Shown: positions 1 through 64,000 of the stretch, piece after piece
Layout of the letters: each line of letters begins with the position of its first letter
Numbering within the stretch: position 1 is the stretch's first letter
Origin: Deltaproteobacteria bacterium
GTDB taxonomy: Bacteria; Myxococcota_A; Polyangia; Polyangiales; Houyiibacteriaceae
NCBI GenBank assembly: GCA_034670305.1
Contig: JAXMNT010000010.1
Span: forward strand, 1 to 64,000
DNA: 64,000 nucleotides
Reading direction: 5' to 3'
The notes under the pieces: model-generated
Seen by the model: only the letters and a program-made list of their open reading frames with translations
The model's database searches: none
What the model was told of the DNA's origin: nothing
Made by a program: the position numbers and the translations under genes

Positions 1-289
1 TCGAGACGATCTTCGGATGGCTCAAGAGCGTCGGGGGACTCAGGCGCACGCGGTATCGAGGCAGACGCAAGACACAGTTCGCCGCCTACCTGGCCGGCGC
101 CGCATACAACCTCCTACGCGTCGCGCGCTGCGCCGCGTAGCACCGACCGATGCCCGGCGGCTTCGTCCGCTGGGCATCGCGCTCCGATTCGCGCCTCGCC
201 GTCGCGAAACACACGGCGTCCACGACGCGGGCAAGGGCAAGGGCAACGGCAACGGCAAGGGAGCAGGTCGCTTTTCAGCGACCTGCTAG
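1..289 (+). mobile_element. Right end of an IS5-like insertion sequence (truncated by the window start)
   Basis: Transposase C-terminus followed ~130 bp later by TTTTCAGCGACCTG-CTAG, which resembles an IS5-type terminal inverted repeat plus a CTAG target site (286-289). Confidence 0.7.
3..140 (+). CDS. IS5-family DDE transposase, C-terminal fragment (5' partial)
   Basis: Manual translation ETIFGWLKSVGGLRRTRYRGRRKTQFAAYLAGAAYNLLRVARCAA*, matching the ExxFGWxK...RYRG...AAYNL C-terminal signature. Confidence 0.85.
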   Translation, partial: ETIFGWLKSVGGLRRTRYRGRRKTQFAAYLAGAAYNLLRVARCAA

Positions 290-316
290 GAGTACGTGCA
301 CGAGCACGAGCACGTG

Positions 317-338
317 AGCCCGGCTTCGCCGGGCTTTG
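317..338. terminator. GC-rich hairpin between the convergent IS and GltG-like gene
   Basis: AGCCCGGC-TTC-GCCGGGCT-TT. Confidence 0.5.
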
Positions 339-348
339 AAGACACCCT

Positions 349-1680
349 CTACCCGCCCTGGACGCCGAAGATGAACGGGTAGGTGACGGTCACCTCTCCG
401 CCGTCCGGGCGCGGGAAACGCCAGTTGCGGACCTGCCGCACGATGCAGCCTTCCACGCGGGCGTTGCTCATAGACGAACGCGCCACCCGAGCGCTGGTCA
501 CGGCGCCCTGGAGGTTGATGCGCCAGTTGATCTCGATGCGGCCGCGCAGGTTCGGTTGCCGCTGGACCTCGACTTCGTAGCAGTACCGAACGGCGGCCTG
601 GTTGGCGCGGACCACGCGGTTGATCTGCTCGGCGCTGAGGTAGCCGTTGACCCGCGGTGCACCGCGCATGACCGAGATGGTGACTTCGCGGGCCTTGCGA
701 CCGCGGGCGCCGATGCCGCCCATGCCGCGCCCGACGCCGCCGCCCATGCCATTGCCGATGCCGGTGCCGACGTTGCCCGCACCGAAGAGCGAACCCGGAC
801 CGTCGCCGCCACCACCCATGCCGACGCCGAGCAGACCCGCGCCGCGTGAGCCACGGCCCGCCACGGTGACTGCGCCGCCGGTGCCGCCGAGAATGTCGCT
901 GATCGACGGCACATCGAGCGCGGCCGCGATCGCGTTGCCTTCGCCGCCTCCGTCGAGGGCGCCAAGCAGACCCATCGCGCGCACCTTGGTCGCGATGCGG
1001 TCGGTCACCTCGCCGGCGACCTCGGTGTCTTCTTGGTTCGAGTCCTCGTGTCCGACCCGGCCTTCTTCGCCTTCGTGACGTTCGCCGCCGGTCTCCTCGC
1101 GACCGCGCAGGCCGGGGTCTTCGGTCTCGGTGCCTTGTTCGGGTTGGAACTGCTCGAAGAGATCCTCGGGCGGTGGCGTGACCATGAACTGCGCGACCAG
1201 ATCCGCGTCGAGCTCGAAGGGATCCACGGTGCCGCGGCGTTCGAAGTCCTGCCACGCGATGAAACCGAGCGCGCCCACGAGCAACATCGCGAGCAGAATC
1301 GCGAAGAGCAGGCCCATGTCGATGTCGGCGAGCTGCCGGGGCGGCGGCGCCGCGCCTTTGACGTGCTGGAAGAAGACGGTGACGGGACCCGCGGTCACGA
1401 CGCCGTAGTCGTCGGGTCCGAGATCCACCGGTCCGCTGAGCTGACTCAGCAAGCGCTTCTGACCACCGATCCACACGGCGCCCCCGAGCCCTCCGGTCTG
1501 CAGCGTGTAGCCGTTGCCTTTGGGGACCAGCACCACCGCATCCGGCATGTCGTCGGGGAGCGGGAAGGTCTGGCCCAGCACCACCGAGGCCGGTGTGAGC
1601 AGAAGGTCGTCCTGCTGGATCGCTTGGTTCCAGAGGTAGGCGACGCGAAGGGGACGTTCGGAGGCGGTGACTGCAGCCAT
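349..1680 (-). CDS. GltG/PglI (AgmX/PglI C-terminal, TonB-like) membrane protein
   Basis: N-terminal beta-rich region, one TM helix, Gly-rich linker, C-terminal TonB-like domain (YLSAEQINRVV...YCYE...VEGCI...WRFPRPDGGEVTVTYPFIF). Confidence 0.85.
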   Translation of the reverse strand: MAAVTASERPLRVAYLWNQAIQQDDLLLTPASVVLGQTFPLPDDMPDAVVLVPKGNGYTLQTGGLGGAVWIGGQKRLLSQLSGPVDLGPDDYGVVTAGPVTVFFQHVKGAAPPPRQLADIDMGLLFAILLAMLLVGALGFIAWQDFERRGTVDPFELDADLVAQFMVTPPPEDLFEQFQPEQGTETEDPGLRGREETGGERHEGEEGRVGHEDSNQEDTEVAGEVTDRIATKVRAMGLLGALDGGGEGNAIAAALDVPSISDILGGTGGAVTVAGRGSRGAGLLGVGMGGGGDGPGSLFGAGNVGTGIGNGMGGGVGRGMGGIGARGRKAREVTISVMRGAPRVNGYLSAEQINRVVRANQAAVRYCYEVEVQRQPNLRGRIEINWRINLQGAVTSARVARSSMSNARVEGCIVRQVRNWRFPRPDGGEVTVTYPFIFGVQGG

Positions 1681-1827
1681 GATTCTCAGACCGTGGAAAT
1701 CCGGTTGGGTTCCGATGGGTTCGAGTTTCGAACCGACCGGGCCCCAGTTCGAGCGCGACGCGCCGAACTTCCTTGGATGCTACGCCATCTTCGGCGGCTT
1801 GGGGAACTCGGAGCCCGCGCCTGCACG

Positions 1828-1954
1828 CGCGGGCGCGGGCGCGGGCACGGGCACCCACACGAGGGCAAGGGCAGGGGCAAGGGCGCACGGGACACGTGAG
1901 GGCAAGGGCAAGGGCAAGGGCAAGGGCAGGGGGTAGGTCGCCTTTGGCTCCCTA
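1828..1954 (+). repeat. (GGGCAC/GGGCAA)n tract ending in GGGGTAGGTCGCCTTTGGCTCC
   Basis: Read directly; the end motif recurs at ~49987 and ~50063. Confidence 0.85.
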
Positions 1955-2848
1955 CGGGGCGACGAGGGTGCTGCCGTCGATGTCGACGGCCGTCTGGGCG
2001 AGGATGCGGCCGTTGACGGTGGCTCCAGTCCGGAGCGAGACCGCGGTCATGCTCAGGATGGTGCCCTCGCAATGCGAGGTGGTGCCCATCTCCACGCCCC
2101 CTGCGACCTGCCAGAAGATGTTGCTCGCCGAGGCGCCGCCCGCGAGGGTGACCCGCGCGCCGCTGCTCATCGTGAGGTCGCCCGAGATCTGGAAGATCCA
2201 CACGTCGGTCGCGTTGCCCTCGAGCGTGATGTTGGTCGGAATCAAGAGGCCCGTTCCCCAGGCGTAGACGCCCGGTTCGAGGGTCATGCCGCCGATGGAT
2301 CCGGCCCCGAGTTCGGTGACGTCTGGGGCGCGGCCGGCTGCGTTCGTGAACGCGAGCTCCATGTCCCCGATTGCCGTGGTCATGTTGGAGGGTGTCGGCG
2401 CCGCGTAGTCGGAGGCGTAGACGCGTCCGGTGACCTGCGGAGCGGTGGAGAACACGTTCGTAGCATCTGCGGTCAGGGAGAAACCCGTGATGAACGTCGC
2501 GGCGGCGGGGCTGATCCCGAGGTCACCGGTGATCGCCGAGGTCGGCACGGTGGAGATGCCGCTCTTGGCGAGGATCACGAAGTCCGCCGCGCTGCCGAGG
2601 TCCACCGGGTCGGTGACCGAGCCGGGTGCGTCGCGCCGTGGCGCGTCGACGCCCGGTGCGTCGGCGCCTGGCGCGTCAGCGCGGGCACCGTCCAACATGG
2701 CGGCATCGCCCCCGTCTGCGCTGGACGCGGCGTCCCCGCCGTCGGGCGTCTCCGTCGTGGAGTCACACGCGGTGACGAGGAATAGGACAAGGAAGCCGGA
2801 GGCGGCCCTGGAGAATAGAGCCTGAGATGAATGCATGATGGGAACCAC
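1952..2848 (-). CDS. DUF3494 ice-binding family lipoprotein
   Basis: Lipobox-like VTAC; FVILAKSGISTVPTSAITGDLGISPAAATFITGF and WIFQISGDL...NIFWQVAG...GRILAQTAV are typical DUF3494 motifs. Confidence 0.9.
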   Translation of the reverse strand: MVPIMHSSQALFSRAASGFLVLFLVTACDSTTETPDGGDAASSADGGDAAMLDGARADAPGADAPGVDAPRRDAPGSVTDPVDLGSAADFVILAKSGISTVPTSAITGDLGISPAAATFITGFSLTADATNVFSTAPQVTGRVYASDYAAPTPSNMTTAIGDMELAFTNAAGRAPDVTELGAGSIGGMTLEPGVYAWGTGLLIPTNITLEGNATDVWIFQISGDLTMSSGARVTLAGGASASNIFWQVAGGVEMGTTSHCEGTILSMTAVSLRTGATVNGRILAQTAVDIDGSTLVAP

Positions 2849-3042
2849 TATGCAGCTCCCATACCGTTGGAGACTCTGGTCGAACCCGCGTCGTCCCTCA
2901 GCGCGGATCCGGGCCTTGGCCGCGAGAAGCCATCAAAGCCGCGTGTCGCCTCGAAGGAAGATTCGACGAGGCAGCCGGGGCGGAATGGTCGTTGCGGGGA
3001 GCCCTGACACGACCGTACCGCCCCAATCCTCCGGCGCCGGTC

Positions 3043-3663
3043 TCAGGACGGGCGGGGCGGAGCGCCAGACATGAATCCGGCGTTCTTCGCCAACGCACCG
3101 ACCAAGGCCTGGCACTTCGGTTGCGCGCCCAGCAGGGCTTTGCCGTCGTCGAAGTTGGAGAGCACGAACAACATCGGACCGATGAACAGGTCGGCGGCCG
3201 AGATTGCGTCTCCCACCAGGTAGGTGCCCGACATGCCCTCCGCGAGGGCGGCGAGTGAATGGGCGATCGGAGGACGGGCGGCTTCGATGGCGGCCATGTC
3301 CGGCTCGCCCTTGGCGAAGATGTACTTGAACGCCCAGTCGAGCACGACCTGCTTGTAGATGTAGCTGCTGTGCACGCTGATCCATTGCTCGACGTGTGCG
3401 GCGGCGAGCGGGTCCTTCGGAAAGAGCGCGGGGCCACTGCCCGCCGCGTCGGCCCAGCGCACGATGGCCGAGGTCTCGAAGAGGTCGGGGTTCGCGAGCG
3501 CAGGCACCTTGCCGTAGGGGTGGCGGCCGAGGAACTCCGGCGTCTTGTGTTCGCCGGGCGCGATCGGCTTGAAGTCGTACTCGATGCCCTTGATGGCCAG
3601 CGCGGCGCGGGCGGTCCAGACGTAGCTGCTCTGAGGGAATCCGTAGAGGGTCGGCTTGGTCAT
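3043..3663 (-). CDS. Glutathione S-transferase family protein
   Basis: MTKPTLYGFPQSSY...HPYGKVPAL...LFETSAIVRW...YLVGDAISAADL. Confidence 0.9.
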   Translation of the reverse strand: MTKPTLYGFPQSSYVWTARAALAIKGIEYDFKPIAPGEHKTPEFLGRHPYGKVPALANPDLFETSAIVRWADAAGSGPALFPKDPLAAAHVEQWISVHSSYIYKQVVLDWAFKYIFAKGEPDMAAIEAARPPIAHSLAALAEGMSGTYLVGDAISAADLFIGPMLFVLSNFDDGKALLGAQPKCQALVGALAKNAGFMSGAPPRPS

Positions 3664-3813
3664 CGTGGTGGTCCTTCGCAGGTCGTACGCCGAGTGGCGA
3701 TGGCGCGGCAAACCGCCACGCACGGTCCTGGTACCAGAGAACGACGAGAGAAGGAACGAGCGGCGGCCCGCAAGCACTCGGTTTCGCTTGGCTCGCCCGT
3801 TCGGCGATCTGCC

Positions 3814-4185
3814 CTACTCTTCTTTGCGCATCTCTTCGTCTTCGGTGCTTCTGACGAGCTCCGGGATGAACGAGCGGTGCGGCAACTTCGGTCGGTCGAA
3901 CTCGGCGCGCAGCCGGTTGAGGAAATAGAGCAGCTGCGGGGACTTCAGGCGGCCCGAGATGTCGAGGCCGCTGAAGCGGAACACCTTCACCTTGTTGCCG
4001 CCGCCCTCTTCGACTTCACCGGTCTCCGCGTCGACCTCTTCGATGTCTTCGGAGTCCGACTCGTTCGACGGGGCCGCTGCTTCGTCCCGCGCCCCTGGTT
4101 CCTGCGCACTCGAGTGCGGCACGTACCAGGCGAGCACACCGCTGCCGACCACACTCGCACAGACGAGCCATACGATTCTTTTCAC
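3814..4185 (-). CDS. GltF/CglF-like small secreted protein
   Basis: Signal peptide; C-terminal FRFSGLDISGRLKSP...SFIPELVRS resembles the CglF motif; lies directly after a GltE-like gene. Confidence 0.7.
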   Translation of the reverse strand: MKRIVWLVCASVVGSGVLAWYVPHSSAQEPGARDEAAAPSNESDSEDIEEVDAETGEVEEGGGNKVKVFRFSGLDISGRLKSPQLLYFLNRLRAEFDRPKLPHRSFIPELVRSTEDEEMRKEE

Positions 4186-5327
4186 GATCCACCTCCGCCG
4201 CCGCCACCCGCTGCGCGAGGCGCCGGAATCTCTTGCAGGTACTGTTCGGCGCGCTCCCGCGAAGGATGGCGCCTCGGCGCGACCCGCAAGAACTCCTGGA
4301 ACTGCTCGCGCGACTGGGGTCGCTGGTCCAGGAACTCGGCCCGCAGCACGCCCAGGTTGAAGAGCGCGTCCGGATGTTCGGGGTGGTCGCGCAGGACACG
4401 TTCGTAGGCGCGGCGGGCAGCGCGGTGGTCTCCCTGGCCGCGCATCGCGATGCCGTTGGCGACGCGGGCATCGGCATCTCCGTCGTCGCTCTGCAGCACC
4501 GCCTGGTACTGCTCGCTGGCGCCCGAGTAGTCACCGGCGTTCAAGAGCACCGAACCCATGTTCATGCGGGCCGGTTTGTAGGTGGGGTGGATGGCGATGG
4601 CTCCTTCGAACGCTTCGAAGGCCGCCTGGGTGTCGCCGCGATCGAGCTCGAGCAGGCCGCGCTCGTTGAGCACCTGAGCGCGCAGTGCCGTGGCGTCGTC
4701 GTCGAGCAAGAGGAGCGCTTTGTCGAGCACGAGCCGCGCGACGTCGTGCTGCTCCCGCGCGCGGTACACCCGGCCGATCTCCAAGAGGGCGCGCACGTTC
4801 GACGGGTCTCGAACCAGCACCTCCCGGGCCTGCTCGAGCGCGCCGTCCCAGTTCTCGTTCTCTCGATAGACGACCGCCAACGCGATGCGGGCGTCGAGTG
4901 GCGCGGCTTCCCGCCGCACGAGCGACTGCAGCCGGTCCGCGGCTGCCCCGCGGTCGCCCTGGGTGTAGGCGACTTCGGCCGCGGCCAGAAGCGGCTCGGG
5001 TGCGTTGGGATCGATCTCGAGCGCGGCTGCAAAGGCAGCGCTCGCCGCGGCGAGGTTCTCTTCAGAACGCTCCAGCACCCCGAGGTTGTAGTGCGCTTCC
5101 CACAGCTGCGGGTCGAGTTCGATCGCGCGGCGAAGTCGGTTGCGGGCGCGCCGGTTGAAGCGCGGGCCACGTTTCATCAGGCGCACGGCGGCGACCATCT
5201 CCCGCACCGCCTCCGGGTTTGCGGGCGGCAGCTCGGTTCGGGTCGTGCCCTGGTTGCCACCGCCGCACGCCACGAGCGGCAGAAGCGAGAGCGAGACGCT
5301 CAAAGCGAGGATGCGGGAGAACGTCAT
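4182..5327 (-). CDS. TPR lipoprotein, GltE/AglT-like
   Basis: Start MTFSRILAL with lipobox LVAC; many TPR motifs; 4-bp overlaps with both neighbours. Confidence 0.8.
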   Translation of the reverse strand: MTFSRILALSVSLSLLPLVACGGGNQGTTRTELPPANPEAVREMVAAVRLMKRGPRFNRRARNRLRRAIELDPQLWEAHYNLGVLERSEENLAAASAAFAAALEIDPNAPEPLLAAAEVAYTQGDRGAAADRLQSLVRREAAPLDARIALAVVYRENENWDGALEQAREVLVRDPSNVRALLEIGRVYRAREQHDVARLVLDKALLLLDDDATALRAQVLNERGLLELDRGDTQAAFEAFEGAIAIHPTYKPARMNMGSVLLNAGDYSGASEQYQAVLQSDDGDADARVANGIAMRGQGDHRAARRAYERVLRDHPEHPDALFNLGVLRAEFLDQRPQSREQFQEFLRVAPRRHPSRERAEQYLQEIPAPRAAGGGGGGGS

Positions 5328-8300
5328 TCCGCGGCCTCCGCTTCGGGCGCGGCCCCACGGCTCAAACCTTCGAGCGGCTCCGGCAGAGGCAGCGGGGCCG
5401 CTTCGACCACGGTGCCGCCATGTTCGCGAAGCGGCGGGTACTGAACGTCGTTGAGCCGCGTGAGCGCCTCGCGAAGTTGAGCGGTCCAGCGGTTGAAGAT
5501 GCGCAGCTCGATCGCGCGCTGGTAGCCGCCTTCGAACGCCTCGAGGGCACGCTCTTCCATCGGCACGATGAACTGCGCGAGCTGGTCGAAGTAGACTTGC
5601 TCCTCTTCTTCGGTGAGCCCTTCGGGCACCTGGAAGCCGCGCATCGCTTCGGCGAAGAGCTCGTAGCTTCGACCGATCTGGAAGAGCGAAGCGCTGACCC
5701 ACTCAGCCACGCCGAACTCGACCACGTCGGCGTAGATGAGCGCCGCGCGCTGCAGCAGCTCCGACTTGCGCTGCAAGCGCTGCCGAAGTCCCTCGCTGGG
5801 TCCGGCGATCTCGATGCCCGCGTACTCGGTCAGGACCGCATCGCCCTGGAGGTAACGCGCCTGCGCGCCATAGTAGAGGCCCGGACCGGTGAGCCTGCGG
5901 CGCTGACGGCGTGCGGTGCGCACCGCCTGTTCGAGGGCCGCCGCCGACGCGCGTTCGTCGCCACCCCGCGCAAGCACCTGGGCGAGCCGGGTCTGGGCCT
6001 CGACCTTGCGGTCCTGGTCGCGTGTCCGGCGAATGTACTCGCGGTAGGTGTCCGCCGCTTCGGACCAATCCTCGTTGCCTTCGTGGGCGCGCCCGATGAA
6101 GAAGTAGACGTCGTCCGCGTTCTCGTGGCGCGGGTACCGTTCGAGGTAGTAGCGGCCGACGACGATCGCTTCGTCGTTGTCGTTCGCGGTCATGCGGAGC
6201 AGCACCGCGTTGTAGGTGGCTTCGTGCGCCTTCTCCGCCTCGCGGAAGTGTCGGCCGTAGGACTCGTAGAAGCGCGCGGCGTCGCTGAACTGCGCGATCG
6301 ACTCGTACATCTGCGCGCCCGCCCACGCACCGAGGGCGCCTTCGCTCGAGCCCGGGTATCGGTCGATCAGCAGCTCGTACGCTTCCGCGGCGCCGCCGAG
6401 ATCACCGGCGCGCTGCCGTTCGAGGCCCGCGTTGTACACCGCCTGACGGGAACGTTCGTCCTCGGGGAACTCCTCGGCCGCTCGCAGGTACGCGGTCGCG
6501 GCTTCCGCGTGCTCGCCACGCTCGGCCAGCTGCTCACCGACCTTGAACATCGCTTGGAGGATCAAGGTGTCGAGGCGCCGTTGGCTCTCGTCGCTCGAGA
6601 ACGCGGGCGCGTCTTTGAGCCGGCGGGCCCAGGTTTCGATGTTCCCGTAATCCTGCGCGCGGTTGAAGCTGTCGAGGATGAGCTCACCGGCCGGGTTGGC
6701 GTACTCGCTCTCCGGGAACCGCTCGAGCAGCTGCCCGAAGAGCCGCACCGCCGGGTCGTAGATCTGGCGGTCGTAGTAGAGCCGGCCTTGGCGGAACAGG
6801 ATCTCTGGAAGGTCCGGGTCCTCTGGGAAGAGCTGCACGTAGAGCTCGATCGCTTCGCCGAACTTCCGGTCGTTGCTCGTCTCGCCCGAACACGGGTCTT
6901 CGGAAGGCGCGGCTTCCGCCGGCTCTCCGTCCTCGTCCTCGTCCTCGTCCTCGGCGTCGTCGTCGTCTGCGACCGGCGTGGGCGTGGGTGTGGGTGTGGG
7001 CGCAGGTGCTGGGCGGGTCCCGCCGGAGCAGCCCTCGACCTGTTCTTCGCGGACCCGCTCGAACGCGCCGATCGCGTTGTAGAGCGCGTCTCGGGTGAAC
7101 TCGCCTTCCGGGTTGCGGCGCGCGGCCGCGAGGTAGGAGTCGCCAGCCTCCGGGTACCGCTGCAGCCGGTGGAAGAGGATCTCGCCTCGGTAGAACTGCA
7201 CCTCGTAGCCGTGTTCCGTCTCGCCAAAGTGCTCGAGGTACATGCCGTAGAGTTCGGCGGCTTCTTCGAACTTGGGCTGCTGCCGTTCGCGCTGACCGAT
7301 CTCGTGCACCCGCATCGCGTGGCGTCGGATCATGCGTTCGGCCCGGTCCACCTCGCGCTGAACCCGCTCGGGATCGCCCTGCTGGCGGGCCCAGTCGCTG
7401 TCCGTGCCGTAGGTCTCCGCCAACGTCCGCATCGCGGCGATGGTGCCTTCGCGGTCGTCGACCGCTGCGAAGCTGGAAGCGATCTGTCGCTGCCACTTCG
7501 GGGCTTCGCGCGCACCAGGGTCCATCTCGAGCAACAACTCGAACGCTTCAACCGCGCGCTCGTAGCGCGACTGGCCCATGTAGGTGTCGCTGAGGCGCAC
7601 GAGCACCCGGCGGCCGTAGCGTTCGCCGCCGATCTCCTCGAGGAAGGCGAACACATCCCGCGCGGTGTTCGACTCGTCTTCGATGAACACCTGGATCAGG
7701 TAGTCGAGCGCTTCGTTCTGAAGCTCCCGAAGGCGGTTGCGCTGAGCCGCCGAGAGATCGCCACGCCCACGGCCGAGATCGAGCACCTGCCGGAACCGCA
7801 GCGCCGCGTCGTCGGTGCGGCCCATGCGCCAGAGGCACCACGCACTCTTGAAGAGCGAGATGTCGTAGAGCTCACTCTCTCGGTGCTGCAGGACGTGTTC
7901 GTACTGCTCGAGGGCGGCGGCGTACTGCACCGCGCCGAACTGCTCTTCGGCATGCGCGAAGTAGGCGTCCGGCACGAACCGGCTCCGCGGGAACTCGTCG
8001 AGGATGCGGCGGTACAGCCCCATCGCACCGACCGTGTCGCCCCGCTCCACGAGCGCGTACGCCTTCATGTAGAGGACGAGATCGTACCGATCGAACGCGC
8101 GGTGCTGGGTGAGGATCCGGTCGTAGAGTTCGAGCGGCCGGCGGTAGTTCGGAGTCGGCGTCGGACCGCGGTTGGCCTCAGGGACCTCCTGCCAGGCGGC
8201 GAAGGTCTGCAGGTACTCGACCCGCGCGGTCTCCCAGAGAAGCTCCGCCAACCGCAGGAGGGCGTCCGGCATCTCCGCGGCCCGCTCCGGTTCGACCCGC

Positions 8301-8674
8301 ACGAACTCTTCGAGCAACCGCACCGCTTCGGCGCGTCGCTCTGCGACCCAGCGCTCGCGTTCTTCGAGGAGCTGTTGCAGCCGCTCGTTCTGGTAGTCCC
8401 GCGCCGCCACACCGACCGCGTCCGGACGCTCGCGCAGGTACAGCCGCTCTTCCAGGTTCTCGACCGGCTGTTCGTACTCTTCGTCCGCGAGCGCGTCGTC
8501 TTCGTCGGACGCGAGGTTGCGCTCGTCGGCCGGCTCCTGAAACCGCGACACCTGTTTGGTGGAAGCGGCGCGCCCGCGCTGTGCGTCGGCGACGGAGCCC
8601 ATCAGCGCGACGGCGACAAGCGCCACCGCCCACGTGGCCGCGGTGCGCCCATGGCTCTGGACGACAGCCGGCAT
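5324..8674 (-). CDS. Large TPR protein, GltD/AgmU-like
   Basis: Signal peptide then ~1100 aa of TPR repeats; true start is about 8674, inside the longer ORF 5324..9712. Confidence 0.8.
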   Translation of the reverse strand: MPAVVQSHGRTAATWAVALVAVALMGSVADAQRGRAASTKQVSRFQEPADERNLASDEDDALADEEYEQPVENLEERLYLRERPDAVGVAARDYQNERLQQLLEERERWVAERRAEAVRLLEEFVRVEPERAAEMPDALLRLAELLWETARVEYLQTFAAWQEVPEANRGPTPTPNYRRPLELYDRILTQHRAFDRYDLVLYMKAYALVERGDTVGAMGLYRRILDEFPRSRFVPDAYFAHAEEQFGAVQYAAALEQYEHVLQHRESELYDISLFKSAWCLWRMGRTDDAALRFRQVLDLGRGRGDLSAAQRNRLRELQNEALDYLIQVFIEDESNTARDVFAFLEEIGGERYGRRVLVRLSDTYMGQSRYERAVEAFELLLEMDPGAREAPKWQRQIASSFAAVDDREGTIAAMRTLAETYGTDSDWARQQGDPERVQREVDRAERMIRRHAMRVHEIGQRERQQPKFEEAAELYGMYLEHFGETEHGYEVQFYRGEILFHRLQRYPEAGDSYLAAARRNPEGEFTRDALYNAIGAFERVREEQVEGCSGGTRPAPAPTPTPTPTPVADDDDAEDEDEDEDGEPAEAAPSEDPCSGETSNDRKFGEAIELYVQLFPEDPDLPEILFRQGRLYYDRQIYDPAVRLFGQLLERFPESEYANPAGELILDSFNRAQDYGNIETWARRLKDAPAFSSDESQRRLDTLILQAMFKVGEQLAERGEHAEAATAYLRAAEEFPEDERSRQAVYNAGLERQRAGDLGGAAEAYELLIDRYPGSSEGALGAWAGAQMYESIAQFSDAARFYESYGRHFREAEKAHEATYNAVLLRMTANDNDEAIVVGRYYLERYPRHENADDVYFFIGRAHEGNEDWSEAADTYREYIRRTRDQDRKVEAQTRLAQVLARGGDERASAAALEQAVRTARRQRRRLTGPGLYYGAQARYLQGDAVLTEYAGIEIAGPSEGLRQRLQRKSELLQRAALIYADVVEFGVAEWVSASLFQIGRSYELFAEAMRGFQVPEGLTEEEEQVYFDQLAQFIVPMEERALEAFEGGYQRAIELRIFNRWTAQLREALTRLNDVQYPPLREHGGTVVEAAPLPLPEPLEGLSRGAAPEAEAAE

Positions 8675-10845
8675 CACTCGTCGTCCCCGTCGTCCTCGAC
8701 GTCCTCGAGCGCGACCGTCTCGTCGAACTCGTCGGACCAGTACTCGCCCTCGAACGGCCAGTACTCTTCGTCGTCTCGCAACAGACCCTGGATGCGCAGA
8801 GGGTCGATGAGCTCGGGCGGGAAACGTCCGGCGGCCAGGCTCTCGATCTGAATCTCGATGCGCCGCTTGCTGCCCATCACCGCATCGATGCGCCCGATGC
8901 GTGCGCGTCGGAGGGAACCGCCGAGCCGCTCGTGCAGTCGGCGCAGCGACCGGAGCGCCGCTTCGTTGGCGGACTCGACCAGACGCTCGCGCATCACCCG
9001 AACCCGCTCCGGCAGCGCGCGGGCGCGCTCCGCATCGCGGCGAAGCAATCGGCGGACGTCTTCGGTGGCGGGGTCTTCTCCGCCCACGTCGAGGGCGCGG
9101 GCGGTCGCGGCGATCGCGCGGGTGAGTTGCCCACCGAGTTCGTCGACCCGGCCGGTGAGCTCTTGCAAGCGCGACTCGAGCGCAGTGACTTCGGACCGAT
9201 CCGCGTTCGGCGCGCGACGCAGGACATCGAGCTGACGCGCCATGCCGGCGAGCAGGTCGCGCCCGGCTTCGAGTTCGCGCCGCAGCTCGTCCGTCTCTTC
9301 TTCGTAGCGTTCTTGTTCCGCTGCGGCGCGTGGACGATCGGTGCCGCCGAGCCGCGTGGCCAGACCGCGCAGGTCGGACGCCAGGCGGCCGGAACGGGCG
9401 GACTCGGCGTCGAGGGTGCGCACGTTGGCGTGCAGTTCGAAGAACCGCGGGTCGACGCGAAGCAGCGCGAGCAGAAGTCCTTCGAGCGTGGAGAGGGACG
9501 CGCGGTCTTCTTCGGCCGCCTGGTCTTCGCTGACCCCTTCGCGTTCGCGGCGCTGCTGGACCCGTTCGCGGCGGCGGTCTTCGGCGAGCAGGTCCGCGTA
9601 GAGCGAGCGCTGGCGGGTCGGGCTGGCGAGGATGGTGGCGATTTGATCGACGAGCGGCCGGAAACGCTCGGCGTAGCGGACGAAGAGTTGGTTGGCTTCT
9701 TCGAACTCGCAACGTCCGAGGTGCACGTAGCCACGCAAGAGCATCGCTTCGTCGACGAACGGAGACGCGGGGAAGCGCGCCTCGAGCTGGTCGAGCAGAT
9801 CGTAGGCGGTGTCCTGGTCGTCGCCTTCGTACATGGCGTACGCAGCTTCGAAGAGCGCCTCGGCGACCCGCTCGGAGTCGTTCGGCACCTGGAAGTAGTA
9901 GTAGAACGCGTCGTTCGAACGCAGCCCTTCGTGCGCCACGCGTCCGAGCGCCATCCAGGCGAGGTCCTTGACCTGGAAGTACCGGTCGTCGACATAGAAC
10001 GTGAACCGGTCCTGGTCTTCGGTGGTGGCGATGGAACAGAAGCGCGCTTCGGCTTCGTCGTAGTGACGCAGCCGGGTGGCGACGACGCCGCGGAGGTACT
10101 GCGCGTTGGCGAAGAACCGGCTGCGCCGCGTCACCTCCGAGAGCACCGCTTCGGCCTCCGGATAGTTCGCCGCGTCGTAGGCGGCGCGCCCGCGCAGGTA
10201 GCGCAGTTCGTTCAGCGCGTCTTCAGGCAAACCCTCCCCGACGGTCTCGAGCACCGTGAGCCCAGCCGAGAGATCGCCGCTCTGGAGCGTGACATCCACG
10301 AACCGGCGGTAGGCGGGTCCGAAGTACGCGTGGTCCGAACCGCGCGCCAGGATGCGCTCGAGGTACCGGGCGGCGGAGCGAAGCGAACCGAGTTCGGCCA
10401 GCGCGCTTGCGATGAGAAGTTCCGCGCTGACGTACTCGTCGAGTTCCGAGAAGTCGCGGAACCGGGGGCTCTCCACCACTTCGTAGAGCACCAGCGCAGC
10501 CGCGTCGTAGCGGTGGTCGAAGTAGAGCGCTTCGCCGCGACGCACGAGCCCTTGAAGGCGGCGGTCGGACCCGGTCTCTTCGGCGAGAAGCCGCTGCGCG
10601 GCCAGCGCGTCCATGTAGGCCGCGAGGGTGATCGCGTTCGGATCGGCAGGATCGGAGACCGGCGCCTCTGCCGGCGTGACCTCGGCGGGCGGCTCCGACA
10701 TGAGCGGAGCGTCTTGTTGTGCGAACGATGTCGCCCCGAACCCGAGGCAGAGTAGACACGCCAGCGCAGAACGGAGCATGCGGTGTGCCTGCGCCGTCCG
10801 CTTCGGTCTGTGGCGCTCGAGAGCGCGCTCGACCGCAAGCTTCAC
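8674..10845 (-). CDS. TPR/coiled-coil periplasmic protein, GltC-like
   Basis: Signal peptide, TPRs, and C-terminal EEYWPFEGEYWSDE motif typical of GltC-like proteins. Confidence 0.75.
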   Translation of the reverse strand: MKLAVERALERHRPKRTAQAHRMLRSALACLLCLGFGATSFAQQDAPLMSEPPAEVTPAEAPVSDPADPNAITLAAYMDALAAQRLLAEETGSDRRLQGLVRRGEALYFDHRYDAAALVLYEVVESPRFRDFSELDEYVSAELLIASALAELGSLRSAARYLERILARGSDHAYFGPAYRRFVDVTLQSGDLSAGLTVLETVGEGLPEDALNELRYLRGRAAYDAANYPEAEAVLSEVTRRSRFFANAQYLRGVVATRLRHYDEAEARFCSIATTEDQDRFTFYVDDRYFQVKDLAWMALGRVAHEGLRSNDAFYYYFQVPNDSERVAEALFEAAYAMYEGDDQDTAYDLLDQLEARFPASPFVDEAMLLRGYVHLGRCEFEEANQLFVRYAERFRPLVDQIATILASPTRQRSLYADLLAEDRRRERVQQRREREGVSEDQAAEEDRASLSTLEGLLLALLRVDPRFFELHANVRTLDAESARSGRLASDLRGLATRLGGTDRPRAAAEQERYEEETDELRRELEAGRDLLAGMARQLDVLRRAPNADRSEVTALESRLQELTGRVDELGGQLTRAIAATARALDVGGEDPATEDVRRLLRRDAERARALPERVRVMRERLVESANEAALRSLRRLHERLGGSLRRARIGRIDAVMGSKRRIEIQIESLAAGRFPPELIDPLRIQGLLRDDEEYWPFEGEYWSDEFDETVALEDVEDDGDDE

Positions 10846-11684
10846 TCGGCAGCCGCCCCGGTGCGAAGTTCGCGCGTGGCGATGCGCAGGCGGGTGCGGA
10901 CGTCGTACTCGCCTTCGCCGTCGTCTTCGAAGTCTTCGGCGATGTCGCTGTCGTCGTCGAGGACCAGCGTGATCTCGGTGAGCTTGGACTCGGTCACGAG
11001 GAACCGGTACCGGTCGGTCTGGGTGTAGCGGTAGCTCTCGTTGGCGCGCGCGCGCTGCTCGAGCTCCACCGTCAAGTCGTGCGGGCCCGGGGCGGCGAAG
11101 CCTTCGAACACTTCACGTCCGTCGCGGCCAGGATCGGTGTCGGTGCGAAACACCGGCGCGCCATCGATGCGGATCGTGAGCCGAGACAACACCTGATCGG
11201 ACGCGCGGTTCTCCACCCGCACCACGACCTTGGTCTGAAAGAGCTGGGCACCGAGCACAGCGATGCGCGAACGCGCCTGCACCAACTCGTCCATCAGCGA
11301 CGCGAAGTCCGCGCGAAGCGGTCCGAGGTCGGGCAGCTCGGGGCCGAGGTCCGGCTCGGTGGTGGGTTCCGGGCTCGGCTCGGGGGTCGCCTCGACGGGC
11401 GGCGGTGCGCCTTCTCCGGCTTCGCCCTGGAACGGGTTCTCGGGCGGCGCCTCCGGGTCGGTCGCTTCCGGGGCTTCGGGCTCGGGCGTGGGCGTCGGCT
11501 CCGCCGGCTGCTCGGTCGGCTGCGGGCGGGGACGGCGGCGTCGCCGGCGCTGCGCTTCGGCATCGGAGCCGATGAGCACGAACGAGAGCGAGATCACGAC
11601 CAGCAGTGCCGTCTTGGGGAGGGCTGTTCTGGGAATTGCGCGCATGTTCGAACTCCTGGTCGTCCTCGTCATGGTCGGGCTCAT
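10842..11684 (-). CDS. Secreted hypothetical protein (Pro/Glu-rich linker, coiled coil, beta domain)
   Basis: Signal peptide; coupled to both neighbours by 4-bp overlaps. Confidence 0.7.
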   Translation of the reverse strand: MSPTMTRTTRSSNMRAIPRTALPKTALLVVISLSFVLIGSDAEAQRRRRRRPRPQPTEQPAEPTPTPEPEAPEATDPEAPPENPFQGEAGEGAPPPVEATPEPSPEPTTEPDLGPELPDLGPLRADFASLMDELVQARSRIAVLGAQLFQTKVVVRVENRASDQVLSRLTIRIDGAPVFRTDTDPGRDGREVFEGFAAPGPHDLTVELEQRARANESYRYTQTDRYRFLVTESKLTEITLVLDDDSDIAEDFEDDGEGEYDVRTRLRIATRELRTGAAAE

Positions 11685-12352
11685 TGCCTGAACGGCATGA
11701 AGATCGAGAACCCGAGCGTGGCGCTGATGTTGTTCACGATGTCGGACTCACCCAGGATCTCCTGCTGGAGCACCTGGTCGCGCACGTCGATGCGGATGGC
11801 GAACCACTCCCCGAAGTAGAGCTTCAACCCGAAGCCGCCGCTGAAGGTGAGTCCGCGAGCGGTCTGGTTGTCGGTCACGCCGCCACCGACGGCCAAGAAG
11901 AAGTCGAACCGGGAGATCGTGCCGCCGAACCAGCGCATCTTGCCGTAGGCCAGCGACCAGTTGAGGTGCCCCATGTAGAGGTACACCGGGTTCTCGATGC
12001 GGATGAGCGCGATGCCGCGGTCGTTCTCGATGATCCGGACGAGCTCCGACCGGGCGCGCGTCCACGCGAACCCGAGCTCCAGGCCGAGGGACTCGCTGAA
12101 GTGGAACGTGTACGAACCGCCCACCTGCGCCCACGAGCTGAGCAAGTCCGCGCTGTAGATGCCGCCGGTCACACTGAGTTCGTGTCGGAGCGCCTTGCGA
12201 AACAGACGTTCCTGGACACCCCGGTAGCGGCGTCGGGCGTTCAGCTCATCGCGAATCGCTTCATCGATGCACTGTGCGCCCGCCTGCTGCGGAGCGGCGG
12301 CGGAAAGGGTGGCGGCGAGCACCACGACGGACAGGACGCGCGAGAGCGACAT
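11681..12352 (-). CDS. Outer-membrane beta-barrel protein, GltA/B-like
   Basis: Signal peptide, amphipathic beta strands, WSLAYGK motif, terminal LGFSIF. Confidence 0.8.
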   Translation of the reverse strand: MSLSRVLSVVVLAATLSAAAPQQAGAQCIDEAIRDELNARRRYRGVQERLFRKALRHELSVTGGIYSADLLSSWAQVGGSYTFHFSESLGLELGFAWTRARSELVRIIENDRGIALIRIENPVYLYMGHLNWSLAYGKMRWFGGTISRFDFFLAVGGGVTDNQTARGLTFSGGFGLKLYFGEWFAIRIDVRDQVLQQEILGESDIVNNISATLGFSIFMPFRQ

Positions 12353-12524
12353 CGGCGGGAGTGTCCCGCCCTGGGGACGAACGTGTCAACGATGGCGACG
12401 CCGCCCTTCCACTTTCCTTGCCCAGTCTCCGCAAGCCCAGTCTTCGCAAGCGACCAGGGCCTGACGGAATCTCGAGAAGCGACCCCGGCCCGTGATGGCT
12501 GGCAAAATAGCGTATGCTCCGGCG

Positions 12525-12974
12525 GTGTTGGTCTTGCTCGTGCGCCACAGCACTGCCGTCGATACGTACGCAGCCCCGAGCGACGCCCACCGCTGGCTCA
12601 CCGCCGCGGGTCGGCGTCGCATGGAAGGCGTGGGTGCGGCGGTCTCCGAGAAGACGACCCTCACCCATCTGTTCATGAGTCCCTATGTGCGGGCCGTGCA
12701 GACCGCGGAGATCCTCGCGCGGGAGGTCGGGTACGACCAAGCGCTGCTGGTCCACCCCCACCTCGCGAGTGAGTTCGGCACCACCGCGCAGGCACTGGCG
12801 TGTCTCGATGGGCTGCCGGAATCCTCGGTTGTCGCGCTCGTCACCCACATGCCGAAGGTCCGGAGCATGGCGGTCTCCCTCAGTGGAGACGACGGCGTCG
12901 CTGAGTTCCGCACCGGTTCGGTCTGCGCCGTGGTGCCGGGCGCCGGCGTGCAGTGGCGCCACGACCCGAGCTGA
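12525..12974 (+). CDS. sixA: Phosphohistidine phosphatase SixA-like
   Basis: LVRH...D..R.LT..G, SPYVRAVQTAE and VTHMP histidine-phosphatase motifs. Confidence 0.85.
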   Translation: MLVLLVRHSTAVDTYAAPSDAHRWLTAAGRRRMEGVGAAVSEKTTLTHLFMSPYVRAVQTAEILAREVGYDQALLVHPHLASEFGTTAQALACLDGLPESSVVALVTHMPKVRSMAVSLSGDDGVAEFRTGSVCAVVPGAGVQWRHDPS

Positions 12975-13037
12975 TCGGAGAGCCTTCGAAGACACTGGCA
13001 CTCGAGGTTGCTGCCTGGGCGAAGACGCCCCGGATGG

Positions 13038-14384
13038 TCAGACGGCTTTCCAACAGAACGGGCACACGTCCTTCGGACCGTCGAACACCGCGTCGCAGTG
13101 TTTGCACTTCCGCCGGAAGCGGATGGTCGGATCCCGCTCGCCGCGCGGTTCGGGCAGATCGTGGAGCAGCACCTTCAACCCCTCGGCCGCCGTCGGGTCG
13201 GCGGGCACCAGATGCACCGCCGGGAACTCGCTGGTCGGCGCTTCGTCGAGCGGAGAGAACACGTCAGGCAAGGAACTTCGTTCCGGCGCGGGCGCAGGAT
13301 CGGGGGCAGGATCGGGCGGGGGCGGGTTGGAACTCAATCCCCCGCCGCTGATCTCCAGGACCGGATCGTCCTCGTCGCGGTCGGCCTCGGCCCCCGCGTC
13401 GGCCTCGGCCCCTGGGTCGGCGCGGTCCGCGTCGGGGCTGTCCGCGTCGGCGCTGTCCGCATCGGCGTCGGCCGCTTCCACGTCTTCGTCTTCGTCTTCG
13501 TTCGCGCTGGGCTCTTCGGGTTCGGCCCGGCGAATGATCACGATTTCCGGCGCGTCGGCGTCGCGTCGGCTCTCAGGCCGTGCGCGCAGGCTGGGTGTGG
13601 GCCAATCCTCGGCGGTCACCGCCTGCACCTCGAGCACGATCACCGCGACGTTGTCGCGCGCCTTCGCCGCGTGCGCGATGTCGAGCAGCAGTTTGACCTG
13701 GGCGTCCGGTCGCAGGTCCTGGCGGAGCGCGTCCGCGATCTGCTCTTCTTCGAGCTGATCGGTCAACCCATCCGAACAGAGCAGGTACCGGTCACCAGGC
13801 GCGAGCGCGATGGACTGCATCGCCACGCGCACGGTCGGCTCCATGCCGAGCGCCCGGGTCACGACGCGCGTGGGGAGCTTTCGGGCCTTTTCGTCGTCGA
13901 GCTCCGGCGCGAGCTCCAGGACGTCGTTGGCCAGGGAGTGGTCTTGGGTCAGCAGCTCCACCAGGTCGCCCCGGAGCCGGTAACAGCGGGAATCCCCCAC
14001 GTGTCCGAGGTGCAACACCGCCCGCTCGGTCTCCACGAAGGTCGCCACGACCGTCGTGCCCATGCCGCGGTACCGGTCCGATTCGCGGGCCAGCTGGACG
14101 ATGTCGGCGTTGGCGCGGTGAACCGCGGCACTCAGACGCCGGGCGGCACTCGGCACTCCGAGCACGTCAAACGTCGGCGTTTTGGCGTCTTTCGTCTCTT
14201 CGAAGCGGTGCGCGATGCTTGCCAGCGCCATGCTGCTGGCCACGTTGCCCGCGTTTTCGCCGCCCGCGCCATCGGCGAGACAAAAGAGGTCGAGCTCACG
14301 ACGCACGAGGATTGCGTCCTCGTTGTGCTCTCGTTGACCGATGTGCGTGTCGCCAGCGGCGACGATCCGAACGCGAGGTGCCAC
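13038..14384 (-). CDS. PP2C-family Ser/Thr phosphatase with acidic tail and C-terminal CxxC..CxxC
   Basis: G.R..NED, ADGAGG, GMGTT, HVGDSRCY, LCSDGL and DN motifs. Confidence 0.9.
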   Translation of the reverse strand: MAPRVRIVAAGDTHIGQREHNEDAILVRRELDLFCLADGAGGENAGNVASSMALASIAHRFEETKDAKTPTFDVLGVPSAARRLSAAVHRANADIVQLARESDRYRGMGTTVVATFVETERAVLHLGHVGDSRCYRLRGDLVELLTQDHSLANDVLELAPELDDEKARKLPTRVVTRALGMEPTVRVAMQSIALAPGDRYLLCSDGLTDQLEEEQIADALRQDLRPDAQVKLLLDIAHAAKARDNVAVIVLEVQAVTAEDWPTPSLRARPESRRDADAPEIVIIRRAEPEEPSANEDEDEDVEAADADADSADADSPDADRADPGAEADAGAEADRDEDDPVLEISGGGLSSNPPPPDPAPDPAPAPERSSLPDVFSPLDEAPTSEFPAVHLVPADPTAAEGLKVLLHDLPEPRGERDPTIRFRRKCKHCDAVFDGPKDVCPFCWKAV

Positions 14385-14492
14385 CCGCTGATCTTACGCG
14401 ATCGGGGTGTGCCCTGTCTGCGACGACTTCAGATTGAAGCGAAATTGCCGCCCGTGCGTCTCAGTCACATGCCCGCAAATCCCCGTCACGAC

Positions 14493-15209
14493 ATGCGCTC
14501 GACCGTGCTTCGGGCGATGCTAGAGCCCACGGTGGCGAGGAACGTGCACAAGAGAGGCGGAGGATTCTCCGTGGTGCTGCTGGCACTTGTGTGCCTCAGC
14601 GGAGGCGCCACGGCGCCAGAGGTCGCCTCGGCACAGCTCGATCTGAGCCGGGCGCTGACCCGCGCCGAGCGCGCGCTTCTCGACGAAGGCGAACTCGTGA
14701 CCCGGCCGGTCACCGAGCAGCGCGGACGCCTGCGGCTCATCGGTGGGACCAGCTACCAGGTCATCGATCGCGCGCCGGAGACCGTTTGGCGCGCTCTTCG
14801 CGGCGACTCGGCCGACTACCGCCACATGTTGCCTGCGGTGCACCGCGCCACCGAACGCCGCCGGTCGCCAGGCTTCCGAGTGATCCACTTCGACCACCGC
14901 GTCGGCATCGTGCGGGTCGGCTACGCGCTCCGCTTCCAGTTCGACGACTCGCAGCACGTCGTGATGTTCCAACTCGACGAGTCCGAATCGCACGACATCC
15001 GCGCCGCCTGGGGCTTCTTTCGAGTCCGCCGCTGGCACGACGGCCGCGCGCTGGTCTCGTTCGGTTCGTTGGTCGACATCGGCTCCGGCCTGATGAGCGG
15101 CGCGGTGATGCCGACCGTGCACGAGTGGGTGCTCAAGATCCCGCTCACCATGAAGTGGCACATGGACCAGCGCGGCGATCAATACGTCGACGAAGAAGAC
15201 GACGAGTAA
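14493..15209 (+). CDS. SRPBCC/START-fold (polyketide cyclase-like) secreted protein
   Basis: IDRAPETVWRAL...DYRHMLP pattern after a hydrophobic signal region; start uncertain. Confidence 0.65.
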   Translation: MRSTVLRAMLEPTVARNVHKRGGGFSVVLLALVCLSGGATAPEVASAQLDLSRALTRAERALLDEGELVTRPVTEQRGRLRLIGGTSYQVIDRAPETVWRALRGDSADYRHMLPAVHRATERRRSPGFRVIHFDHRVGIVRVGYALRFQFDDSQHVVMFQLDESESHDIRAAWGFFRVRRWHDGRALVSFGSLVDIGSGLMSGAVMPTVHEWVLKIPLTMKWHMDQRGDQYVDEEDDE

Positions 15210-15236
15210 CCGGCTGCCCGCGCTGCATGGAGTGCG

Positions 15237-15635
15237 TCAACGGCTCCCCCACGTGTTGTCGAGGTCGTCGCGCGTGTCGAACGCTCCGTCCGGACCCGCG
15301 CTCACGACGAAGATGTCGTTGCCTTCGCACTCGATGCGAAACGGGTTCTCCCAACTGTCGACGATGCGCGAGGTGCGGTCGATGACGTCGGCTCGGACCA
15401 GGTCCGGCACCGTGGGGCAGTCGTCCTTGTCCAACCGGTAGAGCTGGACCGCCGAACGAATCGTGGTCGCGTCGCACACCGTCGAATGCGCCTCTCCGCG
15501 TGTGTAGGAGGGCTGGAACCAGAGCGGGACGAATCCGACGAGCAGCGCAACCGCGATGAAAACCCCGAACCCGACGAGCAGGGGATCGACGTGGCCGTCG
15601 TCGTATCCAGGAGGAGGCGGCGCGGAGTAGTGCAT
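15237..15635 (-). CDS. Type II secretion GspG-like pseudopilin-domain protein
   Basis: TM helix, SAVQLYRLD..CPT, DSWENPF and SAGPDG.FDT.DD motifs. Confidence 0.7.
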   Translation of the reverse strand: MHYSAPPPPGYDDGHVDPLLVGFGVFIAVALLVGFVPLWFQPSYTRGEAHSTVCDATTIRSAVQLYRLDKDDCPTVPDLVRADVIDRTSRIVDSWENPFRIECEGNDIFVVSAGPDGAFDTRDDLDNTWGSR

Positions 15636-15736
15636 CGAAGTCGCAACGCCACGCGTTCGGGGACCGCTTCCTGCCGCTCGGTCGTTTGCCAAGAAGGCGC
15701 AGAGCGGCAGGCGCTGGGACGATGTGGCGACGGAGC

Positions 15737-15890
15737 CAGAATCAGAACCAGAACCAGAATCAGAATCAGCGGCAGCGGCATCGGCAGCGGAAGCGGCAGC
15801 GGCAGCGGCAGCGGCAGCGGCAGCGGCATCGGAAGCGGAAGCGGAAGCGGAAGCGGCAGCGGAAGCAGAAGCAGGAGCGAAAGCAGAACG
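15737..15890 (+). repeat. Hexamer microsatellite (CAGAAY then GCGGCA/GCGGAA)
   Basis: Read directly; downstream flank of four-helix-bundle gene 1. Confidence 0.9.
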
Positions 15891-15921
15891 GCCGGCGCCC
15901 GCGTGGACGCCGGCCCCGCCC

Positions 15922-16236
15922 TCAACGGCTGAGCTTGTAGAGCATCGCGCACACGTGGTCGCACTGGTCAAGCAGCCCCGCGTCGAGGTCGATGTAGCCG
16001 AAGACTTCAGCGAGCTGCATCGCCGCCTTCAGCTCGCTGCACTCCCCATAGGCAATCGAGAACTTGTCATGGCAACGCAGCCCTCGCGCCTGCCGAGCCT
16101 CCGCGATGTTCAACACCACGCTCTGCGCCGCCCGCTGCATCTGCGAAGCGAGCGAAGCGTCGTGCTTCCGCACGGCCGGCAGGACCTGAGCGCGAAGCGA
16201 GCGCACCAGTTCAAAAGAAGTTCGTAGAACGATCAT
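15922..16236 (-). CDS. Four-helix-bundle protein (23S rRNA IVS protein / bAvd-like family), copy 1
   Basis: LASQMQRAAQSVVLNIAE...FSIAYGECSE motif; 104 aa. Confidence 0.9.
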   Translation of the reverse strand: MIVLRTSFELVRSLRAQVLPAVRKHDASLASQMQRAAQSVVLNIAEARQARGLRCHDKFSIAYGECSELKAAMQLAEVFGYIDLDAGLLDQCDHVCAMLYKLSR

Positions 16237-16259
16237 CGGAGACCCCAGTGTGAAGACGA

Positions 16260-16467
16260 CCGAGCGACGTTGCCCGGCGGCCGCAGGCCGCCGTCGTCTG
16301 GCGGGTCAGGGGTCAAGGGCGAAGCCAGCCTTCCGAAGGCTGGGGGCCGCAGGCCACCCTTGAGGCCTGGCACGCCAGATGACACGCTTGATCACCCGCC
16401 GGGCACCACCCACCCCCCAAGGTCGTTCCCGAATCCGAAGGAGAGGGAGCCGAATCCGAAGGAGAGG
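16260..16467 (+). promoter_or_regulatory. Conserved stem-loop element with -35/-10-like boxes and an SD-like motif (copy 1)
   Basis: Stem 16293-16319/16357-16383; TTGAGG-N17-CACGCT; GAAGGAGAGG present twice. Confidence 0.6.
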
Positions 16468-16471
16468 CTAC

Positions 16472-16569
16472 ATGCGGAAGCGGAAGCGGATGCGGAAGCG
16501 GAAGCGGAAGCGGCAGCGGATGCGGAAACGGAAGCGGCAGCGGCAACGGAAGCGGTAGTGGTAGCGGTA
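16472..16569 (+). repeat. Hexamer microsatellite (GCGGAA/GCGGCA/GCGGAT)
   Basis: Read directly; same orientation as 15737-15890. Confidence 0.9.
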
Positions 16570-16579
16570 AACCCCCAGC

Positions 16580-19500
16580 CTACTCCGCGATGCGGCGGCC
16601 GGTGGTGCGGAGGCGGCGGGCGAGGACTCGGACGATCTCGCGCATGGCGGCCGGTCGCCGCGCCATGAGTTCTTCGAGGTCGGCGCCGCGCAGACGGAGC
16701 AACGACGTGTCTTCGCGGCAGACCGCGTCGGCGCTGCGGGCTTGGTGGTCGAGGAGCGCCAGCTCTCCGAAGAACTCGCGCTCGCCCATCTCCGCGAGGG
16801 CGACCTCGCCGTCCATGATCGCCACTCGGCCGCGGATCACGAAGAACAGATCCTCGCCCGGGTCGCCCGCGAGGAAGACGACGTCGCCTTCGGTGTGCTC
16901 GACCTGCTCCACCTTCTCGGCCAGCTGCAGCACGTCGTCGCTGCTCAGCTCCCGGAAGAGCGGCACGCTCCGGAGAAACCGCATTCGTTCGTAGAGGGGG
17001 ACCATCGTGGCGTCGCGCTGCGCGATCTCCGGGAAACGGCGTTCGAATCGAACCCCGTACGTGAGCTGAGCGCAGCGGCGGAGGTGAGCATCCCCGAGCG
17101 CGACGATGGCGTCCAGCGGGCTCTGCACCGCCTCTTCGTCAAGCACCCCGAGTCGGCGCGCGACCCCCACCCGTTCCCGCAACGTGAGCCGTTCGAAGAG
17201 TGGCACCACCGTGCGTGCGAGTTCGCGGTCGAGCCCGAGCTCGAGCAGCTCCGCCACCTGCGCATCGCGCGCTGTGGAACGCACCCGCCGGCCGACCTCG
17301 ACCGCGCCGACCAGGTTCTTTCGACCGGTGAGCACGAGCAGCCCGAGCACGTCTCGCCGCGCCCGTTCGATCTCCAGATCGAGTTCGTGCGCGAGCAGCT
17401 CGAACTCCGGCTCGACCTCCCAGTCCGGCACCCCGTCGTCGTGCGCCAGCCCACCGAGCAGCGAGTAGAGCTGGTACGCGCGGCGGACGTCCGACCCGAT
17501 CAGCGGCGCGACCGCACGCGCCTCGAGTGGATCGCGCTCGCCGCGCCGCACCGCCACCCCGAGCGCCTCGACCGCGTGACGGCGGATCGCGACCTCCGGG
17601 TGCTGGAGCAACCGCAGCACGATCGCTTCGGTGACGTCCTTCGACGCCGACGACGCGCGGTGCGCGAGATGGCTCAAACTCGCGCCCAAGGTCTCTTCGC
17701 CCGCGCGCGGCCCTTCGGTGACGGAGTCGATCGTCACGAGGTAGCGGGCCGCGGTCGGCGCCGTCCGCGGATCCTTGAGCAGGCGCACCACGTCCGGCAA
17801 GAGCGGCGCGAGCCCCAATCGAACCACCGTGCGCGCGACCGCGAGCTGCGGCTCCGGCTCGCCGCACTCGAGCCACCGACTGAGCTGCGACTGCACGCCC
17901 GGCGCGCGGGTGGCGCCCAGGTCGAGCGCGCTCAGCGCGACCTTCAAGCTGGACGGGTCCTTCAACAGAGGCAGCAGCGAAGCCCCCCGCACCTCGGCCT
18001 CGGTGGTGTGCTCGATCGTCGCGATGCGGGCGAGCACCGCTTCGGCGCCCTCCCCGTCTGCGATGCGTTCGAAGAGCGCGCTCGTCTCTTGTGTGCGGGT
18101 CGGGAGCGCGCGCAACGTGGCGACGATCGCACGCCGCACGTCCACATCGTCCTCGAGCGTCAGCCGCTCCCGCAGCGAGGCCTCGAGCACCGCAGGCGAC
18201 AATCGACCGAGCGCCCGCACCACCGCGAGGCGCACCGCCGCCGCCGGATGTTCGAGCCCGCTCGAGAGCGCCGCCACGACCGCGTCGGCGCCGTGGCTTC
18301 CTTCCGAGGACCCGAGCATCTCGGCGGCGAGTGCGGCCCGCTCGACGTCTTCCGACTGCAGCTCCTCCGCGAGCGCACGGCACGCGTCGGCATCGAGGTT
18401 CGCGCCGGACGGCGACCTTCCTGGACCCAGCAAGATCCGCCGCTCGTCGACCGCGCGGTGGAGCGCGTCGTGGTAGACGGAGCGCGCCTTGGTGAAGACG
18501 AGCAACGCCGTGATCGAGGTGGTGCCGACGGCGAGCAGCGCGAGCCACCGGGTGTCCACGTGGTCGGGCACGAACGCCAGTCCGATCGCACAGACGCCGT
18601 AAGCGGCCGGCGCCAGCACACCACGGATGGCGGCCCGCGCCTGCGACCGGCGCACGTTGGGCAGCGGCGTCTGCATCTGCTCCGCCGCGGAGCTCGCGAT
18701 CGACTGCTTGAGCACCCGGCCGACGCCCCGGAGGATCACCGCTGTGAGCAACGAAGGCATCGCCACCGCGAAGACGGCGGCGATGCCGACCGCGATCGGC
18801 GTGACCAGGAGCGAGCGCGTCGCGCCGAGCGTCGCGAGCAACCGGCCACTGACACCGGCCAGCAAGACGAGCCCCACCGCAGAGGTCACGCCGTAGAACG
18901 TGCCGAAGAATCCGCTGATCGCTTCGGCGTCCCCCAGTTCTTCGCGCGCGGTGGCCATCAGCGTGAAGTCCATGAACTGCTCGGTCAGCAGCGCCAGCAT
19001 CGCGAGACCGGCGGCCAGGCGCATCAGCGGCTCCCGCGCGACGAAGCGAAAGCCCTCTTTCCACGCGGCGATGAGCCCCTGGCGGCGCCGCCCCCGCCGC
19101 GCGTGCGGATCGACGTCGAGCGCGACCACGCGTCGCAGCGTGACGAAGGTGCCCACCAACAACACCGGCGCGATGAGCAACAGTTCTTCCGCGCCAATCC
19201 ACTTCGTGAGCACCGGAACCGTGAAGCCGCCGATGGTCCACGCGGTGCCCGCGCCGAGTCCCGCGATGGGCAAGAGCCGACGCGCGGTGCGTGCGTCGCA
19301 GGCCGCCGCCGCGGTCGACCACACCTGCACGATCATCACGCCGAGCGATGCATCGATGAGCACGTAGGTGAGGAATCGAACCGGCGCCGCGTGGGAGAGC
19401 AGACAGACGCGCAGCCCGAGCAGGATCGCGATCATCACGAGCAACGACGCGCTCGCCAGCCGCGCCGGTCCGAGGCGGGGCGACAAACTCACGCAGAGGG

Positions 19501-19705
19501 AACTCGCGGTCGCGAGCGTCACTGCGCTGACCGCGAACGCCCACGGGATCGCCGACCTCGGATAGGCCTCCAGAAAGAGTCCGCTCTGCGCCGCTTTGAG
19601 GAGCACGGTGGCCGCACTCATCATGAAGATCATCGCGATGAGGCGCGCCGCGCGGCCCTCGTGGCCGTCGGGAATCGAGAGCAGTCGTCGGAGGAGGTCT
19701 TTCAA
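16580..19705 (-). CDS. Npt1/MFS-like transporter - HEAT repeat - cyclic-nucleotide-binding fusion protein
   Basis: Multiple N-terminal TM helices, HEAT-like repeats, C-terminal cNMP domain (LRSVPLF...GDPGEDLFFV..G...FFGELAL...RSADA). Confidence 0.85.
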   Translation of the reverse strand: MKDLLRRLLSIPDGHEGRAARLIAMIFMMSAATVLLKAAQSGLFLEAYPRSAIPWAFAVSAVTLATASSLCVSLSPRLGPARLASASLLVMIAILLGLRVCLLSHAAPVRFLTYVLIDASLGVMIVQVWSTAAAACDARTARRLLPIAGLGAGTAWTIGGFTVPVLTKWIGAEELLLIAPVLLVGTFVTLRRVVALDVDPHARRGRRRQGLIAAWKEGFRFVAREPLMRLAAGLAMLALLTEQFMDFTLMATAREELGDAEAISGFFGTFYGVTSAVGLVLLAGVSGRLLATLGATRSLLVTPIAVGIAAVFAVAMPSLLTAVILRGVGRVLKQSIASSAAEQMQTPLPNVRRSQARAAIRGVLAPAAYGVCAIGLAFVPDHVDTRWLALLAVGTTSITALLVFTKARSVYHDALHRAVDERRILLGPGRSPSGANLDADACRALAEELQSEDVERAALAAEMLGSSEGSHGADAVVAALSSGLEHPAAAVRLAVVRALGRLSPAVLEASLRERLTLEDDVDVRRAIVATLRALPTRTQETSALFERIADGEGAEAVLARIATIEHTTEAEVRGASLLPLLKDPSSLKVALSALDLGATRAPGVQSQLSRWLECGEPEPQLAVARTVVRLGLAPLLPDVVRLLKDPRTAPTAARYLVTIDSVTEGPRAGEETLGASLSHLAHRASSASKDVTEAIVLRLLQHPEVAIRRHAVEALGVAVRRGERDPLEARAVAPLIGSDVRRAYQLYSLLGGLAHDDGVPDWEVEPEFELLAHELDLEIERARRDVLGLLVLTGRKNLVGAVEVGRRVRSTARDAQVAELLELGLDRELARTVVPLFERLTLRERVGVARRLGVLDEEAVQSPLDAIVALGDAHLRRCAQLTYGVRFERRFPEIAQRDATMVPLYERMRFLRSVPLFRELSSDDVLQLAEKVEQVEHTEGDVVFLAGDPGEDLFFVIRGRVAIMDGEVALAEMGEREFFGELALLDHQARSADAVCREDTSLLRLRGADLEELMARRPAAMREIVRVLARRLRTTGRRIAE

Positions 19706-19824
19706 TCGCGTTCCGTAGGCCGCAGAGGGTACCGCCTCGCGCGTGCACGCGGGGGGCCCTGGACGGTCTCCCAGGTCAGACGCCGAAAGTGACCGATCGG
19801 TTCCATCGCGATACGCTCCGACCC

Positions 19825-20916
19825 ATGATTCAGGGAAGACATTTGGTCCTGCTGGTGTGCGGGGGACTTCTGGCGTTCGGCTGTGGCGACGACGACGCAG
19901 GCGCCGTCGATGGAGGGCGGGCCGACGTCGGCAGCCCCGACGCAGAGCCCACGATGGACGGTGGCCAAGACGCCGGCACCGACGCCTTCGTGGAAGCCGA
20001 CGCCGGCACCGACACCGGTCCGCGCATGGACGCGGGCCCGACCACCCGGCCCGACCCCGGACTCGTCGGGCGCGCCGCGGTACACATCGCCGCGTGCACG
20101 GGCGGAGATGCGCTGCGCACCTGGCTGAGGGACATCTACGGGGACGCCTACCCGACCGCCGGCGCGGACCCCGACGGGTTTTTGGATCGCAGCGTGCTCG
20201 AAGGGCTCGAGTGCGTCGACGCGCTCACCTCATGCGACGGGCTCTACGAGTGCATCGGACTCGAGGTCGAGTCGGGCGAGGGGTGCACCGAAGGATGCGC
20301 GGGAAGCGAGCTCACCCTCTGCGAGGGCGGCGAGACCGTGCGTCTCAACTGCCAGGTGTTCTTCGGCAGCGACTGCAACGCGGCCGGTGACGACTGCGCG
20401 GACTACGAAGCGCCGCCCGGATCGACGACCTGCGATCCCGAGACCTTCGAAGAACTCTGCACGGGGGACGCACCCACCTACTGCGCCGAGTCGGGCGGCT
20501 TCGTCATCACCGAAGACGCCTGCGCGGACTACGGGCTCGAATGCGCGGTGGATGGCGAAGCGCGTTGCCGGGGCACGACCCCGACCGATGCCTGCAGCTT
20601 CGAGGGCGGCGTGCTCTCCTTCGAAGGGACGAGCTGCACCGGCGACGTGCTGACCACCTGCCTCAACGGCGGAGAAGCGACCGTCGATTGCGCGGCTGCG
20701 TTTGCGCCCGGTGCCAGCTGCTTCACGATCGGCGCGACGAGCTACTGCGGCCTCGCGGACGAGTGCGATCCGACGTCGTCCGAGACCGAGCCGAGCTGCG
20801 ACGGCGACACCGTCGTGTTCTGCAACGCGGGCCGGCTCGATCGCGTCGACTGCACTTCCCGCGGCTTCGCAGGATGCGACAGCGGCTCCACATTGGGCTG
20901 CCTCTTCCCGTTCTGA
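19825..20916 (+). CDS. Cys-rich myxobacterial lipoprotein
   Basis: Lipobox AFGC, DAG-rich linker, repeated C.GD....C modules. Confidence 0.75.
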   Translation: MIQGRHLVLLVCGGLLAFGCGDDDAGAVDGGRADVGSPDAEPTMDGGQDAGTDAFVEADAGTDTGPRMDAGPTTRPDPGLVGRAAVHIAACTGGDALRTWLRDIYGDAYPTAGADPDGFLDRSVLEGLECVDALTSCDGLYECIGLEVESGEGCTEGCAGSELTLCEGGETVRLNCQVFFGSDCNAAGDDCADYEAPPGSTTCDPETFEELCTGDAPTYCAESGGFVITEDACADYGLECAVDGEARCRGTTPTDACSFEGGVLSFEGTSCTGDVLTTCLNGGEATVDCAAAFAPGASCFTIGATSYCGLADECDPTSSETEPSCDGDTVVFCNAGRLDRVDCTSRGFAGCDSGSTLGCLFPF

Positions 20917-21001
20917 ACACTTCCGTTCTGAACCTGCCCACGCAACCGGGCGTGGCCATGCTTGGCTGCGCGTCCCGGCGCGCGGCTGATATGTTCCGGC
21001 C

Positions 21002-22636
21002 ATGACGAAGGCCTCCGTTCGAACGCTCTCGCTCGCGGCGATGTCCTCCCTCGTCGCCATCGCCGTGGCTTGCGGCGGAGACGACGACCCGCCGCCGCGC
21101 CCGCCGCCGCCGCCGGACATGGAGGCGGTGCTCGCGCGGCATCAGGTCGAGTGGGACGCCACCGAACGCGCCACCGCCATCACCGAAGGCCGCGCCGCGC
21201 TCGAACGGCGCGAGTGCAACCGCTGCCACACCATCGACGACGTCGAACCGGCCGGTCGCTCCGATCATTGCGTGAGCTGCCACGTGTGGATCAAGGGACT
21301 CGAACCGGGCCACCGCCACTACGACATGCTCTCTGAACGCTACGGCGAACACATCCTGAAGCGGTACCAGAAGAACATCGTGCACTACCGCGCGGTCCCG
21401 AACCTCACCGGCATCGCGCGCCGGCTCGACCCGGCGTTCATCGACCACTTCATCGCCGAGCCGTGGGACCTGCGGCCGATGTTGGACGAGACCATGGTGC
21501 GGACCCACCTGGACGACGCCGACCGCCGCGCCATCGTGCGCTACTTCGCCGCCGTCGCCGGGGTCGCCGATCCAGGCGCGTCGCCGCCGATGCCCACCGC
21601 CGAAGGCCCGCCACCGGGAGACGAAGACGTGGTCGCTGGACGCGAGATGTTCCTCGCGCGCTGCGCGACCTGCCACACGTTCGGCAACCTCGACACGGGC
21701 AAGACCGTCGCCGATCTGGAGCGCGCCGGGCTGCCCGCGCAGCTCGCGCCCAACCTTCGGTTCACCCGGCAACGCATGCACCGCGACGTCGTGGTCGCGT
21801 GGATCGAGGAGCCCACGTTGCTCGCTCCAGACACGCTGATGCCCGACATGCAGCTGACGCACGCCGAAGCGGAACAGGTCGCGGACTTCTTGCTGTTCGC
21901 GGATCCAGAGATCGGCAACGTGCCGAGCGCGGAGCTCGAAGTGCCGGCGGTTCTCGACCGACCGGTCGGCTGGGAAGAGGTCAAAGCCAAGGTGCTCGGA
22001 CGCATCTGCGTGCACTGCCACATGAACGAACACGAACGCGATCTCGGACCGGGCAACGAAGGCGGCTACGGCTGGCCCGGCAGTCGACTCGCGATGCGCA
22101 CCTACGAGACCCTGGTGCGCGGCGCGGTCGACGCCGAGACAGGCGAAGCGTACAGCGTGCTGCTGCCGCGCGAGGGCCACACGCTCCCGCCCATCTTGGA
22201 AGCGATGATGGCGCGCCGCACCGAGGAGCTTCGCGACCGGGTGCCGCCTTTCGCCGACCACGAGCGGCCCGACTTCCCAGCGCTCGACGCACACACCCTG
22301 CTCGGCATGCCGATGGGGCTGCCGCACATTCCGAACGACGAGGTCGCGCTCCTGCGGACCTGGATCGCGCAGGGGTGTCCTGGGCCGACGGAGGTGACCG
22401 GCATGCCCGGCATCGACGATGGGTTCCTCGTGCCGGACGGTCCGATCGCCCAGAACCAAGGATGCGAACAGCGCGCGCCTTCGGAGACCCGGCCCGCGTG
22501 GTCGACCCAGCCCCCCCCCGAATGGGCCCGGCCCGAGCCGGCACCCACGCAGATGGGCATGGAACGCGGCCCGAACATGCGTGAGACGACGATGGGTCCG
22601 GCCGGTTCCATGGCGGCTCCGACCCGCATGGAGTGA
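21002..22636 (+). CDS. Multiheme (4 CxxCH) cytochrome c lipoprotein
   Basis: Lipobox AVAC; CNRCH, CVSCH, CATCH, CVHCH. Confidence 0.85.
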   Translation: MTKASVRTLSLAAMSSLVAIAVACGGDDDPPPRPPPPPDMEAVLARHQVEWDATERATAITEGRAALERRECNRCHTIDDVEPAGRSDHCVSCHVWIKGLEPGHRHYDMLSERYGEHILKRYQKNIVHYRAVPNLTGIARRLDPAFIDHFIAEPWDLRPMLDETMVRTHLDDADRRAIVRYFAAVAGVADPGASPPMPTAEGPPPGDEDVVAGREMFLARCATCHTFGNLDTGKTVADLERAGLPAQLAPNLRFTRQRMHRDVVVAWIEEPTLLAPDTLMPDMQLTHAEAEQVADFLLFADPEIGNVPSAELEVPAVLDRPVGWEEVKAKVLGRICVHCHMNEHERDLGPGNEGGYGWPGSRLAMRTYETLVRGAVDAETGEAYSVLLPREGHTLPPILEAMMARRTEELRDRVPPFADHERPDFPALDAHTLLGMPMGLPHIPNDEVALLRTWIAQGCPGPTEVTGMPGIDDGFLVPDGPIAQNQGCEQRAPSETRPAWSTQPPPEWARPEPAPTQMGMERGPNMRETTMGPAGSMAAPTRME

Positions 22637-22671
22637 ACCTCTCGCCGACCCGCAACTGATATGCTCACCCC

Positions 22672-24192
22672 GTGGTGCGCAGGCCCGACGAGAGCGAGAA
22701 GATCGCGTTGGCCGACACGGTCATCGGGGAACAATCGTCCGGCGCGGGCCTCATCTCCTCGCCGAGCATCGACGAAGAAGATCCCGCCACCCTGTGCGGC
22801 GCCCGCATCGATCACTTCAAGGTCGAACGGGTGCTCGGCCGCGGCGGCATGGGCACCGTGTACCTGGCGCACGATGTGTCGCTCGACCGGAAGGTCGCGC
22901 TCAAGATGTTGCGCGGCGCATTCGTCAAGCGCGGGTACGAACAGCGCATCATGCGCGAGGCCCGCGCTCAAGCGAAGCTGCAGCATCCGAACGTGGTGGG
23001 CATCCACTACATCGGTCGCGCGGGCACCGGGGTGGGCGACACCACGCCGCCTCCGCCCCAGATCGCGCGCGGAGAAGACGACACGCCCCTGCCCATGCCA
23101 CTCGGCGACGTCGTGCGCGGCCCGCTCTACTTCGCGATGGAGCTCATGGAGGGCGAGCCGCTCGACGGCATCATCGAACGCGGCGACCGGATGGATCCGG
23201 AGTCCGCGCGGCTCGCGATGCAACAGGTCGCGCGCGGGCTGCGGGCCGCGGGACGCCAAGGGATCATTCACCGGGACATCAAACCCTCGAACCTGCTTCG
23301 AGGCCGCGAAGGGTCGATCAAGATCGGTGACTTCGGCCTCGCCAAACCCATCGAAGGCGACGTCTCGATCACCCAAGAGGGCGCGTTCGTCGGCAGCCCG
23401 CTCTACATGTCCCCCGAACAGGCGAGCGGCGATCCGGTCGACCACCGCGCCGACATGTACTCGCTCGGCGCGACCTTCTACCACCTCGTCGCCGGCCATC
23501 CGCCCTTCGAAGGCAAGACCCCGCTCAAGGTGCTCTCGGGCCACCTGAGCCGCCCAGCGCCGAAACTCTCCGAGGCCGCGCCGGACGTGCCCGCGGCGAT
23601 GCGCCGGATCATTCACCGCTTGCTCGAGAAGGACGTCGACGACCGGTACGTGGACTACGACGCGCTGCTCGACGACCTCGAAGACGCCGCGCCCGGTCGC
23701 TCGCCCTACGCCGGGTTCTGGATCCGCGCCGCCGCGTCGACAATCGACACGGTGCTGGCGGCGGTGTTGATCGGCCTGTTGGGCTGGCCCGGCGTGCTGC
23801 TTCACTTGCTTCATGTGACCATTGGCCACGCACTGCGCGGACAGACCCTGGCGAAGCACCTGCTCAAGATCCGCGTCGAGCGAGCCGACGGCGGGCGGCT
23901 CGGCTGGCAGCGGGCGATCGCGCGCACGCTCGTGTCGTTGTGGATGCCGATCGTGCTGAGCGCGATGATCCTCGCGACCCAGGGGTTCAGCGGGCTGACG
24001 ACGACGATCGAGCAACTCCGATTCGGAGAGATGGGCCGCCTGCAAGCGGTGCTGATGGCGATCCTCGTCAGCAACGGTGTGCTCAGCGTGATGTACGTCT
24101 CGGGGCTCGGGCTGGCCGCGTTCCACAAGCAGAAGCAGAGCCTGCACGATCTGCTCGTCGGCTCCGTCGTCCGCTACGCATGGACCGCCTGA
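22672..24192 (+). CDS. Ser/Thr protein kinase with C-terminal RDD membrane domain
   Basis: LGRGGMG, VALK, HRDIKPSN, DFG and MSPE motifs; YAGFWIRAAA...GQT..K..LKIRV...SLHDLL RDD signature. Confidence 0.9.
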   Translation: MVRRPDESEKIALADTVIGEQSSGAGLISSPSIDEEDPATLCGARIDHFKVERVLGRGGMGTVYLAHDVSLDRKVALKMLRGAFVKRGYEQRIMREARAQAKLQHPNVVGIHYIGRAGTGVGDTTPPPPQIARGEDDTPLPMPLGDVVRGPLYFAMELMEGEPLDGIIERGDRMDPESARLAMQQVARGLRAAGRQGIIHRDIKPSNLLRGREGSIKIGDFGLAKPIEGDVSITQEGAFVGSPLYMSPEQASGDPVDHRADMYSLGATFYHLVAGHPPFEGKTPLKVLSGHLSRPAPKLSEAAPDVPAAMRRIIHRLLEKDVDDRYVDYDALLDDLEDAAPGRSPYAGFWIRAAASTIDTVLAAVLIGLLGWPGVLLHLLHVTIGHALRGQTLAKHLLKIRVERADGGRLGWQRAIARTLVSLWMPIVLSAMILATQGFSGLTTTIEQLRFGEMGRLQAVLMAILVSNGVLSVMYVSGLGLAAFHKQKQSLHDLLVGSVVRYAWTA

Positions 24193-26384
24193 GCGCGTCC
24201 CGGACTGGTAGGGCGCGCTCCATCGGTTCGCTCGCGTTCGCGTTCGCGCTGGTGAGTTGCGCCGGCTGGTACGCCGCGCTCCCATGGCGCAGCGGGGCGG
24301 GGTTCGGGACGGCGGCGCTGGGGTCGGTCGCGTTTGGCGTGCTGGTCGCCACCGGCCTGCAGCGCAGCTCGTTCGCGCTGGGCACCGGGCCGGCGCGTCG
24401 GGTGTGCCTCGCGGCAGCCGTCGTGTGCGGCGTGCTCTTCGCGAGCGCGCGTGGCGACCACGTGTTCGCGAGCCCGTCCGCACCGGTCGACCGCATCGAA
24501 CCGCGCATTCACCCCGCGGTCTTGCGGGACGACCGGCCGCAGCGGTTCTACGTGACGTCGGACGCGGCCGAGGTCGCGCTCGCGCTCGGCGCGCATCGTT
24601 TCGAAGGCGAACCCCTCGGAGACGGGTTGCACCGCATCGACGTGGACCCGGTCGACGCACCGCGCGCCGTCTCGCCGATCCTGATCGTGGACGGCCGCGC
24701 GCAAGACGATCGCGTGGAGCGGGTACCCGCGACCCGGGCATGGAGCTGGCCGTGCGTGGCTCCGGATGGGCGGTACGCGGTGGTCAGCGAAGCCACCGAC
24801 GAACGCCTCGACGCGGCTCCTGGTGTCTCGGCGTCGGTGCGGGCCACACGGGACCGGCCGGTCGGATGCCTGCTCGGCGCGACGTCGTGGACCGCGTACG
24901 CGGACGGCACCCTCGAGTCGGCGGGGGCGCGCCTGCAACTGCCGGGACGCGTTCGCGCCATCGTCTCGATGGAGTGGGGCGAGGAGCCGCGGTGGGCTGC
25001 GAGCGGCATCCACGCGTCCGGCGCCGAGGTCGTCTGGTTCGGGCACGGCGCCGAACTCTTGTCGGAGCACCCGATCTCCGCGCCGGCCGAGCACCTTCAG
25101 GCCACTGGTTCTGGCGTGGCATTCGCGACGCCGTGGCGGCGCGGACACCCGCCGGCACTCGTGCACCTCCGGACCGACGGACGCCTTCACCAGCTGCCGC
25201 TTGACCGGCCCGCGACCTCGATCGCAGCGCACGGCGACACGCTCTGGTTCACGACCACGAGCTTTGGCGCCACGGCGCGTCTCCGCGACAACCACCACGT
25301 CGCACCGCGGCTCGTCGCCGTGCGCTTGCCGGAGCTCGCGTTGGTCTCGCTCACCGAGATCGAGGACGGGACCATCCTCGGGGTGGTGGACGGCGCGCCG
25401 ATGCTCGATGGCGAGGCGGCGCCTCTGGCGGGGGGTGCGTCGCCGACTTGGGTGGTGGGGCTGCCCGCCGAAGGCGATGCAGATGCAGAAGCAGAAGCCG
25501 ATGGCGAAGCCGAAGCCGATGCCGATGCAGAAGCAGAAGCCGATGCCGATGCCGATGCCGATGCCGATGCCGATGCAGAAGCCGATGCCGATGCCGTAGC
25601 CGATGCCGAAGCAGAAGCAGAAACGGCGACAGGGACAGCAACAGCGGCAGCGGCCCGGGCGGTGCTGCTGTTTGGTTCCGTCCGCGACGCCGGCATGGAG
25701 CTGCGCGACGGAGCGCGCGTGGTGCGGGTCGATCCGCCGGGCGAAGCTGTGGATGATCGCGCGGCGGCGCGGCAACGGGGGCAACGTGCGTTCTTCGAGA
25801 ACAGCCGGGCGGGCGTCGCGTGTGCGACCTGCCACACGACCCGAGGCGGACAGCCCGTCGCCGACTGGATGCGCTACGACATCGGCCAGCCGGTGATGCG
25901 CCCCACCCGATCGGTCGCGGGACTCGCCGGCACCGCGCCCTTCTTGAGGGACGGGAGCTACCCGAACCTCGGTGCATTGCTCGAGTTCCCAGAGACCGTC
26001 TTCGGGGGGTACGCACGGCGCTCTGACACCCGGGCCGAAGACCTCACGGCGTACCTGGAGTCCCTGGTGGTGGAAGCAGGTCCACGTCGCGCGCACGAAC
26101 GCGAAGGGTGGTTGGTCTTCCAGCGCGCGGGCTGTCCAGACTGCCACGCGCCACCCGCCTTCACCGATCGACGCACCTACCGGGCCGCGCGGATCGACCC
26201 CACGTTGCCGCCCGCACTCCAGCTCGACACGCCCTCTCTGCGTGGGGTGGGCGCGGGGCGGCTCCGGCTCGATGGACGAGACGACCTCGACTCATTCTTG
26301 CGCGCGGCCGATCACGAAGGGCTGCGCGGGGGGCTGACTTCCGTCGAACGCGCCCACCTTCGCGCGTTCCTCGAAATGCTCTAG
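24180..26384 (+). CDS. Membrane-anchored protein with propeller-like region and C-terminal di-heme cytochrome c domain
   Basis: N-terminal TM helices; CATCH...TAPFLRDGS and CPDCH...DTPSLRG, resembling di-heme peroxidase/MauG-type domains. Confidence 0.7.
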   Translation: MDRLSASRTGRARSIGSLAFAFALVSCAGWYAALPWRSGAGFGTAALGSVAFGVLVATGLQRSSFALGTGPARRVCLAAAVVCGVLFASARGDHVFASPSAPVDRIEPRIHPAVLRDDRPQRFYVTSDAAEVALALGAHRFEGEPLGDGLHRIDVDPVDAPRAVSPILIVDGRAQDDRVERVPATRAWSWPCVAPDGRYAVVSEATDERLDAAPGVSASVRATRDRPVGCLLGATSWTAYADGTLESAGARLQLPGRVRAIVSMEWGEEPRWAASGIHASGAEVVWFGHGAELLSEHPISAPAEHLQATGSGVAFATPWRRGHPPALVHLRTDGRLHQLPLDRPATSIAAHGDTLWFTTTSFGATARLRDNHHVAPRLVAVRLPELALVSLTEIEDGTILGVVDGAPMLDGEAAPLAGGASPTWVVGLPAEGDADAEAEADGEAEADADAEAEADADADADADADAEADADAVADAEAEAETATGTATAAAARAVLLFGSVRDAGMELRDGARVVRVDPPGEAVDDRAAARQRGQRAFFENSRAGVACATCHTTRGGQPVADWMRYDIGQPVMRPTRSVAGLAGTAPFLRDGSYPNLGALLEFPETVFGGYARRSDTRAEDLTAYLESLVVEAGPRRAHEREGWLVFQRAGCPDCHAPPAFTDRRTYRAARIDPTLPPALQLDTPSLRGVGAGRLRLDGRDDLDSFLRAADHEGLRGGLTSVERAHLRAFLEML
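25475..25655 (+). repeat. In-frame hexamer repeat (GCCGAT/GCAGAA) encoding (AD/AE)n
   Basis: Read directly inside CDS 24180..26384. Confidence 0.9.
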
Positions 26385-26411
26385 AGCGCCTGCACCGAAC
26401 GCGCGAGACCG

Positions 26412-28025
26412 TCAGCGACCGGGCGGGTCCACCGCGCGCAAACCGCTCAGAGCACGCTCGGCGCGCGCGCGAAAGTACGCGCTCTGATCGCGGCCCACCC
26501 GGGCACGCAGCGCGTCGGGGAGCGGCGCGCGTTCCGCCACGGGCACCCCGACGAAGATCGGGTTCGAGTAGACCCAGTTCACTTCGTGAATCAGCACATC
26601 GGCGGTCGCGCGGACGTACTCCCGCGCGTGCTCCGGCATCATGCGGACCTCCGCCCGGTACGCCCCCGCCTCGTCCACGACGAACTCGATGTCCCCCTCG
26701 GCCGCCATCGCCACCTCCACGCCGCCGCCTTCTTCGGATCGGATCAGATGCAGCGTGACCGTCGGTCCTGGGTTCTGCGGAAACCCGTCCGGCAAGGTCG
26801 GCCGCACCACCCGCAACGTGCTGCCGAGCGGCGCGTCTTCGCCCATCTCGAACACCGCGCCACCTTCGTTCGCCGTGAAGTCGAAGCCCATCGGCGTGCC
26901 GAAGACCTCGTGGGTCACGTAGAAGCGCCCCGCGTCGAGCGCGTCCTCGACCGCGTCCGGCTCGACCACCCCGGAGGCCGGCACATCGACCAGCAGGTGG
27001 TTGGTGATCCAGATCATCATCCGCCGGTAGCTGTCGCCGCGTTCGCCGTCGCCGAGCGGCATCGAGAGTGCGTTCTCGTGCGCGTCGCAGCCGCCGCTCC
27101 CCGCCACCCGGGTGCCTTCGGCAAGCAACGTGTCCCACTTGTCGAGGGAGACCCCTTGGCGCGACAAGAACGCGAGCACCGCCAGGTCGGGCTCGAGCCG
27201 GAACGCTGGGCGGCCGAACTTGAGCAGTTCCCCAAGGTACCCACCGTCTTCGAGCCCAAGGTGTTCCGAGCGGATGCGCGGGTCGACGTCGGCGTGGAGG
27301 TTGTAGAGCTCGATGCCGTCGACGTCGATCTCGCGGAAGAAGTCGAGCGGGTGTTCTTCGGTGTGCGCGACCCAGATCAACGCGCCGGCTTCGCGGAACA
27401 CTTCCGCCGCCGCCGCGTCGCGCCCGTCGTAGAGCGTGATCAATTCTTCCGGGGTCGACGGCGCGTCCGGATCGCCGGGATGACGCCGCAGCCCGAGTGG
27501 CATGATCGCGTTCTCGCTGCCAACGGTCACGAGCGTGCGGTGCCCGTCTTCGCAGGCGATTCGGTTCGCGAACACGCCGCCCGATTCGTCCGTCACCGGC
27601 GCGTCGCCAGGCTGGATCCACAGCGCCTCTTCCAGCGTCACCTCGTTCAGGTGCGGCGCATGGTCCGTCACCATCGCCGCGTCGATGCGAAGCGCACAGA
27701 GCGAGTCTCGGAAGTGGGCGAGGCAGGTCTCGTCCGCGAGCGCGCCGTCCACGAACCCCTCCCCGTCGCAGGCGTCGTGCGAAAGCGGCGAGTGCAGGTG
27801 GATGATCGTGCGCGCCAGCCGGCGGCCGCGGCGGTCCCCGAGCTCCGCCGTGTCGGGCAGGCGATGCGGCCAGGGCACCGTGGGCGCGTTCACGTCGATG
27901 CCGACGTCGGGCGCGTCCTCGGCGCTGGCGTCGAAACCGCCGTCGGACAGGCCGTCGTCGTCTCCTCCGCACGCGAGTAGAACCACCGCACACCCCATCC
28001 AGACCTGGCACCGACGCGTTCGCAT
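26412..28025 (-). CDS. PHP-like (CehA/McbA-type) metallohydrolase lipoprotein
   Basis: Lipobox LLAC; HLHSPLSHD, VTDH, VAH and CDAH metal-binding motifs. Confidence 0.7.
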   Translation of the reverse strand: MRTRRCQVWMGCAVVLLACGGDDDGLSDGGFDASAEDAPDVGIDVNAPTVPWPHRLPDTAELGDRRGRRLARTIIHLHSPLSHDACDGEGFVDGALADETCLAHFRDSLCALRIDAAMVTDHAPHLNEVTLEEALWIQPGDAPVTDESGGVFANRIACEDGHRTLVTVGSENAIMPLGLRRHPGDPDAPSTPEELITLYDGRDAAAAEVFREAGALIWVAHTEEHPLDFFREIDVDGIELYNLHADVDPRIRSEHLGLEDGGYLGELLKFGRPAFRLEPDLAVLAFLSRQGVSLDKWDTLLAEGTRVAGSGGCDAHENALSMPLGDGERGDSYRRMMIWITNHLLVDVPASGVVEPDAVEDALDAGRFYVTHEVFGTPMGFDFTANEGGAVFEMGEDAPLGSTLRVVRPTLPDGFPQNPGPTVTLHLIRSEEGGGVEVAMAAEGDIEFVVDEAGAYRAEVRMMPEHAREYVRATADVLIHEVNWVYSNPIFVGVPVAERAPLPDALRARVGRDQSAYFRARAERALSGLRAVDPPGR

Positions 28026-28071
28026 GGCGGCAGCATAGCGGGTTGGCCGCCACATCGAGGGATGGGCGGGA

Positions 28072-29175
28072 TTGTGCGCAAGGGCTGCAAGTCCTCGCGG
28101 GCGCGACGCCCGAAAGAACGCCCCGTGGCCCGCGCGTTATGCTCTGGTCTTGCCCACACCATCTGCCAGCGCCGCGAGTCCGGTCGCGACCCTTTCTGCG
28201 CTGCTGGAATCGCGGCGGCTCGTGCCGATCGTGGTCGTGGCCGGCGCGCTCGTGGCGACCGAGTTCTGGGCGACCCGCAACTGGGCCGCGGCTGGCGCGC
28301 TCGCGGCATTCGGAATGCTCTGCGCGTTCGGCATGCCTGTGGTCTGGCGGTGGGCATCCGCCGGAACCCTCTTGCAGGGGGCGGTCTACGTCGGCGCCTC
28401 GGTGCTGCTCGTGGCCCTGGTCGCCTGGGGCGCGCCCACCCTCTTCGGGTACACGTCTTACGTCGCACACCCCCCGGCGGCGGTGGCGATGGTGGCGCTC
28501 GTGGGCATCGCGGGCTGGATGCTCGGTCGAGACGTCGCCCTCAGCGGCGAAGTCGACGAGGCCGCGGCCCGCAACGCGTCGCTCTCGCGCGCGGCGACGG
28601 ATGCGCGGCACCTCGCGCTCCGGCAGCACCTCGACCCGCACTTCCTCTTCAACACGCTCGGGGCGATCGCCGAGTGGTGCCACGAGGACCCTGAGGTCGC
28701 GGAGCGCGCGCTGCTGGATCTCTCGGCCATGTTGCGGACTCTCTTCGTCGGCATCCAGTCCGACGAGTGGCCACTGGCCCGTGAACTGGAGGTGCTCGAG
28801 GCCGTGCACCGGTTGCATGCTCTGCGCGACGACGAACGGTACCGGCTCACGGTGGAAGGGTCGGCGCCCGACGTCGTCGTGCCGCCGCTTCTGCTCTTGC
28901 CGCTCTTCGAGAACGCGCTGACCCACGGGACGGCAGACGCCCCCACGACGCTGCGGGTGAGCGCGCACGGTTCGGAGACGGTGGTGGAGATCTGGAACGC
29001 GGGTGCGCTCGGCGCCGCACGGACGGAGAGCTCCGGCATCGACACGACCCGCGAGCGGCTCGAACTCTATTTCGGTCCCACCTGCAGTCTCTTGGTTGCG
29101 GCCGAGTCGCGCGAGGGGATCGCAGGGGTCCTCGCCAAGGTTGCGTGGCCGTTCAACGCACCGGAGCCCACGTGA
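28072..29175 (+). CDS. LytS/YehU-family sensor histidine kinase
   Basis: TM helices; LRQHLDPHFLFNTL and PPLLLLPLFENALTHG; start uncertain. Confidence 0.9.
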   Translation: MCARAASPRGRDARKNAPWPARYALVLPTPSASAASPVATLSALLESRRLVPIVVVAGALVATEFWATRNWAAAGALAAFGMLCAFGMPVVWRWASAGTLLQGAVYVGASVLLVALVAWGAPTLFGYTSYVAHPPAAVAMVALVGIAGWMLGRDVALSGEVDEAAARNASLSRAATDARHLALRQHLDPHFLFNTLGAIAEWCHEDPEVAERALLDLSAMLRTLFVGIQSDEWPLARELEVLEAVHRLHALRDDERYRLTVEGSAPDVVVPPLLLLPLFENALTHGTADAPTTLRVSAHGSETVVEIWNAGALGAARTESSGIDTTRERLELYFGPTCSLLVAAESREGIAGVLAKVAWPFNAPEPT

Positions 29176-29894
29176 TGCTTCGGGTGCTGATCGCAGACGA
29201 CGAGAAGATGGCGCGCAAACGCCTTCGGCGGCTGCTCGAAGCGCTTGGCGTCGAGGTGGTCGCCGAATGCACGGGCGGTGAAGAAGCGCTCTCGCGGCTC
29301 GACCCAGACCAAGTCGACGCGGCGTTCCTCGACATCGACATGCCCAGCGTCAACGGACTCGAAGCGGGCACCGTCGCCGCGGCGCGCGGCGTGCCCGTCG
29401 TCTTCGTCACCGCACACACCGAACATGCGGTCGGCGCGTTCGCCGCGGGCGCGGTGCACTACTTGCTCAAGCCCGTCTCAGCGACCGATCTGGCCGCCGC
29501 TGTCGCGCGGCTCACAGGCGCCCGCGCCCACGATTCCAGCGGATCGCGTCCCAGCGAAGACGCCGCGCCCGCCGGCAAACTCATCTTGCAAGCGGGCGAC
29601 GACACCGTGTTCGTCGACATCGATCGGATCTCGCACGCGCTCTACGACGGCCATCTGGTCACCGTGTTCGCTGGCGACGACTCGTGGCTCACCGAGATGT
29701 CGCTGCAGGACCTCGAGACCAAGATCGGCCGCCCCGACTTCATCCGCGTGCACCGCCGAGGCCTTCTCTGCCTGGCCCACGTGGATCGACTTCGCGCCCT
29801 GCCCTCCGGCGGCTGCATCGCACGGATGCGCGGGGGTGGCGAAGTGCCCGTGTCCCGCCAGGCGGCACGGGCGCTTCGCAAACGTCTGCGCTGA
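29172..29894 (+). CDS. LytTR-family response regulator
   Basis: Receiver (ADDE, FLDIDMP, VFVTA, YLLKP) plus LytTR domain (FIRVHR...VPVSR). Confidence 0.92.
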   Translation: MMLRVLIADDEKMARKRLRRLLEALGVEVVAECTGGEEALSRLDPDQVDAAFLDIDMPSVNGLEAGTVAAARGVPVVFVTAHTEHAVGAFAAGAVHYLLKPVSATDLAAAVARLTGARAHDSSGSRPSEDAAPAGKLILQAGDDTVFVDIDRISHALYDGHLVTVFAGDDSWLTEMSLQDLETKIGRPDFIRVHRRGLLCLAHVDRLRALPSGGCIARMRGGGEVPVSRQAARALRKRLR

Positions 29895-29896
29895 GC

Positions 29897-31486
29897 CTAC
29901 GCAGTCGCCGCTGTGGGGCGGCCCAGCTTCGCTTCGGGTCCGGGTTTCGAGCTCCGCCGCGCCGGGCGCTGCACGATCAGCGAGACGAAGACGAACCCGA
30001 GCGCGACGAACGGATCGAACAGACCGGCGGCGAGGCCCACACCCAACAGGGCCGCGCCGATGCCGAAGCGCCACCCCGACGCATGCTTCGCACGGCGCAC
30101 CGCAAGACCCGCCCGCACCGAAACGACGAGCACACCCAAGAACACCCCGAAGTACACGAAGAACGCAAACCCCACGAGCGGCGTGACCGCGCCGCCAGCG
30201 CTCGGGACCACGTCCACGCCTTCGCTGGGCTGCACGGTCAAGAAGTACGCGAGCGCGGCTTCTCCGAGCAGCGGCGCGGCCGGATGCGAGAACTCGCGCG
30301 GCAACATCAACCCGCCCCCGAGCTCGGGCCAGCTGGCCGCGATCATCTGCCCGGTGAGCACGTGCGCGTGGTCGAAGCGCCCGTTGCGACGGGCGGCGCC
30401 GAGCCCGAATGCGCTGGCCGAGGTGCCGAACCCATCGAGTACCGGACCGGCGTCGACTTCGTACGTCCACTCGCCTTCGGGTCCGCCCCGGCGGTACTCC
30501 CGAAACCCGGTCGCCCACGAACCCTCTTGCCAGAAGTCGGCTTCGTGGGCGTCGTACCAGCGCTTCGCCTCTTCGGGCCAAAGCTCCGGCGCGTAGAGCG
30601 CGATCCAGGAGTTGCCGATGCCCCGCCCGGGCTGCACCGGCGCGGGCATCGCGTCTCCATCCAGGTCGACTCGAAAACGAACCAGGCCCGTCGCGTCGTC
30701 GTAGGGCGAGACGAACGCACGCAGTGCCCGGTCGGCGAACGCGCGGTGGTCCGTCCCGAGCACCGCATCGGCGCGCCGGATGTATGCGATCGCCGCGAGC
30801 ACATCGATCGGATACGTCTCGCCCGGATAGTCCTGCAGCACCCCGTGTGGTGAGGCGTCCAGATCGTGCGCCAGCGTCTCGACCTGATCGCGCAGAAACT
30901 CGAGATCGGTACCCTCGTGGGTCAGCGCTTCGTGGCTGGTCAGCCCCGCGATCAAGAGCGACCGAAAGAAGACGTTCTCGTCGTGGAGGTAGTCGTCGCC
31001 CCAGTGGGTGCGCACCCACGTGTGGTGTCCTTCGTCCATGAGCAGGTCCCGCGCGGCGCGGATGCTGTCGTCCGCATACGAGACGTCGTGTCCGAGCGCC
31101 GCGATCGACTCGGTCGCATTCAGGAAGAACACGCACGTGAAGAGCGGCCACTCGGTCTGCGGCACATCGTGCAGGGGCACACGGGTGGCCGCGCCCGACG
31201 CGATCCGAGCGCGGGCCCAGGGCGTGAGGCGGCGGCTCAAACTCTCGTGCAGCTCGAGCGTGCGCACGGAGATGCCCGGCGCCGCGATCGCGGGGTCGTG
31301 CAGGTCGCGAGCAACCAGGAGTCCGGGGGCGAGGAACACCTCCAGGGCGAGCGCGGTGGCGACCAAGCCGGCGAGCCACACCAGGACGATGTGGGCGCGA
31401 CGAAACCGCCCAGCGGAGCGCGCGGACGTCTCAGGGACAGCGGAACGAGAGGTGGAACGCGGGGTGGGGTTGGGTGAATGGGTCAT
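29897..31486 (-). CDS. Membrane-anchored protein, possibly linalool dehydratase/isomerase-like alpha-helical barrel
   Basis: N-terminal TM, soluble domain (QDYPGETYPIDV, GFREY...DAGPV..GFG.SASAFG), C-terminal TM helices; family assignment is tentative. Confidence 0.55.
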   Translation of the reverse strand: MTHSPNPTPRSTSRSAVPETSARSAGRFRRAHIVLVWLAGLVATALALEVFLAPGLLVARDLHDPAIAAPGISVRTLELHESLSRRLTPWARARIASGAATRVPLHDVPQTEWPLFTCVFFLNATESIAALGHDVSYADDSIRAARDLLMDEGHHTWVRTHWGDDYLHDENVFFRSLLIAGLTSHEALTHEGTDLEFLRDQVETLAHDLDASPHGVLQDYPGETYPIDVLAAIAYIRRADAVLGTDHRAFADRALRAFVSPYDDATGLVRFRVDLDGDAMPAPVQPGRGIGNSWIALYAPELWPEEAKRWYDAHEADFWQEGSWATGFREYRRGGPEGEWTYEVDAGPVLDGFGTSASAFGLGAARRNGRFDHAHVLTGQMIAASWPELGGGLMLPREFSHPAAPLLGEAALAYFLTVQPSEGVDVVPSAGGAVTPLVGFAFFVYFGVFLGVLVVSVRAGLAVRRAKHASGWRFGIGAALLGVGLAAGLFDPFVALGFVFVSLIVQRPARRSSKPGPEAKLGRPTAATA

Positions 31487-31530
31487 GAACCCAACTTGGC
31501 GGCACCCTCGGCCTCCGTCCGGCAGCACTT

Positions 31531-31585
31531 CACCGAACGGTCGCCACCGATCCTCGAACGGTCGGCACGCGTGACGAACGGCCGC
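31531..31585 (-). promoter_or_regulatory. Putative LytTR binding site, three direct repeats
   Basis: CGAACGG at 31534, 31555 and 31575 (periods 21 and 20 bp), which reads CCGTTCG on the minus strand. Confidence 0.7.
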
Positions 31586-31591
31586 TGCGCT

Positions 31592-32419
31592 TCAGTCGAA
31601 GACGCTCATGACCGCCAGCCCGTGGTTCCGCACCCGCAGGTTCCCGGTCTCCTCGAACGCGGCCTCGAACAACTCGACAGCGACCTGGGGTCGCCCGCGC
31701 CGGAGCGCAAACGTGGCCTCGACTTCGGCGCCGTTCACGCCCCCCGCTTCCACGTACGCTCGGGCGGCGGCTTCACGCCGCGCCATCGGTGCCGCCTCCG
31801 CGTGAAGCGCAAGCCAGCCCCAGTAGGCCTGGAGCTCCACCTCGCCCATGCCCTCGGTCAGCTCCATGCGATGGATCGCGTTCCACCGGGCCACGTACAT
31901 GGCCCGCACCACGAAGGGCGAGGCCGTGACCTGCCCATCGGCGGACGCGCCATAGCGCTCCAGCATGCGGGGGAACGAACCGAGCCGCCCCTCTTGTTCC
32001 TCCTGATCGAGGTCCCCAGCAAGCGCCGGCGCGAGTTGCAGGATCGCCGCCGATCGCAGCGCGGCGAGACCTTCTTCGCCGAACTCGGCCCGCACTTCGG
32101 CGGTCGCCTCGACAAGCGCCCTGCCCCGTTGGTCGTAGACCTCCGCCAGTTCGCCCTCTCCCACTTCTTCGCGTCCCTGTTCGAGGAACAGTCCGACCAG
32201 TCGGTCCACCTTGGGACCCGTCGGGGCGCTTTCGGTGCGGGCCTGGTCCTGTGCGAGAACCGCCGCGGTCGCGGCGGGGTCGAGCACGAGCACAGGGAGT
32301 TCCCGCGGAAGCACGGGACGTGGCACCATCCAGGCGAGGCCCGCCCCCGCGGCGCCCAAAATCAGCAACAGCAGACGCGCACCGCTCGGTGTCACTCGCT
32401 TGACGGAACGACCGCTCAT
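31592..32419 (-). CDS. Hypothetical membrane-anchored helical protein
   Basis: ORF with an N-terminal TM and normal composition. Confidence 0.6.
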   Translation of the reverse strand: MSGRSVKRVTPSGARLLLLILGAAGAGLAWMVPRPVLPRELPVLVLDPAATAAVLAQDQARTESAPTGPKVDRLVGLFLEQGREEVGEGELAEVYDQRGRALVEATAEVRAEFGEEGLAALRSAAILQLAPALAGDLDQEEQEGRLGSFPRMLERYGASADGQVTASPFVVRAMYVARWNAIHRMELTEGMGEVELQAYWGWLALHAEAAPMARREAAARAYVEAGGVNGAEVEATFALRRGRPQVAVELFEAAFEETGNLRVRNHGLAVMSVFD

Positions 32420-32551
32420 CGGTAAGCCTCCTGACCCCGGTGGCGGCATTCTTGCTGTGCCCCCGAGAGAAGTACCCGCCTTGAATCCCCCCCTCGCCCA
32501 CCGCTCCGCGCGCTTTGTTTCCGCCGCCGCGCATCCTTGGAGGAACGCCTC

Positions 32552-32878
32552 GTGACCGGACGCCGCGTACATGAGAGATACGACTGCGACATCCCGCTCC
32601 ACGTGCAGCGGGAGGGCGAAGAAGAGTTCACCGGCGAGGTCGTCAACATCAGCCTCGGGGGCATCTACTGCCTCACCGACGTCACGATTCCGTACGGCAC
32701 AGAGGTGAAGCTACGCTTCCGCGTGCCCGCACTCAAGGAAGACGCCATTGTCGCGGCGACCGTGCGCTGGGCCAAACCGGATGGGGTGGGCTTCCAGTTC
32801 GGCAGCTTGCGCGCGATCGAGGTCTGGGCGCTGAACCAGTTCTTCAAGAACCTGACCCCGACCGCACCGCTCGAGTAG
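32552..32878 (+). CDS. PilZ-domain protein
   Basis: RRxxxR and NISLGG motifs; GGAGG SD before GTG. Confidence 0.9.
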   Translation: MTGRRVHERYDCDIPLHVQREGEEEFTGEVVNISLGGIYCLTDVTIPYGTEVKLRFRVPALKEDAIVAATVRWAKPDGVGFQFGSLRAIEVWALNQFFKNLTPTAPLE

Positions 32879-32879
32879 C

Positions 32880-35150
<2,271 letters not shown>

Positions 35151-35245
35151 GAAGGCACGGTACACCGGCGCAGGCCAGGTGTGACTGGGCACGTGCCTGG
35201 TACCGCCAGTCTGGCAAAGCGAGCCAGGCCCGTGGCGCAAGCAAA

Positions 35246-36289
35246 TCAGTCGGTGAACACGTAGAGGGCGCCTTGGTTGTAGAACGCTGCCTGGACGCTG
35301 GCGGCCGGCGGGGCGCCCGGCCGCGCGAACGGGGTGAAGCTGCTGTACGCCGCACGCTCGAAGAACTCGAAGCAGGAGCCCGCGTCGTTGAGGTGCACGT
35401 GGGTCGACGTGAGGTCGGCCGTGTACGGACCGATGCTCGTGGCGGCCGCACCGCAGAGGTCGCGGGGGCTCCCGACCGCCCACCCGTCGGCGTTGTCGAG
35501 GTCCAGCCACTCGGCGAGGATGTCGCTCCGGCTCGGCGCCAGAGGCGCCCGCCACGCATCCCCGAAGTCCGTCACCTGTCCGTCGAGCACGGCCTCACGC
35601 GTCGTGAGCGAGATGCGCCCGGTGTAGGCCACGGCCACGCCGCTGATGACCAACCCTTCCTGCCCGGGCGTCCCACCCACGTGGGCCTCTGGGATCGAAA
35701 TCGCGGCGATGAGCGGTGTGCCAGAGGCCTCCGGGAACAGGTCGTTGCGTGCGCCGCCGCCGGTCCAGCGCATCGCGGAGAGATCGAGCACATGGTAGGT
35801 CGCGTCGGTCAACGCGTACGCGACGGCCAGGGACTCGAGGTCGAACGCGGCGCGGATGGGCGTGTCCGGCGCGAAGGCACCGCCGGGGAGTGCCGTCGCG
35901 GTCCAGGCAGTGGCCCCAGAGGCGAACCGGTAGAAGCGACAAGGGCCGCCGCACGGTCCGGCGTCGACCCCCACGAAGGCATCGGTGCCGGCATCGGTGC
36001 CGGGTGCATCGGCCGCCGGCGCGTCGGTTCCAGCATCGGCCGGACCGGGGGCGTCTTCGTTGCCCGCATCCCGCGCCGGGGGCGCGTCTTCGTTCCCCGC
36101 GTCCACCCCGGGCGGCACGCAGAAGCCGTTGATGCAACGCTCGAGCCCGACGCAGTCCGCACCTCGAGAACACATCGCGAGCGTTTCGCCGCCCGCCGCA
36201 CAGCCTGCCAGGGCCACCACGCCGAAGAGCACCAGCCCTGCCGAAATACCCTCTGCCGCGATGCCAACCCGTTCCATGCGTCCCCACAT
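35246..36289 (-). CDS. Myxobacterial lipoprotein (Cys knot, DAG linker)
   Basis: Lipobox LAGC; Cys-rich module and DAG repeats; start uncertain (36289 or 36277). Confidence 0.7.
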   Translation of the reverse strand: MWGRMERVGIAAEGISAGLVLFGVVALAGCAAGGETLAMCSRGADCVGLERCINGFCVPPGVDAGNEDAPPARDAGNEDAPGPADAGTDAPAADAPGTDAGTDAFVGVDAGPCGGPCRFYRFASGATAWTATALPGGAFAPDTPIRAAFDLESLAVAYALTDATYHVLDLSAMRWTGGGARNDLFPEASGTPLIAAISIPEAHVGGTPGQEGLVISGVAVAYTGRISLTTREAVLDGQVTDFGDAWRAPLAPSRSDILAEWLDLDNADGWAVGSPRDLCGAAATSIGPYTADLTSTHVHLNDAGSCFEFFERAAYSSFTPFARPGAPPAASVQAAFYNQGALYVFTD

Positions 36290-36309
36290 GACGGGCAGTC
36301 TACCACTGG

Positions 36310-37116
36310 TCAGTTGCCTTCTTCGGCCGCGTGTTTTCTGCGTTTGACGCCGGCCCGGGCCCGGCTGCCGAGCGAGAGCAAGGACTCGACGATCGCGATG
36401 ACGATGTAGGTCGCGAGCAGCCACACGAGGGCGAACGACATGTGGTAGCGCCAGGCGACGAAGATCGTCGAGCCGATCGCGAAGAGCACGAAGAAGAGCG
36501 TGCGCCAGGACAGCTTGATGTCCTTGAACGACCGAAAGCGGATGGTGCTCACCATGAAGAACGAGAGCATGATCACCACCCCGAGGATGAGCGCGGAGGA
36601 GCCGAGCACATCGCGCGCCGCCGTCTGACGCGCCGCGGTGTTGGCGACGACCAGGGAGATCAGGATGCCGGCCGCCGCAGGAATCGGCAGCCCGAGAATG
36701 TACTTCCCAGGGGTCTTCGGAGCCCCGGTCTCGCCCATGGTCAACACGTTGAACCGGGCGAGCCGCACGGTGCCGCACGCGATGTAGGCGAAGCAGACGA
36801 GCATGCCGGCCGTGCCGTAGACGTCCAGCGACCAGCGGTACACCAGCACGGCGGGCGCCACCCCGAAGCTCACCACGTCGGCCAAGCTGTCGAGCTGTAC
36901 CCCGATCGCGCTCTGCGTCTTGGTGAGCCGGGCGACCCGGCCGTCGATCGTGTCGAAGAACATCGCGAAGATGATGAGCAGCGACGCCCGGTAGAAATCG
37001 TCCCCGCTCGCGTCCGGCAGCGTGCAGGTGAGGATCGCGTAGTACCCACACAACACGCTCGAGAGCGTGAAGAGGTTCGGAAGGATGAACAGGCTCTTGC
37101 GGAGGTCGACCCTCAC
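36310..37116 (-). CDS. pssA: CDP-diacylglycerol--serine O-phosphatidyltransferase
   Basis: LPNLFT, D..DGRVAR...G.QLDSLADVVSFGVAPA, RLARFN. Confidence 0.93.
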   Translation of the reverse strand: MRVDLRKSLFILPNLFTLSSVLCGYYAILTCTLPDASGDDFYRASLLIIFAMFFDTIDGRVARLTKTQSAIGVQLDSLADVVSFGVAPAVLVYRWSLDVYGTAGMLVCFAYIACGTVRLARFNVLTMGETGAPKTPGKYILGLPIPAAAGILISLVVANTAARQTAARDVLGSSALILGVVIMLSFFMVSTIRFRSFKDIKLSWRTLFFVLFAIGSTIFVAWRYHMSFALVWLLATYIVIAIVESLLSLGSRARAGVKRRKHAAEEGN

Positions 37117-37293
37117 CGAGCCGCCGACTTCTTGTCCGACGACGGCGCCTTCACCCTTTGGGAGGGGCGAATCGCCACGCGCGACCGTGCCGCGGTGCCC
37201 CACACACGGCTCGGGTGCGCGCCCCCTCGATCCTCCGCGTGCCTCGGTCCCATGCGCCGATTGGTGTAGGCCCCGGAGGACCCTTCCGCAAGG

Positions 37294-39393
37294 TCAGCGT
37301 CCGGACTTGGGGCCCGACCGGCCTTTGCCACGTCGGCTCGGCCCGGACTTCGAGCCGCCCTTGCCTGGGCCGCCCGCGCCCCCCTTGCCCTGGCCGCCCT
37401 CGCTGCTCGAGCCACCGCTCGAACCGCCCGAACGCGACGCAGATCGCGACGTGCGTTTGCTGCCCGCTTTGCCGCCTCGGCCAGCACCCGCGCGGGCCCG
37501 CGCGCCTCGTTTGGTGTGGATCGAGAGCGAACCTTTGCCGCGTGCGGGCGGCACCAGCGCGCCTGGGTGGCTTCCGATCAGATCGTGCCGCCCGGCTTTC
37601 GCAAGGGCCTCGCGGGCGAGGTCGTGGTGGGCCGGGTCCCAGTACAGGAGCAACGCCTTCTGCAGCCGCTTCGAACGCAGGTCCTTGGCGGTGTACACGG
37701 GCTCCTGGCTGAAGGGGTCGAGGCCGGTGTGGTACATGCTCGTCGCCATCGACATCGGCGTCGGGATGAAGTCCTGGACCTGCCGGGGACGAATGCCCTT
37801 CTTCTTCAGGTAGAGGGCCAGCGCGACCATGCTCGCGAGGGTCGAACCCGGGTGGCCCGAGATGTAGTAGGGCACGAGGTGCTGGTCTTTGCCGGCGTCT
37901 TCCGAGGCGCACGCGAACATGTCTGCGAACCGCTCGTAGCTCTCGGCGCCCGGCTTCTTCATCTTGTCGAGCACGTCGTCGTCGACATGCTCCGGCGCCA
38001 CCGAGAGCTGTCCACCGGTGTGGTGTTCGGCGAGCTCCTTGGTGAACTCGGGCGAGAGCTCCGCGAGGTCGTAGCGCACCCCGCTGGCGATGAAGACCTT
38101 CGAGACGCCCTTCTCGGCGCGCACCTTCTGGAGCAGATCGACGAGCGGCGCGTGGTCGGTGACGAGGTTCTCGCACACCCCCGGATGCACGCAGCTCAGG
38201 CGTCGACAGGCCTTTTCGATCTTCGGGTCCTTGCACGCCATTTGATACATGTTCGCGGTCGGCCCACCGACGTCGGTGATGACGCCGCGGAAGTCGCCCA
38301 TGCGGCGCAATGCCCGCACCTCGCGAAGCACGCTCTCTGCGGAGCGCGAAGAGATCACGCGCCCTTCGTGTTCGGTGATGGAGCAGAACGTGCACCCGCC
38401 GAAGCAGCCCCGCATGGTCACGATCGAGTGTTTGACGGTCTCGAACGCCGGGATCGGATCCGCGTAGTCGGGGTGGGCTTCGCGCACGAACGGGAGGTCG
38501 TAGAGCTCGTCCATCTCGTCGGTCTCGAGCGCGAACGCCGGCGGGTTGAAGTACACCGCCTGGTCCCCGTGGGGCTGCACGAGCGGGCGGCCGTTCCCAG
38601 GGTTCGTTTCGTGCTGGAACGCGCGCGACATCAAGCTGAACGCTTGCTGCTTCGTGCGCACGTCTTCGTAGCTTGGGAGATGAACCGGTTTGCCGTCGGT
38701 CACGTAGCGGCTCTCGGGAAGCGATTCCCACGTGCCCTTCTTCATCACGAACGCCGTGCCGCGGATGTCGCGCAGGTCGGAGATGGACTCGCCCTTGTCG
38801 AGCCGCTTCGCGATCTCCCACACCGGGCGTTCGCCCATGCCGAAGACGAGCATGTCGGCTTTGGCGTCCATCAAGACGCTCCGCCGAACCTTGTCGCTCC
38901 AGTAGTCGTAGTGGGCGATGCGGCGAAGCGACGCTTCGATGCCACCGAGCACGATGGGCACCCCGGGCATCGCACCACGAACCAGGTTCGAGTACACGAT
39001 GCTCGCGCGGTTCGGCCGAGCGCCGGTCCGGCCCCCCGGAGAGTACTGGTCGTCGGACCGCACCTTCTTCTGCGCGGTCAGCTTGTTGAGCATGCTGTCG
39101 AGGTTGCCGGCGGCGACCCCGACGAAGAGGCGCGGCTTGCCCATCACGAGCAGATCGTCCGGCCGGTCCCAGCGGGGCTGCGCGATGAACCCCACCCGGA
39201 ACCCACGTGCTTCGAGGAACCGGGCGATCAACACCGGCCCGAACGCGGGGTGGTCGACGTAGGCGTCGCCGCTGATGATCAGGATGTCGATCTCGGCCCA
39301 CCCGCGGGCGTCGAGGTCCGCGCGGCATGTGGGCAAGAACGCCTGCTGAGGCGCGGCGCCCTTGCGTCGGATCTGTACGGTCTGGGTTTGCAT
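37294..39393 (-). CDS. ygiQ: YgiQ/UPF0313 radical SAM protein
   Basis: GDAYVDHPAFG, GGIEASLRR.AHYDYWSD, RGCFGGCTFC, GGPTANMY. Confidence 0.93.
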   Translation of the reverse strand: MQTQTVQIRRKGAAPQQAFLPTCRADLDARGWAEIDILIISGDAYVDHPAFGPVLIARFLEARGFRVGFIAQPRWDRPDDLLVMGKPRLFVGVAAGNLDSMLNKLTAQKKVRSDDQYSPGGRTGARPNRASIVYSNLVRGAMPGVPIVLGGIEASLRRIAHYDYWSDKVRRSVLMDAKADMLVFGMGERPVWEIAKRLDKGESISDLRDIRGTAFVMKKGTWESLPESRYVTDGKPVHLPSYEDVRTKQQAFSLMSRAFQHETNPGNGRPLVQPHGDQAVYFNPPAFALETDEMDELYDLPFVREAHPDYADPIPAFETVKHSIVTMRGCFGGCTFCSITEHEGRVISSRSAESVLREVRALRRMGDFRGVITDVGGPTANMYQMACKDPKIEKACRRLSCVHPGVCENLVTDHAPLVDLLQKVRAEKGVSKVFIASGVRYDLAELSPEFTKELAEHHTGGQLSVAPEHVDDDVLDKMKKPGAESYERFADMFACASEDAGKDQHLVPYYISGHPGSTLASMVALALYLKKKGIRPRQVQDFIPTPMSMATSMYHTGLDPFSQEPVYTAKDLRSKRLQKALLLYWDPAHHDLAREALAKAGRHDLIGSHPGALVPPARGKGSLSIHTKRGARARAGAGRGGKAGSKRTSRSASRSGGSSGGSSSEGGQGKGGAGGPGKGGSKSGPSRRGKGRSGPKSGR

Positions 39394-39415
39394 CACCGGG
39401 TTTGCTTCACTGAGG

Positions 39416-39952
39416 TCACAACATTTCGGGTCGGCGACCAAGCCGGTAAGGCACGAGCATGCGCTCGCTGGTGCAGGTCCCGCCGAAACACATCTCGCCG
39501 GTGCAATCGGGCAATCCGCGCGACTGGAAGGAGAGGTTCACGTCGACGCCGTCGGGGAGCTCGGGACCGATGAACGGGTTGCCGAGGTCTTTGTCGATCA
39601 CTCCGTCGTCGGCGACCGCGTCCCCCATCTCTCCGTCGTCGCGCACGGTGAGGATGTCGAAGATGCGGGGCGAGTCCCCAAGCGTCAGCATCTGGATGCC
39701 GACTTCGTGCCGGCGGGGCGGATCGCTGCAACGGCTCAGCTCGACATGGATCTGGATCCGCGCGTCTCGGTCGTCGACCACGACCCGATCGGGGGTCAGC
39801 GTCGCGACCTCCACAATCGAGATCTCCCGCGGCAAACAGTTGGGCACCGTCTCCCCGGCGCAGTTGCGCTCGAAGTCGGTCTCCGGTCCGCACGAGAACG
39901 CCGCGGCCAAACACGCCGTCAGGCTCGCGACGAAGAAACGTCGCGGTTTCAT
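39416..39952 (-). CDS. Hypothetical lipoprotein
   Basis: MKPRRFF...AFSC lipobox; DDG.MGDAVADDG motif; 4-bp overlap with the upstream gene. Confidence 0.7.
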   Translation of the reverse strand: MKPRRFFVASLTACLAAAFSCGPETDFERNCAGETVPNCLPREISIVEVATLTPDRVVVDDRDARIQIHVELSRCSDPPRRHEVGIQMLTLGDSPRIFDILTVRDDGEMGDAVADDGVIDKDLGNPFIGPELPDGVDVNLSFQSRGLPDCTGEMCFGGTCTSERMLVPYRLGRRPEML

Positions 39953-41667
39953 CGGCGGCGACGGGGGTTTTCGTAGACGGTCACGATCGGCACACCGTCC
40001 AGGGTGAGCACATGGACCGGCTGTGTCGAGCCGAACGCCACCCACGCCTGGAAATCGACCTCCGCGAAGTGGTGTTCGTGGTGGACCATCACGAAGTCCG
40101 CGCTGGGCAGATCCATCGTCCCTCGGATGTTTCGGGGCAGGTGGCCGTCGCGCTGGAGCATCGTCCACGCACTCGGCAGCGTGTCGCACAGGTACACACT
40201 CCCGCCGTTCGGCATCTCCCGCTTGAAGAACTCGGTGAGGCTGCCGGTGGTGAAGCCCCAGAACTGACGGTTCATGCCGTGGTCCGCCGCCCCGGGCACC
40301 CCACCGGCCGCGGCGGTGTAGTGCGAGAGTCCAAACGGGTGCGAGTGGTGGGTCTCGATGGCGAGTGGCGCGAGAAGCACCACCGCCGCGAGGGCCCGCG
40401 CGGTATCGCCGGCTTTGGGAAGCCGCGCGCCGAGCGCATGCCGGAAACTGTGCGCGACCCGCACGAACCCAAACCCCGCGTAGAGCGCGAAGAAGGGATA
40501 CGCGGTAAGCCAGTGTTTGGTGCCGCCGAAGATCGGACTCGAAGGAAGCGCGATGACCACGAGCGGGGCGAGCAGACACCCGAAGAGCAACACATCGGTG
40601 TGCGCGGCGTCGGCCTGCACGTCGCCCTTGGGCCAGATCCGCTTCGCGATTCCATCGGGCAAAAGTGCGCGGGCGCGGCGGCTGAGTCCGAGCCCGACCA
40701 GAACGAGGAAGGTGAGCGGCACCGTGAAGAGCGTCAGCACGAACGGGAACGCGATGGGGAACGGCGGCTCGAAGTAGGTTCGGCCGAAGTACACCATGTT
40801 GTAGTACTCGTGGCTCAGGTGGAACCGAATGTAGAACCCGATGCGCGGGAGGATGGTCTCGAGGTCCCAGAGCCACGGCCAGGTCGCGACGAAGATCAGC
40901 GGCCCGATCGTCGCCATCGAGAGCAACCACCAAGGCCGGGACGACAGCGATGCTGAGATGCGCTCGCCTTTCTTGCGACGGCTGCGCACCGAGACGGTGG
41001 TCCACACGAAGTGGATGAGAAAGATGGGGGGCAGGATCCAGCTGTTGTGTTTGGTGGCGAGCGCCAACCCGAACGCGATGCCCGCCATCACCGCCCAGCT
41101 GCGACTGCGCAGCGACCGCCAATACGCATAGACCGCGAACGTGATCGCGAGCGTGATCGGCACATCGAAGCAGTCGAGGTGCGCGTGGTAGAAGGCGCGC
41201 GGCAAAAGCGCATACGACGCGGCCGCGAACGCGCCGGCGGGGCGGCCGAAAACCCTCGCGCCGAAGATGTAGAGCAGCCACAACAGCAACCCCGCGCATG
41301 CCATGCCGGGAAACCGGAACGCGAGTGAATCGGTCGCGAAGAACCCCTGCGCTGGCGCGTCCCGAGCGGCGCCCGGGTCCTTCTTGGACTCGTGCAGCAG
41401 CCAGCTCAGCGCGAACATCGACTTCACGAGTCCGGGGTGCTCGCTGTTGAAGCTCCAGCCGTGGTCGATGGCTTCCGGAGTCAGCGCTTCGGTCCGGTCG
41501 TCGGCGTAGAGGCGCATCCACGCCCCGTAGTCCTGCGCCGCCCGCACGTAGAACCCCTCGTCCCGCGACATACCGATGTCGGCCGCGGTGGGGATCAGCA
41601 GCGCAACGTACGCCACACACAAGACCAGCCCGACGAGGTGGTCTCGAAAGCCGATCCTCGGCGTCAT
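39949..41667 (-). CDS. ArnT/PMT-family (GT-C) glycosyltransferase
   Basis: SRDEGFY, SEHPGLVK, LALATKHN, many TM helices. Confidence 0.85.
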   Translation of the reverse strand: MTPRIGFRDHLVGLVLCVAYVALLIPTAADIGMSRDEGFYVRAAQDYGAWMRLYADDRTEALTPEAIDHGWSFNSEHPGLVKSMFALSWLLHESKKDPGAARDAPAQGFFATDSLAFRFPGMACAGLLLWLLYIFGARVFGRPAGAFAAASYALLPRAFYHAHLDCFDVPITLAITFAVYAYWRSLRSRSWAVMAGIAFGLALATKHNSWILPPIFLIHFVWTTVSVRSRRKKGERISASLSSRPWWLLSMATIGPLIFVATWPWLWDLETILPRIGFYIRFHLSHEYYNMVYFGRTYFEPPFPIAFPFVLTLFTVPLTFLVLVGLGLSRRARALLPDGIAKRIWPKGDVQADAAHTDVLLFGCLLAPLVVIALPSSPIFGGTKHWLTAYPFFALYAGFGFVRVAHSFRHALGARLPKAGDTARALAAVVLLAPLAIETHHSHPFGLSHYTAAAGGVPGAADHGMNRQFWGFTTGSLTEFFKREMPNGGSVYLCDTLPSAWTMLQRDGHLPRNIRGTMDLPSADFVMVHHEHHFAEVDFQAWVAFGSTQPVHVLTLDGVPIVTVYENPRRRR

Positions 41668-42749
41668 GGGATCGACTCCGACGAAGCGGCGGGGCCGCGG
41701 GTGCTCGCCGCCCAGCACAGGGTGCGCATGTCCGGCTGGTCCGCGCGCACCTCGATCGTCACGTCGCCCCGCGCGCGATCGCCGCGCGCCCGGGTCTCGG
41801 TCGAGACCTCGAGCCGCTTCCAGCCATCGCCGTCGCGGTGGACCATCGTGCCGATCGACTCGCCGTCGAGTTCGACCTCGACCTCGACCGTGCCACCCGT
41901 GAGGGGGCGTTCGTGCACGTAGTACAGGCCCGCGTGCAGCACGATGCGTTCGCCGAGGGGCACGTTGCGCAGGGTCGTCCGCACCGGCTCACCCGACGCG
42001 GGGTGCTGCCACACGCAGCGCCGCGGCTGGAGATCGAGATCCTCGAGCACGGTCTCGCCGACGAAGAGCCATGGCTGCGGCCCGCAATGAAACCGGTCCT
42101 TCGGCCAGAGCGCGCCCCGCCCGAGACCGCCGCCTTCCGCGCGCCGCGATTGCCACCGGCACGCGCGCTCGCCGATGCGCACCTCGGCCTGCGGCAACGC
42201 GTCGATCAGGTTCGCCACGATCGGGCTGGGCCCGATGTCGTGCAGCCGGACCGACACCTCGCCGAACTCATGCAGCGGGAGCGGCTCTGCGTCGCGTGGA
42301 TTCAACCCCCGGTGCCAGTGCCCCCGGATCGACACCTCCCACACCCGTTCGAACGGCGCGAAGTCCGCGCGTCCGGCGGCCGCGATCGGGATCTCGTCCC
42401 CGAGGTGCAGCCGCAGGAGAGGGTCCGCCCAGTCCGGCGCGACCAGAATCAAATCCCCTGGCTGCTTCTCGGAGCGGATGTAGGCACTCGCGGCTTCCCA
42501 GTCCGAATCCGGCGGCACCCGAGAGCGGATCACGAAGTGCGCGGTCAGCTCGAACAGGACCACCATGGCGAGCAGCCACCACGGCCAGCGCGCACGCCAG
42601 GTCGTCCACGAGAAGGTCAGGCGCGGAGGATCCGATGCCACGCCGGACCGTACCCGAACCCCCGCCCCCACGCGACGCCCAGTTTCTACCGGTTCGGATT
42701 CTCGGATAGGGTGCACAACGATGCGATCGTTTGTGCTTTTCGAGGGCAC
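41664..42749 (-). CDS. Hypothetical membrane-anchored protein
   Basis: Single TM then a periplasmic domain; 4-bp overlap with the GT gene. Confidence 0.65.
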   Translation of the reverse strand: MPSKSTNDRIVVHPIRESEPVETGRRVGAGVRVRSGVASDPPRLTFSWTTWRARWPWWLLAMVVLFELTAHFVIRSRVPPDSDWEAASAYIRSEKQPGDLILVAPDWADPLLRLHLGDEIPIAAAGRADFAPFERVWEVSIRGHWHRGLNPRDAEPLPLHEFGEVSVRLHDIGPSPIVANLIDALPQAEVRIGERACRWQSRRAEGGGLGRGALWPKDRFHCGPQPWLFVGETVLEDLDLQPRRCVWQHPASGEPVRTTLRNVPLGERIVLHAGLYYVHERPLTGGTVEVEVELDGESIGTMVHRDGDGWKRLEVSTETRARGDRARGDVTIEVRADQPDMRTLCWAASTRGPAASSESIP

Positions 42750-42883
42750 CCATCGAGCGGACCCTCGCGGAGCATCACACCAGCGAGGTGCTCACGTTGA
42801 AGGATGCCGCCCGAGACCGAGCGGCATCCGAAACGCAGATTCTCGAAGCGATCCTGGGGTGAGCCCTGGTCCGCTGGGGACCG

Positions 42884-45808
42884 CTATTCCATGGCCTCGC
42901 AGACCCACTCGAGGTTGGTCTCGGTGAGGGCCGGTGTCCGGGTGCGGTCGACCGAGCCGGAGAGGATGGCGGTCATCTGGACGTAGGGCAGGTTCTGGGG
43001 TTGGCCGTTGGCGCCGAGGAAGGCGCCGAGGTTCACGGGCGGTGTCAGACCATCGTCCGGGACCACGAACCCGACCGGCATCGCGGCGGCCAGGCCAGCT
43101 TCGGTGGCTGCGGTGCGGAACTGGAACTCGATCGTCGTGTTCGGCGGGGTGTCTGCGACCCAGGTGAACGGTCCCCAGTTGGGTCGCGTCGGCGGGATCT
43201 CGCAGCTCTCGGTCGCGTCGTAGACACGCCAGTACGAACCCGTCACCGGGGGACAGGGGAACGAGCCGGTCACGACCGCGTCGGGATCCGTCTGGAGCTC
43301 GTCGCACGCGGTGCCGTTGAGCACGATGGTGTCCTCGTCGACGAGCGACCAACCGTCCGGTCCTTCGCACAACAGCGAACGTCCGTTGATCTGCACGTCG
43401 CCGAAGCAGGCCACGTCGGGGTCGATGGTGCCGCTGGTGTCCAGCTCGCAGGACATCGTGCCCGAGATGATGCCGCGGATCGCCGCACGAAGACCATCGC
43501 TGTCGGTCGCGACCCAGTAGGGCGCGCCCGAGGCGACGCCGATGCCCGCGTTGGCGACGTCCTGGAGGTGGCTCTCGCCGATGGCGTTGCCCACACTGAT
43601 GACGAACGTTCGGATCCCAGCTCGGAAGCCGCGCGCCGTCTCTGCGACAACCGCCGCGCGCGCGTTCGAAGCGCAGCCGTTCGGTTCACCGTCGGTCGCA
43701 AGGATCACGATCGGCGGTCCGTCGGCCGGCGGCGACGCGATGATCGCGTCGTAGACCTCTCGAAGGGCTTCCGAAGTCGGCGTGCCGCCGCCCGGTCGCT
43801 GAGGTCGGTAGAAGCTGTTGATCGGGCCGAAGTTGTTCAGGTTCATCGCGGTCACACCGCGCGTCGCACTTCCTCCACAGCTGCGGCTGCTGAAGAAGCT
43901 CGAGGTGTAGGTCTGCAGCCCGAACCGTACCTGGGCCTCGAGCTCCCCGATGATGCCGCGATCCGCGCCCGTGCCCGTCACACCGATCATGGTGTCGCGG
44001 ACCGCGTTCCAGCGGCTGCTCGAGCCGGGGAAGCTGTTGCCCATCGAACCGGACTGGTCGATGAGGGTCATGACGTTCGGAATGACCCGGTCCGCCATGA
44101 CTTCGACCGTCGCACAGGCGGGCACGGTCGGCGGCACGACGATGCGCACTTCTTTGGTCCCCGCGACGACCGAGTCGTTGTAGAGGACCTGGATGTCGAA
44201 GTTGAAGACCTGCGTGGTCGCCATGCCCATGACCACGTCGTTGTGGAACGCGATCTCGAAGTTCGTGTCGGTGCCCGGCAAGCACCCGTTGTACCGGGCG
44301 CCGCTGCGGGACTGACAGCTGCCGCGCGGTCCCCAAGGACGGGCGATGATCGACGAGACGAAGTCGCACTCGTTGATTCCGGCCGTGGAGGGGTTGTCGA
44401 TGCAGACCGCGGACACATCGACCCGCGAGTAGTCCGCAAGCTCGCGGACCGCGTCCACGATGGCGGTGCTCAGGCCCGAGCCGTTGCTCGGAATCGAGAA
44501 GATGAACGGCGCGCCGGCCGCGTTGACCGAACCAGTCGCGTAGGCGACCGCCTGCAGGTCCTGCATGACGGTGCTGTTGCGGCCCGACGACTCGATGGAG
44601 ATGACCTTCATGCCGCGCGAGACGATCGCGTTGCGCATCTGGACGGCGGACGCGGCGATTCCGCTGACGGTGCCGCTGTAGTTGTAGGAGCCCCAGGTGC
44701 CATTGTGGGTCGGCGCGTCGGTAAAGAGCACGATGACCGGGATCGCGTCCGGGCGGAAACACGGGTAGCCGAAGCGGCCCGCAGGACAGCCGCTGCGCCG
44801 CGCCAAGTAGGAACCGAGTCCGTTGCCACTGGCCACCGCGTAGAGCGCCTGGCTCTGAGACTCCGGCCAGTCGTAGCCCCAGTGGGTGCTGAGCGAGTTC
44901 ACCGCGGTCTGTGCGCGACCCGAGTTGTCCTCGAGATCCATCAGGTTGCGGTAGACCGTGTCGCCGTAGCGGCCGTCGCCATACGGGTTGACCGGGTAGT
45001 CGTCGTGGAAGCCGACGCCGAACCAGGCGTCCGGGATCTCACATCGGATCGCACCGATGACGCCGCCGGGACAGCCGGCGATCAACGTGCCCGAGGTCAG
45101 GCCGCTGCGCAGGTTGTTGATCTCCCCACCCATCGAGCCGGTGGTGTCCACCAGGAAGTACACGTCGACCGTACGGACCTGGACGTTGATGACGCAGGGG
45201 TCGATCTCGGTCGGGCCCCCGAACGGGAGCTCGTGGAAGAGCCCCGGTTCACCGGTGCCGGTCGGGCAGCCGAAGTAGTCGGGATCGCCGGGAACGGTGG
45301 GGCAGTCGTCCGCGATGTCCGGAACGCCATCGCGGTCGCGGTCAGGCGAGGTGGGCGTGCCGTGCGAGCTCGGCGGGATGGTGATGCCGCCGCGGCCCGG
45401 GTCGTATTCGACGTTGTCGGAGTTGTCGTCGGTCAGGTCGCCGTCGTCCGGCCGATCGCGCGCGGTGCTGCAATCGGGGTCGCAGGGGTTGCACTCGACC
45501 GGGCCTTCGATGAGCGACGCCATGCCCTCGAGGTGGAAGGTCTCGATGTGCTCGCAGCCGGACCAAGCACCGCCGCGGCAGTACTGGGTGCCCACACCAC
45601 AGACGAGGGCCCCGTCCACGGCGGAGGGGGCCTCGTAACACTCGACCGGAAGGGAGCCGGGGTCGCAGACGCAGCCCTCGGCGGTACACCCGGCATCGCC
45701 GTCGATCGGGGTGGGATCGAAGTCCCAATCCCCTTCGGGCGCAGGGGCGCCCCCTTCGAGACAACTGGCCAGCAAAACCGGCACACAAAAGATGAGAAAG
45801 CGGCGCAT
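42884..45808 (-). CDS. Cys-rich lipoprotein with two VWA domains
   Basis: Lipobox LASC; MIDAS-like DTTGSM and DQSGSM; TSP3-like DRDRDGVPDIADDCP. Confidence 0.85.
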   Translation of the reverse strand: MRRFLIFCVPVLLASCLEGGAPAPEGDWDFDPTPIDGDAGCTAEGCVCDPGSLPVECYEAPSAVDGALVCGVGTQYCRGGAWSGCEHIETFHLEGMASLIEGPVECNPCDPDCSTARDRPDDGDLTDDNSDNVEYDPGRGGITIPPSSHGTPTSPDRDRDGVPDIADDCPTVPGDPDYFGCPTGTGEPGLFHELPFGGPTEIDPCVINVQVRTVDVYFLVDTTGSMGGEINNLRSGLTSGTLIAGCPGGVIGAIRCEIPDAWFGVGFHDDYPVNPYGDGRYGDTVYRNLMDLEDNSGRAQTAVNSLSTHWGYDWPESQSQALYAVASGNGLGSYLARRSGCPAGRFGYPCFRPDAIPVIVLFTDAPTHNGTWGSYNYSGTVSGIAASAVQMRNAIVSRGMKVISIESSGRNSTVMQDLQAVAYATGSVNAAGAPFIFSIPSNGSGLSTAIVDAVRELADYSRVDVSAVCIDNPSTAGINECDFVSSIIARPWGPRGSCQSRSGARYNGCLPGTDTNFEIAFHNDVVMGMATTQVFNFDIQVLYNDSVVAGTKEVRIVVPPTVPACATVEVMADRVIPNVMTLIDQSGSMGNSFPGSSSRWNAVRDTMIGVTGTGADRGIIGELEAQVRFGLQTYTSSFFSSRSCGGSATRGVTAMNLNNFGPINSFYRPQRPGGGTPTSEALREVYDAIIASPPADGPPIVILATDGEPNGCASNARAAVVAETARGFRAGIRTFVISVGNAIGESHLQDVANAGIGVASGAPYWVATDSDGLRAAIRGIISGTMSCELDTSGTIDPDVACFGDVQINGRSLLCEGPDGWSLVDEDTIVLNGTACDELQTDPDAVVTGSFPCPPVTGSYWRVYDATESCEIPPTRPNWGPFTWVADTPPNTTIEFQFRTAATEAGLAAAMPVGFVVPDDGLTPPVNLGAFLGANGQPQNLPYVQMTAILSGSVDRTRTPALTETNLEWVCEAME

Positions 45809-45948
45809 GGATTCTCCCGCGGGAAGCCGGTGCAATGATCGCGCCTCCCGTGAAACCCTGGAATCATTGAACAAATCAGCCACCGATCTTCTTCATCCTT
45901 GCGCCCCCATGAAAAACTTGCGGAGCGATCTGAGTTGGCTGTGCCGCG

Positions 45949-46947
45949 CTAGGACGGGATGCAGCTGAGAGGTGCCGTCTCGGAGGTGGTTCCACAGACG
46001 GAACCAGCCGGGCAGTCGGCACTGGTCGTACACGACCCGGCGGTCACACAGATGGAGACGCCATCGCCCCAGGGGTCGACACAGGTGAACCCCGCGGCGC
46101 AGTCCGCACCACTGGCGCAGGGCCCCTGCGAGCGACAATCCGTGTTCTTGGACGGATCGGCGCCGCACACCGTGCCGGGCGCGCAGTCGTCGCTGGAATC
46201 GCAGTCGCCACCGCTGTTCGGACGGCACTCGTTGTCGCCATCGCCGTCGATGTCGATGCAGGAGAAGCCCGGACCACAGACCTCGAACGCATTGCACGGC
46301 TGGTAGAGCCGGCGGCAGTACGGTTCGTCGACGAACGTGTCCGTGTCGTCGCAGTAGAAACCCCACGGGCAATCCGGCCCGGCAGTGCACCCGATCCGCC
46401 GGTTGACGCAGCTTCCTGCGTCGCAGGAGTGGCCCCGCGGGCAGTCCCGGCTGTCGTTGCAGGTCGCGGCGCCCGAATCGCAGACGGGCACGAACGCGAA
46501 CCGCGCGCACGAACTCGAGGGATGGCAGTCGTCGTCCGACTCGCACTCCGCGCCGGCGAGCTGACAGGTGTTGCGGTCGCAGCCGTCGGGGAGGCACGTG
46601 GTGCCCGCGCCACACGTCTCCGGTGCTGCCGGGCTGCACTCGGGGGTGTCGCAGAGGCAGAGGTCGTAGACCCCCTCGGAATCGAAGCAGGTCTCTGGGT
46701 CGAACCCGCCGTCGGTGCCGGAATCGGTCGCATCGATCATGGGTGCATCGACCGGGCCTACGTCGATCATGGGGGCGTCCACGCCAGCGGCATCGCCAGC
46801 GTCTTCATCGCCGCCGTCGACCGGATCCCCCCCGCCGTCCACACCGCCGTCCCGAGTCCCGGTGTCGCCGCCGGGCGGAGGCGCGCTGTCGTCGCCGCAT
46901 CCCACCGAGATCACACCGCAGAGAATCCAAACACTCAGCCACCGCAT
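45949..46947 (-). CDS. Cys-rich repeat lipoprotein
   Basis: Lipobox SVGC; repeated C....DC..G..C modules. Confidence 0.8.
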   Translation of the reverse strand: MRWLSVWILCGVISVGCGDDSAPPPGGDTGTRDGGVDGGGDPVDGGDEDAGDAAGVDAPMIDVGPVDAPMIDATDSGTDGGFDPETCFDSEGVYDLCLCDTPECSPAAPETCGAGTTCLPDGCDRNTCQLAGAECESDDDCHPSSSCARFAFVPVCDSGAATCNDSRDCPRGHSCDAGSCVNRRIGCTAGPDCPWGFYCDDTDTFVDEPYCRRLYQPCNAFEVCGPGFSCIDIDGDGDNECRPNSGGDCDSSDDCAPGTVCGADPSKNTDCRSQGPCASGADCAAGFTCVDPWGDGVSICVTAGSCTTSADCPAGSVCGTTSETAPLSCIPS

Positions 46948-48230
46948 CGAACTCTCCTCACCATGATGTCGCTGCCATCGTCCGAATCGTGTGCCCAGCC
47001 AATGACCAGGGTGCCATCGAGGCCGACTTCGACCGCCACAGGTCCACCGGTTTCACTGGTCGAATCCAGATCGATCTCATCGGTCACGTCGCCGGTCGAG
47101 GTCGACACGAACGCGAGCCGGATCTTCGGGTACCCCTCGCCCTCTCCGTCGAGCGCGCGGTACGCGACCGCGAACCCGCCGGCGAGCGCGGCGATGCCGG
47201 GATCGCGGCCTCGGCCGCTGCCGGTCAGGATGCCTTCGAGGCCGACCGCCGCACCGGTCTCGCCGTCCACCCGCCGGAAGTGCACCTCCGTGCGCACCCC
47301 GCCGCCGGCCACGTCCACATCGAACGCCACGCCAACGTCGCCGCCAAAGCCGGTGGCGCCGTCGACCGTACCGATCGCGTTGCCGCCGTTGTCGATGCGC
47401 TCGAGCGCACCCGCCACCCGGCCATCCGCGTCGAGCGGCTGGAAGAAGACGTGTTGTTCGTCGGCCATCGGGCGCACGAAGAGCGCGCCCACCCCCATCG
47501 GGAGCGGGACCAAACGCATCTCCTGAAGAGACGTCGCGGCGATCGTCGTGGCCGCCGCCGCGCCGGCACCCGACGCATTGAGCAACATCGTCTGTCCGGT
47601 TCGGGAACCCATGATGTCGTCTTCGACGAACGCCGCGACCACGCCGCTCGGACCCGCCGCGAGGTAGGGCGCGTCGTGAATGATTCCGTCACCCATCGTG
47701 ATGCGTTGCGCGCCGCCGCTCGGTGCACCATCCGCGCCGAGCAGTCGCGTCACGACCTGGAAGCCCATCGTGCCGTCGTTGTCGAACCAAGCGCTGAGGT
47801 AACCACCGCTCACCGCCACGAGTGCCGGCGTCTGGGCGGTGGCGAAGTGATCGGTGATCGCGTGCTCGGTTCCGACGTCGCCGGTGCTCGGCACCGTGCG
47901 CGCGAAGACGTCCTCGAACCCATCCGGTGCGGCGGCGTACATCGCGACCACACCGCTCGCGGCCGGCGCCAGGGCCACCCGCTGGGGACGGATGCGCATG
48001 CCTTCGGTCAGCATGAAGACGTCTGCCGGCGTCGTGCCGCACTCGCCCATCGTCATCCCGCTGTCGCCGGCATCGACCATGGTGGGCGCATCGACCGGGG
48101 GCGCATCGGGTCCTCCCATGTCCGGTCCGGCGTCGCGGGGCCCACCGGTGTCGGCGGGCGGCGGCGCACTGTCGTCTCCACACGCCACGAGCATGAGCAT
48201 CGCGACGCAACCCAAAGCCAAGCGAACCAT
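46935..48230 (-). CDS. Lipoprotein, probable beta-propeller-like
   Basis: Lipobox LVAC; repeated P.L......AW.D beta motifs. Confidence 0.7.
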   Translation of the reverse strand: MVRLALGCVAMLMLVACGDDSAPPPADTGGPRDAGPDMGGPDAPPVDAPTMVDAGDSGMTMGECGTTPADVFMLTEGMRIRPQRVALAPAASGVVAMYAAAPDGFEDVFARTVPSTGDVGTEHAITDHFATAQTPALVAVSGGYLSAWFDNDGTMGFQVVTRLLGADGAPSGGAQRITMGDGIIHDAPYLAAGPSGVVAAFVEDDIMGSRTGQTMLLNASGAGAAAATTIAATSLQEMRLVPLPMGVGALFVRPMADEQHVFFQPLDADGRVAGALERIDNGGNAIGTVDGATGFGGDVGVAFDVDVAGGGVRTEVHFRRVDGETGAAVGLEGILTGSGRGRDPGIAALAGGFAVAYRALDGEGEGYPKIRLAFVSTSTGDVTDEIDLDSTSETGGPVAVEVGLDGTLVIGWAHDSDDGSDIMVRRVRCGG

Positions 48231-48317
48231 CCGCGACAGGATACCCCGCGCACCCGAGGAAGGCATTGTTTCAGACGATCCGCGGCGCAGAGGAGCGGCG
48301 AAGAGCCGCCGAAGAGG

Positions 48318-49718
48318 TCAGCAGGCGCCGTGGAAGCGTTTGGCGCCGGCTGGGAAGATCTTGCCGGGGTTGAGGATGCCGCGCGGGTCGAACACGTCCT
48401 TGATGCGCTCTTGGAGCGCGATGAGCGCGGGCGACTGCTCGAGCGGGAGGTATGGCGCCTTCAAGATCCCGATGCCGTGTTCGCCGCTCAGGGTGCCGCC
48501 GAGCTCGATCGTGGCTTCGAAGAGCCCGCGGATCGCGGCGTACACGCGCGGCTTGTCGTCGTCGTGGTTCCACAGGAAGTTCACGTGGAGGTTGCCGTCG
48601 CCGGCGTGGCCGTACGTCGGCATCACGATGTCGTGCTGCTCGGAGAGCGCGCGGCACCGATCGAGCAGCGCGCCGATGCGGCTGCGCGGCACGACGATGT
48701 CTTCCGAGAGCTTGTGCGCGGCCGACTCCCGGAGCACCCGGCTCATCTCGCGGCGGGCGGCCCAGAGCTTCTCGCGTTCTTCGCTGCTGTGGGCCACGAG
48801 CACGTCGATCGCGCCCGAGTCGAGCATCGCTTCGCCGGTGCGGTCGCGCAGCACGTCGATGCGGTCTGCGTCTCCGTCGACTTCGACGAGCAACATCGCG
48901 TGGGCCCCGTCCGGCACCGCGATGCCGGCCCGCGGACGCATCAGCTCGAGCGCGATGTCGTCCACGAACTCGAGACACCGCGGGAGCCAGCCGCGCTTCA
49001 GCGTGTCCGTGATGACCTTGCCGAGATCGTCGCGGCTCCGCAGAAAGACGAGCAGCGTGGCGACCGCTTGAGGTTTGGGCACGAGCCGGAGCGTGGCCTC
49101 GGTGATGACTCCGAGCGTGCCCTCGGAACCGACGAGCAGCCCCGCCAGATCGTAGCCGGTCACACCTTTGGCGGTGGGTTTGCCGACTCGGTGCAGCGTC
49201 CCGTCGGCGGTGACCATGTGCAGGCCGAGTGTCCAGTTGCGCGTGGTGCCGTACCGAAACGCGCGCGGCCCGCCTGCGTTGCAGGCGAGGTTGCCGCCGA
49301 TCGAGCAGTAGCCGAGCGAGTTCGGATCGGGCGCGTAGAAGAGCCCTTCCGCTTCCACCGCGGCGTGCAGATCGCCGAGCACCACACCCGGCTCCACCAC
49401 CACCCGGAGGTCGTCGGGTTCGATGCCCTTGATCGCCGACAACCCTTCGAGGCTGAGCACGATGCCGCCCGGCACTGGCACCGCGCCGCCGACACGGCCG
49501 CTGCCTGCGCCCCGCGGCGTCACGCAGACTCGGTGTTCGTGGCACGCCGCAAGCGTCGCTTGCACCTCGGCGGTGGAGCGCGCCCGGACCACGGCTTCGG
49601 GCACCACCGGCGTCGCTTCGCTCTCGTCGATCGAGTACGTCTCGAGCACGTCGCGATCGCGCACCACCTCCGCGCCGGAGCGTGAGATGGCAAGCAGAGC
49701 ATCGTCGATGGCCATCAA
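48318..49718 (-). CDS. FAD-linked oxidase, GlcD/D-lactate dehydrogenase family
   Basis: PRGAGSG, GGNLACNAGG, GSEGTLG, HAGDGNLH, SGEHGIG, LNPGK. Confidence 0.92.
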   Translation of the reverse strand: MMAIDDALLAISRSGAEVVRDRDVLETYSIDESEATPVVPEAVVRARSTAEVQATLAACHEHRVCVTPRGAGSGRVGGAVPVPGGIVLSLEGLSAIKGIEPDDLRVVVEPGVVLGDLHAAVEAEGLFYAPDPNSLGYCSIGGNLACNAGGPRAFRYGTTRNWTLGLHMVTADGTLHRVGKPTAKGVTGYDLAGLLVGSEGTLGVITEATLRLVPKPQAVATLLVFLRSRDDLGKVITDTLKRGWLPRCLEFVDDIALELMRPRAGIAVPDGAHAMLLVEVDGDADRIDVLRDRTGEAMLDSGAIDVLVAHSSEEREKLWAARREMSRVLRESAAHKLSEDIVVPRSRIGALLDRCRALSEQHDIVMPTYGHAGDGNLHVNFLWNHDDDKPRVYAAIRGLFEATIELGGTLSGEHGIGILKAPYLPLEQSPALIALQERIKDVFDPRGILNPGKIFPAGAKRFHGAC

Positions 49719-49748
49719 GGGACCGTAGCAGGCACAGCCTGCGGAGGG

Positions 49749-50083
49749 CCCTTGCCCTTGCCCCTGCCCTTGCCCGTGCCCTTGCCCTGCCCTTGCCCCT
49801 GCCGGTCGTCACAAACAGAAGCAGAAGCAGAAGCAGAAGCAGAAGCAGAAGCAGAAAACAGCAACGGTGTGAGCAACGGCAGACAGCCGCAGAGTCCGCA
49901 GCCGCAGCCGCAGAGTCCGCACAGCTTCCTGCGCAGTCGATCTCTGAATCATCCGCTCAACCCCAACCGGGCACGGGCAAGGGGAAGGGGTAGGTCGCTT
50001 TCGCTCCACCCCAACCGGGCACGGGCACGGGCGGGCACGGGCAAGGGCAAGGGCACGGGCAAGGGGTAGGTCGCTTTTGCTCC
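49749..50083. repeat. Composite intergenic repeat: (CCCTTG)n, (GCAGAA)n, and two tandem CCCCAACC-(GGGCAM)n-GGGGTAGGTCGCTTT units
   Basis: Read directly. Confidence 0.85.
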
Positions 50084-51391
50084 CTACAGCAACATCGACA
50101 TCGGCGATTCGAGGAGCGCTTGCAGCTCCGCGAGCCAGCGCGCGCCGAGCGCGCCGTCGACGACGCGGTGGTCGCAGCTGAGCGTGAGCTTCATGCGTTT
50201 GCCGGCGACGACCTGGCCGTCTTCGACCACGACCGCGTCGCGGAGCGCACCAACCGCGAGCAGCGCGCCTTCGGGCGGGTTGATCACCGCGGCGAATTCT
50301 TCGATGCCGTACATGCCAAGGTTCGAGACGCTGAACGTGCCGTTCTGCATCTCTTCGAGCTTGAGCTTCTTGTCTCTCGCGCGGCCAGCCAGCTCGCGGA
50401 CCTCGCGGCCGATGTCGAGCACACCCTTCTGGTCCGCGTCGCGCACGACCGGCGTCACGAGTCCATCCGGCACCGACACCGCCACCGAGATGTCCACCAC
50501 CTGGTGGAAGTGGATCTCGGTCTCCATCCAGGACGCGTTCACTTCCGGGATGCGGCGCAGCGCAACCGCGCACGCTTTGAGGACGATGTCGTTGAAGCTG
50601 ACCTTTTCGGGTTTCTCGTCGCGGCCGAGACCGCGCTTGAGCACGTCGTTCATCATCGCGCGCGCTGCCACGAGCGGCGCCGCGTCGACATCGACGGTCA
50701 GATAGAAGTGCGGGACGTTCTGCTTCGACTCGGTGAGCCGCCGCGCGATCGTCTTCCGCATCGGGCTCGCTTTGACGACCTTCGGCGGAAGCCGCTCTCC
50801 CGTGCGCCGCGCTCCGGCCGATGCGGTGGGCAACGACTCGAGGTCCCGTTTGACGATCCGTCCGTGCGGACCCGAGCCGGTCAGGCCGCCGAGCTCGAGA
50901 CCCCGCTCACGCGCGAGTCGGCGAACGAGCGGCGAGGCGAGGATGCGCCCGCCGGGCGTGCCACCCGTGGTCGCCGCACTGGTTGCCGGGGCACTGGACG
51001 CACCGGCACTGGACGCAGAGGCACTGGACGCAGCGGCACTGGACGCCGGTTTCGGGTCGGCCTGCGGTTCACTCGGCGCGGCTTCCGGAGCCGACGCACC
51101 GCCGCCCTTCTGACGGGCCGCGACTTCTTCGAGGAGCGCGGTGATGTCCTCGCCCTTCTGTCCGATGATCGCCACCGGCTCGTCCGGCGCCAAGGTCGCG
51201 CCTTCATCGACGAGGATCTTCAGGAGCACGCCTCGGTCGAACGAGCGGAACTCCATGGTCGCTTTGTCGGTCTCGACCTCCGCCAGCAGATCGTCGATCT
51301 CGATCTCGTCGCCTTCCGACTTCACCCACTGTGCGAGCGTGCCCTCTTCCATGGTGGGGGAGAGCTTCGGCAGTCCAATGATCTTCGCCAT
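50084..51391 (-). CDS. pdhC: Pyruvate dehydrogenase E2 (dihydrolipoamide acetyltransferase)
   Basis: Lipoyl EVETDKA, ASPLVRRLA...GSGPHGRI, DHRVVDG. Confidence 0.95.
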   Translation of the reverse strand: MAKIIGLPKLSPTMEEGTLAQWVKSEGDEIEIDDLLAEVETDKATMEFRSFDRGVLLKILVDEGATLAPDEPVAIIGQKGEDITALLEEVAARQKGGGASAPEAAPSEPQADPKPASSAAASSASASSAGASSAPATSAATTGGTPGGRILASPLVRRLARERGLELGGLTGSGPHGRIVKRDLESLPTASAGARRTGERLPPKVVKASPMRKTIARRLTESKQNVPHFYLTVDVDAAPLVAARAMMNDVLKRGLGRDEKPEKVSFNDIVLKACAVALRRIPEVNASWMETEIHFHQVVDISVAVSVPDGLVTPVVRDADQKGVLDIGREVRELAGRARDKKLKLEEMQNGTFSVSNLGMYGIEEFAAVINPPEGALLAVGALRDAVVVEDGQVVAGKRMKLTLSCDHRVVDGALGARWLAELQALLESPMSMLL

Positions 51392-51398
51392 GACTTTC

Positions 51399-52385
51399 CT
51401 ACTTGTACGCCACGGCGCGCACCGCATCGACGACGCGGGCAACGGTGGGCAGGACGAGGTCTTCGAGGTTCGAGGCGTAGGGCATCGGCACATCGAGTGC
51501 GGCCACGCGCGCGATGGGTGCGTCGAGGTAGTCGAACGCGTCCCGCTGGACTCGGTCGACGATCTCCGCGCCGGGTCCGCCGTAGGGCCAGTGTTCGTGC
51601 ACGACGACACAGCGGTTGGTCTTCTTGACGCTCTTGACGATCGACTCGATGTCGAGCGGCCGCAACGTCCGCGGGTCGACGATCTCGCACTCGATCCCGT
51701 GCTCCTTCGAGAGCACTTCGGCTGCTTCGAGCGCCGTGTGGTACGGCCGGCCCCAGCTGACGATGGTGCAGCCGTCGCCTTCGCGCGCGATGCGGGCTTT
51801 GCCGAACGGGATGACCTCGTCCTCTTCGACCTCGGGCACTTCGCCCTTGAGGTTGTAGAGCGTCTCGCCCTCGAGAAAGATCACGGGGTTGTCGTCGCGG
51901 ATGGCGGCCTTGAGCAGACCCTTCGCGTCGCGCGGGGTGCTCGGCATCGCCACGTAGATGCCGGGGATGTTCACGTAGAACGGATCGACCGAGTGGCTGT
52001 GCTGCGAACCGACCTGCTTCGCCGCGCCGTTCGGGCCGCGGAAGACGATCGGGCACTTCACGGTGCCACCGCTCATCTGGTGGACCTTGGCCGCGTTGCT
52101 GATGATCTGGTCGAACGCGACGAAGCTGAAGTTCCAGGTCATGAACTCGATGATCGGCCGCAGGCCCACCATCGCCGATCCGATGCCGACACCGGCGAAC
52201 CCAGCTTCGGCGATCGGGGTGTCGATGACGCGCCGCTCGCCGAAGCGCGCGAGCAACCCTTCGCTGACTTTGTAGGCGCCCTGGTAATGGCCGACTTCTT
52301 CGCCCATCAGGTACACGGACGCGTCCCGGTCCATCTCTTCGAGCATCGCTTCGCGAAGCGCCTCGCGGTATCGGACTTCACGCAT
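51399..52385 (-). CDS. pdhB: Pyruvate dehydrogenase E1 beta subunit
   Basis: MGEEV..YQGAYK, DTPIAE, EFMTWNF, SQHS. Confidence 0.95.
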   Translation of the reverse strand: MREVRYREALREAMLEEMDRDASVYLMGEEVGHYQGAYKVSEGLLARFGERRVIDTPIAEAGFAGVGIGSAMVGLRPIIEFMTWNFSFVAFDQIISNAAKVHQMSGGTVKCPIVFRGPNGAAKQVGSQHSHSVDPFYVNIPGIYVAMPSTPRDAKGLLKAAIRDDNPVIFLEGETLYNLKGEVPEVEEDEVIPFGKARIAREGDGCTIVSWGRPYHTALEAAEVLSKEHGIECEIVDPRTLRPLDIESIVKSVKKTNRCVVVHEHWPYGGPGAEIVDRVQRDAFDYLDAPIARVAALDVPMPYASNLEDLVLPTVARVVDAVRAVAYK

Positions 52386-53367
52386 CGGCTGCCTCCGTGG
52401 CTTCGGCGTCCGAGTCCACGTACACCCGGTGCATCGATGCTTCGGTCGCCAGCGGCGACTCTCCGGCGAACTTCACCGCCGCTTCGATCTGGTCGTCCAC
52501 TTCGCCTTCGAGGTCGAGCAAGTCGTTCTCTTTCACGCCCGCTTCGACGAGCTTCGCGCGCACCACAGCGCACGGGTCCTTCTTCTTGCGCTCTTCGAGC
52601 TCTGCGCGGCTTCGGTACTTCGCCGGGTCGCTCATCGAGTGGCCACGGAAGCGGTAGGTCTCGATCTCGATGAAGGTCGGGCCTTCGCCGCGGCGCGCCC
52701 GCGCCACCGCTTGGCCGACCCGGTCGCGCACGTTGCCGACGTCGTAGCCCTCGAAGCGGTCGCCGCTCATGCCGTAGCCCTGCGCTTTGAGCGTCAGGTC
52801 GTCGAGCGGCGAGGTGCGCTCCATCGGCGTTCCCATCGCGTACTGGTTGTTCTCGCAGATGAAGACGATCGGCAACTTCCAGAGGCCCGCGAGCGAGAGC
52901 GCTTCGTGGAACCCGCCGATGTTGGTCGCGCCTTCGCCGAAGAAGCAGACCGTGACCCGGTCTTCGCCGTTGTACTTGGCTTTGAACGCCGCGCCGGCCG
53001 CGAGCGCGATGTGCCCACCCACGATGCCCCAGCCGCCGTAAAAGCCGTTCTTCACATCGAAGAAGTGCATCGAGCCACCCATGCCGCGCGAGCAGCCGGT
53101 GTCCTTGCCGAACAGCTCCGCCATGGCCGCGTTCGGGTCCATGCCAAGCGCCAGCGCGATGCCGTGGTCGCGGTAGGTCTGAAAGACGGTGTCGCCTTCC
53201 TCGAGGACCTCGGACACACCGACCGCGATGGCCTCCTGTCCGATGTACAGATGGAGAAAACCGCCGATCTTGCCCATCGCATAGGCGCGCGCCGATTCTT
53301 CTTCAAAACGCCGGATGACCCACATCTGTCGGTACAACCGGCGCAGCTCGTCTACTCCCGATGCCAC
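52378..53367 (-). CDS. pdhA: Pyruvate dehydrogenase E1 alpha subunit
   Basis: GFLHLYIGQEA, GMGGSMH, GEGA...ENN, TYRFRGHSMSDP. Confidence 0.95.
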   Translation of the reverse strand: MASGVDELRRLYRQMWVIRRFEEESARAYAMGKIGGFLHLYIGQEAIAVGVSEVLEEGDTVFQTYRDHGIALALGMDPNAAMAELFGKDTGCSRGMGGSMHFFDVKNGFYGGWGIVGGHIALAAGAAFKAKYNGEDRVTVCFFGEGATNIGGFHEALSLAGLWKLPIVFICENNQYAMGTPMERTSPLDDLTLKAQGYGMSGDRFEGYDVGNVRDRVGQAVARARRGEGPTFIEIETYRFRGHSMSDPAKYRSRAELEERKKKDPCAVVRAKLVEAGVKENDLLDLEGEVDDQIEAAVKFAGESPLATEASMHRVYVDSDAEATEAADA

Positions 53368-53440
53368 GCGGGCACCCTACTACAGAAGCCCACCCCAAGA
53401 TCCAGCCTTTGGTACGGACGGGCCGGCTGTACCGGTGACC

Positions 53441-53560
53441 GGGAGAGCGACCTGTGCCCGTCCCCCTTGCCCCTCCCGTGCCCGTGCCCGCGCCCCTGCC
53501 CGTGCCTTGCCCGAGCCCGTGCCTTGCCCGCGCCCGTGCCCGTGCCCGTGCCCGTGCCCT
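53441..53560 (-). repeat. (GGGCAC/GGGCAA)n tract ending in AGGTCGCT on the minus strand
   Basis: Reverse-complement member of the dispersed repeat family, upstream of pdhA. Confidence 0.75.
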
Positions 53561-53640
53561 TCAAGCATCGGCTCCTGTGACGAACACGCACCACGGACAA
53601 GCAGCGCTGTCCGTGGGAAGCGCGAGCGCTCCTCGCGCAG

Positions 53641-54243
53641 CTACGAGCGGCTCTGGCCGATCAACCGCGCGACGTGCGCGCCGAAGTAGCCGGCGTAGCG
53701 GGACTGCAGCTCGGGCAGACGCCAGTCGTCTCCGCCCACCTTGCCCCGGCAGCCCGGCGCACCGCACGCGCAGACGAACGCGTCGTAGTCCGAGCAGTCC
53801 GTCATCGCGTAGTCGAAACAGATCTCTTCGCCGGCCTCGATGGCGCGCATCGCGACCAGCACCACCTGGCCGCGCACGCCCACGTTCGGCGCGCACGAGT
53901 GGTTCACCCAGTCGCCGGGCCCGTCGTAGTCCGAGTAGAGGAAGAGCCCCTCTTCGATCTGCAGCGCGAAGCGGCGGCGGCCGGCCGGCAGCGAGTCGAG
54001 TTCGCCTTGGTCGACGACGCGGCCGCCGAAGGCCACCACGACCGAGCCTTCGGCGATGTCCTCTTGCGCGAAGAGACCGCGCTCCCCGAACTCGTTGGTC
54101 AGCGTGTGCGTCGCCGGGCTCGGCTTCGATGAAACGGGCGGCGGCGCCTTTTTCCTTCGCTTGGTGGGAGCCTTGCGGCGTCGCAAAAGAGTGACTCCCT
54201 GGGGGGAGTCGCCTGCCTGCTCACGAGGAGCTGGGGGTTTCAT
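53641..54243 (-). CDS. SET-domain protein with post-SET Cys motif
   Basis: GLFA, VNHSCAPN, GEEICFDY, CACGAPGCRG. Confidence 0.9.
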   Translation of the reverse strand: MKPPAPREQAGDSPQGVTLLRRRKAPTKRRKKAPPPVSSKPSPATHTLTNEFGERGLFAQEDIAEGSVVVAFGGRVVDQGELDSLPAGRRRFALQIEEGLFLYSDYDGPGDWVNHSCAPNVGVRGQVVLVAMRAIEAGEEICFDYAMTDCSDYDAFVCACGAPGCRGKVGGDDWRLPELQSRYAGYFGAHVARLIGQSRS

Positions 54244-54277
54244 GGAGGCGCCAGTATAAATCGCCTCCGCCGAAACT

Positions 54278-54865
54278 TCATCCAGTGGACTGTGCGTTTT
54301 CCACCAGCTTGAGTTCGGGGACCGGGAGGGTCCCCGACAGCACCTTCGGCAGGTCCTCGTCCACCGCGACCTCGAGGAGCGGCTGGGGCAGGTCGCGACC
54401 GAGCGCGACCGCCTGCTCGACCTGCGGCTGCCACGCGGCCCAGCAGGCCTCGGGCGTGGGACGACCGATGGTGCGGCGACACCCGGGCGCACCGCAGAGA
54501 CAGCTCAATGGTTCGTCGAGGTTGCACTCGGCGTAGTCGCAGGTGACCTCGTCGCCCACCGCCAGGTCCCGCACGGCGATCATCGCGTCGTGCCCCACCC
54601 CACGCATCGCCGGCGCGCAGCTGTGGTTGACGTGTTTGCCCGCGTCCCAGCAGAGGATGAACTGCCCCCGCGCGTCCCGGTAACCGAGCCGGTCGAGCTG
54701 CGCCCACAGGAGCGGCGGCAAGGACTCGACCTCCAGCGGGTCGAGCACGAAGTCGAAGCGGTCGCGGACCCACAGCAGCGTGCCGCGCGGAATCGGCGCG
54801 GTTGCGCGCACGCCAACGCCGACCGCTGGGTCGAAGGTGGAGAGCTCGGTGTCCGGGTGGATCAC
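54278..54865 (-). CDS. SET-domain protein with post-SET Cys motif
   Basis: VIHPDTEL...GVGVRAT, VNHSC, GDEVTCDY, CLCGAPGCR; 4-bp overlap with the upstream gene. Confidence 0.9.
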   Translation of the reverse strand: MIHPDTELSTFDPAVGVGVRATAPIPRGTLLWVRDRFDFVLDPLEVESLPPLLWAQLDRLGYRDARGQFILCWDAGKHVNHSCAPAMRGVGHDAMIAVRDLAVGDEVTCDYAECNLDEPLSCLCGAPGCRRTIGRPTPEACWAAWQPQVEQAVALGRDLPQPLLEVAVDEDLPKVLSGTLPVPELKLVENAQSTG

Positions 54866-56448
54866 GACTTCGCCTTCAGGGTGCTGTCCACGTTCTCGTC
54901 CAAGACGATGCGCCGGATGCGGGTCTTGGCGCTCAGCTCGTACAGATCGTCCCGCAGCTCCCGAAGCGGCAGCACGCTCCCCGAGGTCCGCGCGTGCTCG
55001 AGCAGGTTGAAGTCCAGGTCCGCGATGGCGACCGTCTGCTCGTGGGGCGGGGCTTCGGCGGCGATGGCTTTCGGCGGGAACCCGAAGTCGCTCGGAGTCA
55101 GCACCGCGCTCCGGGCGTAGTTCAAGAGGTAGGTCGGGTGCGAGAGGTTGCCGCACGATCCCGAGAGCGCGAGGTAGAGCACGTTCTCGATCGCGCGCGC
55201 GTGGGCGCTCAGCCGCACCCGCAGATACGCCGCTTCGTCGTCGGTGCTGAAGGGGACGAAGATTGTGTCGACCCCCGCTTCGGCCAGGAGCCGCGTCGGC
55301 TCCGGGAACTCGATGTCGAAACAGATCTGGACCGCGAAGGGTCCGAAGGGGCCGACGAACACCCGCAGCTCCTCGCCAGGCGTGAAGCCCCACAGGTCAC
55401 GCTCGGTCGGCGTGAGGTGCAGCTTGTCCTGGGTGTAGACGTTGCCGCTCGGTGTCATCACGTGCGCGACGTTGTAGAGCGTGCCGCCTCGCACCACCGG
55501 ATGCGAACCCGCGATCACGTAGAGCGCGTGTTTCTTCGCGAGCTCCGTGAAGATGCGCAGGTAGGTCTCGTGGAACTCGGCGAGCGCCAGCATCTCGTCC
55601 CGCGGCGAGTCGAGCGAGGTCAGGAGCGGGGCAGCGACGAACTCCGGGAACACCACGGCGTGGCATCCGTACTCGTTGGCGACGGTCGCGAAGTAGGAGG
55701 CCGTGTCTGCGAACGACTGGACGGTCTCTCCGTCGCGGATCCGCCACTGCACCGAACACACCCGCATGCGATCCCACGCGCGTTCGCGCCGAATCGACCG
55801 GGCGCGCCGTTTGCGCGCGTCGTACTTCGGGTTGTCCCACTGCAGCAGCGTCGCCCAACCGGCGCTGGCGGCGTCGTCCATGAGGTCGGACCGAATGGAC
55901 ACGACCCGGTACCCGTTGCGGAGGTGTGCGGAGAGCGCGGGGTCTTTGAGGTCGCCACCGACGACCCGCTCCACGTAGGTCTCCGCCTTCATGCGCTTGG
56001 CGTGTTTCGAGTACCCGGGCAGCCGACCGAACGCGACCATGCGGCGGAGGTTGTGCCGCTGCACGATCTTCTTCCGGCCGTCGTAGAGCTTCGACGCGAT
56101 GCGTTTGCCACGCCAGTCCGGATGGACGGCGATGTCCGCGCCGTAGAGGGTGTCGCCGTTCGGGGTGTGGGTGGAGAAGGTGCCGGCACCGGTCAGCTCG
56201 TCGAAGCTGTACTGCTCGAGCGACGCGGACATCTCCACGATCACACTGGTCGCGTAACCCACGACCTTCCCATCCACCTCGGCGAGGATCTGCCCGTCGG
56301 GGAACGCAGCGAAGGCGAGCTTGAACTGGCGCCGGTCGTACTGGTCCGCGTCGGCGTACTCCGGCCACGCCGCGCGCTGGCACGCCACGATCGCGTCGAT
56401 GTCCGACTTCTTCCAGCGACGAACTCGGACCTTCTTGGATGTGGCCAT
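54862..56448 (-). CDS. Bifunctional GNAT acetyltransferase / carbon-nitrogen hydrolase
   Basis: N-terminal LYGADIAVHPDWRG; C-terminal VFPE, QDKLH, ICFDIEFPE and ARAIEN (nitrilase E-K-C triad). Confidence 0.92.
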   Translation of the reverse strand: MATSKKVRVRRWKKSDIDAIVACQRAAWPEYADADQYDRRQFKLAFAAFPDGQILAEVDGKVVGYATSVIVEMSASLEQYSFDELTGAGTFSTHTPNGDTLYGADIAVHPDWRGKRIASKLYDGRKKIVQRHNLRRMVAFGRLPGYSKHAKRMKAETYVERVVGGDLKDPALSAHLRNGYRVVSIRSDLMDDAASAGWATLLQWDNPKYDARKRRARSIRRERAWDRMRVCSVQWRIRDGETVQSFADTASYFATVANEYGCHAVVFPEFVAAPLLTSLDSPRDEMLALAEFHETYLRIFTELAKKHALYVIAGSHPVVRGGTLYNVAHVMTPSGNVYTQDKLHLTPTERDLWGFTPGEELRVFVGPFGPFAVQICFDIEFPEPTRLLAEAGVDTIFVPFSTDDEAAYLRVRLSAHARAIENVLYLALSGSCGNLSHPTYLLNYARSAVLTPSDFGFPPKAIAAEAPPHEQTVAIADLDFNLLEHARTSGSVLPLRELRDDLYELSAKTRIRRIVLDENVDSTLKAKS

Positions 56449-56659
56449 GGGGATTTGTAGCGCGCTCCATAAGTCGCGCCCATCTCGTGTGCGATCGAGA
56501 GGCGTGATGTAGAGCACAGCCGATGCCGATGCCGATGCCGATCTCTCCGCGCAGGGGATTGGTCGGTGACTGCCAACGGTCACGGCCCCCGTGAAGTCTG
56601 GACGGCATCGGCCTGGCCCTGCGCGCCGGCATGACTGCGGCCGGCGGCGTCCCACATCG

Positions 56660-56733
56660 CGGCGTCGGCTCGGTGTCGGCTTCAGCTTCGGGATCGGGGT
56701 CGGCGGGTATCGGTCGGCTTCGGAGTCGGCGTC
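56660..56733 (+). repeat. Degenerate (TCGGCN)n tract
   Basis: Downstream flank of four-helix-bundle gene 2; same orientation as 57398-57745. Confidence 0.6.
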
Positions 56734-56776
56734 ATGGAATCGGGCAGTGCGTCCGGAGACGCACCGCCCGCGCGGC

Positions 56777-57088
56777 CTAGGACCGACTCAGCTTGAACAA
56801 CATCGCGCAGACGTGGTCCGCGAGGTCGTACACGTCCTCCCCTGCCTCGACGTACCCCATGACCGCCGCGACCTGCAGGGCGGCCTTTACCTCGCGCGCC
56901 TCCCCGAGAGCACGCGAGAACCCGTCCGGGTTCCTCCCGCCCCGCGCACTCCGAGACTCCGCAATCAGTAGAGGAACAGCCTGCGCGGCCCGCCGCAGCT
57001 GCGACTTCAGCGACGCCTCGCGAATGCGAGGCAAGACCTCACGCACCAGGAGCGAGAGAAGTAGAAGCGACTTGTCGAATACCAGCAT
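56777..57088 (-). CDS. Four-helix-bundle protein (23S rRNA IVS protein / bAvd-like family), copy 2
   Basis: LKSQLRRAAQAVPLLIAE...FSRALGEARE; shares DHVCAML(Y/F)KLSR with copy 1. Confidence 0.9.
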   Translation of the reverse strand: MLVFDKSLLLLSLLVREVLPRIREASLKSQLRRAAQAVPLLIAESRSARGGRNPDGFSRALGEAREVKAALQVAAVMGYVEAGEDVYDLADHVCAMLFKLSRS

Positions 57089-57109
57089 CGAGAACCTGCC
57101 TTGTGTGCG

Positions 57110-57386
57110 CCGAGCGTGAACTCGCCCGAGGGCGCGAAGCGCCCCAGTGGTCGGCGGGGTGGCGGGTCAAGGACGAGCAAGCGCCGCTTCAGCGGCGCGC
57201 CAGCGAAGCGGCGGGCATCCCGCCGGGCCTCTTTCCTGGGGGCACAGCCCCCAGACCCCGTCCCAGTGACGCGGCTCGATCGCTTCGCTCGACTTCGCCC
57301 CGTCGGTGGCCTCCTTGAGGCGCCGCCCCGCCGACCGCTACGCTGGACCATCCATCGGGCCAGCCAACCTCCACGAGAAGGAGAGG
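57110..57386 (+). promoter_or_regulatory. Conserved stem-loop element with -35/-10-like boxes and an SD-like motif (copy 2)
   Basis: Stem 57146-57173/57312-57339; TTGAGG-N18-TACGCT; GAAGGAGAGG. Confidence 0.6.
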
Positions 57387-57397
57387 TTGAGCGAGCG

Positions 57398-57745
57398 GCC
57401 TCGGCTTCGGCTTCGGCTCCGGCTTCGGGTTCGGCTTCGGCTTCGGTGTCGGCTTCGGCTTCGGTGTCGGCTTCGGCGTCGGTGTCGGCCTCGGCTTCGG
57501 CTTCGGCTTCGGCATCGGTGTCGGCTCCGGCTTCGGCTTCGGCTTCGGCTTCGGCTTCGGCTTCGGCTTCGGCTTCGGCTTCGGCTTCGGCGTCGGCGTC
57601 GGCGTCGGCTTCGGCTTCGGCGTCGGTGTCGGCGTCGGGGTCGGCGTCGCTCAGCTTCGGCGTCGGCGTCGGCTTCGGCGTCGGCTTCGGCTTCGGCGTC
57701 GGCTTCGGCTTCGGCTTCGGCGTCGCGGCTTCGGCTTCGGTTCGG
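57398..57745 (+). repeat. Long hexamer microsatellite (TCGGCT/TCGGCG/TCGGTG)
   Basis: About 350 bp, read directly. Confidence 0.95.
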
Positions 57746-57762
57746 CCTGGGCTTCGTTAACG

Positions 57763-57792
57763 GAAAAAGCCCAGCCGCTGGGCTGGGCTTCT
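57763..57792 (-). terminator. Rho-independent terminator of the metalloprotease-like gene
   Basis: AAGCCCAGCC-GCTG-GGCTGGGCTT hairpin followed by a T-tract on the minus strand. Confidence 0.8.
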
Positions 57793-57833
57793 CCGCAGTC
57801 GTCGTCGCCGTGGCGGCGACTCAGACGTTCAGA

Positions 57834-60800
57834 CTAAACACCGAGGGAGTTCGAGATGCCGTACTCGGCCTGAAGCTGAATCAGGTACTCCAAGAAGGAC
57901 TCCTGCTGCATCAGGTCGCGGAGCTCGTCGTCCGTCGGGGTGCCGTCGCGAATCGCATCGCGGCGTTCGATGAGGTGCTTCAAGAGCTGGAAGCCGAGCT
58001 GCTCCTCTTCGAGGTTGTAGGCGAGGCGCGGGCGCACCTTCACGGCCACGTACGGCGTGTGGAGGCGGTCCGAGTTGTACACGACGTAGGTCGCGTCCTC
58101 GGGGGTGTCGCAGCCGTTGGCCACGTCCGGGTCGACCACGTTGTGGCCGGCGCGGAGCGCTTCGCCGAGACCACACGCCGGGTCGCCGTTCGGCTGCACG
58201 TCCGGGATGGTGTGACCCGTACCGTCTCCCTTGCGGAAGATGATGAGTCGCTGCTCGAAGCTCGAGTCGTAGAAGACCGGGAACTGGGCGAGCGCGAGAA
58301 TGGTCGCCCAGGACCGGAGGACCACGTTGGAGGATCCGCCGAGGGCGGGCTCCGGGTAGACCTCTTCCTGCGGACCGAGACACGGCACTGCCGAGCTGCC
58401 CTGACGACACTCGCCGAGGGCGAGGCCGCGGTACCACGACATGTTGTTCACGACCGGCTCGCCGGCTTCCATGGTCACGCGCGGGGCGTACCAGGTCGGC
58501 TCGTCGATCGCGATGCCGCCGAAGAACTCCGTCATCGGGATGCCGAAGAGGTCGTAGTAGTTGATGAAGTAGCGCTCATCGAGCGTGAAGGAGAGGTTCC
58601 AGTCACGAATCGCGAGGGCGTAGAGAGCGTAGAACTTGTCCCAGAACACGCCGCTTCGTTCCGCGCGGAAGAAGCCCTGGTGTCCGTCCTGGTACTGGGT
58701 CCAGGTGCCGTAGCCCTGACCTGCACCGAGCGTGAAGTCGCTTCCGGGCATGTCCGCATCGCTGCCCATGTGCTCGTAGACCGTGCCGGCCTCGTTGAGG
58801 GCGTAGGAGCCTTCGTCCGGCAGGTTCGCGAGCTCGATGAGCCAGTTCATGCCGTCGACCGACGCCGCGAACTGGTCGTCGAAGCCGAGCGGACCACTGT
58901 TCGGGCCTGCGTTCGAGCCGAAGCCGGGCTCGAAGAAGAGGCGGAAGAACAGATGCTGGTACATCTTCGCGGTGTCGATGACGCTGCCGAAGGAGGCGGC
59001 CATCGACGGGCCACGGGCGAGGAACCGGCGGTGGTAGCTGGCTGCGTAGCGCTCGTACCAGTTGCGGCGGAAGTGATCGACCGCCTCCTGGAAGGACTCA
59101 CCCGCGTCGAAGCGGCTGCACCACGAGATGTCGACCGCACGCTCGTCCGGGCCGAACATGTAGCTGACGGGGTAGAAGTCGCGGACGCCGTCGGGGTCGC
59201 CGTCGGGGCCGGTGATGTCGTTGTTGTACGCGACACCATCGAAGTAGTCCTTGAAGTCTTCGTCGTAGTTCGAGCAGATGCAGTTGCGGTCGGTGCCGCA
59301 CGGCTCGGGGAGACGGGTGTAACGCGGGTGACGCACGCACCGCTGGGTGATCTCCTGGCCGGGCACGTTGACGCGGTTGGAGGGACAGTCCGTGTCCACG
59401 ATGCAGCTCTCACCACCAGAGTAGTGCGACTGCCAGACGCGGGGCGTCTCGTGGGTGCGGTGGATCGGCGCGAAGATCGGGTCGATCGCGGGGTTGTCCC
59501 GCGGCTCGCCGACGTACGCCTCGACCTGGTCGAAGTAGTTCCACACGGTGGCCGCGATGTCGTAGCGACCAAGGCCGCTGACGTCGGAGAGGTCGCCGTT
59601 GTAGTCCATGATCGAGCCGGTCATGTAGTTGTGCATGCCGAGGCGCGCGCGCTCGTTGCGCACCCGGCGGAGCTCGGCGTAGTAGGCGTCGAGCTCTTCG
59701 GCACCGACGAAGTCGTCGCCGTTCTCGTCGAAGTCTTCCATGCGCGGGAGCTCGAGGCGGTCGCCTTCGCGGAGGGCCAGGTTGAAGTAGCCGTCGCCGT
59801 AGTTGTTCCGGTCGAAGCTGCCACCGAAGTTGTGGCGCAGACCGACGCTGTGGCCGATCTCGTGGTGCTGCACGGACTTCATCTGCATCTGCTGCAAACG
59901 AATGCTCGCTTCACCGAGGGGGCGGTCACGGAACGCTTCGGCCCAGTACTCCCAGTAGCGCGAGCGAAGGAAGCTGCGCGGGTCCGTGAGTTCGGCGAAG
60001 TCGTAACCAACCAGGCCAGCCTGGTGGTTGATCGACTGGTCGCGCATCCGGTTCTGAATGGCGGTGTTGCCGCGGAAGGGCGAGGTCTGGTCGAGCATCG
60101 CTTCGCTCATCGGGTCTTCGAGACCCGTGAACGCCGTGGTCTGCTGCGACGTGCTGCCGAGGCTGTTGACGAGGGACTCGCCACCGAGGGCGCCCATGAG
60201 CTGACGCTCGATGCTGGTGCCCTCGAGGTTGCGCATGCGGTCCGAGTAGATCTGGGCGCGGCCTTCCGTGCCGTGGAGCCGTTCGATCTTCGGAAGCGCG
60301 CGGTGGACGGTCTCCATGAACGCTTCGGCGCGGGCCGAACCCACCGCGAACTCGATCGCCGGGCGGCCGGGATCGTCGGTGCCGATGCCGATGCCACCCG
60401 AGGGGGCGATGCGGATCGGAAGCTCGGTGTTGCCGAGGTTCGAGTAGTACTCGCGCATCGAGTCGCCAGCGACCCAGCGGTCGGCTGCGCCCTCTTCACC
60501 AGCGGCGCATCCGGCGTCGCCGAGGCAGCGAAGCACCGGCAGCCACTCGTTGGCGACCATCGTGATGTTCTCGGCCACGACGCCGCCGAAGTTGGCGTCG
60601 GCCGTGATGAGCTCACCCGAGATGGGGTCGGAGCGAAGCTCCGAGACGCCACCGAAGAGGGTGCTGACTTCGTCGATGTAGTTGAAGAACTGGTAGCGGA
60701 TGTCGCCCTGCTGTTCCCAGCGGACGGGGTCCCCGTTGGCATCGACGACTTCGTCGCAATGCTGGCCTTCTTCGGTGCGGTTCAAGTCGCAGGCGTTGCT

Positions 60801-62630
60801 CTTGAGAATGAACATGCACTCTTCGCCCTGGAACTCCCACTGGTAGGCACCCGGGATCGGGTACTCGTCGTAGCTCGTGGGCCGGGCGGGCTCTTCGAAG
60901 CCGCCGACGTTCACGACCTGACAGTCGTACGGTTCGACCACACCCATCGCGGCCCACTCGTCGGGGCTGATGAAGGGGTCGAACTCGGCGCGGCAGTTGC
61001 CACTCGGGAGGACGTCCGGCGAACCTGCGAAGCAGTGCGCCGTCGGGTTGTCCGTCTGGGGCGACATGGTCACGGCGGTGTAGTCCGGCACGGTGAGGCC
61101 GCGCGCCGCGCGCCAGCCGCGCATGAACACTTCGTTCCAGTTGCCCATCGTCTCGAACGCGGTCTTGACGAGGTGCTTCGGGAAGGCGTCGTTCAGGTGG
61201 TAGGCCACCGGGCGCAGCTCACGGCTCGCGAGCGGGATCGTGCAGCGACGGGCCGAGCGGTCACAGCTCGAGCCGACTTCGCCGCCAGTGCCGTAGATGC
61301 CCGAGCACTGCCAGTCCGCGATGCAGGTCTGCTCCGTGAGGGACTCACGGAAGAAGTTGTGCTTCGGGCGGTAGAAGGTGAGCAGGTCGGTCTCGCCGTA
61401 GTCGGAGGTCAGGCCGCCGGAGCAGCTGTTGACTTCCATGTTGCAGGAGCGACCGCGCTGCATGTCGTAGCAGCGCATGCCGCCATCGGCGCAGTCCGCG
61501 CCGGCCGGGCACTCACAGAGCGAACCGAATCCACACTCGTCCGAGGTGGTGCAGGAGCTGGCTTCGACCAGGTCGCCACAGTGGGCGTCCGAGCCGCAGA
61601 ACAGGCCCTGCTCTTCGACCGGCTGTCCACCGCGCACGTAGGTGCGCTGGTAGGTGCGGAAGAGACCGAAGCGGTCGAACTCCGGGTGGTTCTGAACCGC
61701 CGCGGCGTAGGTGTGGTTCGGCGGCACGCGAAGGAACGCGGTCCGGACCGGCACAGCCAGGGTCTGACAGGGTCCGCCACCGATGAAGAGGCAGCTCTCG
61801 CCGGGCGAGAACATCGTCAGGGTCGTGAAGGACATGTAGTGAACGGCGTCGGCCATGTCGGCCGGCCACTCGTCGGCGAAGCGGTAGTCCGGGTCTTCCT
61901 GAACGCGGACGAACTGCGGTGCGAAGCTGTTCGGGAACTCGGATCCGAGGGCGCCGGGCTCCGCGATGAACGCGGCCGACTCGTGACGCCAGGAGCTGTT
62001 GAGGTCCTGGATGTAGTCGGTGATGAAAGCGAAGGACTGCGAGTGGTTCATGGACCAGTCGACGCGGATGAAGTCGCGCTCGTACCAGCGACGGTCCGTG
62101 GTGTTCTCCACGATGACGTTGGTGCGTTCACCGGTCAGCGCGCTGTACTCGTGGCGCACATCGACGTGCTCCTCGATGGCGAAGGCGGCGAGCGGCTGCC
62201 CGCGGAAGCCTTCGTCGCGGCCGTCGTCGTTGCCACCGTCGATCAGCTCGTAGCTGCGGTAGGCGTACAGGAAGTCCTCGTCGATGACCCACCGGATGCG
62301 TCCGATGGCGGCCGACTGGCCACTGTCGAGCGCAAGGTCCGTGAAGGCCGAGCCGCCGGGGAACATGTAGATGCTTGCGGCCGCACCGATGGAGACGGCA
62401 TCGCCGTCTGCATCGACCACGGACTGGAGCGTCCACCACTCACCTTCGAAGATGCCCTTGTCGACGAGGTTCTCCTGAACCCGGTTGACGGGGTCAGCCT
62501 CGATGTTGCAGCCGACCGTCGCGACCATCGAGATGGCGAGCAGGAGGCTGGAGAAGAAACGTTGCATGTTCGGTCTCGGAGCGGGGGTGGAGGAAGCGTA
62601 CGTAAGTGTGGTTTCGGTGTTCATCGTCAT
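57834..62630 (-). CDS. Giant lipoprotein with a zinc-dependent metalloprotease (EcxA-like) motif
   Basis: Lipobox TVGC; HEIGHSVGLRHNF...SIMDY (HExxHxxGxxH plus Met-turn); GAGGA SD before ATG 62630. Confidence 0.85.
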   Translation of the reverse strand: MTMNTETTLTYASSTPAPRPNMQRFFSSLLLAISMVATVGCNIEADPVNRVQENLVDKGIFEGEWWTLQSVVDADGDAVSIGAAASIYMFPGGSAFTDLALDSGQSAAIGRIRWVIDEDFLYAYRSYELIDGGNDDGRDEGFRGQPLAAFAIEEHVDVRHEYSALTGERTNVIVENTTDRRWYERDFIRVDWSMNHSQSFAFITDYIQDLNSSWRHESAAFIAEPGALGSEFPNSFAPQFVRVQEDPDYRFADEWPADMADAVHYMSFTTLTMFSPGESCLFIGGGPCQTLAVPVRTAFLRVPPNHTYAAAVQNHPEFDRFGLFRTYQRTYVRGGQPVEEQGLFCGSDAHCGDLVEASSCTTSDECGFGSLCECPAGADCADGGMRCYDMQRGRSCNMEVNSCSGGLTSDYGETDLLTFYRPKHNFFRESLTEQTCIADWQCSGIYGTGGEVGSSCDRSARRCTIPLASRELRPVAYHLNDAFPKHLVKTAFETMGNWNEVFMRGWRAARGLTVPDYTAVTMSPQTDNPTAHCFAGSPDVLPSGNCRAEFDPFISPDEWAAMGVVEPYDCQVVNVGGFEEPARPTSYDEYPIPGAYQWEFQGEECMFILKSNACDLNRTEEGQHCDEVVDANGDPVRWEQQGDIRYQFFNYIDEVSTLFGGVSELRSDPISGELITADANFGGVVAENITMVANEWLPVLRCLGDAGCAAGEEGAADRWVAGDSMREYYSNLGNTELPIRIAPSGGIGIGTDDPGRPAIEFAVGSARAEAFMETVHRALPKIERLHGTEGRAQIYSDRMRNLEGTSIERQLMGALGGESLVNSLGSTSQQTTAFTGLEDPMSEAMLDQTSPFRGNTAIQNRMRDQSINHQAGLVGYDFAELTDPRSFLRSRYWEYWAEAFRDRPLGEASIRLQQMQMKSVQHHEIGHSVGLRHNFGGSFDRNNYGDGYFNLALREGDRLELPRMEDFDENGDDFVGAEELDAYYAELRRVRNERARLGMHNYMTGSIMDYNGDLSDVSGLGRYDIAATVWNYFDQVEAYVGEPRDNPAIDPIFAPIHRTHETPRVWQSHYSGGESCIVDTDCPSNRVNVPGQEITQRCVRHPRYTRLPEPCGTDRNCICSNYDEDFKDYFDGVAYNNDITGPDGDPDGVRDFYPVSYMFGPDERAVDISWCSRFDAGESFQEAVDHFRRNWYERYAASYHRRFLARGPSMAASFGSVIDTAKMYQHLFFRLFFEPGFGSNAGPNSGPLGFDDQFAASVDGMNWLIELANLPDEGSYALNEAGTVYEHMGSDADMPGSDFTLGAGQGYGTWTQYQDGHQGFFRAERSGVFWDKFYALYALAIRDWNLSFTLDERYFINYYDLFGIPMTEFFGGIAIDEPTWYAPRVTMEAGEPVVNNMSWYRGLALGECRQGSSAVPCLGPQEEVYPEPALGGSSNVVLRSWATILALAQFPVFYDSSFEQRLIIFRKGDGTGHTIPDVQPNGDPACGLGEALRAGHNVVDPDVANGCDTPEDATYVVYNSDRLHTPYVAVKVRPRLAYNLEEEQLGFQLLKHLIERRDAIRDGTPTDDELRDLMQQESFLEYLIQLQAEYGISNSLGV

Positions 62631-62634
62631 TTCC

Positions 62635-64000
62635 TCAGAATCGGAGGTAGCTACGAACACCGAACTGGTTCACCAGCTGGATGGTCTGGAAGAAGGAGGA
62701 CTCTTGGTCGCGGAGGTAGTCGTCCAGGCGGTCGACTTCGTCGTCGGCGAAGGTCAGGTCGTCGGGCAGCGTGTACCCGATCTCCGTGATTCGGGCCTGC
62801 TGCTCGGCGCTGAGGTTGTCGATGTCGAGCGGGTCGCCACCGAAGTCGCCGCGGAATGCGCGGACGGCCTCGAGAAGGAACTGCGTCTCATCGGCGCGCC
62901 GCACCATCTCGAATCCGAGCGAGCGCTGGTTCGGGACATCCGGACCGGGCTCGACGCGCCATGCGATGAAGGTCTTGCCGTAGCGCTCGCTGAAGAACCG
63001 AACGTAGTCCGCGTCTTCGACGGGCGTGCCGGGCGTGTACTCGACGTCGTCGTCGCTCGGCTCGAAGCAGGTGCCGTTGCCTTCGATGCAGACGAAGAGC
63101 TGACTCTGGAACGTCGTGTCGAAGAAGACCGGGAAGTCCGAGAGCGCGTACACCGATGCAAGGAACTGCAGGGTGACGTTGGCGCCCGCGTCGACGACCG
63201 GAAGGTCACCGAAGGTCTCTTCCGGCGAGGGACGACAGTCCGGCGAGCCTTCGCCGTCCGAGCAGTCGCCTCGGTAGAAGTCCATGTAGACGAGCTCGGG
63301 GTCGGTGCAGCGGGGTGCGACACCGCCGTTGCAGACGACGCGCGGCGCGATGGTCTCGGGTTCGCCGAGGATCATGCCTTCGAAGAGCTGGCCCATCTCG
63401 ACCGGGAAGAGGTCGTAGAAGTTGGTCCAGAAGGGGATGTCCCGCGTGTACTGCGAGGTGTAGCCACGCTGGGTGAGCATCTGCATCGTGAACCACTTCT
63501 CGTAGAAGGTTCCGATGAGCTCGATGCGCTGGATGCCCGTGAGACCGGCCTGGTACTCGGAGGACTCGTAGCGGGCCATGCCGAGCGGCAGGGCGAGCTG
63601 GGCACCGGGGCTGTCCGCGTCGTTGTTGTACTGACGGTAGCGGTCCCAGCCGCGGTCGTAGCGGTACGCACCGATGCCGGGCTGCGCCATGACCTTCGCG
63701 AAGAAGTTCAGGATGTCGGCGGTGGCCAGGAACTGGTCCTGGAAGCCGAACGGCCCCGTCGTGTTCCGGAACTCGGGATCCTCTTGGTAGTTGTAGAGGA
63801 GGTTCTGGAAGATCGACATCAGGATGTTGAACTGACGACCGATGAGGCGGTTGAAGAGGTAGCCGCCGAGGCTGAACGTCCGGCGGTAGCGGCGGAAGTT
63901 CGTGAAGAGGTACTGGCGGTCGTACTGTTCCGAGATGTTGGCGACGATCTCGCGGTAGCTGTCGCCCTCATCGAAGCGGTGACAGTCGGCGCGGGTGCCG
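62635..64000 (-). CDS. Paralogue of the downstream metalloprotease-like protein (5' partial, extends beyond the window)
   Basis: The frame stays open to the window end. CHRFDEGDSY, GPFGFQDQF, NFYDLFP and FPVFFDTTF align with CSRFDAGESF, GPLGFDDQF, NYYDLFG and FPVFYDSSF. Confidence 0.85.
   Translation of the reverse strand, partial: GTRADCHRFDEGDSYREIVANISEQYDRQYLFTNFRRYRRTFSLGGYLFNRLIGRQFNILMSIFQNLLYNYQEDPEFRNTTGPFGFQDQFLATADILNFFAKVMAQPGIGAYRYDRGWDRYRQYNNDADSPGAQLALPLGMARYESSEYQAGLTGIQRIELIGTFYEKWFTMQMLTQRGYTSQYTRDIPFWTNFYDLFPVEMGQLFEGMILGEPETIAPRVVCNGGVAPRCTDPELVYMDFYRGDCSDGEGSPDCRPSPEETFGDLPVVDAGANVTLQFLASVYALSDFPVFFDTTFQSQLFVCIEGNGTCFEPSDDDVEYTPGTPVEDADYVRFFSERYGKTFIAWRVEPGPDVPNQRSLGFEMVRRADETQFLLEAVRAFRGDFGGDPLDIDNLSAEQQARITEIGYTLPDDLTFADDEVDRLDDYLRDQESSFFQTIQLVNQFGVRSYLRF

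Follow-up and report, generated by a model that had tools for sequence, protein, structure and literature searches.

A four-helix-bundle gene, its structured leader and hexamer arrays form a repeated module in a Polyangiales genome: possible free-standing relatives of 23S rRNA intervening sequences

Two loci of a Polyangiales MAG (GCA_034670305.1) are, on the balance of the evidence, probably copies of an amplified, free-standing cassette of the intervening sequence (IVS) type that belongs to this lineage. Both loci were found in the window, namely the whole stretch of 64,000 nt that was analysed (positions 1–64,000 of contig JAXMNT010000010.1). The proposed cassette comprises a leader of ~230 nt, in which three nested helices would be arranged round a hairpin junction, a protein of ~104 aa and a GC hairpin, and the repeat arrays are considered to belong to the unit. 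It may be a free-standing equivalent of those 23S rRNA intervening sequences that carry an ORF. The following features were located in the window.

15736–15888: copy 1, downstream tract, compound, (CCAGAA)5.7 followed by ~20 GCGGCA/GCGGAA-type units (TRF and sequence)
15890–15915, minus strand: copy 1, terminator-like GC-rich hairpin of 11 pairs with a T-rich tail, immediately past the stop codon
15922–16236, minus strand: copy 1, gene for a 104 aa four-helix-bundle protein (PF05635/TIGR02436, Avd/S23p-like), subfamily A
16237–16473, minus strand: copy 1, leader of 237 nt, the 5' part of which is a degenerate TTCGGN repeat
16265–16406, minus strand: copy 1, structured core of the leader, nested helices P1–P3 closing a junction with small hairpins
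16437–16446 and 16458–16467, minus strand: copy 1, CCTCTCCTTC twice (GAAGGAGAGG on the plus strand), tract–leader junction
16474–16567: copy 1, upstream tract, (GCGGAA)15.7 (TRF and sequence)
~56660–56733: copy 2, downstream tract, degenerate TCGGNN, a weak arm (TRF: 56660–56681 only, score 37)
56742–56769, minus strand: copy 2, hairpin past the stop codon (sequence)
56777–57088, minus strand: copy 2, gene for a 103 aa protein (PF05635/TIGR02436), subfamily C
57089–57395, minus strand: copy 2, leader of 307 nt with the P1–P3 architecture of the other family-C leaders, interrupted by an insertion
~57230–57307, minus strand: copy 2, 78-nt REP/MITE-like element within the leader's first inner hairpin
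57377–57386, minus strand: copy 2, CCTCTCCTTC (GAAGGAGAGG on the plus strand), tract–leader junction, within a small hairpin
57396–57756: copy 2, upstream tract of 361 nt, (CGGCTT)60 (TRF and sequence)

The order of tract, hairpin, gene, structured leader, CCTCTCCTTC and tract, which had originally been predicted for both loci, was reproduced by the coordinates and by TRF. At each locus the PF05635 ORF is the sole gene of a unit of <1 kb. As predicted, neither a transposase nor a reverse transcriptase (RT) was found within the cassette, and the three RT genes of the genome lie elsewhere. Read on the plus strand, the tract units are GCGGAA/GCGGCA in copy 1 and of the CGGCTT type in copy 2, in direct orientation at both loci. 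The end of the upstream tract of copy 1 is separated by 12 nt from the TAG stop codon of the upstream gene. The hairpin of copy 1 is kept in family A with variable loops, and the CCTCTCCTTC pair of this copy is part of GTAGCCTCTCCTTCGGA, the conserved leader start of families A and B. The leader of copy 2 is longer because the 78-nt repeat element is inserted in it; BLAST found 69 hits of this element across the genome, and none of the remaining family-C copies contains it. Copy 1 is adjoined by genes for an MFS-HEAT-cNMP protein and a pseudopilin-like ORF and copy 2 by those for a Met-zincin and a GNAT-nitrilase, so that profile annotation confirmed the neighbours of the two copies to be unrelated.

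To our knowledge, PF05635 proteins are very widespread and their function outside DGRs has been unassigned for thirty years. The proteins of copies 1 and 2 were found to be 57% identical over 88 residues (E 1e-31), in line with their predicted homology. Both scored above the cut-offs of PF05635 (55.4 and 41.9 bits; cut-off 33.8) and TIGR02436 (58.7 and 42.5 bits; cut-off 24). The family motif RxxxSxxxNxxE, as given in PMC3936711, is complete in copy 1 (R-AAQ-S-VVL-N-IA-E) and partial in copy 2, where R and E are kept and A and L replace S and N. A sequence match to the pentameric protein XCC0516 (structure 2GSC) was obtained with an E-value of 1e-5. Identity as a defence system was rejected, as the search with the PADLOC protein models gave no match for either protein.

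Genome-wide, 47 PF05635 matches were found and attributed to subfamilies A (9), B (15), C (13) and D (10). The copies are located at unrelated loci with unrelated neighbours. Conservation within families is 0.85–0.95 over the leader, ORF and hairpin and falls to a background of 0.4–0.5 past the tracts, whose junctions with the hairpin and with the conserved start of the leader are exact. These sharp limits and the ~47 occurrences at unrelated loci bear out the idea of a self-contained repeated module. In A–C, the sequence past the tracts is unique, with no common terminus. The tract units are subfamily-specific. It had been predicted that the same unit stands on both sides of the gene; this is true of copies 1 and 2 but is not general, and in family B units of the CAGCGG type were found upstream and CGGCTT downstream. 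Simple insertion into one pre-existing tract is therefore unlikely for family B. The B sublineages have leader-proximal unit variants in common, with differing copy numbers, and the cassette is inherited along with the tract units that adjoin its leader.

A census of the whole genome gave 1318 merged period-6 tracts with a total of 151,820 bp, i.e. 1.9% of the genome, and most of these tracts (1064) are intergenic. Such a load is compatible with a coincidental adjacency, the cassettes simply lying in intergenic DNA that is largely microsatellite in this genome. Arrays do exist and spread without cassettes, because only 78 of the 2374 tract segments have a PF05635 match at a distance of up to 450 bp (at least 95% have no cassette alongside) and because arrays also occur in genome G002 at loci without a four-helix-bundle gene. 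Nevertheless, coincidence is strongly disfavoured by comparison with 4191 other genes (crude gene calls: 4198 genes, 69% coding), using windows of 450 nt upstream and 120 nt downstream. An upstream tract was found at 37 of the 47 PF05635 matches versus 10.5% of other genes (Fisher p about 1e-27), a downstream tract at 26 of 47 versus 16.0%, and tracts on both sides at 19 of 47 versus 2.0% (Fisher p about 1e-19); 44 of 47 have at least one adjoining hexamer tract. The enrichment is thus 3.5- to 20-fold, and the flanking tracts and the stem, expected in other paralogues from the original prediction, are present there. The exact junctions and the inherited, subfamily-specific units also speak against coincidence, as does the persistence of the linkage across the phylum and in genomes with few main-unit arrays (0–336 pattern matches in 30 other genomes versus 5695 in this one). 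We consider this explanation very improbable. As for cassette remnants beside tracts, the 123 'solo' matches are inflated by the 78-nt element in one broken B copy, and the matches to the leader 5' part and hairpin alone are usable.

A similar arrangement was revealed in other genomes. In genome G012, a hexamer array is located ~200–350 nt upstream of all 22 four-helix-bundle genes at 19 loci, and in seven other genomes arrays were found beside the genes at 19 of 20 loci (read from a table). In a Myxococcota sample, short tandem repeats adjoin the gene at 26 of 28 loci; the arrays are two-sided at 14 loci, where they are inverted in every case (14/14). The array density in this sample is 2.94 per kb near the gene versus 0.63 elsewhere in the same loci.

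The leader is conserved better than synonymous sites and is under selection: its identity is 0.86–0.90 versus 0.67–0.75 at third codon positions. Single-sequence folding of the copy 1 leader (z −0.99) was uninformative at this GC content, and the structural argument was therefore built on covariation. The 36 predicted pairs include 11 with changes on both sides. Of the cells, 96.9% are paired versus 38–46% when the partners were slid, and the covariation score is 0.258 versus 0.025–0.084. The 3' helices of the leader pair with GGAG/GGGG just 5' of the start codon. Model R1 gave 140.9 bits on the copy 1 leader in the sense direction and 32.8 bits in antisense. A model built from A and B only retrieved 10 of the 11 loci of family C that were searched (E-values of 1e-7 to 3e-11), five of the six G013 loci (E 1e-8 to 7e-6) and loci of G012 (best E 3e-5), and all its matches lie upstream of the gene on the sense strand. 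According to this model, the predicted, covariation-supported leader fold is also located upstream of four-helix-bundle genes in two other genera. The conserved structured element of the original prediction is thereby supported by conservation above synonymous sites, by covariation and by the linkage of gene, leader and tract in other genera.

Rfam at gathering thresholds gave no match in the window, and positions 15880–16480 yielded only a chance miRNA match (E 0.37); a known RNA family was rejected for the leader on this basis. A tract-encoded peptide on the plus strand of copy 1 (SD-like GAAGGAGAGG followed by ATG) was also rejected, the ATG being missing at the six other family-A copies that keep the junction. 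A scan for promoters of the sigma-70-like type found none around copy 1. Among 24 A–C cases, 17 have an upstream gene in the same orientation, versus a background of 59%, both from crude gene calls. A canonical terminator of the upstream gene precedes copy 2, and read-through expression is therefore not general. The idea of a promoterless hitch-hiker was discarded, as the co-orientation is indistinguishable from background and copy 2 lies behind a terminator.

In A–C, 33 of 37 ORFs are intact, and the dN/dS values of the three families are 0.09, 0.13 and 0.06 at dS of 0.53, 0.45 and 0.63, respectively. The proteins are under purifying selection, and copies of the same family are of old divergence (dS about 0.5). 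A tree of 88 proteins placed all of the 33 A–C copies of this genome in one clade (support 0.96), and the copies of other genomes likewise grouped by genome; amplification was independent in each genome. Old, selected copies fit a stable host gene family equally well as an element. In such a host family the leader would be a cis-regulatory RNA (autoregulation, RBS occlusion), the microsatellites would be of the contingency type or insulating, and the copies would have arisen by ordinary duplication. The selection acting on the leader, the pairing of its 3' helices with GGAG/GGGG before the start codon and the intergenic spread of the 1318 tracts, one of which lies at most 40 nt past the stop codon in 463 of 4196 called genes, are compatible with this. 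However, the unrelated loci and neighbours, the exact homology limits and the independent amplification in each genome argue against it, as do the inverted ends, deletion derivatives and assembly breaks of subfamily D described below. Moreover, in other bacteria genes of the same family are found inserted in rRNA genes and also between cas genes (PMC11270868 and PMC3936711). A stable host gene family is therefore unlikely in our view, if a serious candidate.

For A–C, the analysis revealed neither insertion or excision events nor empty sites, and no duplicated target; read contigs end at the tracts, and gene order is not preserved in the nearest genomes. The contigs of four public runs end at 15725 and 16573, and none of them bridges the tracts. 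Across the cassette, the public-read contigs reach a summed depth ~10x higher than in the flanking sequence, which paralogues would be expected to produce. A single X8 contig connects position 16216 with 16424, one side being of only 23 letters. Orthologues of the MFS-HEAT-cNMP gene in G004 and G012 (65–67% identity) are found without the pseudopilin neighbour and without the cassette, synteny being lost.

Subfamily D has a different organization: its arms are fixed 33-bp inverted arrays of (CCCTTG)5.5, hairpins stand at the termini, and each end carries CTAG. In total, 147 left and 149 right ends were detected, including 46 proper pairs spanning 110–675 nt, which represent deletion derivatives. 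Many contigs stop inside a D element. A D left end sits on the in-frame TAG stop codon of the upstream gene, and CTAGCAGG accounts for 258 of the 1615 CTAG sites of the genome. The CTAG at both ends is compatible with a TA duplication, a CTAG duplication or ends borne by the element. Subfamily D thus bears what look like signs of mobility.

MITEs and foldback-type elements have inverted ends made of tandem repeats. Subfamily D resembles them in its tandem-hexamer inverted ends, numerous derivatives with internal deletions, preferred CTAG site and assembly breaks; it differs in that no matching transposase was found, and A–C have neither inverted ends nor defined termini. These features allow one to suppose a non-autonomous transposon, in which the arrays are ends or binding sites of a transposase encoded elsewhere, with the four-helix-bundle gene as its cargo or as an accessory factor. 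The D arms, hairpins and CTAG ends, the position of the left end on a TAG stop and the share of CTAG sites occupied agree with it, and eleven Y1-transposase (RAYT-like) ORFs are present in the genome. Yet conserved termini were found neither outside nor inside the arrays of A–C, a target duplication was not definable, and no DDE_3 match was found in the genome, so that an IS630-type transposase was rejected for the CTAG ends. The Y1/RAYT genes were likewise rejected as the mover, since hexamer tracts lie up to 1.5 kb away from only 3 of the 11, and the 78-nt element instead flanks 3 of the 11. For the cassettes as a whole, a transposon is in our estimation quite unlikely. The RAYT-like ORFs and the 78-nt palindromic element, one copy of which lies in the copy 2 leader, recall REP/REPIN-RAYT systems; however, the 78-nt element is a repeat family of its own.

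ORF-bearing 23S rRNA IVS are also known from Leptospira, Brucella and Haemophilus, and that of Coxiella burnetii is located in helix 45. PMC4990558 describes the Coxiella IVS as a 428-nt sequence that contains an S23p ORF, tandem heptamers whose number varies between strains and an inverted-repeat stem of 28 bp, at which RNase III cuts. In CPR, rRNA inserts with PF05635 ORFs were described (PMC11270868). The preferred reading, that the cassettes are free-standing units of the IVS type, relies on several likenesses: the PF05635 ORF, the small size (~0.4–0.7 kb) and the bordering repeats with variable-number short tandem units, together with selfish, insert-like behaviour and the inverted arms both in subfamily D and at the 14 two-sided Myxococcota loci. 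In contrast to the IVS, the cassettes lie between protein-coding genes and outside rRNA (no Rfam match in the window), reach 47 gene copies in one genome and contain a conserved structure of ~140 nt inside the leader. The arms of copies 1 and 2 are direct and 75–361 bp long, which makes the enclosing stem that defines an IVS impossible. Strong purifying selection acts on the cassette ORFs, in contrast to the ORF of Coxiella, which was reported to be decaying. The arrays also resemble contingency-locus microsatellites, as long, slippage-prone repeats directly upstream of the leader with unit numbers differing between paralogues; unlike these, the cassette units are of 6 nt and lie outside the ORF. 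Our literature searches yielded no paper on four-helix-bundle genes that lie outside rRNA and are flanked by tandem-repeat arrays, and the nearest published statement is that on the variable heptamers of the Coxiella IVS (PMC4990558).

The DGR accessory protein Avd belongs to the same four-helix-bundle family, of which a pentameric relative is known (PMC10053308). By analogy with this homologous fold family, a nucleic-acid partner is likely for the cassette protein. This kinship and the structured RNA adjoining the gene could also point to a DGR-like or other retroelement, with the protein and RNA serving an RT that copies the cassette and the arrays arising from RT stuttering. Unlike in DGRs, however, no RT adjoins any cassette and none is encoded in it. 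Of the three RT genes in the genome, the two scanned were retron type XIII-like, and the nearest to a cassette is 5 kb away on C67. A retroelement is hence extremely improbable.

For the IVS-type cassette, the following mechanism can be proposed. In A–C, the arms would have lost their inverted orientation and grown into hexamer microsatellites of 50–360 bp, with a long stem inside the leader instead. A new copy may arise when the cassette is duplicated along with those parts of its arrays that lie nearest to it. We consider recombination between similar arrays in separate intergenic regions, or template switching between them, the likeliest route, the alternative being mobilisation by an enzyme encoded elsewhere. 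The protein presumably acts on a nucleic acid, its own leader RNA or the single-stranded repeats being the most plausible targets, and the leader stem may be a processing or regulatory site. The spread of the cassette, the role of the protein and the joint action of protein, stem and repeats, the last of which was part of the original prediction, are what we infer from the comparison of sequences.

Among the 31 genomes compared, this one ranks first in the number of cassettes (47) and, by a wide margin, in that of arrays. Cassette and array counts correlate over these genomes, which are related and were compared for one unit class (Spearman 0.59, and 0.40 with genome size removed). Because both counts are highest here and correlate, there is a hint that the protein and the leader RNA could form a particle homing to short tandem repeats, or seeding or extending them. 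The cassette would then be the selfish source of the hexamer arrays of the genome (~2%) and, by extension, of the stems of rRNA IVS. We regard this as a doubtful, speculative possibility.

The cassettes are of interest for the role of PF05635 proteins outside DGRs and for the origin of gene-bearing rRNA IVS. The genome provides a rich data set, including 37 A–C cassettes in three diverged subfamilies with 33 intact ORFs, subfamily D with ~150 ends, and a leader that can be used as an RNA model, and the unit patterns of the tracts trace the descent of the cassettes. Several testable hypotheses follow, namely that the protein binds the leader or the repeats, that the stem is processed and that spread proceeds via the arrays. 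The data set also links the PF05635 family with the microsatellite load of this genome, which is unusual for a bacterium.

Reading of the sequence, TRF output and ORF lists confirmed that the two loci of the window share the element order described by the original prediction. The features are as follows (both genes lie on the minus strand).

15736–15888, copy 1, hexamer tract on the gene-downstream side (TRF)
15890–15915, copy 1, hairpin, also detected as terminator-like
15922–16236, minus strand, copy 1, gene (104 aa)
between the gene and the tract at 16474–16567, copy 1, leader (237 nt)
16437–16446 and 16458–16467, copy 1, two occurrences of GAAGGAGAGG in the leader
16474–16567, copy 1, hexamer tract on the gene-upstream side
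about 56660–56733, copy 2, weak degenerate TCGGNN tract
56742–56769, copy 2, hairpin
56777–57088, minus strand, copy 2, gene (103 aa)
upstream of the gene, copy 2, leader (307 nt) with GAAGGAGAGG at 57377–57386
57396–57756, copy 2, (CGGCTT)60 tract (361 nt)

The proteins of the two copies, previously proposed to be homologous, are 57% identical (E 1e-31), and in the profile search both exceeded the curated cut-offs of PF05635 and TIGR02436. The nearest solved chain was that of the pentameric XCC0516 (2GSC, E 1e-5). The promoter scan found no sigma-70-like promoter around copy 1, and a terminator was located upstream of copy 2 by sequence reading. The copy 2 leader owes its length to a 78-nt repeat element at approximately 57230–57307; other family-C copies align straight across this point. 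This element (57230–57307) is palindromic and REP/MITE-like, lies in the loop of the leader's first inner hairpin and gave 69 BLAST hits in the genome of the window (G000). Its copies flank three of the eleven Y1-transposase (RAYT-like) ORFs (e.g., contig C20:45086–45234 and contig C15:126850–126996) and also interrupt several subfamily-D genes and one B gene. The eleven Y1/RAYT-like ORFs of G000 are not tied to hexamer tracts.

The G000 genome (7.93 Mb, 68% GC, 105 contigs), in which the window belongs to contig C10, contains 47 PF05635 matches according to the profile search. By sequence they form four subfamilies, namely A (9 copies), B (15), C (13) and D (10, several of them broken or at contig ends); copy 1 belongs to A and copy 2 to C. 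Alignments of each family, extending from 1.3 kb before the stop codon to 0.6 kb after it, established how the cassette is built and where it ends, and a BLAST search with the copy 1 and copy 2 units gave the same limits. Column identity was 0.85–0.95 across the core (leader, ORF and hairpin), which was flanked on both sides by a zone of intermediate identity driven by repeats and, farther out, by unrelated sequence (0.4–0.5). No conserved terminus was found past the outer tract ends.

At C46:57661–59341, two subfamily-B cassettes form a head-to-tail tandem with a spacing of approximately 1 kb, and the tract between them is a compound (CGGCTT)n(AGCGGC)n; such an arrangement is what unequal exchange between arrays would yield. 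Gene-less leader fragments of the A, B or C type were found at C18:54428–54595, C1:200855–201074, C2:198685–198766, C54:5109–5183, C25:65529–65603 and C67:22630–22685. Most of them represent 5' parts; the match on C18 additionally spans much of the structured core, and tracts adjoin at least two of the fragments (C1:200855 and C2:198685). These fragments may be cassette remnants.

The association of the gene with hexamer tracts was evaluated against 4191 other, crudely called genes of G000. A tract was found within 450 nt upstream of 37 of the 47 PF05635 matches (10.5% of other genes), within 120 nt downstream of 26 (16.0%) and on both sides of 19 (2.0%), and at least one tract adjoined 44 of the 47. 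True counts are higher, because short tracts of 20–24 bp, seen in the alignments, score too low for TRF. Tract junctions are exact, with the upstream tract leading straight into the conserved start of the leader (GTAGCCTCTCCTTCGGA in subfamilies A and B) and the downstream tract beginning directly after the hairpin. The repeat units, in gene orientation, differ between the subfamilies as follows.

Subfamily A: CCGCTT-type on both sides
Subfamily B: CAGCGG-type upstream, CGGCTT downstream
Subfamily C: AAGCCG or ATGCCG upstream, AAGCCG downstream where present
Subfamily D: fixed 33-bp (CCCTTG)5.5 upstream, its reverse complement downstream

Three B copies have the leader-proximal units CAGAAG, CAGCAA, CAGCAA and CAGCCT in common, with varying numbers of each; the proximal tract is thus inherited with the cassette and then slips. 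However, most tracts have no cassette beside them, which speaks against the cassette reading, and of 2374 tract segments only 78 have a PF05635 match within 450 bp, which counts against a tight two-way link. In total, 1318 merged period-6 tracts (151,820 bp) were found in G000, 1064 of them mostly intergenic by crude gene calls, and GCSGNN-class arrays gave 5695 pattern matches vs. 336 in G012, the nearest complete relative, and at most 102 elsewhere. In the window itself, hexamer tracts of several units without a four-helix-bundle gene are located at 709–770, 1827–1932, 6928–7015, 13380–13501, 25467–25622, 49748–50065 (a compound tract of four different units), 53454–53559 and 56519–56542.

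Both the gene and the leader are under selection. Intact ORFs were found in 33 of the 37 copies of subfamilies A–C, and pairwise within-family dN/dS was 0.09, 0.13 and 0.06 at dS of 0.53, 0.45 and 0.63. In the same pairs, leader identity was 0.90, 0.87 and 0.86 vs. third-codon-position identity of 0.72, 0.75 and 0.67. That the copies are old and each under selection is a further point against the cassette reading.

RNAalifold analysis of 21 A and B leaders predicted 36 pairs, of which 11 have changes in both partners, in a structure derived from the same alignment that was used for its covariation test. Paired cells made up 96.9% vs. 38–46% with slid partners, compensated pairs numbered 11 vs. 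3–4 in controls and the covariation score was 0.258 vs. 0.025–0.084; none of 500 shuffles reached the observed pairing or covariation score. Independent covariation events are few, because most leader changes separate A from B. The predicted fold consists of three nested long-range helices, the innermost being CAAGGG/CCCTTG followed by an invariant TTGAC; the junction that these helices enclose carries a GGCC-loop-GGCC hairpin plus one or two variable ones. The leaders of family C follow this plan too, with compensatory variants of their own, e.g., GGTCGGCGGGG/CCCCGCCGACC vs. GGTCTGGGCGG/CCGCCCAGACC. A covariance model derived from A and B leaders alone was searched across 52 sources and matched 10 of 11 family-C loci (E 1e-7 to 3e-11), five of six G013 loci (E 1e-8 to 7e-6) and several G012 loci (E 3e-5, 7e-5, 0.003, 0.01, then weaker), every match being just upstream of the gene on its strand. 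The model missed copy 2, whose leader is interrupted, and gave no match in six G002 loci. Comparison of G012 copies shows covariation in the innermost helix (AAAGGG/CCCTT, AAACCCC/GGGGTT and AAAGGCC/GGCCTT) next to a constant TTGAC. No family resembling the leader was found in Rfam.

On sequence, subfamily D looks like a mobile element. Its left end consists of CTAG, a hairpin and (CCCTTG)5.5; on the right, the D gene's 3' end is followed by (CAAGGG)5.5, a hairpin and CTAG. The AAGGGC/GCCCTT tracts of G000 (450, of which 274 are exactly 33 bp long) form the inner part of these two conserved end types. G000 contains 147 left and 149 right ends, several at contig ends, with 46 correctly oriented pairs spanning 110–675 nt, and this span indicates that most of them are internally deleted. 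According to a three-base periodicity in the left-end flank, the TAG there is the in-frame stop of the upstream gene, which is co-oriented at 7/8 D loci; the downstream gene is convergent at 8/8. CTAG is approximately 14-fold under-represented in G000 (1615 sites vs. about 23,400 expected from base composition), and the element end CTAGCAGG accounts for 258 of these sites (16%). No DDE_3 transposase was found in G000. TAG is the stop codon in 48% of the genes whose stop is followed by a tract within 40 nt vs. 31% overall. One D-element end (CTAG, hairpin, (CCCTTG)5.5) is located at 229–314 of the window on the minus strand, where the repeat arm appears as a GGGCAA tract (229–261) beside a GAGCAC tract (290–314) and the element interior faces the contig start.

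Expansion of PF05635 is also seen in several same-family genomes (31 matches in G012, 17 in G013 and 16 each in G002, G008 and G030). In G012, a hexamer array lies approximately 200–350 nt upstream of all 22 genes (19 loci). In seven further genomes (G002, G013, G030, G008, G015, G027 and G004), arrays with genome-specific units (CAGTGC, CGACTC, AACGGG, CCGTGA) were beside the genes at 19 of 20 loci, mostly convergent pairs bracketed by arrays. The pairs of G002, G013, G030, G008 and G015 (L034–L044, L046–L051), which represent other genera of the family, are tail to tail, sometimes with overlapping stops, and their partners come from different protein clades, with arrays flanking the pair. 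Many CAGYGN arrays without an adjoining gene occur in G002. PF05635 was found in 26 of 101 sampled Myxococcota genomes. In 24 other Myxococcota genomes, two loci of which were examined by direct sequence reading, arrays of 6–8-nt or longer units adjoin the gene at 26 of 28 loci, with a density of 2.94 per kb near the gene vs. 0.63 in the remainder of the same loci. Arrays were two-sided within 250 nt at 14 of the 28, and in 14/14 the 6-mers were shared only as reverse complements. In the tree of 88 proteins, copies group by genome, all 33 A–C copies of G000 forming one clade (support 0.96), which points to amplification, or homogenisation, separately in each lineage. The linkage of the gene with arrays is thus conserved, and amplification proceeded lineage by lineage. 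Contigs of public runs stop at tracts, and synteny between G000 loci and relatives is lost.

The closest described system is the ORF-bearing intervening sequence (IVS) of 23S rRNA. The Coxiella IVS is described as a 'selfish' element of 428 nt whose 28-bp inverted-repeat stem is cleaved by RNase III; it has a PF05635-family ORF (S23p) and, upstream of this ORF, tandem heptamers of strain-dependent number (PMC4990558); the ORF was proposed to serve IVS mobility (Ralph and McClelland 1993, as cited in PMC4990558). The family is also reported in 16S and 23S inserts of CPR bacteria (PMC11270868), between cas genes (PMC3936711) and as the homologue of Avd, the accessory protein of diversity-generating retroelements (DGRs) (PMC10053308). 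A DGR-like mechanism is unlikely for the cassettes, because the only reverse transcriptases in G000 (C23:86418–87011, C10:168437–169069 and C67:18832–19467) are retron-type, judging by the two scanned, C23 and C67, which match PADLOC retron RT type XIII models (E 1e-153 to 1e-155). HEAT-repeat and SWIM-finger ORFs surround the C67 gene.

Subfamily D and those Myxococcota loci whose arrays are inverted fit the IVS design outside rRNA. In contrast, the arms of A–C, including both window loci, are direct and long, with the long stem within the leader, and direct arms fail the defining IVS feature. The window loci thus most likely represent an amplified, free-standing IVS-type cassette, of which A–C are a variant. 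The cassette and its proximal arrays could have been copied when like arrays recombined or through template switching between them, or spread by an enzyme acting in trans; the protein would bind leader RNA or repeat strands, and the leader stem may be processed. In the literature searched, no paper was found that describes tandem-repeat arrays around PF05635 genes outside rRNA or connects this family with bacterial microsatellites. The new elements here are the direct-arm, long-microsatellite cassette variant, the conserved, covarying leader structure common to three genera and the sister subfamily D with transposon-like ends at CTAG stop codons, and the 47-copy set of G000 is the largest amplification known from these data.

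Follow-up and report, generated by a model that had tools for sequence, protein, structure and literature searches.

To our knowledge, promoters that work on single-stranded DNA or on DNA hairpins have been described only in conjugative plasmids and in a few phages. The Frpo promoters follow a principle of single-strand folding in which, as described in PMC11541004, one DNA strand folds and presents −35 and −10 boxes at promoter spacing, with the gene that is served lying 5' of the hairpin and being templated by the folded strand. GNA mini-hairpins are found in the origin of phage G4, in RSF1010 ssiA (CCGAAGG) and in the promoters of phage N4, where they mark polymerase or primase start sites on unpaired DNA (PMC13037366), and d(GNA) loops closed by a C-G pair are described as very stable in DNA (PMC3201870). 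On the protein side, the PF05635 family resembles the DGR accessory protein Avd, with 2GSC as representative structure (PMC10053308), and is known from the intervening sequences of rRNA genes (PMC11270868, PMC10053308); beyond the resemblance to Avd, the family is uncharacterised (PMC10053308, PMC11270868).

Here we compare with these systems an element that occurs twice in a 64-kb stretch of DNA (the whole stretch analysed, referred to as the window) from a Myxococcota genome of 7.9 Mb in 105 contigs. The long stem first noticed at both places is the core of a real, conserved, many-copy structured element which is previously undescribed; our literature searches turned up no description, for myxobacteria, of a structured element 5' of PF05635 genes or hexamer arrays.

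Two copies of the element in the window

The genes around both window copies are on the minus strand, and each element lies directly upstream of a small PF05635/TIGR02436 gene. For copy 1, this gene (15922–16236, minus strand) encodes an Avd-like four-helix-bundle protein of 104 aa (PF05635 23S_rRNA_IVP, E 8.1e-15; TIGR02436 'four helix bundle protein', E 5.8e-16), and the closest solved structure to the four-helix-bundle protein is 2GSC. A terminator-like hairpin (GGCCGGCGTCC-ACGC-GGGCGCCGGCC, 15890–15915, minus strand) follows directly after the stop codon, and a spacer with a Shine-Dalgarno-like GGGG (16237–16270, minus strand) runs from the element to the ATG.

Read along the plus strand, the copy 1 element begins with the 5' half of a closing stem P1 (16271–16280), which pairs with 16396–16405 in the MFE folds, and with a template-side linker holding the mini-hairpin P6 (GGCGGCC-GCA-GGCCGCC, 16276–16292); in this copy P6 and P1 share 5 nt, and are thus alternative pairings. 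These are followed by the 5' arm of the long stem P2 (16293–16319), terminating in the near-invariant GGGTCAAGG, by an inner region (16320–16356) with the mini-hairpins GCGAAGC, CCAGCCTTC-CGA-AGGCTGG and GGCC-GCA-GGCC, and by the 3' arm of P2 (16357–16383), which contains a −35-like TTGAGG (16360–16365) and a 17-nt spacer. The −10-like CACGCT (16383–16388) straddles the end of the stem, C16383 being in the last pair of P2 and A16384 the first unpaired base, and continues into J, the strand between P2 and P1 that is unpaired in the DNA fold (16384–16395), after which the 3' half of P1 (16396–16405) closes the structure. A C-rich tract with two TCCGAAGGA mini-hairpins (GAA triloops), ending in GGCTACA (16406–16471, plus strand), leads to a GCGGAA-type hexanucleotide array on the far side of the element (16472–16575).

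The copy 2 gene (56777–57088, minus strand) encodes a protein of 103 aa (PF05635, E 1.3e-10; TIGR02436, E 6e-11) and is accompanied by an element at 57118–57366 on the plus strand (76.3 bits with the family covariance model), with P2 arms at 57146–57173 and 57312–57339, TTGAGG at 57315–57320 and TACGCT at 57339–57344, and by a CGGCTT-type hexanucleotide array on the far side at approximately 57400–57800. Its inner region of 146 nt exceeds the 62–64 nt of the closest paralogues by about 83 nt.

The two long stems proposed in the initial annotation (16293–16319 with 16357–16383, and 57146–57173 with 57312–57339) were recovered in the MFE folds, and the GG/GG internal loop beside the TCAAGG/CCTTGA helix is present in both copies. 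The two GNA-triloop hairpins, the match at 16/21 positions between the following 21-mers, and the arrangements TTGAGG-N17-CACGCT (16360–16388) and TTGAGG-N18-TACGCT (57315–57344) also read as had been reported. When folded as DNA, both copies were more stable than any of 200 shuffled sequences on either strand (z = −4.45 on the plus and −4.21 on the minus strand for copy 1, −5.88 and −5.19 for copy 2). RNA folding of longer stretches gave z = −3.27 and −4.07 on the plus strand for copies 1 and 2, respectively, and z = −0.65 and −2.96 on the minus strand.

A many-copy element at the 5' end of Avd-like genes

The source genome contains 47 PF05635 matches, of which 39 are above the curated cut-off, and a TCAAGG...CCTTGA helix is found upstream of most of them. 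A covariance model (R1) built on 31 copies (alignment A1) detected 38 sites in this genome, giving 39 copies when copy 2 is included, spread over 31 contigs and located between ordinary genes. These copies form three sequence subfamilies, A (resembling copy 1), B, and C (resembling copy 2), and at four of the 39 sites only a remnant is left, with the leader and terminator but with the ORF deleted.

The search was extended to other Myxococcota genomes, with R1 matching 7/100 genomes of relatives and a second model (R2) matching 14/150 genomes sampled from the order, across six families, and 2/150 sampled from the phylum; several genomes of the order sample are multi-copy, with at least 19, at least 17 and at least 14 sites. 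The three samples overlap, and their combined total is 18 carriers besides the source genome, mostly from the same order. A match to an already described RNA family was also looked for, and none was found in Rfam 15, either at gathering score in the whole 64-kb window or around both copies, where only chance-level hits (E ≥ 0.46) were obtained. PF05635-type genes in more distant Myxococcota MAGs have a different stem of 30–34 bp, which is without a TTGAC box and has GGAGG in its sense 3' arm right before the ATG. A replication-strand bias was considered and rejected, as neighbouring copies in the single-contig carrier G012, which has at least 17 copies, lie on both strands (by eye).

While the initial annotation had placed the stems in an apparently housekeeping context, the element is in fact a constant part, at the 5' end, of a repeated cassette with an Avd-like gene. 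Every intact copy is located directly 5' of a PF05635/TIGR02436 gene, an adjacent four-helix-bundle frame was present in 17/19 of the foreign loci first fetched, and by our reading the arrangement in foreign loci is that of the window copies in 17/17. In 33 of the 36 sequences that could be assessed the start codon is found 8–61 nt past the end of the model, and the strand that folds is the template strand of the adjacent four-helix-bundle gene, which lies 5' of the fold on that strand. On the far side, a hexamer array is present within 150 bp for 34/39 of the genome's own copies, compared with 2% of random positions, and the same was seen by eye in 21/23 foreign loci; the genome as a whole has 928 hexanucleotide arrays. 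The nearest upstream ORF is co-oriented with the four-helix-bundle gene in 23/30 units (GC3 heuristic), which makes read-through sense RNA across the element likely.

Fold and covariation

The family fold is a three-way junction of 130–250 nt, made up of the closing stem P1, a P2 stem of 26–29 bp, two or three inner mini-hairpins and the unpaired J. On the window plus strand, the order is P1 5' half, linker (usually a GNA-triloop mini-hairpin), P2 5' arm, inner mini-hairpins, P2 3' arm, J and P1 3' half, with the P2 5' arm ending as in copy 1 and the 3' arm reading CCTT[G/T]A... J measures 13–17 nt in 56/57 sequences and the template-side linker 13–18 nt in 50/57, and the inner region ranges from 27 to 140 nt across the family.

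Covariation was assessed in an alignment (A3) of 58 matches, 57 of them distinct, from 20 lineages. In this alignment, which like the others was fitted to the covariance model and so favours the structure, standard pairs occupy 91.7% of the cells, compared with 32.0–46.3% when the pairing partners are slid, and 36 of the 43 pairs have changes on both sides. The covariation score of 0.609 (0.053–0.096 with slid partners) was reached in 0/500 shuffles, and both-side changes were seen in 6/6 P1 pairs of the family. The structural conservation that had been proposed from two stems is borne out by this strong covariation. The arm sequences are quite different among the three subfamilies, yet the pairing is kept. 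A plain MAFFT alignment puts the arms of the three subfamilies out of register, and for this reason P2 was missed when RNAalifold was run on it.

Promoter-like boxes are confined to one strand

The −35/−10-like boxes that had been noted within the two window stems recur throughout the family, and do so on the same strand only. On the plus strand, TT[G/T]A[C/G]N is followed after 16–19 nt by NANNNT at the end of the stem in 53/57 sequences, this number consisting of 48 found by pattern and five subfamily-A copies which were mis-anchored by the pattern and read TTGAGG-N17-CACGCT. The other strand has TTGAC[C/T] in 55/57 sequences, but NANNNT at a distance of 15–19 nt in 0/55. Of the −10-like box, the first base alone is paired, and conservation within J is limited to positions 1, 2 and 5 (A in 57/57, C in 52/57 and T in 53/57, respectively), the A at position 1 being the first unpaired base after P2. 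The −35-like box shows a G-to-T change (TTGAC to TTTAC) in 24/57 sequences, which breaks a pair and is never compensated. While the −10-like boxes are better in some lineages (GAGAAT, AAGAAT, GACAAT, CACAAT), those of the window copies (CACGCT and TACGCT) match the sigma-70 consensus at 2–3 of 6 positions, and a generic sigma-70 scan gave 0 sites in both window regions. Upstream of the −35-like box there are G+C-rich mini-hairpins, and not an A+T-rich UP element.

Strand preference and the question of DNA or RNA

Triloops account for 119 of the 170 hairpin loops, with 85/119 being GNA on the plus strand and 89/119 being closed by C-G, a loop type characteristic of very stable DNA mini-hairpins (PMC3201870). 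Hairpins of this kind are abundant in the element and its flank, for example as GGCC-GNA-GGCC, GCGAAGC and the TCCGAAGGA mini-hairpins already mentioned.

With the strands folded separately, stacked G-U pairs numbered 74 on the plus strand and 58 on the other. Of the lineages, nine lean one way, eight the other way and three are equal. The plus strand is favoured in subfamilies A and C and in some genomes, and the other strand in subfamily B and similar lineages. The proposal that all wobble pairs are G-T on the plus strand is correct for the two wobbles in each window copy (hand pairing), but does not extend to the family (74 vs 58). A seemingly strong plus-strand wobble signal in the model-fitted alignment (85 G-U vs 29 A-C cells; 42 vs 20 at the level of lineages) was rejected, because it disagrees with both strand-neutral counts, the 74 vs 58 given above and 56 vs 68 wobble cells in a strand-neutral arm alignment, which is itself poor with 147 gaps. 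For comparison, the terminator hairpins of 33 distinct units, which have tetra- or pentaloops, show a sense-strand G-U polarity of 53 vs 9, and hence the element is without the polarity of this genome's RNA hairpins.

Folding energy was also rejected as a means of choosing the strand, since its signal is weak and the strands are barely distinguished: the antisense strand is energetically favoured in 26/34 of the own copies, and across the family the plus strand is more stable in 35/57 sequences with RNA parameters and in 39/57 with DNA parameters. On balance, the evidence tilts towards DNA rather than RNA.

A possible DNA hairpin promoter

The explanation that we prefer, with a probability of about one in three, is that the element serves the four-helix-bundle gene as a hairpin promoter at the DNA level, working like the Frpo and phage N4 promoters while standing outside their family. 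The element would act as DNA when its plus strand is parted from the complement, either as single strand or by extrusion, and the folded strand would then rebuild a sigma-70-type promoter shaped like an open complex. P2 would supply the −35 box and the spacer as duplex, which would end at −12 with a fork at −12/−11. The −10 box, with its A at −11 and its T at −7, would be unpaired in the first part of J, the bubble would measure about 15 by 16 nt, and P1 would be the downstream duplex. As the boxes are on the 3' arm, RNA polymerase would read the 5' arm and, moving on 3' to 5' along this strand, would enter the four-helix-bundle gene, of which the strand is the template, giving the mRNA. The activity of the DNA form, its use by polymerase and the origin of the single-strandedness are what we infer here from sequence and predicted structure.

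In favour of a hairpin promoter we count the fold, the covariation, the boxes on one strand, the conservation in J, the geometry and the GNA loops, as well as the uncompensated G-to-T change in the −35-like box and the lack of an RNA-type wobble polarity. Several observations weigh against it. We know of nothing that would make the DNA single-stranded at 39 dispersed chromosomal sites, and with 27–140 nt the inner region is long to be extruded as a simple cruciform. The linker on the template side tends to form a hairpin rather than remain free, and the boxes, when read from ordinary duplex DNA, are directed away from the gene and toward the array. The sigma-70 match of the window copies is weak and the generic scan was empty, subfamily B and similar lineages have a wobble polarity for the other strand, read-through sense RNA is likely and folding energy barely distinguishes the strands. 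To these can be added the lack of the TTGAC box in the stems of the distant MAGs, the lack of similarity to plasmids and phages, and the use of model-fitted alignments. Should the hairpin-promoter explanation be correct, a chromosomal many-copy family would widen the class of hairpin promoters, and would provide the first functional handle on the large and uncharacterised PF05635/Avd-like family.

A more elaborate version, which we think quite improbable, is that the direction of the promoter is set by the state of the DNA, being outward into the array from duplex and inward into the Avd-like gene from the unpaired strand. The strand could become unpaired at a replication gap, during repair or DNA uptake, or through extrusion driven by supercoiling and nucleated by the GNA mini-hairpins, whereupon the arm would pair with its inverted copy. 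The genome would in that case have about 40 chromosomal sensors of single-stranded DNA, each turning on a four-helix-bundle protein, which may act on the adjacent repeat arrays.

Comparison with known systems

The element resembles the Frpo and ssi elements in that one DNA strand folds with −35/−10 boxes at promoter spacing, and in that this strand is the template of the gene putatively served, which is found 5' of the hairpin (PMC11541004, for the Frpo/ssi side). It differs from them in being chromosomal, with 39 dispersed copies between ordinary genes, and in being G+C-rich and lacking an A+T-rich UP element upstream of its −35-like box. Its −10 box lies unpaired within a bubble that a second stem closes, whereas that of Frpo is inside the stem, and it would serve an Avd-like four-helix-bundle gene where Frpo serves ssb, psiB or anti-defence genes. 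There was no sign of a conjugative leading region around the element copies, a blastn search (word 11) with 15922–16480 against 72,556 plasmid records gave no match, and phage records had no similarity to the element. The Frpo/ssi-like promoter suggested in the initial annotation is supported in part, by the fold, boxes, template geometry and GNA loops, and not by the genomic context, the wobble pairs, the comparison with plasmids and phages or the sigma-70 scan. Provided that the hairpin-promoter explanation holds, the element would by analogy share the principle of the Frpo, ssi and N4 hairpin promoters without being a member of those families.

With the N4, G4-type and RSF1010 ssiA signals, the element has in common small hairpins with three-nucleotide GNA loops (GGA, GAA; CCGAAGG; PMC13037366). 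Those signals are single short hairpins for phage or plasmid enzymes, with a stem of 5–7 bp in N4, whereas in the element the mini-hairpins are inside a 27-bp stem and are combined with a three-way junction and sigma-70-like boxes.

The 23S rRNA intervening sequences share with the element the PF05635 protein family and a long stem associated with the gene. Identity with these was rejected, as there is no rRNA nearby (Rfam found no rRNA gene in the 64-kb window) and both arms are located 5' of the ORF, and not at the two ends around it; the units also differ in lying between protein genes and hexamer arrays. Avd works with structured nucleic acid. The likeness to the DGR system is given by the resemblance of PF05635 to Avd (PMC10053308), but a retron or DGR reading was rejected as no reverse transcriptase is adjacent to the units: the source genome has three RVT_1 matches (C23:86418, C10:168437 and C67:18832), none of which is beside a unit, with the nearest (C67:18832) at about 5 kb from the unit at C67:13340. 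With regard to REP/RAYT or IS200/IS605 ends, no Y1 (HUH) transposase gene adjoins a unit according to the coordinates, and the closest of the 11 Y1_Tnp matches in the source genome (C15:125984) is 2.6 kb from a PF05635 match (C15:123159). Finally, 6S RNA is similar in its long stem, central bubble, closing stem and resemblance to the open promoter complex, and the element differs from it in its lack of an Rfam match, its many copies and its linkage to a gene.

Alternative explanations

The main rival explanation is that the element is instead a sense-strand RNA leader of the four-helix-bundle mRNA, often produced by read-through and folding as RNA, which we regard as unlikely but deserving serious attention. 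P2 would then be an RNase III-like processing site or a binding site for the encoded protein in autoregulation, and RNase III-like processing is what rRNA intervening-sequence stems carrying PF05635 genes undergo. Such a leader would agree with the constant location immediately before the Shine-Dalgarno sequence and ATG, the strong covariation, the co-oriented upstream ORF in 23/30 units (GC3 heuristic), the sense terminator that closes the unit and the sense-strand wobble polarity in one class of copies. It is also consistent with the GGAGG just before the ATG in the sense 3' arm of the distant MAG stem, and with the history of the protein family in rRNA intervening sequences (PMC11270868, PMC10053308), although in the latter the stem flanks the ORF and here it does not. 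It would leave the strand-specific −35/−10-like boxes and the uncompensated G-to-T change unexplained, and there is no overall sense G-U polarity (58 vs 74 stacked pairs), unlike in the terminators (53 vs 9). On the sense strand the loops read UNC, for which we know of no RNA stability motif, whereas the terminators have UNCG-type and other tetraloops. Sequestration of the Shine-Dalgarno sequence by a P2 arm was rejected, as their complementarity is not in excess of that in shuffled sequences (mean longest helix 5.30 vs 5.42 in shuffles; 2/23 at p ≤ 0.05). If the hairpin-promoter explanation fails, the element is a new structured RNA leader family without an Rfam entry, and this would be a strongly covarying family tied to one gene family and to a hexanucleotide system of 928 arrays. 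The competing explanations differ in simple predictions for 5' ends.

An ordinary duplex sigma-70-type promoter, firing away from the gene into the hexanucleotide array, would not require an exotic single-stranded state, and it accommodates both the confinement of boxes and spacing to one strand and the presence of the array within 150 bp downstream (34/39 vs 2% of random positions, and 21/23 foreign loci by eye). The inverted copy of the −35 box, spacer and +4 to +12 region in the 5' halves of P2 and P1 would in this case be an operator or a supercoil-sensitive cruciform. We consider this improbable, as the covariation of P1 and P2 across segments 40–200 nt apart is left unexplained unless the DNA extrudes, as is the constant association with the four-helix-bundle gene at a constant distance; the arrays also contain no consistent ORF, and the −10 box in the window copies is weak.

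The element could also be the recognition or recombination signal of a mobile four-helix-bundle cassette, in the form of a DNA hairpin specific to one strand, which an enzyme acting in trans, for example an HUH Y1 transposase-like protein, uses as the cassette is copied into hexamer-array regions. The 39 similar leaders in three subfamilies, some of them identical, the embedding of units in arrays, the other small repeats inserted in some copies and the four ORF-less remnants with leader and terminator would fit a mobile cassette, as would the common DNA-type triloops and the presence of Y1_Tnp matches in the genome. However, none of the Y1 genes adjoins a unit, the element is at one end of the cassette only, terminal repeats, target duplications and empty sites were not found, and the promoter-like boxes would have no explanation, which together leave this decidedly unlikely.

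A noncoding RNA antisense to the gene, starting in or near the 5' end of the four-helix-bundle gene and folding as RNA, is very improbable, since the better RNA folding of copy 1 on the plus strand (z = −3.27 vs −0.65), the plus-strand wobble polarity of the Class I copies and the location of the GNA loops on that strand are set against the lack of a conserved plus-strand promoter upstream of P1 (by eye), of an overall polarity and of an Rfam match, and it would be unusual for one noncoding RNA to occur in 39 copies tied to a single gene family.

Small reading frame within the array

A small ORF in the hexanucleotide array was considered as well, and was rejected as a general feature, with a start in range in only about one third of the 37 copies examined and with differing peptides. 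In copy 1, an AAGGAG at 16461 is followed by an ATG at 16472 which opens a frame of 28 aa starting with MRKRKR.

Leaders without the gene and genes without the leader

The leader element is a folded three-way junction directly 5' of the PF05635 four-helix-bundle gene. In four leader copies of G000, the 7.9-Mb Myxococcota genome which includes the window (C1:200927-201070, C18:54462-54596, C54:5125-5285 and C22:10036-10175, where C-numbers are G000 contigs) the four-helix-bundle ORF is deleted while the leader and the terminator hairpin are kept. Among the PF05635 matches in G000, roughly one in four (12 matches) has no such element upstream, examples being those at C14:16486, C15:131727, C1:298705 and C83:18949.

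Four-helix-bundle genes that are more distantly related have another kind of stem in front of them, 30-34 bp long and almost perfect, found at loci L114, L116, L117, L120 and L121 of MAG records labelled as Myxococcota or Bdellovibrionales. This stem carries GGAGG in its gene-proximal arm, 9 nt before the ATG, and pairs better on the antisense strand (n=5 related sequences), while the TTGAC box, the -35-like box of the element, is absent from it at these five loci.

Small repeats within leaders

The inner region of copy 2 (57174-57311) measures 146 nt, as compared with 62-64 nt in the nearest paralogues. Within the additional sequence lies a ...GGGACGGGGTCTGGGGGCTGTGCCCCCAGG... hairpin, probably a small repeat in its own right, which recurs on contig C43 close to a further PF05635 match. 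Another small repeat, GGGAGGAGRCCGGAGGGGCTTG...CCCCTCAG, occurs in three G000 leaders (C19:96456-96705, C68:36086-36298 and C28:6857-7072): in one it is inserted into P6, the GNA-triloop hairpin between P1 and P2, and in the two others it takes the place of the distal half.

Hexanucleotide arrays and other genome features

Tandem arrays lie in the window at 15690-15890, 16472-16575, 56600-56770 and 57400-57800, and in other genomes, too, the elements have arrays at their flanks. Genome-wide, G000 contains 928 merged arrays of period 6 or 12, which sum to approximately 150 kb. The motif CATCCTCTCCTTCGGATTCGG recurs in G000 and often sits between neighbouring arrays; its opposite strand, AAGGAGAGGATG, looks like a ribosome-binding site with a start codon. 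One array is crossed by a 28-codon frame (16472-16558, forward strand), with an ATG after AAGGAG, reading MRKRKRMRKRKRKRQRMRKRKRQRQRKR, and copy 2 has an (RL)n frame with a TTG start. Starts of this kind are inconsistent between element copies.

G000 also has 11 matches to Y1_Tnp (HUH), the frames being 233-249 aa long. Three further matches are to RVT_1 (reverse transcriptase), one of which lies at 168 kb of the window's contig, beyond the window.
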